NCBI GenBank assembly: GCA_964035545.1
Contig: OZ037768.1
Span: 5,488,741-5,552,740 of the forward strand
Reading direction: 5' to 3'
Origin: Bugula neritina
Lineage: Eukaryota; Animalia; Bryozoa
Length of the DNA: 64,000 nt
Each line of letters opens with the position of its first letter. The stretch's first letter is position 1. The notes under the pieces were generated by a model. It ran no database searches. It was not told the DNA's origin and was given only the letters and a program-made list of their open reading frames with translations. Shown here piece after piece: positions 1 to 64,000 of this stretch. The translations under genes were made by a program, and so were the position numbers.

Positions 1-12
1 TATCTGCTGCAG

Positions 13-7561
<7,549 letters not shown>

Positions 7562-8454
7562 TGTATAGAATAGCTCAACTTTGTCATAATATTGTTATGC
7601 TTTACTTTTATATATTGCATTCCTGAATATTTTATAGGCATTATTCATTAACAGGGATATTTAAATCACATTTCAGTCACTGACAGTATTTGTTACAAAA
7701 TCAGGTAGCAATTGCAATTTATTATATTACCCATTCATAAAACACTATAAATAATGTATTTCTAGTCTCTTATCTGCCATTGAAATATTTTTACGCTGCC
7801 CTAATTATCAAATATATTTACATGCACATTAATCTCAAAGTGTCGTTATGTTAAATTCTAATAACTTGCAATCAGTTTATTATTTAGATTATAAATACCT
7901 ACACTTTGGATCTCGAGGCTACATAGTCTGTAAAAATATCTCGATTTGAAATTGGTTTATGTTGGCATTTTACCAATCCAAAAATGCATTTTTTTCTCAG
8001 AAGTCAAAATTAATTTATTGATGAGTAAAATATTTACAAAACTTTCTAGTTTTTATAAAAACATACTAAGTGTATAAGTGTGTATATAATATATTCATAT
8101 ATAAATAAGTATGGTCATTGTATGCAAAGAATAATATTGTATACTCTATACATGGTATATACATAATACTGTACAAAAAGATAAATTATTATTCACATAC
8201 AATTACACTTGAGTTGAGCCAATGAAATTATTCGGGTAGAGATTGCTAAATGAGAACTAAAATGATGGACGAATAAAATAGAATATTCTACATAAAATTG
8301 CATGTTACTGGGAATGAAGAATAGATTTATGTAACCAGCTGCTGCAGTGCTAACAACTAAAACATAGCTAAGATAATTCAAAGTAAAAAGTGCGATACTG
8401 TTCACCATGTGTGGGTGCATCAAGTATGCTGGCTTTTATCATGGTGAAGATAAG

Positions 8455-35648
<27,194 letters not shown>

Positions 35649-35650
35649 TA

Positions 35651-35677
35651 TTAGAATCCTGTTTGTAAGCTAGCCAT
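35651..35677 (-). promoter_or_regulatory. Upstream ORF (MASLQTGF*) in the CELSR 5'UTR
   Basis: tgtcttgtag|GAAGTA ATG GCT AGC TTA CAA ACA GGA TTC TAA TA ATG GAT: it lies in the same exon as the main ATG and stops 2 nt before it. Confidence 0.6.
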
Positions 35678-36569
35678 TACTTCCTACAAGACAGAGAATG
35701 ACAAGTTTAACACCCATGCCTTTTCTAAGCTCACAAATATTATTAAATAAAAATAAAAGAGTCATAAAAAATGGCAGCCAGTATTAAGTTTAGTTGCAAT
35801 AGGCAATAGCAATTCATGCTCTATAAATATCATGAAAATAGGAATAATAATAGTAATACATGGTAGTTCTAAAGTCCAGTAACTACTAAAGTTTAATTAA
35901 AAACACAAGGATATGATTTTGATTTAGTATTCAAAGATAAGGATAATTACAAAGTGAATACACAAAGCACCTACAAATCACAATAGAGTAGTAGCACAGC
36001 AAACTACCTGTAACTACAAAACTACATTCTCTATAAAGTATACTGTGATTCTCAAAGAAAGGTGAAAAAATTGTGCTTTTTGAAATTCACACAACTTTGC
36101 ACTTACTGAACTGATTCGTAAAATTATCATTACTGTTCATACTTTGAATTATTAAAAACCAAGACAACAACAAAGGTAAACAATTACCAGCATAAAAATA
36201 ATTATGCCATTATATTTATTGTGGCAATTTAACGACATATATGCAAATAGACATAACAATATTAAATTATAACAGTCAGTCTAATGGATGGACTAAAGCT
36301 TCCAACAATTTCTAATTACATTAATGATTAAATGATTGATTTAAAATTTAATAAGCATTTAATTTTACACGCTAACACTATGACTATAATGGTACTAAAG
36401 GTAATTTATAATTATTAAATAATTATTAAAGTTCAGACATATTCATAGTAATATTCCTTAGCATAGTTTTAGTAATAGTAAGTTTCATAGAACAGGTCCA
36501 ACAGTAATTTATTTGAATTTATAGTAATTGTAAGTATGTCAAGAAAACAGTAAAAATGAGAATAAATAG

Positions 36570-36915
36570 TAATAAGACTAGATACTATAAGTATAACTAT
36601 AAGTATAACTATAAGAATAACTATAAGAATAACTATAAGAATTAGAATTACTATTACATTTACTATTAGTATTACTATAAGTATAAGTATAACTAATAGT
36701 AATACTAATAGTAATAGTAATACTGTCACTGTCACAGTATGAGTATCCGTGTTACTATTACTATTAGTATTAGTATTACTATTAGTATTAGTATTAGTAT
36801 AAGTATTACTATTAGTATTACTATTAGTATTAGTAGTATAGTTACTTATAGCTATGATTATATTATATATAATAATACTAATAGTAATACTTATATAATA
36901 CTAATAGTAATACCT
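36570..36915. repeat. AT-rich hexamer-based simple repeat (TATTAG/TATTAC/TATAAG/TATAAC)
   Basis: Directly visible; produces the ILIV/ISIT spurious ORFs. Confidence 0.85.
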
Positions 36916-37799
36916 GCACTTATAACATAAATTAAAATTATAACTCATTAAATTTTAATTTAATTTTAAATTATGATGATCATCATATTATAATTGTGAT
37001 GATCATGATGATGATGGCCTCAGGCTCATGGATCATGCAAATACTGCAATAGTAATAACTCAATAAGTAATACTAATACTAAGCAAATATAGTTATACTT
37101 ATAATGTGAATACAAATAATTATTATATTTTTACTATTATACCCTGCATATTTCCTTTAAAAAATAACAATAATTTGTAATATGATAATATTCCCATTAA
37201 ACCGATTTGAAACTTGACATAATTCAATTCCATACGACATGCTTCAACTCGTCTGTGCCAAGTTTGCTGATTACTGCAACTACAGTTCCTAAGAGCATAG
37301 GCATGTAGCCAATTATTAACCAGCGTGGATGGAATATCCAATAAGCAGCTTCTAAGCTATTATCCTATCGAAGTGTTTTATATAGTCCAATAATAATAAA
37401 TACTTGCTAGAACCCATTGTCACAGCTCAATTCAAATTGAGAGCCGTTCAAAATGGTCACGCTAAAATTAGGTTAACTAATGATTTGATCAGATTTGTTA
37501 CAATGGGGGCGCCTTATATTTATAACGTTAGGTCAGAATTAAAGCATTGTTTTGCGCTAACTCATATAGCAAGCAAGAATTTTTCTCTTTAAATTCTTGC
37601 TACGCCTACAACTTACACTACATTATGATTATACTGAAACTGAAGGTATGGAGCAATAATTACTTGTAACAATAGTTATATGTAATTACATCATTTCTCT
37701 ATTTTTAAGAGATCGAATTACATTGATGTGCCATTAGTATCTGTTGTAAAATGATTTAACATATTACCTATTCATGTTGCAGCTTTTTACCTTAATTCA

Positions 37800-37982
37800 G
37801 CTCATACTGATAGTGATACTGATACTCATACTGATACTAATGCTCACAGTCACAGTCAATGTCATAGTGATAGTCATACTCATACCCATACTCATAGTCA
37901 TAATCATACTCTGATACTCATAGCCTTACTATTAGCCATACTGATACTCAATCTGAACCTTATGCTGATAGTGATACTCAAT
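37800..37982. repeat. Degenerate hexamer repeat (ATACTG/ATACTC/ATAGTC)n
   Basis: Directly visible low-complexity tract upstream of the GLYCTK ATG exon. Confidence 0.7.
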
Positions 37983-38182
37983 TTATAGTTAAATCAAATA
38001 AACAAATTTCAACAATTTTTAGGGATGGCTTGTTACATGACACAAAAAACTAAACGCAATCATTATCAATTATCATTTTGATTCTGTTTGTTTTAGTATG
38101 AGTACCATTCTAAGTCTATCATTTTCAGTATCATGTTAAATATTTTATAGAGTTAGACATTCACATTGTCATTGTGGTTGTC

Positions 38183-41100
38183 ATGGTGTTGGGAAACTGC
38201 ATTAGAAATGTGTTGTCTCCATATCTTCACAAGCAAGTTTCTGTTGATGCTACCAATTTTAGATGCAGCATTTTGTCATTCAGGCCAGGTAATTATTGTT
38301 AAATGTTTTTCAATGACTATAAGTATATCGTTAACTCCACGGTGTATCTTGAGGATCTGTAAATGTACCCAGTTTCTATATTCTCTGTTTTCTAAATTTT
38401 TATATTTTTAATTTAATTTTTTTATTGCTAAAAGTCTTAAGAGTATTTTCTATTTTAGTTGGCTAGTTGAGCCCAATATGTATTTCACAGAACACTTTGA
38501 ACTTTTAGTTTATTATATTAAAATTTACTTACATTAATTATACTAACAATTTTAGGTCTGCTGCATAAAGGCCGAACAATCAGTAGCCGAGTTGATCATA
38601 ACATTTTAACAGTAAAAGATATTTACAGTGCTGCTTTAAGATCAGTGCAGCCAGTTCAAATGGTGAAGGAAAACATTCACTACAGTTCAAATGGCATTTT
38701 GAAGGTACAGGAAGTTTTCAACTTTCTTTGATCTATTAAACTTATTTAGCTTAGTATAAATGTAAGTTTTGAGTAATAATCAAATTTTTAATTTAGTTTT
38801 TGTATAAAAAGCTTATTGACAATGAAGAGGTGTAATTCTTATATTTTGTTGTTACAATTGAATTTTACACAATATTTTTCATCATTTAAAAGTCTTCTGC
38901 CACTTACCGTTTTTATATTATGATAAATCTACTTTGCATAAAATTATATAGACCAGACAAATAAGTTTTATGTTAAAAAAAGTGTAACTTGCACATTTCA
39001 TGTCAGGTAGGTAGTACCTTTTTTAAAAAAAGTTGTCTTCCTATATGGCACAGATTACATAATGTTAGTTTGGTTAGAATCACAAAGTTTCAAGCTTTTT
39101 AATTATGTACAAGTTTTAGATGGCGGAAGAACTTTAACCTGTTGCTTTTTTGTGTGTGATCATTTTGGGAGCTGTTCTTTCATTAGTAGGACACAGTACA
39201 ATGACTCACACTTTATATATTTATAAATCATGTTGATAAAATCCATGTTGCTAGGTTGGCAAAGGCTCGGTTCAACATTCAGTCAATGTAATTGGGAAGA
39301 ACTGTCATATTGTGGCCTTTGGTAAAGCAGTTATTGGTATGGTCACTGCTGTTGATTCAATTCTGGAAGATAAAATTGCATCTGGGATAGCCAGTGTTCC
39401 AACAAATATTCAAAAAGAGCTTAAGGCTAACGGGAAGAGGTACTTCATCCTTGTGTTGCCAGACTGACTTACAATTCTCATAGCTAATTACCATAGATTA
39501 TGAAACATATCAGGGTGTGTTATATCATATTATGTCTACTATGTGTTTTGTTTTAGCGACTTAATACCAAGGGCTGAGTCACGTGTAAAACTGTATGAAG
39601 GAGCGCATTTAAATATTCCAGATGAGTCATCCCTAAAGACGTCTCAGCACATACAAGAAATGGTTTGCAGTATGACTGAGAATGACGTACTCATTACACT
39701 TACTTCAGGTATTCCATTATTCACCATTACCATTTGTTAATCATTTATTATTATATTCTAGAATTTTGTGTTGTCAAGATTTGTGTAATGATTTTTTATA
39801 TCTCTAGTTATTTGTCGTAAGTTTTAATATTAAAATTAACTTAATTCCCATTATAACATATTGAATGTGTTTGTTGTCAATGCCTACTCTCTTTCGGTAC
39901 ATACAACAAACCACATATCTATAGGTGACTGCTATTTTTTACACCTGCAGATATATGCTATAACATGACACGTTGTGTTGGTGCACATCACTGTGTCATC
40001 TATTTCCTGTAGGAGGTGGCTCAAACTTATTATGTCTCCCCGTACCTCCCCTCACTTTGAAAGATCTGTCTGGGGCTACCAAGTCATTGGCTAATGCCGG
40101 TGCAGGTATTGTGGAACTAAATACAGTTAGAAAGCACATCGACATTCTCAAAGGAGGTGGATTAGCCCAGTTGGCTTATCCCGCGCAGGTAAAGTGCCAC
40201 ATTGTATATATCACTGGGAGTTGTCTCATCTTTTTCGTTTTTAATTATAATGCTATTATAATTTTAACTTTTGGTTAAATATTTATGAAATGGTTTGTTT
40301 TTTATATCAATGCGCTCTTTTGCAGGCTAAATTCTTGTTGTCTAGACTACATACCAACCATCAAAGTCATTAAGGTTTTCAAATCAGTTTGATTAAAAAT
40401 AAATGAACCATATTTTGCCTAAAACTACAAGCCCCTGCTATAATTTATATTTTACCGTTTATTTATTGTTTTCATTTATTAATGTTTATTCTCTGCAATT
40501 ATCTTGGATACTAAATCATTAAATTTTGTTATAATTGTCTCATCTATTTGACATAGAAATGTTATTTTTAACAATTTCTTAGTCTATTTGTATATACGTA
40601 TGTGTTTTGATGATTATGCTGCTTTGTATATTTTTATTATGTAAATGTAGGTAATAAATTTAGTTCTTTCGGATGTAGTTGGAGATCCTTTAGTCACTAT
40701 AGCCAGTGGACCAACAGTGCCTGACCTAAGTACTGCGCAGGATGCATTACGTATCGTTGAGAAATATCTACCTGGAAGTGAGGTATACGGGCTAGCTACT
40801 TTATTGTACATATGATTTTCTAAACTAATATCAAAGCTAAATTTATTTTTAAGTATTTGTAAAAAAAATCTCATAGTTATAAATGGTAAAAACCAGTAAA
40901 TTGCATATCAATTATGATGTGCGTACAGGTTTAAATTTCTATTTAGGTTGAAAACTTTTTTAAAAAACTGACTGGAGAATACAAAAGCTTTTGCATTCAC
41001 TCAGAAAAATATGTTTCACTGTAGGACTTGCCAGACATTAAACTGGTTCTACAAGAGGATGGGAAGCAGCAAGCTTTAAGCAGCATGGGTCTGTCACGGA

Positions 41101-42202
41101 TAGACTATAGTCATGTCCACAATATAATCATCGGCTCTAACAGGATATCCCTGGCAGCTGCTGTCAGTCAGTGTGACAGCATGTCAGTTATACCTGTCCT
41201 TCTCACATCACAGCTTTGTGGCAATGCTACTCAGGTGCTTGTTTTCCCATTTTCGTTTTACTAATGTTGCAGATATTAGTCTAGTTTTCGCTCTTATTTG
41301 AATGAAAAATTTCTGTAGAGATAGTTTGATAGTTTTTTAGGTTTGCTGCTTAAAAGCTCTTTTTATAAATAAATTTACTTTAGTTTTTTATGTGACATTA
41401 GCTAAGAAAGTCTTTGTTTAATATAAAATTCTGAACTTTGGAAAACTTGGTTATCATCAATATTCATTATAAAAGAACATGTCAGGAAAAAATTAAGTAT
41501 ATATCACAGTGATTATTGCCCTTTGGGAGTTGTGTTCTTTTATTTGATATTTTTCAATGCATGTATTCAACAGGTTGGTAGAGATATGGCAGAGTTAGCT
41601 AAGCGGATATTGAATACAGGAGAAGATTTAGATTATGTAGAGGGTTTGTTTGAAGGCACTGTAGCATTTGAAGAAGATATCAATAATAAAATTAAACAGG
41701 CCAAGGATTTGGCTATTGAGCAGAATTCACAAGTATGTCTCCTATTTGGTGGTGAGACTACTGTGGAGGTCACTGGAACAGGCCGAGGTAAATATTACAT
41801 GTATTTAAATATTTCACTTTTCATATACACCATAGATGGTAAATGGTGATGATAGTACATCAAGTTAAATGCTGATTGCTCTTTTTTGCAGGAGGTAGAA
41901 ATCAGGAGATGTGTTTGAGTGCTATGATAGCAATGGACTCCATGAACCTGTCTCCTAATTCTGTAACCTTTGCATCTATTGGTACAGACGGTCAAGATGG
42001 TCCAACCAGTGCTGCTGGTGCAGTGGTAACACCCCTCTGTTCCAGCACGTCTCAACTTGATCCGCTCGCTTTTTTGAAAAACAATGATTCCCATTCATAC
42101 TTCAGTGAATTAGAGGGTGGAAAGTTTATCTACAACACTGGATTAACAGGCACAAATGTTATGGACATCGGGTTAATGTTGTTAGATTTTAAAGATTCCT
42201 AG
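38183..42202 (+). CDS. GLYCTK: Glycerate kinase (class II, DUF4147 + MOFRL domains), 9 coding exons
   Basis: Exons ~38183-38288, 38556-38704, 39255-39439, 39557-39708, 40013-40188, 40651-40782, 41024-41234, 41574-41787, 41892-42202. Motifs [115 protein letters not shown]. The ATG at 38183 is inferred from phase; the N-terminus is Arg/Ser/Leu-rich like a mitochondrial presequence. Confidence 0.95.
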
Positions 42203-43805
42203 ATATGTAGTTTGTTTGTCACATAGCGGTTTGTCACAATGCAGGTTAGTACTGGGTTAAGGGTAAACTTTGATTAGTAATTGTGCCAATTCAATATAAA
42301 GCAGCTAAAGTTGGGTAAAACTGAGCTATTAGGATTACTGTATATTGCTTGGTGATTTTATTGTAAAGTACACAGACATTTATTAGCATTGTGATTCCAG
42401 ATACTGGAGTTATTCTCTTTTTAACTTTGGCAAAGCATTTGTAGGGTTTTTTATGTTTAATGACAAATTTTATGGTTTTGTGTTACTTTTAGTTACCTTG
42501 ATGCTAGTTAGATCAGTTTTAAATTTTGAACATTTAGATGTATATTTTATGCTAAGAATTATAGAATCTACTATTTTTGCAATTGCTATGTTTCCATGTT
42601 AACTTGTGTTGACGTCACGCAACCAAGTCTCAATAGTTACCAGTTAGTGCTATTTTAGAAATTCTCATTTACTAAAATCATACAGTTTTACAGCTTGATC
42701 AGCCAAAACAACTAAAAAAGATTACTACTTGTTGAATAAAACACATTTACTTTGTGCATTTATTTCTTAGTCAACATACAGTAGGTTATTTTTACTGTAA
42801 TTGTATGTTGTTTTACTTTATATGCTTTTTAGTATAGGCTGTAGACAATCTTGATTTTTCTTGCTACTCAAAAATAAATTTGAAAAGTATGTTAAATTAT
42901 TTTTTGTTTCTACTGTTTAATCAAAAATTTATCTAAACATAAAAAGCATTAGAAAACATTTAGAAGAATTTGGAGATTTTTAGGAAATAAATTTGCTTTA
43001 AATTGTGCAAGAATTTTTCAATCTATATGCACATAATATATTCAACTCAAAGCTATCAATTAAAATAGAATCTAGGATGCAACATGTTGAATGCTATGCC
43101 ATCGCTGCTTTCTATCTGTTTCCCAAAGCCATGGCTTCGTTTGTAACAAAACAGATTTTGTCTGTACCAGGAAATATCAATGGAAAAACCAAGCTTGGTT
43201 AGAGGTTTTATATTTATAAATCTTTCCTCAACATTCTGGTATATAGTCCACTATCATATCTATGCTGACAATATATTCTATAACACTTGGGTCTACTTGA
43301 ATACCCACTCATAAAACAAAACTAAATGTCTAGAGTTGCTATGCAGTCTGACAAAAAGATAGAGAAAACTGATCATGCTGTGAATGACGGTCAAGTACTA
43401 GGAAATCACAATATGGTAGCCTTTGATTGATTTGACAAAAATCTGTCACTTTATTCTCAGACCAGTTCTGAGCCAATGGCTACTGCGCAGCACTGAGGCA
43501 CATAAAGAGACACTGATGCCTGCTGTGATTGGCCTTTATAATCAAGTCAAGGGTAGGTCTAAGGGTCGAACTACTACATTGCAAAAAGTTAAGGCAATGG
43601 AAGTCACAGTCATCATTGGCTGCAAGCCTAATCTGCATAAGCACGGTAGGAGAGGGGATGAACGAGGATGCCTTAGTCTAAGGATTCTCTATCTGCAATC
43701 AGTAAAAGTCAGTCACATTCAAATGTCACACTCAATGCCTATGGTCAATAGCGAATCAATGATGTTAAGAGTGAATGCTGCCGTTTGTGCTTTGCTGACA
43801 ATACC

Positions 43806-43885
43806 ATCACATTGTGTACTATCACATTGTGTACCAACACATTGTGTACCATCACATTGTGTACCAACACATTGTGTACCATCAC
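43806..43885. repeat. 15-bp minisatellite (AwCACATTGTGTACC)n, about 5.3 copies
   Basis: Directly visible tandem units. Confidence 0.9.
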
Positions 43886-46296
43886 CAACCACTGCTTCAC
43901 AAGCTACGAAACATATTCTTGTAATACATGGAGTACTATATTGCTGCTTGCAACATTTATATTCTTTTTCTAGCAATCCAGAACACGATATTTCGCACTT
44001 TTTTAAATGTTAACTTTTTATGATAAGTAAACTTTATGTTACATGTGAATCTATTCCTTGTATTGCCCCCATTAGGTCTAACAAAAATTAAACATTGATC
44101 TCTAGATTAAAATCACTGTATAGATGCACTGTAAGCAAAAAAAGATAATTTTGAACCATAATCTGGGCTTTGCAGGGTTAATAGGAACATTTGTCATATT
44201 CTAACTTAATTTTACAAGATCAAATTAGATCTAAAATGACCTTAAGCCGTATAATGTAAACTAATGTTGAAAAACCTTCACCACCTATAGCGCACTACAT
44301 ATCACTATGTTACTAATATTGATCTGATACCAGCTATTTCTGACCTTTCATTTTGATCCATCTTAATTTTTTAATGTCAGTTACTAGCAACATACTGCGC
44401 ATGGCAAGATGGTGTAAAATGTTGTTTGTGATGTCACATGATCGTCAGTCAGCAATACTTTGGGTGAGAACACAACACAAATTGTAATTGTAAAAAGTTT
44501 GTAATTGAGTAGCGGAAGTTACTTCAAGCTATGCTTTCTCTATTGAAGTAATATGTTGCAACAATACCAAATAACGCTACGGATCAAAAATTAATAAAGT
44601 TCCGTCTATAAAAATTTTAGATATACTGTAGCAATACACAAAGCTTAGTAGTGTAATAGGTGTTACCGTATATCTTGTGTATTCTGTATTGAATAGCCAC
44701 TTAGAGATGTAAAAGTTGGTTTGAACCAAATTGGAGTATTAAAATATAGAATATTCAGCTATAGAATATACAGCATGGGTATTCTTGAGCCCAAAATTGT
44801 GTTTAAAATAGTGTTTTCCGTGGTTTAAAAGCAAATGTTAATGTAGCAAACATGTTTAGAGTTTAGTTTTCAATCAGCACACATACTATGTTCATACATG
44901 ACTACAATGCGATTTGGTCTAAGATTAACACATATTTGACAAAAGCAATTTTCTCACTAAAAATATATCTTACAAATATTGTGTGATTAAAGTACTATAA
45001 GCAAATACGCTTTTCTTTTTTGTAAAACCTAGTTTATCAGTTTAAATTTCATTGAAGAAGTTGTTGGCTAAGGTTCTGTCCAAGAATTTTGTCAAGGATT
45101 TGTGATGTGTTGCAGCATATTAAAGCTAAACAAAAAAAATTTTAACAAGTATTATTTGTTAAGTTTACATAGGAATACAGCAAATAATTCTTCAAACTAC
45201 TGTTGGGCAAAAAAGAACAAACATTAATTTTGGTTATTTTGCTGTGCTTTTTTTCTTTTATTTTCAAAAAAGAGTACCTCCAAGAGAGGGCTAATTTTCC
45301 TAAACACGTTTTTAACTCAAGTTCTTATGTTCAATGTTGTCTACAAATTTTGACTTTGTTGTAAAGTATCAAATTAATATCATACATACATATGTAGAAT
45401 TATTAATAAGCAAAATATAAACGAATTTACCATAAATTTTAAGCCCTAGATTTGGGCTCTAGCCCAATAATCTTTGACCATCAGCTTGATTTAGGCTCAC
45501 TTGACACATTTGAACTTTGCATTGTCCATAATTAATACAAAAATCTAACAGAATCCTCTATCCATGGTAGAGTCTAACAAGAATACAAGTTGTACCAAAA
45601 AACATTAATTAATCATGCCACCAAAATGAATAAAATATACCATCTATTTTATCTTCTCAGTCATCTGGGGAGGTATTTATTTTTTATGAGCTTCTAAAAT
45701 TAAAGTATATTAAACATATTTGAATAATTGCTGCTTTGCTTTTCATAGTTTTGGCACATTGACCTGTGATGTAAATTAATAGCTTCAAAAAAGTATTATT
45801 TATCATTTGTCTTTTTATGATATACATGCATACTTGGTATGACTATTCAAAACCATAGCATCTAATCTTCAACTTCAATAGGAGTTTAATAGCAGTGAGG
45901 GTAAAGCATTGAGTTGTAAGTATAAAAATAGCACAGGTTCTAGTAGTCTAGGGATAGCACTGTACAATGTATACAATGTTATAGCATGTAGTGCAGTGTG
46001 CATTTATTATGTGGCATATTTTAATCACCATCATTATAAGCTTGTATTTCGTCATACCATATAGGTAGTTGTAGTCACGTGTACAGTGCAGAGTAGCCGA
46101 AACTACTTGCTAGTTGTTAAGAAGTAACAAATATATATGTATATTGTATACATCGCTGATGGGCTTGAGGCACTGCTACCATGCACTAGTTACCCCAGTG
46201 GCAATCCAAGGTTACTTTTATATTTAATTATTTTTTCGCATAGAGATTGGAATTGCATGGTTTACATCTAACTGCAATTGCTGATTCTATTAAATA

Positions 46297-46302
46297 TTTA
46301 TT
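46297..46302 (-). other. Candidate polyadenylation signal AATAAA of the peptide-precursor gene
   Basis: TTTATT on +, about 130 nt downstream of the TGA at 46433. Confidence 0.5.
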
Positions 46303-46432
46303 GTTACTAAAAATCTGGACAATTTCCTATCAAGATATATTATAGCTTGTATTAAACAAATAAACAAAAAGTACACAATTCACATAAAGATTGATACGCA
46401 CGTTCCTATATTAAACAATTCTGCTGACATTC

Positions 46433-46675
46433 TCAATAGTAATATTTCAGTTTAGGCAGCAACACGTTTGACATCCAGTCAGCACTCTCACCCACGTACA
46501 GTTCACCACGCTTCCCAAAGGCATGATGCCTTCTTCTCGTTGCTGAGTTATTTTTAGCTGAGTTAGAGTTTCTATTTGTTAAATATGTGTTGCCATCCAA
46601 CAGTAGTGGCCCAGCAACAGTCACCCTTGTCACTTGCAGCATCAGCATACATAGCAGTATTAACTTGGTCCACAT
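46433..46675 (-). CDS. Putative secreted amidated neuropeptide precursor, 80 aa (HHAF-amide, possibly allatotropin-like)
   Basis: MWTKLILLCMLMLQVTRVTVA|GP signal-peptide-like N-terminus; ...NSAT-RRR-HHAF-G-KR... convertase plus amidation cassette; acceptor ttttcag| at 46727; upstream donor AAG|GTAAGC at 47228/47227; downstream AATAAA. Confidence 0.7.
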   Translation of the reverse strand: MWTKLILLCMLMLQVTRVTVAGPLLLDGNTYLTNRNSNSAKNNSATRRRHHAFGKRGELYVGESADWMSNVLLPKLKYYY

Positions 46676-47227
46676 GTCTAAGATACAGATTACTCTTTCT
46701 CTTTGGTAATCTGTATGAAGTTGAGTCTGAAAATTTAGAACTGAAAGCGTTTAGTAATATAGTTTACAACATTAATTTCATATACATTAAGTAATAATAC
46801 AATCTATATTAGTGGTTGAAAAAACTGTAATTATAACTTATCAAAAAAATATTGTCAAAATTCATTCCAATAAACTATGGATGTAGGTAAATTTAAAACA
46901 CGTTTGTAAAATTAAATTGTAATTGTAACTTGTATTACACTTTTTTCAATTACAGTAACAATATAAATTTCAGCTGCAATAACTTGTAAATTAACTTAAT
47001 GAATATTTCTTCTTCATAACACTTGTGATGGTGGCAACTAAGTATTTACATATTTTCTACCAGTATATAATATTTAGATTAAAGGAAATATGATCATTTA
47101 AGAATTAGCAAAAGTTTTGAGTGCTAAAAAAACTTTTTATACTGATGTACAAGAAACTCAAAGTGAATTATCAAACTTTTGTTCCCCAAATTTTAGTAAA
47201 CAATTCAATAACATTTTGTATGCTTAC

Positions 47228-47320
47228 CTTCGTTATGCTTTCTCTCTGTGCTTTCTTGTCACTGTATTGCTGACTTTTATACTTGACTGAGTGAAATTGA
47301 CCAATGAGATGCTTTAAAGC
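47228..47320 (-). promoter_or_regulatory. Candidate core promoter and non-coding first exon of the peptide-precursor gene
   Basis: Minus strand: TTTAAA (47318-47313), 30 nt upstream of the A of an Inr TCAGTC (47290-47285); also TATAAAAG at ~47281-47274; then the strong donor AAG|GTAAGC. Confidence 0.55.
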
Positions 47321-48435
47321 ATCATTATAATAATGATTTCATACAAGAAAAACATGTCTGCTTATGCCACATAAACTTGGGCCCGCATTAGCCTTTCCTC
47401 AGAATATTATGTGAGTAAAAATCGGCATTGAAAAGCTGCCATGCAACAAATGTATACTTTGAGATTAAATATGTTATTGAAAAATAAATCATGATTTAAT
47501 TAGCAGCAGCTGGTAGTTTTCACCAAGCACCTGAAACACTTCGTATGCAAAGTTTTGTACTTTATGCTTAAATTGGAAACTTTTCCTCCCACTCCACCTT
47601 TATCCTTGCTCCCAGCAGATTTGCTGTTATTCTCAATGATTTTTCTTGTTGCTTTAGGCCGATAATATATTCTCTTCCGTCAGCATGCATTATTATTTAC
47701 ATATACATAAATTATATTAGAATAGTTAGTAGTATGCCATAGCATTGCTGATAGCACATCACAGAGTGTTGATTACTTACTATACTATACTAGAATATTG
47801 TTTTGCAATATTACATCCTATGCGTCTTCATTATTCCTGTGTGCTGTATAATTTTTCAGCTTTGTTTACCTACACAGGTAGTTTGGACTCTGTGGAAGCT
47901 TGCAGTTAATAATTTTTTACTTTAATTGCTTTTTTTAATATCAAGTAATATTTAAAAACATTTATAATGAAGCTATGTACCATAATGTTCCTTACATAGC
48001 CTACTCAGTTGGACTTTTATAATAAAAATGCAAAAGAACAAAAGGCAAAGTTTTACAATTTCAGCTGCTAAATTTAGGGTTTGCATCAATTCGTTCAATG
48101 AACCCGCAGCAGCCACCCCTAAGACCTGTAGCACTTTACTGTGTGACCTTTGTGAATCAGCCCACACACCATTTACTATGGTGATGTAAACGCCAATTGG
48201 CTTGAAGCAACACAATGCAGCATGTAGTACATAAATTATATTTATTTGACAAGAATATAATATAGGATGCCAAAAAATAAACACATTTCAACATAGCACT
48301 ATCACATCATTCATAACTGTAAAAATAGTTTATTTACAAAAAGCAGTTTAATATTGGACTTGGTTAACAATGATCAACACGAACTAGCTTGAGCCAAATA
48401 AATAAATTATGATTGGAATAAAGAAGTTTATCAGA

Positions 48436-48508
48436 TATCATATTATATATTATTATATTATATACTATTATATTATATATTATTATATTATATCATATAT
48501 TATTATTT
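48436..48508. repeat. (TATTA/TATAT)n AT-rich microsatellite
   Basis: Directly visible. Confidence 0.8.
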
Positions 48509-49270
48509 AAAAAAATAACAAGATGGACTGCAAGACCACTACATACATTATGAATGTATGATATGTAGATATTATATATACTTATATGTTATATGTTATA
48601 TATTATATCTGTATATATTAAATAAATTAAATTTTACCCAACTGTTTTATGTACAAACATAGCATATAAATGCGGTGTTTTTGGACGGTTTATGATAAGA
48701 GGAATATTTTCTTGTATATAATAAATTAGTAGTAAATAATAAAACAAAATATTCATATACCGAAATCAAAACGATACAATTAAATAATTAAGCTAAGTAT
48801 AAATAAATAATTTAGAAAAAACTTAAATACAAGTGATGGACGGGTGGATAAGGATAGAACAAAAGTCATTAATAAAACAACGCAAACTAATTTAATAATT
48901 TTAAACAATGGTTCAACTTCTAGATGGATGTGGTACACACGCCTCAACAATAAAAAAATTCATTGAATTCCGGTGGGATTCACATGAATACATAATCTTG
49001 TAATGTCTAACACAACAAGTCCATTGAGAATTAAAGAAATATAATAATCCTACATAGGCATCTAAAAGCACAGAATACATAATTATTCAACAAAAATAGT
49101 GCTGGCTATAAACTAACAGCAGACATTTGGAAAGTGTTTTTCAAAATCAATCGGAGTGAGCACATTGCGCAATAACTGTATACATTTCAAGTGAGCAAAA
49201 CTTCAGTAACATCATCAAAAATATATAACAGGAAATACTATCAGTACGACCATATTAACAAGAAAATACT

Positions 49271-52200
49271 TTATTTGCGGTGAGGATTGTGTATGTGAGA
49301 GAAATGATACGGAGGGTTGCACAGTGAGGCAGACATGGAGTAATATTTGTTCTCCTTCAGCACCTCCTCTATTACACCATTTAGTTGGCTGTAGGAAATC
49401 CCATGTGTGATATCTTTTTCAAGACCACCTGCGGAATCAGACAAAATGTCACATGTACGGCAATGAAATTTACCTCCCAGTTCAATCATCCGGAAGTGTT
49501 TATCACCATCTAATTCATGTACTAATTTAATGACATTAATAGCAATGATTATTTTACTTGCAAAGAAAAGTATTAAATAGAATAAATTCACAACTATATA
49601 ATTTATATGGCCTCCTAACTATACAGCCTCCTAACTTGGTACTCATAACTCAGTCAACTATTTTACTCACTTTCATGATCAATGGCCGATCCATTAAGAG
49701 GCTTGGTGTGGTTGGTTGCAGTAGCACCTTGAAGGTCAAAGTTTCCAAAATTTATATCTACTAAATCTGCTGAATTTTCTGCCAGTTTTGTGAGCTCAAT
49801 TTTCAAATGAGTAGAGCTTGTATTTTGTAGAAATAAAGTTCGTTTGAATTTATCCACAATACTACGACATGGATTGTGAGAGAGAGATGGAGGTAGCTGT
49901 GAGATGTAAATGATTTTATGCAATACATTGAGCAACTGCTGAATTGGATCTATCTCTTTCACTTTACTGGGAGAAATGGAGAACGTATTGGCCCCGTTTC
50001 CTGTACTCACTAGAAATACAATGTTTAGTAGTAAACTGATTCAGTCAGCTTGGCAAAATAAATGTAAACATAACACAAGTTTTTTAAACGACATTTGCTA
50101 CAAAACATGAAAATAAATGCCAAAGTATTTGTTTGACAGCCACTGATTTGCCTTTGTTTATTACTAAAACACAAGAGTGATTTGCTTAGGTTAAAAAATA
50201 CGGTGAAATGATCAGTGAACTTATAGCCATAGAATAACTCCTGTCTCATAGTATAAACTACAATAACAGTAGCCTGCTGGGTACGCAAATAACACCAACT
50301 GAGAAGGTAAATGCTATGCTGTATATGATTAATCTGCTACTTGCAGTGTCACATACCAGGACGCTTTTTGCCACCACTTCTCTCCCGCTTCCGTCTGTCA
50401 ACTGCGGGACTGCTGAGACTTCTGAGGAATATCTGAGAGACTTTACCATTTGGAGACGGTTCACCAGCCGAGCTGCTGCCAGAGTCCCTGGCTCCGTATC
50501 TGGCGAGTGCTGCAAGAGATACAGAGTCAGCATGTCTCTTTCTTATGTTCCATTCATCAACTAATAGTTGTTTCAAACATACTCATTCATATATTTAATC
50601 ATAAGATTTTGTTTTCCTAATACACATAGAGAGTAAATCAAATCATTGTTATTAAGATAGTTACAACACTTACGAGGTATCTGTACTTCAAGGTTGCTTC
50701 TCAAGTCAGACTTGTTAGAACGAGGTGCGGGCGGTGGTTTTTGCGTCTTGAAAGCATTTGAAAGTACCGTGCTGCCGTTACTGTCACTACTAGACAAGTC
50801 AGCTTCATCGTCTCCACTTGCACCTCCTTGAAATATTCCACAAGAAATTGACATGTGGCCATAAAGAAGTTGCGATATGTACAAATTTATGAAATGCTAT
50901 GCAATTTTTCATGATTAGAAAGTTCAATACATTCTGAAACTCTTTTTTTTCAAACAATCAATTAACAAAATCTACAAAGCAAACATAGATTATGATAAAC
51001 CAATGTTACCATTGTACATCTGCAATAAACTTTTATAGTTTTATTGCTAATATCATAGACTTTTGAAAAATGTGCTCTCTAAAATTCTCATGTTTTACTG
51101 TCGCTAATAAATTACTGGCTCACCTAACAAGTTATTGTTTGGGTCCACCATATAGTGATTGCTGATTCCATGCTGAGCAGCTGAAACACTCATGCTACCA
51201 CTTTGGGAGTTTGCCAACTTGTCATATCTTTCTTGTGTAGCCATAAACAACTTCTGGTAACTATTTTTGTAGTCATTGGCTTTGCTATGGTGCCTTTGTG
51301 TCCTCTTTCTTTCCTTCTCCAACTTTCTCTCTAAAGAGAATTGCTTGTGTCGTACAGACTCCAAATGTAGCATCATTTCCTCAACTATGAAGCTGGCCAC
51401 ACCCACAATATCAGGTCTTTCTGCGGGTTTCACAGTCAAGCACCTAGAAGAGAGTTTGATAACAACTTGCATAAAGAGGCGTAGTTTACTATGTTATGTG
51501 TTACATTTACTTTTATATTCAAGCATGTAAACTAAACTTCTTGCTACTCATATAAAATAGCAAACCATAATCTATAGACTATTACATACATTTATTTTAC
51601 CCGATATTGTAAAAACATCTTCTAAAATTATTCATGTACAAAAGTGAATACAACATGAAATTTAGAACGTAGTTTCATAAATCAATAGAGCTGATGTAAG
51701 CAAAGTAAAGATGAATAAAGAGCAACAGGGAACCTAAAACTTCATTTCCTCTACAAGAAATGAACATGTGTTCAAATCCTTTATTTTTTTCAAGCGAAAT
51801 ATTACTAAGCATGTATTTAAATAAATAATTATTCTTTCGAAATGGTTAATACAGAAGCTAAGATTTAGTAAGTAATTATCACCTGTACATTATTGCTTGT
51901 GATAACTGACAACATAATTACTTTGGCAACGTTTAGATCAAAGGTAGACATGACATTTATCATCACCACATGAGCCGACATAAGTGTTTATGCATAAAGT
52001 TTCAATAGAACCATACAACAGCACATGAAATCATTACCAAGTATCGGCCAAAAAGCACCAAACAATTAGATAACTTATACTTGTCTACTGGTGAATTCAT
52101 ATAATAGCTTTTCAGTATATATTCATACTTTGAAATCGTGCTCTCTATCTTTTTAGAATAAGCACCTTCAGTGAGGGGTTTGTAAGAGCCAGCGACAATA

Positions 52201-55200
52201 GCACTAGCCAAGGCTAACATGTTACTTGTGCTAAATGGAGGACTCAGCGTGCACATTTGATACAATATACAGCCAATAGCCCATATGTCTGCCTTCTCTC
52301 CATAGGGATGATTTTGCACAATTTCTGGGCTAAAGAAGACAGAAAACTATACTATATTATTCACATCCAATTTACAGCAAATTTTAGAAATTTAAAATGC
52401 ATTTAAATATTCATTCTACAATAAAACAAGTATACTGTACTCAGTAAATATTCTCCATAATCTAGCAGTCTAGTGGTCATAGTCTCTTATATGCATATTA
52501 TGTTAAATTTTAGATACTTCGCCAAGACACACATGTATTAGGAATAACTAAACCAGGCATACAAGCTTTTCTATGATTATATAAGGAATTATCTTACCAT
52601 GAATACTGTAAAGTACCCACGGTAGATCTCATATACTGTGCATCTGCTTTCTTGTGTTTGGCCAATCCAAAATCAGCTAAAAATATTTAAATCATATATG
52701 TTCAACAATATTGACACTATACACACAAGAAGGCATGGAAACCAGCAGTGATGGTGTCACTAGAATGCATGTACTTAGTTTTTCTGAACCAGAATAAGAG
52801 AGCTAGTCACTTACTTATAGTGACTTTGTCATTTTCACTCAGCATGATGTTGTTTGGTGTCAAGTCTCGGTGGACAATACTCTTCTCTTTGTGAAGGTAC
52901 CGCAGAGCAAGCACCATCTGAATGAAGATGTTCCAAATACGAGACTCTGAGAATGTTTCTTTCTTCTCCTTTAGAGACTGAAAATGTTCACCAATTGGGG
53001 CTCCGTCGATCAGCTCCATCACAATGCAAAGCTTGTTCGACTCTGTTGCAAGACAAGTAAAACAACCAATCATAGACTGAGAACAATTTTTACGACATAC
53101 AAGAATTTTTACATACACTTTTTTTACTCATTTCATTTACACTGTCATCTGCAAATCTTAAAGAAATACTTATAAATAGCGTGATCCACTAATATAAGCA
53201 CAAAATCACCATGATGAAATATTTGTTGACTGACTTTTTTTCTAGAATAAAGCGTATTGAAGATTAAGAAACTCACCAACAGTGAATGTTCTGTAGTACT
53301 TGACAACGTTGGGATGTTTCAACTCGTCTCGTATGATGTTAATCTCACTGATTATCTCTCCTGCACTTTTATCTCGATCTTTGACGTTCTTTGCTATCAT
53401 TGCTAGGTTTACCTAAAGTCATCAAATTTTCTTATAGCTTTTCGATCATTGCAAGAACAGCATTCAAATTGGATGATTTGAACCAAATCTCAAAATTAAA
53501 ATAACTAGTAAAAATTATTATGCTATTTTAACCAAAATATACTGAATACAAAATTTACAATAAAACTTTCACCCAACATTAGTCTATGTTTTAAATGTAC
53601 TGTACTCAACTGAAAGTAAGTGATCAAATATTTACCAACTATGTTTGACAAAGACAGCTGAAGAAATGCTGGTAAGCATGTCATACCTGGGCCCTAGTCA
53701 AATTGTTTGATGGTATTCGGTCACCCACCACTTATATCATTAGAAGGCTTAGTATTTACTTAATCCACTGACTTAATTGATTGAATTCACTAAAATGCCA
53801 TGTTACAGAAGAAAAATGCGCCATCATGTAAGGTTAAATATACCCGCTACCCAAACAGGACAGAGCAGAGATAGGAGAGGATAGATGAGGATGTAACGTT
53901 AAATATTACTTGAATTGTTTCTAAAGTGTAAAGACACTATTTTGACAAAAATCAAGCTGATTAATGGCAAGGAAGAATTCTAAATAGCAAAAGATCTTTA
54001 GAGAATAGCAGGATTTTTATAAAATACATACACGGAAAATATATTTTCTCAATTCACAACTGACAATGCTTACTTCTTTCAGAGCAAAATATTCTTGGGT
54101 ACGATTTCTTTTGCGAACTTTGCAGACACTACCAAACGCCCCACAGCCCAGTTGCTCCAACACAGCGTATTCTTCTATAAACTGACTTATCTCTCTCTGC
54201 TGGTTGGTGCTTTCAATACTCTCTTTTAGGTCAGACAACTCCGACTCCTTAAAGCAAAATCATGAAACATAACAAAAGTGTGTTTATAATGTGAGTGTGA
54301 GGCATACAAGCATAGCTACATAATATTAATACAAATTTATAATATTGCATAAACTTGCATACGTTACGTGTATACTACTATATATACTATATACTACTAT
54401 ATATACTATATAATATATACTACTATATATATTATATACTACTATATATATTATATACTACTACATATACTATATACTATTGCAAGTTTGATTTTTAATT
54501 ACAAAATTCAACAATTAACCACTATTCATAATTCATCACTAAGAATGTATAAGATAAACGTCTTGCTTGCTTTTAACGCACAGGATATGCCATAAAAATA
54601 TTAACTAACTTTTTCAGTTATAGCAATAAATCAAGGTGTAGTAAAGCAAGAAATTGCTAATACATTTTTATAATATTAAAACATAATAAAGTCAAATACA
54701 ATGAGAAGGCAACTCCAAAATAAAATGTTTACATACTAAATGGTTTCAGAGTGCTCCAATGTAGAGAGATATTGCATATATACACTTACTGGTAGGGCAT
54801 TCAGCATGTCTACCACAGATTGATACTTCTCAATATTGTGAACGTAGTGACCAATATTAGTGAACGCTGTGAAGATTGTGTGCGACTTGTGAAAAATCCT
54901 CTGAAACATTCGGCGATTGCCCTCCTTGCTAAAGAGAAACCTCAATGTCCTCAGAGCATTTTTCTGAAAATTAAATCCAGCACGATTTATAATTTAGTTA
55001 GCAGTTAAACTATATGCTTACAGAGTCTCTAATTAATATCACAAAATGTTAAATATGAGTATTAATTATACACAACTTAAATTTTACACACTATTTCTTG
55101 GGTTGAAAGTTTCATGGTTCTAGTGTTGTTGATCAAATATACATCATGAGGGGAAAACTCCAAGCTTCAACTGATGAAATTTGTTATGCAACTATTTAGA

Positions 55201-58200
55201 TTGGGCCAAACAAAAAAAGCAAACTTTTAAAAATATGTCTAGTCATGAAAACTCTGTTTAGAGAAATGTTTTAATTTTCTGACTCAGTATATTGAAATAT
55301 TACTAAATATAATCTCAAGAAGTTAGGAAATCTCTATTGACATTTTGTATAAACTGTTTACATAACACAAACAAGTTGGTTGTTTTAAATGACTTGTTTA
55401 CTGGACAAATATAACTACTGCATTTCATTAGCTTATCATGCTATTATCTTAAAAATGTCGACATTAAAAGTTGATGTTTTAATAGCTGCTGACGTACTAA
55501 ATGCATGCAGACTTGACAGCTCATATTAAACAAATATTTGCATTGATTTGATTTTAGAAAGTATTTTGAACATGATTTTAATAAAACACAGAAAACATAT
55601 CCGGAATGTAAAAAAAATTAAATATTATACTAAATAAATATTTGTAGACAAGAGACCCCACCTGTAGTGTCTGAGTGACTTTGTAACGCTTCACGTCTGG
55701 CAGCACAAGCAGGCCAATAGCGTAGACTCCATTGTTACTCACAATCTGCTGAGAGTTGTGGTCGTTTCTGATGAGTTGTGTTAAGGCAGCGCAACATGCT
55801 GACTTGAGAAGACAGACCTACAGCATAGCAACATTAAAATAGAGTTGTGTCATTTCAGTAGAAAACCAAATTAAATTTAAAACAATTAAAGTATGCAACA
55901 AGTATCAAAAATTCGCTCATACACATTGTTTTAAAATGCAATGACCTAAAAAAATTAAAGAGTTTTAAACTAATTCATTTAATATAGTTTACTTATGAAA
56001 ATTGGTAAAAATGCTATTCTCAACAGAGCTAACCAAGTGTCTGTTAGAAATGCTGATCTCAAGCTTTATACCCAACAGTGTGACTGAAACTAATAAAAAG
56101 ATTAGTAAATAATCAATCAATCATTTTAGCAAAAACCTGACTTCATGAAAACTACTGGTTTTATTAATTTAGCTTAGTTTAGCAAAGATAAACTGTTCTT
56201 TCTAACTGCGGGGGGGGGGGGGCGTACCTGTTCAACCATTTCTTCAGAGATGCCATTAGCAACGACAGCACCATTAGAGTCATCTGAACTAACACTGAAC
56301 AGTTGTCTAGCAACCTGCCGGCCACCCAGAGTAGCTGACGTGGGGGTCGGTAGTTCAGAATCGTTAGAATATTTCCTGTCCCTACATGCAACACAATATT
56401 TACAAAATTCATATAATTAAATTTTAGTCATATTTTATACACAGTAGACAAGCAGAACATTATTTAATACAAAGAGAGTTACAAATGAAAGATGTATGAG
56501 TTTGCATGCACTGACCGTAGGAGATTCAGAAGAAGTGGGATAACTCCAGAACTGCGTAACTCATTAGATGTATCAATGTCTTCAGCCAGTTGAACAATGC
56601 ACCAGATAATATTTCTCAGTAGCTTTAGGTCACAACCGTCTAACAAGCTGTTCATACAACATGAAAACTCATACATGTAATACACACTCAATAGTACGAC
56701 GTGTCTTCATTTCATCAGCCATGTAACAGTGTACTGTATTGTATAATATACTGCATGCACTAAAAGATGCATTTCAAAACCGCAGGCAACTCCCACAGAA
56801 TATAATGATATTGAACATACAAATACATTTAAGTTTAAATAAAACAGCTGCCAAAGTTTAAATTAGGGAGCCAGAAAATAATTGTTGCCTTTGGAGTTAT
56901 AGCACATGTTACTGTATCATGGGAGACAACTTTTTTTTGCTATGTCATCATGTGTTGTTATTACTGTATAAAACGACCAGCTAGTAGTCTGTATCAAATT
57001 GTTGCATGCAGGTAAATACCATAGACTATTAAAACATTTTACTGCTGGGCTAGAGCTGGGTTTGATAATAATAGTTATTATAGTTATTATAATAATACAG
57101 AATACAAAATCCAATAAATTATATTAATTATACAGTCTAATTTAAATTAAGGCTTGCACAAATAATTAAAAATTCTTTTTTAATAGTTCAGTAAATAAGA
57201 CCACCAAAACACTGCTATAAAATGAGTTAGACACTTATGACAGGTCAATACAAGCTGATATGACATAATAGACTATACTTTATATATTATTATATTATAT
57301 TATTACTAAACTCTATATATTACTATATTTTTATATACAAAAGCCTGCCACAATATACAAATCTGATAGAGGACTGAATGTAAGAGTAAGGTTAACTACA
57401 TTTTTGAAAAAAATTAAACCTGTGATATTTCTATATTGTATATAATTCTATGTTTAGTACCTGAGAAGCTGGGGTATTCCATCATACACTCTCACTAACT
57501 CTCTTCGAACTTGACTGTCTCCACACAGAGTCTTGAGTAACTTGGAAGCATATCTGTATAGTTACAACACTTTTTATGTATTATATAATATATGTTCTAT
57601 ATATACACACACACACATCAATCTATGTTTAAAGGCATGATAGTTATAGTGTATAACAACCAAGAGGCATATCAGTTTCTATAAGTTAATTTAGTTTCTT
57701 AATAGCTAGTGGCATTCTACCAAATTAAACATTGCAAAATCTAAGCTCTACCAACACAACTACGTTCTCATGAATCATCAGTAAACTTTATCCATAAAAA
57801 TAACTGTGACCCTTTAATTTTAGTTTTAATTATCAACTCTGCTAGATTAGTAAATTCTATTTACACCTGATTTGCACTTATTTGGACAAGGTAACTAGAC
57901 CCAGAGTAGCCAATCTCATGACCGTAAGTTACACCTCTCAACAAATTATATTTAAATATTTTACAACACTAAGGAACAATTGGTAATTGTAATTCTATCA
58001 ATAAAGCAATCATTTGAAACTGTTGAATAGTTTGGATTGTAAACATAGAAGTATTCATCTTGCTCTAGCAGTCTATTATTCAAGGTTATGTTGCATAAAA
58101 ATGACTTCAACTGCCTTGTTAAACAAACTTTAGTTTATTTTAAAAATAGCTTTAGATTGCAGTTTGCTAATCAAATTAGTGTCAACATGAGCCCAGTATG

Positions 58201-61200
58201 AGTCTAAAACCACCTACCTCTTAGAATCTAAGTCGTAGTCTTGAAATATTTCAAGGATGATCTCAATGCAATTGAGTTGACCAACTGCACACCTCGTACT
58301 TTCACTGAAACACATGAATAATTCAACTTAACTCACTGCAAACTTATCACAATGCAAAGAATAATTTGATTAATCAGTTTGAGTTCAGCAGAATGAAAGA
58401 AACCACAGAATGCAAACTGACTTCACTTGAAAAGCTCTACCAAAAATTACAAACTAAATGAAACTAAATTAAAAAAATATGCCTTTCTGGCTAATAATGT
58501 TTAAATGGCCAAATAAAAAGTGTAACCATATTATAAACATCACATTATCAATGATATATATCATAGAGTAAATGTTAGCAACATGATGAATGTAGGAGAA
58601 GTAACCTCTGAACCAGGTCTTGTAGAGAATACAGAGTACAGTGTAGCAGAGTCACATTTCCAGTGCTGAGTAACATGACCAGTGGTCTATGAGCTTCATG
58701 CTTTACTATCAACTCTCTGTGAGTGGATGAGAAACTGGACAACTTCTGGAATATATCTGCAACAGACATGTAAGTCATAGCTAGAGGTCAATGTTGTCTA
58801 CTCTGAGGCTAAGCAGCCTGTCGTCGCCGTGGTGAATACACGGTTTATAAGTTTGAGAAGTTTTTGCCTGGCTAGAAACCTGAGCTTAGAAATGTGGAGA
58901 GAGCCCTATTCACTGAGTTCCATTAGACTAAAGGTTCGCTCTCATTGCTAGGTCAGTTGGTGTCAGTAGGTGCCACAAAAATTACGATTATTAGTTTCTG
59001 GATTTACTGCAGTCACTCTAATTGACTCCCAAATGAATATTACCTCATTTCCAAAAAAATTCATCAAAAAATTCATGTGTAAAACTTTTACTTCTTAGCC
59101 ATCATTAAAAATAAAGTGTGGTATTAATTTAGATACAGCAATTAATATTCCCAAAACATAGTGAATGTTTATATTTTAATAATTCGAATTTTCATCACAA
59201 GAAAATTTTTTCTATCCTTTGGCTTACATAACTGCTGTTTAAATTATATCCTTGCTCATCAGTGGACTAAGAAAAAGTTTGACCAATTCGTGAAACTGAC
59301 AGAATCTACACATCAACTGGTGTCATAGGTAAGAGCAATGAGAATAAATATGAACTGTATAAGACCCTGTGGCCTACTGTTCATTACACCTGACATACTA
59401 ATTGCTATTTACTAAGGCAGTTCATATGACTATTACAAACTTTATCAACTTGCATCAATGATTTTACACACTCCAAGATAATATCTTTGAAACATAAGTA
59501 GTATTGATTAGCTTTATTGTTGTATATTTTCTCTAAAAATCATCAATAAATCATAATCACTCCACTGCTACATTCAAACAAAACATAAATGAAGCTTTCA
59601 TAAGAATTATTCAATATTCTGATGCTTCAACGCTCAGAAGTAAGCCGAATTGTTCATATTTGTTTGTGTAACGCATTCTACACCGTGTTGCGGCTCACAA
59701 TATAAACACTGTTACATTTTATCAGTTAGAATCATGTTTGCGTAACTTATAATTTGGAAATAATGTAGTGCATACTTTCACATACTCTCCAGTTAGATTA
59801 TAGAAACTGCTATTTATAGTTAGTTACGTTTTACAGTTTTAAAATCAATATGATGAAACTTTATTTATTAAAACCTTTCAGAAAAAAGCTGTAAGCCTAG
59901 TTGATAGTGTCCATTAATAGAACCTAATTTTACCATTTCAAAAAAATCATCTGGAATACCACTATAATACTGTCTGTTCACATTATAACACTACTACCAT
60001 CATAGTGCTTTACCATAGTACTATTGTATATCATGTTATATAATATCACAGTACTCTTGTACTATGGTTGTGGGTATCGTTTGTGAATGGTTTGTAATCT
60101 CACAGAATTGCTGACTTATAATCAGCAGCTAATTAATGTCCTTCATGTCAGACAAGTATTTAATCTGCTATAATACGAAATCAGTGACCGGATTTATTGT
60201 CTCCTGCCTTTTAGTTCATCCTTCTAATTATTTCTCTGTATTTTGCTATAGAAATGACATAAAGTAACCCCACATTCTGGAAAGTCATATAGCTGTGCGA
60301 GCAGATTGAATAAAAGACACATATTTCAACTAATCACAAATACTATTAAAACCTGTTAACATGAGAATGGTCACTCTTCCATTTATCAAAAACTACATGC
60401 TCCATCTTTTCATTATTTGGGCAATTTCAACATTTTTAGAGTTGCTTTATTTTTACGTTGAATTGAAGTATCTTGATTTCAAGTGGAGCTGACCACCTCC
60501 ATGTTATAGAGTAGAGCACAGTTTGAAGCAGCTAAACTGGCACATAACTAATTTTCATTAAATCTTAGTTTAATTTTAAGCCGGCATAAACAAGGGAACT
60601 TTAGGTGCAATAATGGAGAAATTAAAAAAGCATGTGTTCTAGATAAGAAATGTAGCAAAAGAAGTTACATTTTCATAAAAATTTCAACCCTTCCAAAAAC
60701 CAAAACTTAAGAAGAAAATTTTTCTATTTCTGCAGCTAAATAGTAGTAGCTCAGTAAAGCAGTGTACTATGAGCCAACAGTGTAATAGTTATAGTTATAG
60801 TTGATACTCACTGGTCATCTCTATGAGGATCTTGTCAGCAAACAAAGTCTCTTCCTCAGACAGATACCGCATGACAGTTGATTGGAAGAACTCGCAGAAC
60901 TTTGGCAGACCGCCAAGTTTGACAAACATTTCCTGATAGGTTGAGTCTCTCATAAGCATTCTCATAACTGTCATCACCCGGAAGATGTTCTCAAGGGGGG
61001 CTCTGTCTGTCCACACTCTATAAATAGATAATATTATCAAGAACTTCAACTATAAACTAGTAAAAATATTGTCCAACATGCCTACATAAATTCCTTCCAC
61101 ACACCCATTAGAATCAGCATATTTAAAATACTATTCACTCAATTTTACTTTTAACGGCTCAATATTTAACCAATTTATTGTTTTGTATATTATAAATTGT

Positions 61201-63698
61201 ATAGTAGTTGATGCATGTATCAATGGTATGTGTATAGAACTGCTATATCTTTTGCAAAAGCAGAAACTTCAAACTACATTGATAAATACAGCCAATAAAG
61301 CTTAAAGCTGTAAGTCAGGCTTATTGTCTGCAAGCACAGTGTCAATTCACTGGTAGCCATTGCTGTCCAACTAATTACTCAGTTCATTTTACTGGCAGCA
61401 TAGCAGCCTATAATAGACTTCAATTTAAATGGCTGTTCACAGGTCAATAGTTCTGATTACTAGCAAAATAATTATTTTAAAGTTATATGCTGCTTTGTTT
61501 ACATTTTAAATGCTGGTTTGACTACAGTCTGTGGGTTGAATACAGCACACACTTGAGTATTGACAGGGTTATAAAGAGCTTAATATACGTCTGCATACTG
61601 TAGAATAGTGCATCCACATAGATATTGAGTTTGTGTTTTGGATTAGCTTGGGGCAACTAAACATTAAATTTAAATTTTATGAATGCTGGCCACTTTTAGT
61701 TTAAAGTTCCTGTTACTAAAATTGACCAGATTTAAAAAAAAATTAAATTGAAACTTTGCATGTACGTATTTCGTATGAATTTGTAAATGGACATGAATAT
61801 TAAATAACTGTGGAGCAAATTTCAATTTGAACTGAATTAAACACATACAAATTTATTTCCAACAGCCTAGTATTATTAGTAGTTTATGATTTTGTATACA
61901 CCGAGAACCAATGAAGTATGTGATTGGCATCCATACCGTTAATTGCGTTTTTATTCATGCCCAACTGTATATATTTATCAAAGCCTCAGTACAATTGCCT
62001 TCTTATGAAAAACTGATTGATTGTATTAAGCGTAGACTTTGAAATTGTTGATGCAACCAACTACTTATGTTGGTATATCAATACAAGGTAGCCCAGCTAA
62101 TCGCTGTACTCAGTATTGAATTAACAACGCTCAACCTTTATTTTGTTATGATATGAGCAGGCGTAATGGAATTTTTTGTTTGCCCCAATCCGCTGATTTC
62201 AATGACAGATTATATCCAGTGTTCTAAAAATCAATGGTCAAGCATTTAACGGAGCAGCTATAAGAAGCAAATGAATAAGTAAGTAGTTCATATTTTAAGA
62301 ACTAAGACTATTAAAAATGCCTAGAATTAAATTTGCTTCTGATAGTAGGCCCTATATAGAAATTAGGTATAAGCACAGACGTGTACACTGCTTAATTTTA
62401 AAACTAACAAATTGGCCTAACATATACAGCGAGTCTACCTGAAAAACAAATGGCACTGTGAAGTTGTACCAGTTAAATTATACTTACTCATTGCATAGCC
62501 TGTGTTTCACGAGTGCTGAAAATATTTTACTAAATATATTTGTGCTGTCTGTAGATTGGAAGTTTCTTTGCTCTTCATATTTGGTGCTACAAGCATATTG
62601 AATGGTACAGAATACGTAGAATTGATAGGCTTGCAGTCAAACTGCACTCATTGACTCTGGAGGTAAACTTTTCAAACTCTTATCTAAATAATACACTCAA
62701 CACGGCTGTGAAATCACCAGTTTACTCTTGAAACTCCGCAGTAATTATAATATTAATTATTCGAAAAGACAAAGTGTAAAGCTCGCATTTGATTTACAAT
62801 CCCTTGAGATAGAATTGGATAAAACTACTTGAAATTTATTCTTTTAGCACTTGACATAAGAGTGAATTTAATCAGCTGTGTTAGAAGAGAAACCTTGTCA
62901 GCTGATAAAAAGCAGTTTTCCTGTGCAGTACGAAGCTGTAATCAATGATTACTATCAAACAAATAGTGTTTGCTTTGCCACAAAGCTATTAATGTTACTG
63001 AATGTAAAGTTAGCTTGGTAAAATAAAACCTAGTGGACAAAGCTGTTGATATTCATGTGACAGGGGAAATATACTCTGTGCTGTGTAATGGGCCACACAA
63101 TTTAACTGTATGCAACAGCAAACACCACACCAATGAATTCACCTAAATTCTTCCAGTGAAAGAGCTTCGGTGCTTAAGTGGTGTGAGCCTTGGTGGTGCC
63201 TTTGAGTTTTGCTGCCATTTCCTAGAAGACTCGTAGCTTCAAGAGAAGGCAGTTGCTGTTTGCTAGGAGACACACTAATGAGATCAAGCAGTCTTTGCAA
63301 CTCACTAGTTTCTCTGTAAAATACACTCGGGTTTGAGAAATACTTGCCTGAAACTTATTTACAAAAAAAAGCTAAGGCTTGTTTTATAATATTGAGCAAT
63401 GATATTGAAGATCTACTGAAAATACGACTACTGTTATATATACTATACCTGTGTGTATTTTATGCGTATTGTATGCACTATAGTCTACATAAAACACTAT
63501 GCTTTCAAATATACTTCGATATTGATCAACATACAATTTAATTTTAATGATGTCTGTGCTAGTTCACCTTTTCCAATAATTAACCGTATTGTTGTACACG
63601 TTTGCAGCCAGCAGCAATAAATGAACATTCAAATGAAACGTTCTGCTTACTCTAAATAAATACAACTCCACTTACTGCCTCAGCTTTGCAGTTGGCAT
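49271..63698 (-). CDS. NEK10: NIMA-related kinase 10 (armadillo repeats + kinase + coiled coil + C-terminal domain)
   Basis: Start MPTAKLRQ (63698-63676), then ETSELQRLLDLISVSPSKQQLP...STEALSLEEFS (63313-63143). ARM exons include IFQKLSS, DYDLDSKR, LLRNIIWCIVQLAED and LRFLFSKEGNR. Kinase motifs LGCGAFGSVCKVRK, ALKE, HPNVVKYY, IVMELIDGAPIGEHFQSLKEK, HRDLTPNNIML, DFGLAK, GTLQYSCPE, PYGEKADIWAIGC. Then LERKLEKERKRTQR, DPIQQLLNVLHKIIYISQLPP and last exon GISYSQLNGVIEEVLKENKYY...HRK* ending at 49271. The blocks are colinear with vertebrate NEK10 as I recall it. Confidence 0.96.
54370..54480. repeat. AT-rich tandem repeat (TATACTACTATA)n in a NEK10 intron
   Basis: Directly visible; explains the spurious Y/I/T ORF 54368-54595. 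Confidence 0.85.
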
Positions 63699-64000
63699 GT
63701 CCTCGCAAGTCTTTCAATCCTAACAAGCCTTGTGAGCCGAAGCTACTTCTAAATTAAAATAAAACCCAAAACTGACCAAGAAATTTTATAAGAACTCAAT
63801 GCTACAGCATACGGAACAAAACTTAACAGCCACAAAGATGGAAAAAGTAGATGTAATAACAGATTATAATATATTGTTATCTGAAGACCCAAGCAGATGT
63901 AGAAATACAAGCTTGGTTATTGGATCATGTAATAGATAGATATGTTTATTTTGCTATATTCATTGATATATGCAGTCACCTGTTCAGTCACATTGGATTA

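Follow-up and report, generated by a model that had tools for sequence, protein, structure and literature searches.

Within the window, by which we mean the whole 64,000-nucleotide stretch of Bugula neritina DNA that was analysed, a small open reading frame (ORF) raises the question of whether it encodes a genuine neuropeptide precursor and, if so, whether its peptide belongs to a signalling system of its own or to a known one. The sequence-only reading had made two proposals for the product, namely that cleavage at a tribasic site releases a very short amide and that the precursor is a divergent allatotropin, and it had held the gene to be the best candidate in the window for an undescribed signalling system.

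Structure of the locus

The ORF encodes 80 amino acids followed by a stop codon (46675-46433, minus strand), and its coding sequence lies wholly within exon 2. From the start codon onwards, the product comprises a hydrophobic leader, a 25-residue spacer, RRR, HHAF, GKR and a 24-residue tail. On the minus strand, the splice donor AAG/GTAAGC is found at 47228/47227 and the acceptor TTTTCAG/AC at 46727/46726; the proposed exons contain no ATG 5' of 46675, and the start codon has a purine at -3. The ORF with its signal-like start, the RRR, HHAF and GKR elements, the splice sites and the AATAAA were all borne out at the positions first read from the sequence. In the following list of features, L002 is a contig from a sibling lineage, and L033 and L036 are contigs from two other probable bryozoans that carry the orthologues.

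47274..47281, minus strand: TATA box (TATAAAAG), unchanged in L002, with an equivalent box in both orthologues
47228..47288, minus strand: non-coding exon 1, as first proposed; the GTAAGC donor at 47227 is kept in L002; no ATG; true 5' end 47288 or ~47250
46727..47227, minus strand: intron of the 5' untranslated region, 501 nt; GT..AG borders kept in L002, and an intron at the same position in the orthologues
46433..46675, minus strand: coding sequence, 80 aa plus stop, inside exon 2 (46726 to about 46280); dN/dS 0.08 against L002
46613..46675, minus strand: predicted signal peptide, residues 1-21, from heuristic n/h/c-regions and the -3/-1 rule; 0 changes in 63 nt against L002
46538..46612, minus strand: N-terminal spacer peptide, residues 22-46, unconserved in the orthologues
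46529..46537, minus strand: tribasic RRR cleavage site, residues 47-49, aligned with the KR of both orthologues; 1 synonymous and 0 replacement changes against L002
46517..46528, minus strand: HHAF, residues 50-53, predicted amidated core (RHHAF-amide should R49 be retained); it aligns with the final four residues of the pentapeptides of L036 (ending in QGF) and L033 (ending in HGF), with F invariant
46508..46516, minus strand: GKR, residues 54-56, signal for amidation and cleavage, unchanged across the four sequences aligned
46436..46507, minus strand: C-terminal tail, residues 57-80, with an allatotropin-like DW motif; 2 changes in 72 nt against L002; DW..N.L common to L036
46297..46302, minus strand: AATAAA polyadenylation signal, also found 3' of the stop in both orthologues
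49331..51472, minus strand: final exons of the NEK10-like kinase gene that lies upstream, a synteny anchor (kinase-exon comparison)
41891..42190, plus strand: exon of a MOFRL gene (glycerate-kinase type), which is the convergent neighbour on the downstream side and the other synteny anchor; found by tblastx against L036, where the corresponding ORF matches Pfam MOFRL at 1.5e-22

A clear TATA box (47281-47274) falls within exon 1 as first drawn. The sequence CACAG lies 31 nt past the start of this box in both Bugula and L033, and an initiator is present at a similar distance in L036. Given the box inside the proposed exon and this initiator spacing, transcription of the Bugula gene may start near 47250 instead of 47288.

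The gene is present as a single copy in the 216-Mb assembly and follows the last exon of the NEK10-like kinase gene at a distance of 2 kb, on the same strand. A crude signal-peptide rule picks out three of the 107 ATG-initiated ORFs of at least 50 amino acids in the window, and the Bugula ORF alone among them also carries a Gly-basic-basic site. The NEK10-like gene itself (49300-61050, minus strand) encodes its kinase domain at ~52-54 kb and has N-terminal exons of armadillo type, and its exon order is collinear with L036. Elsewhere in the window, a large cadherin gene of the Fat/protocadherin-like type occupies 16000-35650 on the minus strand; its coding sequence starts with an exon that includes a signal peptide (34179-35648) and continues downstream through many exons of cadherin-repeat and EGF-like type. 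The region covered by this gene also includes a tRNA gene (29200-29272, minus strand; Rfam 69.8 bits), which is presumably intronic. The long ORFs at 10069-10455 on the plus strand and at 43750-43900 consist of short units repeated in tandem (YTLHTVYT-type and HNV-type) and look microsatellite-like and not like genes.

Conservation in a sibling lineage and in other probable bryozoans

In the protein collections the only close relative, 98% identical, is an ORF on a genomic JGI contig of 1.9 kb, L002. Its intron is ~13% divergent from that of the window, and L002 therefore represents a sibling lineage. Substitutions per site between the two amount to 3.7% in the coding sequence, 6.6% in exon 1 and 13% in the intron, and the coding sequence has no indels, against 126 gap columns in the intron. 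Seven of the coding changes are synonymous and two non-synonymous (dN/dS 0.08, Fisher p = 7e-4), and the TATA box and both splice sites are identical. Exact-protein look-ups returned genomic contigs only, and no spliced transcript.

More distant orthologues were sought by position, using the 122-residue NEK10-like exon as query. Relatives of this exon were found in several assemblies, and two contigs extend far enough downstream. The first, L033 (a Logan contig from a probable bryozoan, kinase exon 68% identical), carries a 167-residue ORF on the same strand downstream of NEK10, and the second, L036 (an ENA contig from a probable bryozoan, kinase exon 51% identical), carries a 94-residue ORF. 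Both ORFs begin with a hydrophobic leader, and both genes share with Bugula the layout of a TATA box, a non-coding first exon, an intron just 5' of the start codon and a single coding exon. The intron, 501 nt in Bugula, is 367 nt long in L033 and 83 nt long in L036, and an AATAAA follows the stop at a distance of about 290 nt in the former and about 100 nt in the latter. The peptide gene of L036 is followed downstream by a MOFRL gene in convergent orientation (Pfam E = 1.5e-22), an exon of which maps to 41891-42190 of the window, on the opposite strand to the peptide gene. Since NEK10-like and MOFRL genes flank the peptide gene in both the window and L036, the synteny is two-sided. No orthologue of the peptide gene was seen on the more distant contig L034 or on the short contigs L031 and L035. 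On L034, a non-LTR retrotransposon with endonuclease and reverse transcriptase ORFs (2900-5950) adjoins the NEK10-like gene.

The three precursors from Bugula, L033 and L036 are only 23-28% identical. Single pairwise BLASTP comparisons nevertheless gave E values of 1e-4 for Bugula and L036, 3e-3 for Bugula and L033 and 3e-4 for L036 and L033, all centred on the peptide block. In an alignment of Bugula, L002, L033 and L036 (alignment A2), leader and spacer are unconserved, and the sole strongly conserved stretch across the three lineages consists of a basic pair (KR, KR, RR), five residues ending in G/A-F, and GKR. The sequence-only reading had made conservation of the ORF and of its GKR site in close relatives one of the tests of its proposal, and GKR proves to be the same in all four sequences. 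The tails of Bugula and L036 additionally share the motif D-W-L/M-x-N-x-L and a tyrosine before the stop. In L033, two extra mini-peptides are encoded (6990-7214 of that contig), each a copy of HNGM followed by GK and one of them at the extreme C-terminus, and Bugula and L036 keep one peptide; the precursor has therefore been expanded in the L033 lineage. Collectively, we are highly confident that the Bugula peptide gene is genuine and conserved in bryozoans. It also illustrates that synteny can recover neuropeptide orthologues missed by sequence searches.

Probable relationship to allatotropin and competing explanations

Database searches with these proteins named no family. Pfam returned none for the Bugula ORF or for the L033 and L036 orthologues. 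A phmmer search with the Bugula ORF against 1.84 billion representative proteins (E <= 0.001) found the sibling copy, one bacterial protein and no allatotropin. The bacterial protein (P0002) is a cell-wall-repeat protein, and we rejected it as a chance match on its repeated unit. A word search with the Bugula ORF likewise gave only the sibling-lineage copy and the bacterial repeat protein, the same search with the L033 protein gave only its self-match, and two scans of JGI metagenome contigs gave no match.

We compared the three precursors with known allatotropins, which are listed for many phyla in the supplement of Thiel et al. 2021, covering 72 precursor groups (PMC8557429). These allatotropin precursors consist of a signal peptide, a basic site, a 12-14-residue peptide, a GKR site and a tail (PMC8557429). 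The peptide starts with GF-R/K and ends in HG-F/Y in spiralians and RGF in arthropods, and the arthropod tail domain begins with D/E-W-F/L/M and finishes in an EF-hand-like loop (PMC8557429).

The first peptide of L033 ends in HGF-GKR, which is the allatotropin-type end. The list of Thiel et al. contains this 6-mer 13 times, a figure equal to the number of nemertean allatotropin entries carrying it, and the passages shown are all of allatotropin (PMC8557429). When the peptide ends were scored against H-G-F/Y or R-G-F followed by GKR, HGF in L033 fitted and HAF in Bugula did not; L036 has QGF. The tail was compared with an arthropod-derived consensus for the first helix of the C-terminal domain (D/E-W-F/L/M ... 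E/Y-M/L), to which L036 conforms at 7/7 positions and Bugula at 5/7. The L036 tail also matches the Daphnia allatotropin precursor at 7/10 positions. ADWM is common to the Bugula tail and the Rhodnius precursor, where it stands at the start of the C-terminal domain, and PKL of the Bugula tail recurs in the tails of Aplysia and Terebratalia. In about 800,000 characters of neuropeptide precursor (pNP) collections, ADWM and DWLVN each occur once, both in allatotropin precursors. Among 691,620 six-frame residues covering all DNA analysed, the tail pattern matches the L036 gene only and the peptide-end pattern the L033 gene only; both patterns were composed after the bryozoan sequences had been seen, from allatotropin residues only.

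Several allatotropin features are missing. The Bugula protein fails both strict patterns, having HAF in place of HGF and two tail positions outside the consensus. Bugula, L033 and L036 all lack the GF start, a peptide of normal length and a dibasic site 13-14 residues upstream. The EF-hand-like loop (D-x-N/D-x-D-G) was not found in the Bugula ORF or in the 10 kb downstream on the same strand. The allatotropin precursors of the brachiopods Terebratalia and Laqueus are also without an EF-hand-like end (PMC8557429), so the loss of this loop does not exclude membership of the allatotropin family. By eye only, the stretch of the Bugula protein that precedes RRR is reminiscent of the N-S-A-S-R middle of gastropod peptides and, more broadly, of the middle part of mollusc allatotropins.

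A separate canonical allatotropin, for which the sequence-only reading had advised a check, was not found in the Bugula genome: IUPAC patterns revealed no HG-F/Y-GKR. Three genome matches to the peptide-end pattern were discarded, as they read GKS and not GKR. Fifteen matches to the EF-hand-like loop were also set aside, none being in an allatotropin context and the closest resembling a ryanodine-receptor exon.

The allatotropin precursors of arthropods (Manduca, Daphnia and Rhodnius; PMC8557429) share with the bryozoan genes a signal peptide, one amide with an aromatic end before GKR and a tail that starts with D-W-hydrophobic. They differ in that their peptides are 13-14 residues long, start with GF and end in RGF, and in that their tail runs into the EF-hand-like loop, which is absent in Bugula. 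Spiralian allatotropins, including the Aplysia allatotropin-related peptide and those of molluscs, annelids, nemerteans, phoronids and brachiopods, share the H-G-F/Y amide end, and L033 has it exactly. The bryozoan genes, in contrast, have a basic pair inside the peptide and no GF start, and Bugula has A where these allatotropins have a nearly invariant G. The phoronid members of the spiralian HFAamide family are superficially similar in their basic-H-F-x end before GKR (PMC8557429). HFAamides are, however, cysteine-rich with an A/T-amide end, whereas the Bugula protein has an F-amide end and a single cysteine, in its signal peptide; we rejected membership in this family since the cysteine framework is missing.

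On this evidence, the Bugula gene is probably a strongly derived allatotropin-type precursor and not a wholly new system. The divergent-allatotropin proposal of the sequence-only reading thus gains from the HGF-GKR end in L033, the full tail match in L036 and the ADWM of Bugula, is weakened by the lack of a significant database match, and is in our judgement probably right. We find no support for the wider claim that the signalling system is undescribed altogether, since the gene has the look of a derived member of a known system.

The main rival is a neuropeptide family specific to bryozoans, whose short amides end in G/A-F and which has no kinship with allatotropin; the HGF end and the DW tail would then have arisen by convergence or chance. 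Such a family would account for the absence of a significant database match to allatotropin and for the low identity of the three precursors, each of which has a different subset of allatotropin-like features. The two further short peptides of L033 (HNGM followed by GK) fit it as well, since they occur in none of the allatotropin precursors compared here, and the allatotropin patterns are post hoc. Nevertheless, two independent allatotropin-derived patterns match this gene family alone in about 690,000 residues, in the correct order and position within the precursor, and the rare 4-5-mers of the tails are found in allatotropin precursors only within the pNP collections. We consider an unrelated family rather unlikely, although it is the alternative that survives best.

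The broader assignment to neuropeptide-type prohormones rests on several observations. The heuristic predicts signal-peptide cleavage after residue 21 in Bugula, and the orthologues likewise have hydrophobic leaders. The basic-flanked peptide, with a Gly before its C-terminal site, is conserved across species. In a protein language model, nearly all neighbours of the Bugula ORF are small neuropeptide precursors, including PDH, DH31, NPF, PrRP, spexin, galanin, GnRH, gastrin/CCK, NPS, NPFF, tachykinin and CCAP, with no family dominant. Allatotropin and orexin are absent from these neighbours, and the neighbourhood supports the general neuropeptide-precursor class only. A secreted peptide could use the same convertase and amidation machinery in a non-neuronal role, such as host defence or a settlement or adhesion cue; short amidated peptides also exist outside nervous systems. 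Conservation focused on a five-residue amide between processing sites is, however, typical of receptor ligands, the language-model neighbours are neuropeptide precursors, and the Bugula protein has neither a cysteine beyond the signal peptide nor a cationic amphipathic stretch, so that a non-neuronal role appears quite improbable.

Least credible of all is that the ORF is the first coding exon of a larger gene with an incidental GKR, or a chance ORF: a good donor-like GGTGAGA does lie inside it (an internal donor could be GTGAGA at residues 61-63) and the frame is open for 17 codons 5' of the ATG, but only two changes in the last 72 coding bases, compared with about 10-13% in the intron of the L002 comparison, argue against an internal donor making the tail intronic, the tail is conserved with L036 as far as a stop at the equivalent place, no allatotropin-type or other further coding exon was seen within 10 kb downstream, and the dN/dS of 0.08 rules out a chance ORF.

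Predicted products, receptor and significance

The basic pair is kept exactly five residues before GKR in L033 and L036, with little else conserved upstream, which indicates that the released peptide is short. This agrees with the earlier proposal of a short amide cut at RRR. Peptide precursors are, by standard rules, cut by convertases, trimmed by carboxypeptidase and amidated by PAM. Following these rules, the 80-residue Bugula product would enter the secretory pathway, where its signal peptide would be removed after Ala21. Prohormone convertases would then cleave at RRR and after GKR, after which a carboxypeptidase would remove the basic residues and the glycine would give rise to the C-terminal amide. 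The predicted end products are likely RHHAF-amide or, with the third arginine removed, HHAF-amide, together with the 25-residue spacer and the 24-residue tail peptide. The corresponding amides of the orthologues would be GHQGF-amide in L036 and NNHGF-amide in L033. That the Bugula product is secreted, processed and amidated, that it is expressed in neurons and that it acts on an orexin/allatotropin-type receptor are all inferences.

If the Bugula gene descends from allatotropin in Bryozoa, a basic residue would have arisen within the ancestral 13-14-residue peptide, so that only the C-terminal end is released, and the EF-hand-like second half of the precursor tail would have been lost. The gene is thus probably a derived form of allatotropin, one that lacks the GF start and the EF-hand-like half of the tail and has an internal cleavage site. 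As a more tentative suggestion, bryozoans as a group may cut a 13-14-residue allatotropin down to a 4-5-residue amide by means of the internal convertase site, with the L033 lineage multiplying mini-peptides; in its alternative form, this suggestion would make the genes an independent bryozoan-only signalling system. A receptor for an allatotropin shortened to 4-5 residues must recognise the C-terminal core only, or have been replaced.

Orexin is the sister system of allatotropin by receptor phylogeny. The vertebrate orexin precursor would resemble the Bugula gene in its presumed receptor family only, no sequence resemblance to the Bugula ORF having been seen. The Bugula genome has at least 77 7tm_1 matches, and narrow TM7 motif searches of it found no orexin/allatotropin-type receptor motif. 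The only GPCRs that matched allatotropin-receptor TM7 motifs were rejected: two look aminergic, and the third, on contig 3, is a multi-exon receptor of a different type. The six-exon rhodopsin-type GPCR at 3739-8005 of L026 (G000 contig 3, about 23.345-23.350 Mb) has a TM7 that resembles peptide or TRH-type receptors, and its other helices are not allatotropin-type in look.

An in-silico survey of Bugula neuropeptides from 2016 described 11 precursors, none of the present kind (PMC4990251). Our full-text literature search for Bugula with allatotropin retrieved no report of an allatotropin, and none has been reported from Bryozoa. A bryozoan allatotropin would fill a gap in the spiralian neuropeptide set. 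If the interpretation is true, the gene would be a clear case of a hormone shortened through a new internal processing site, and it would bear on how much peptide an orexin/allatotropin-type receptor requires. The gene also offers a concrete synthetic peptide for work on bryozoan larval behaviour and settlement, which is of practical interest in a fouling species.
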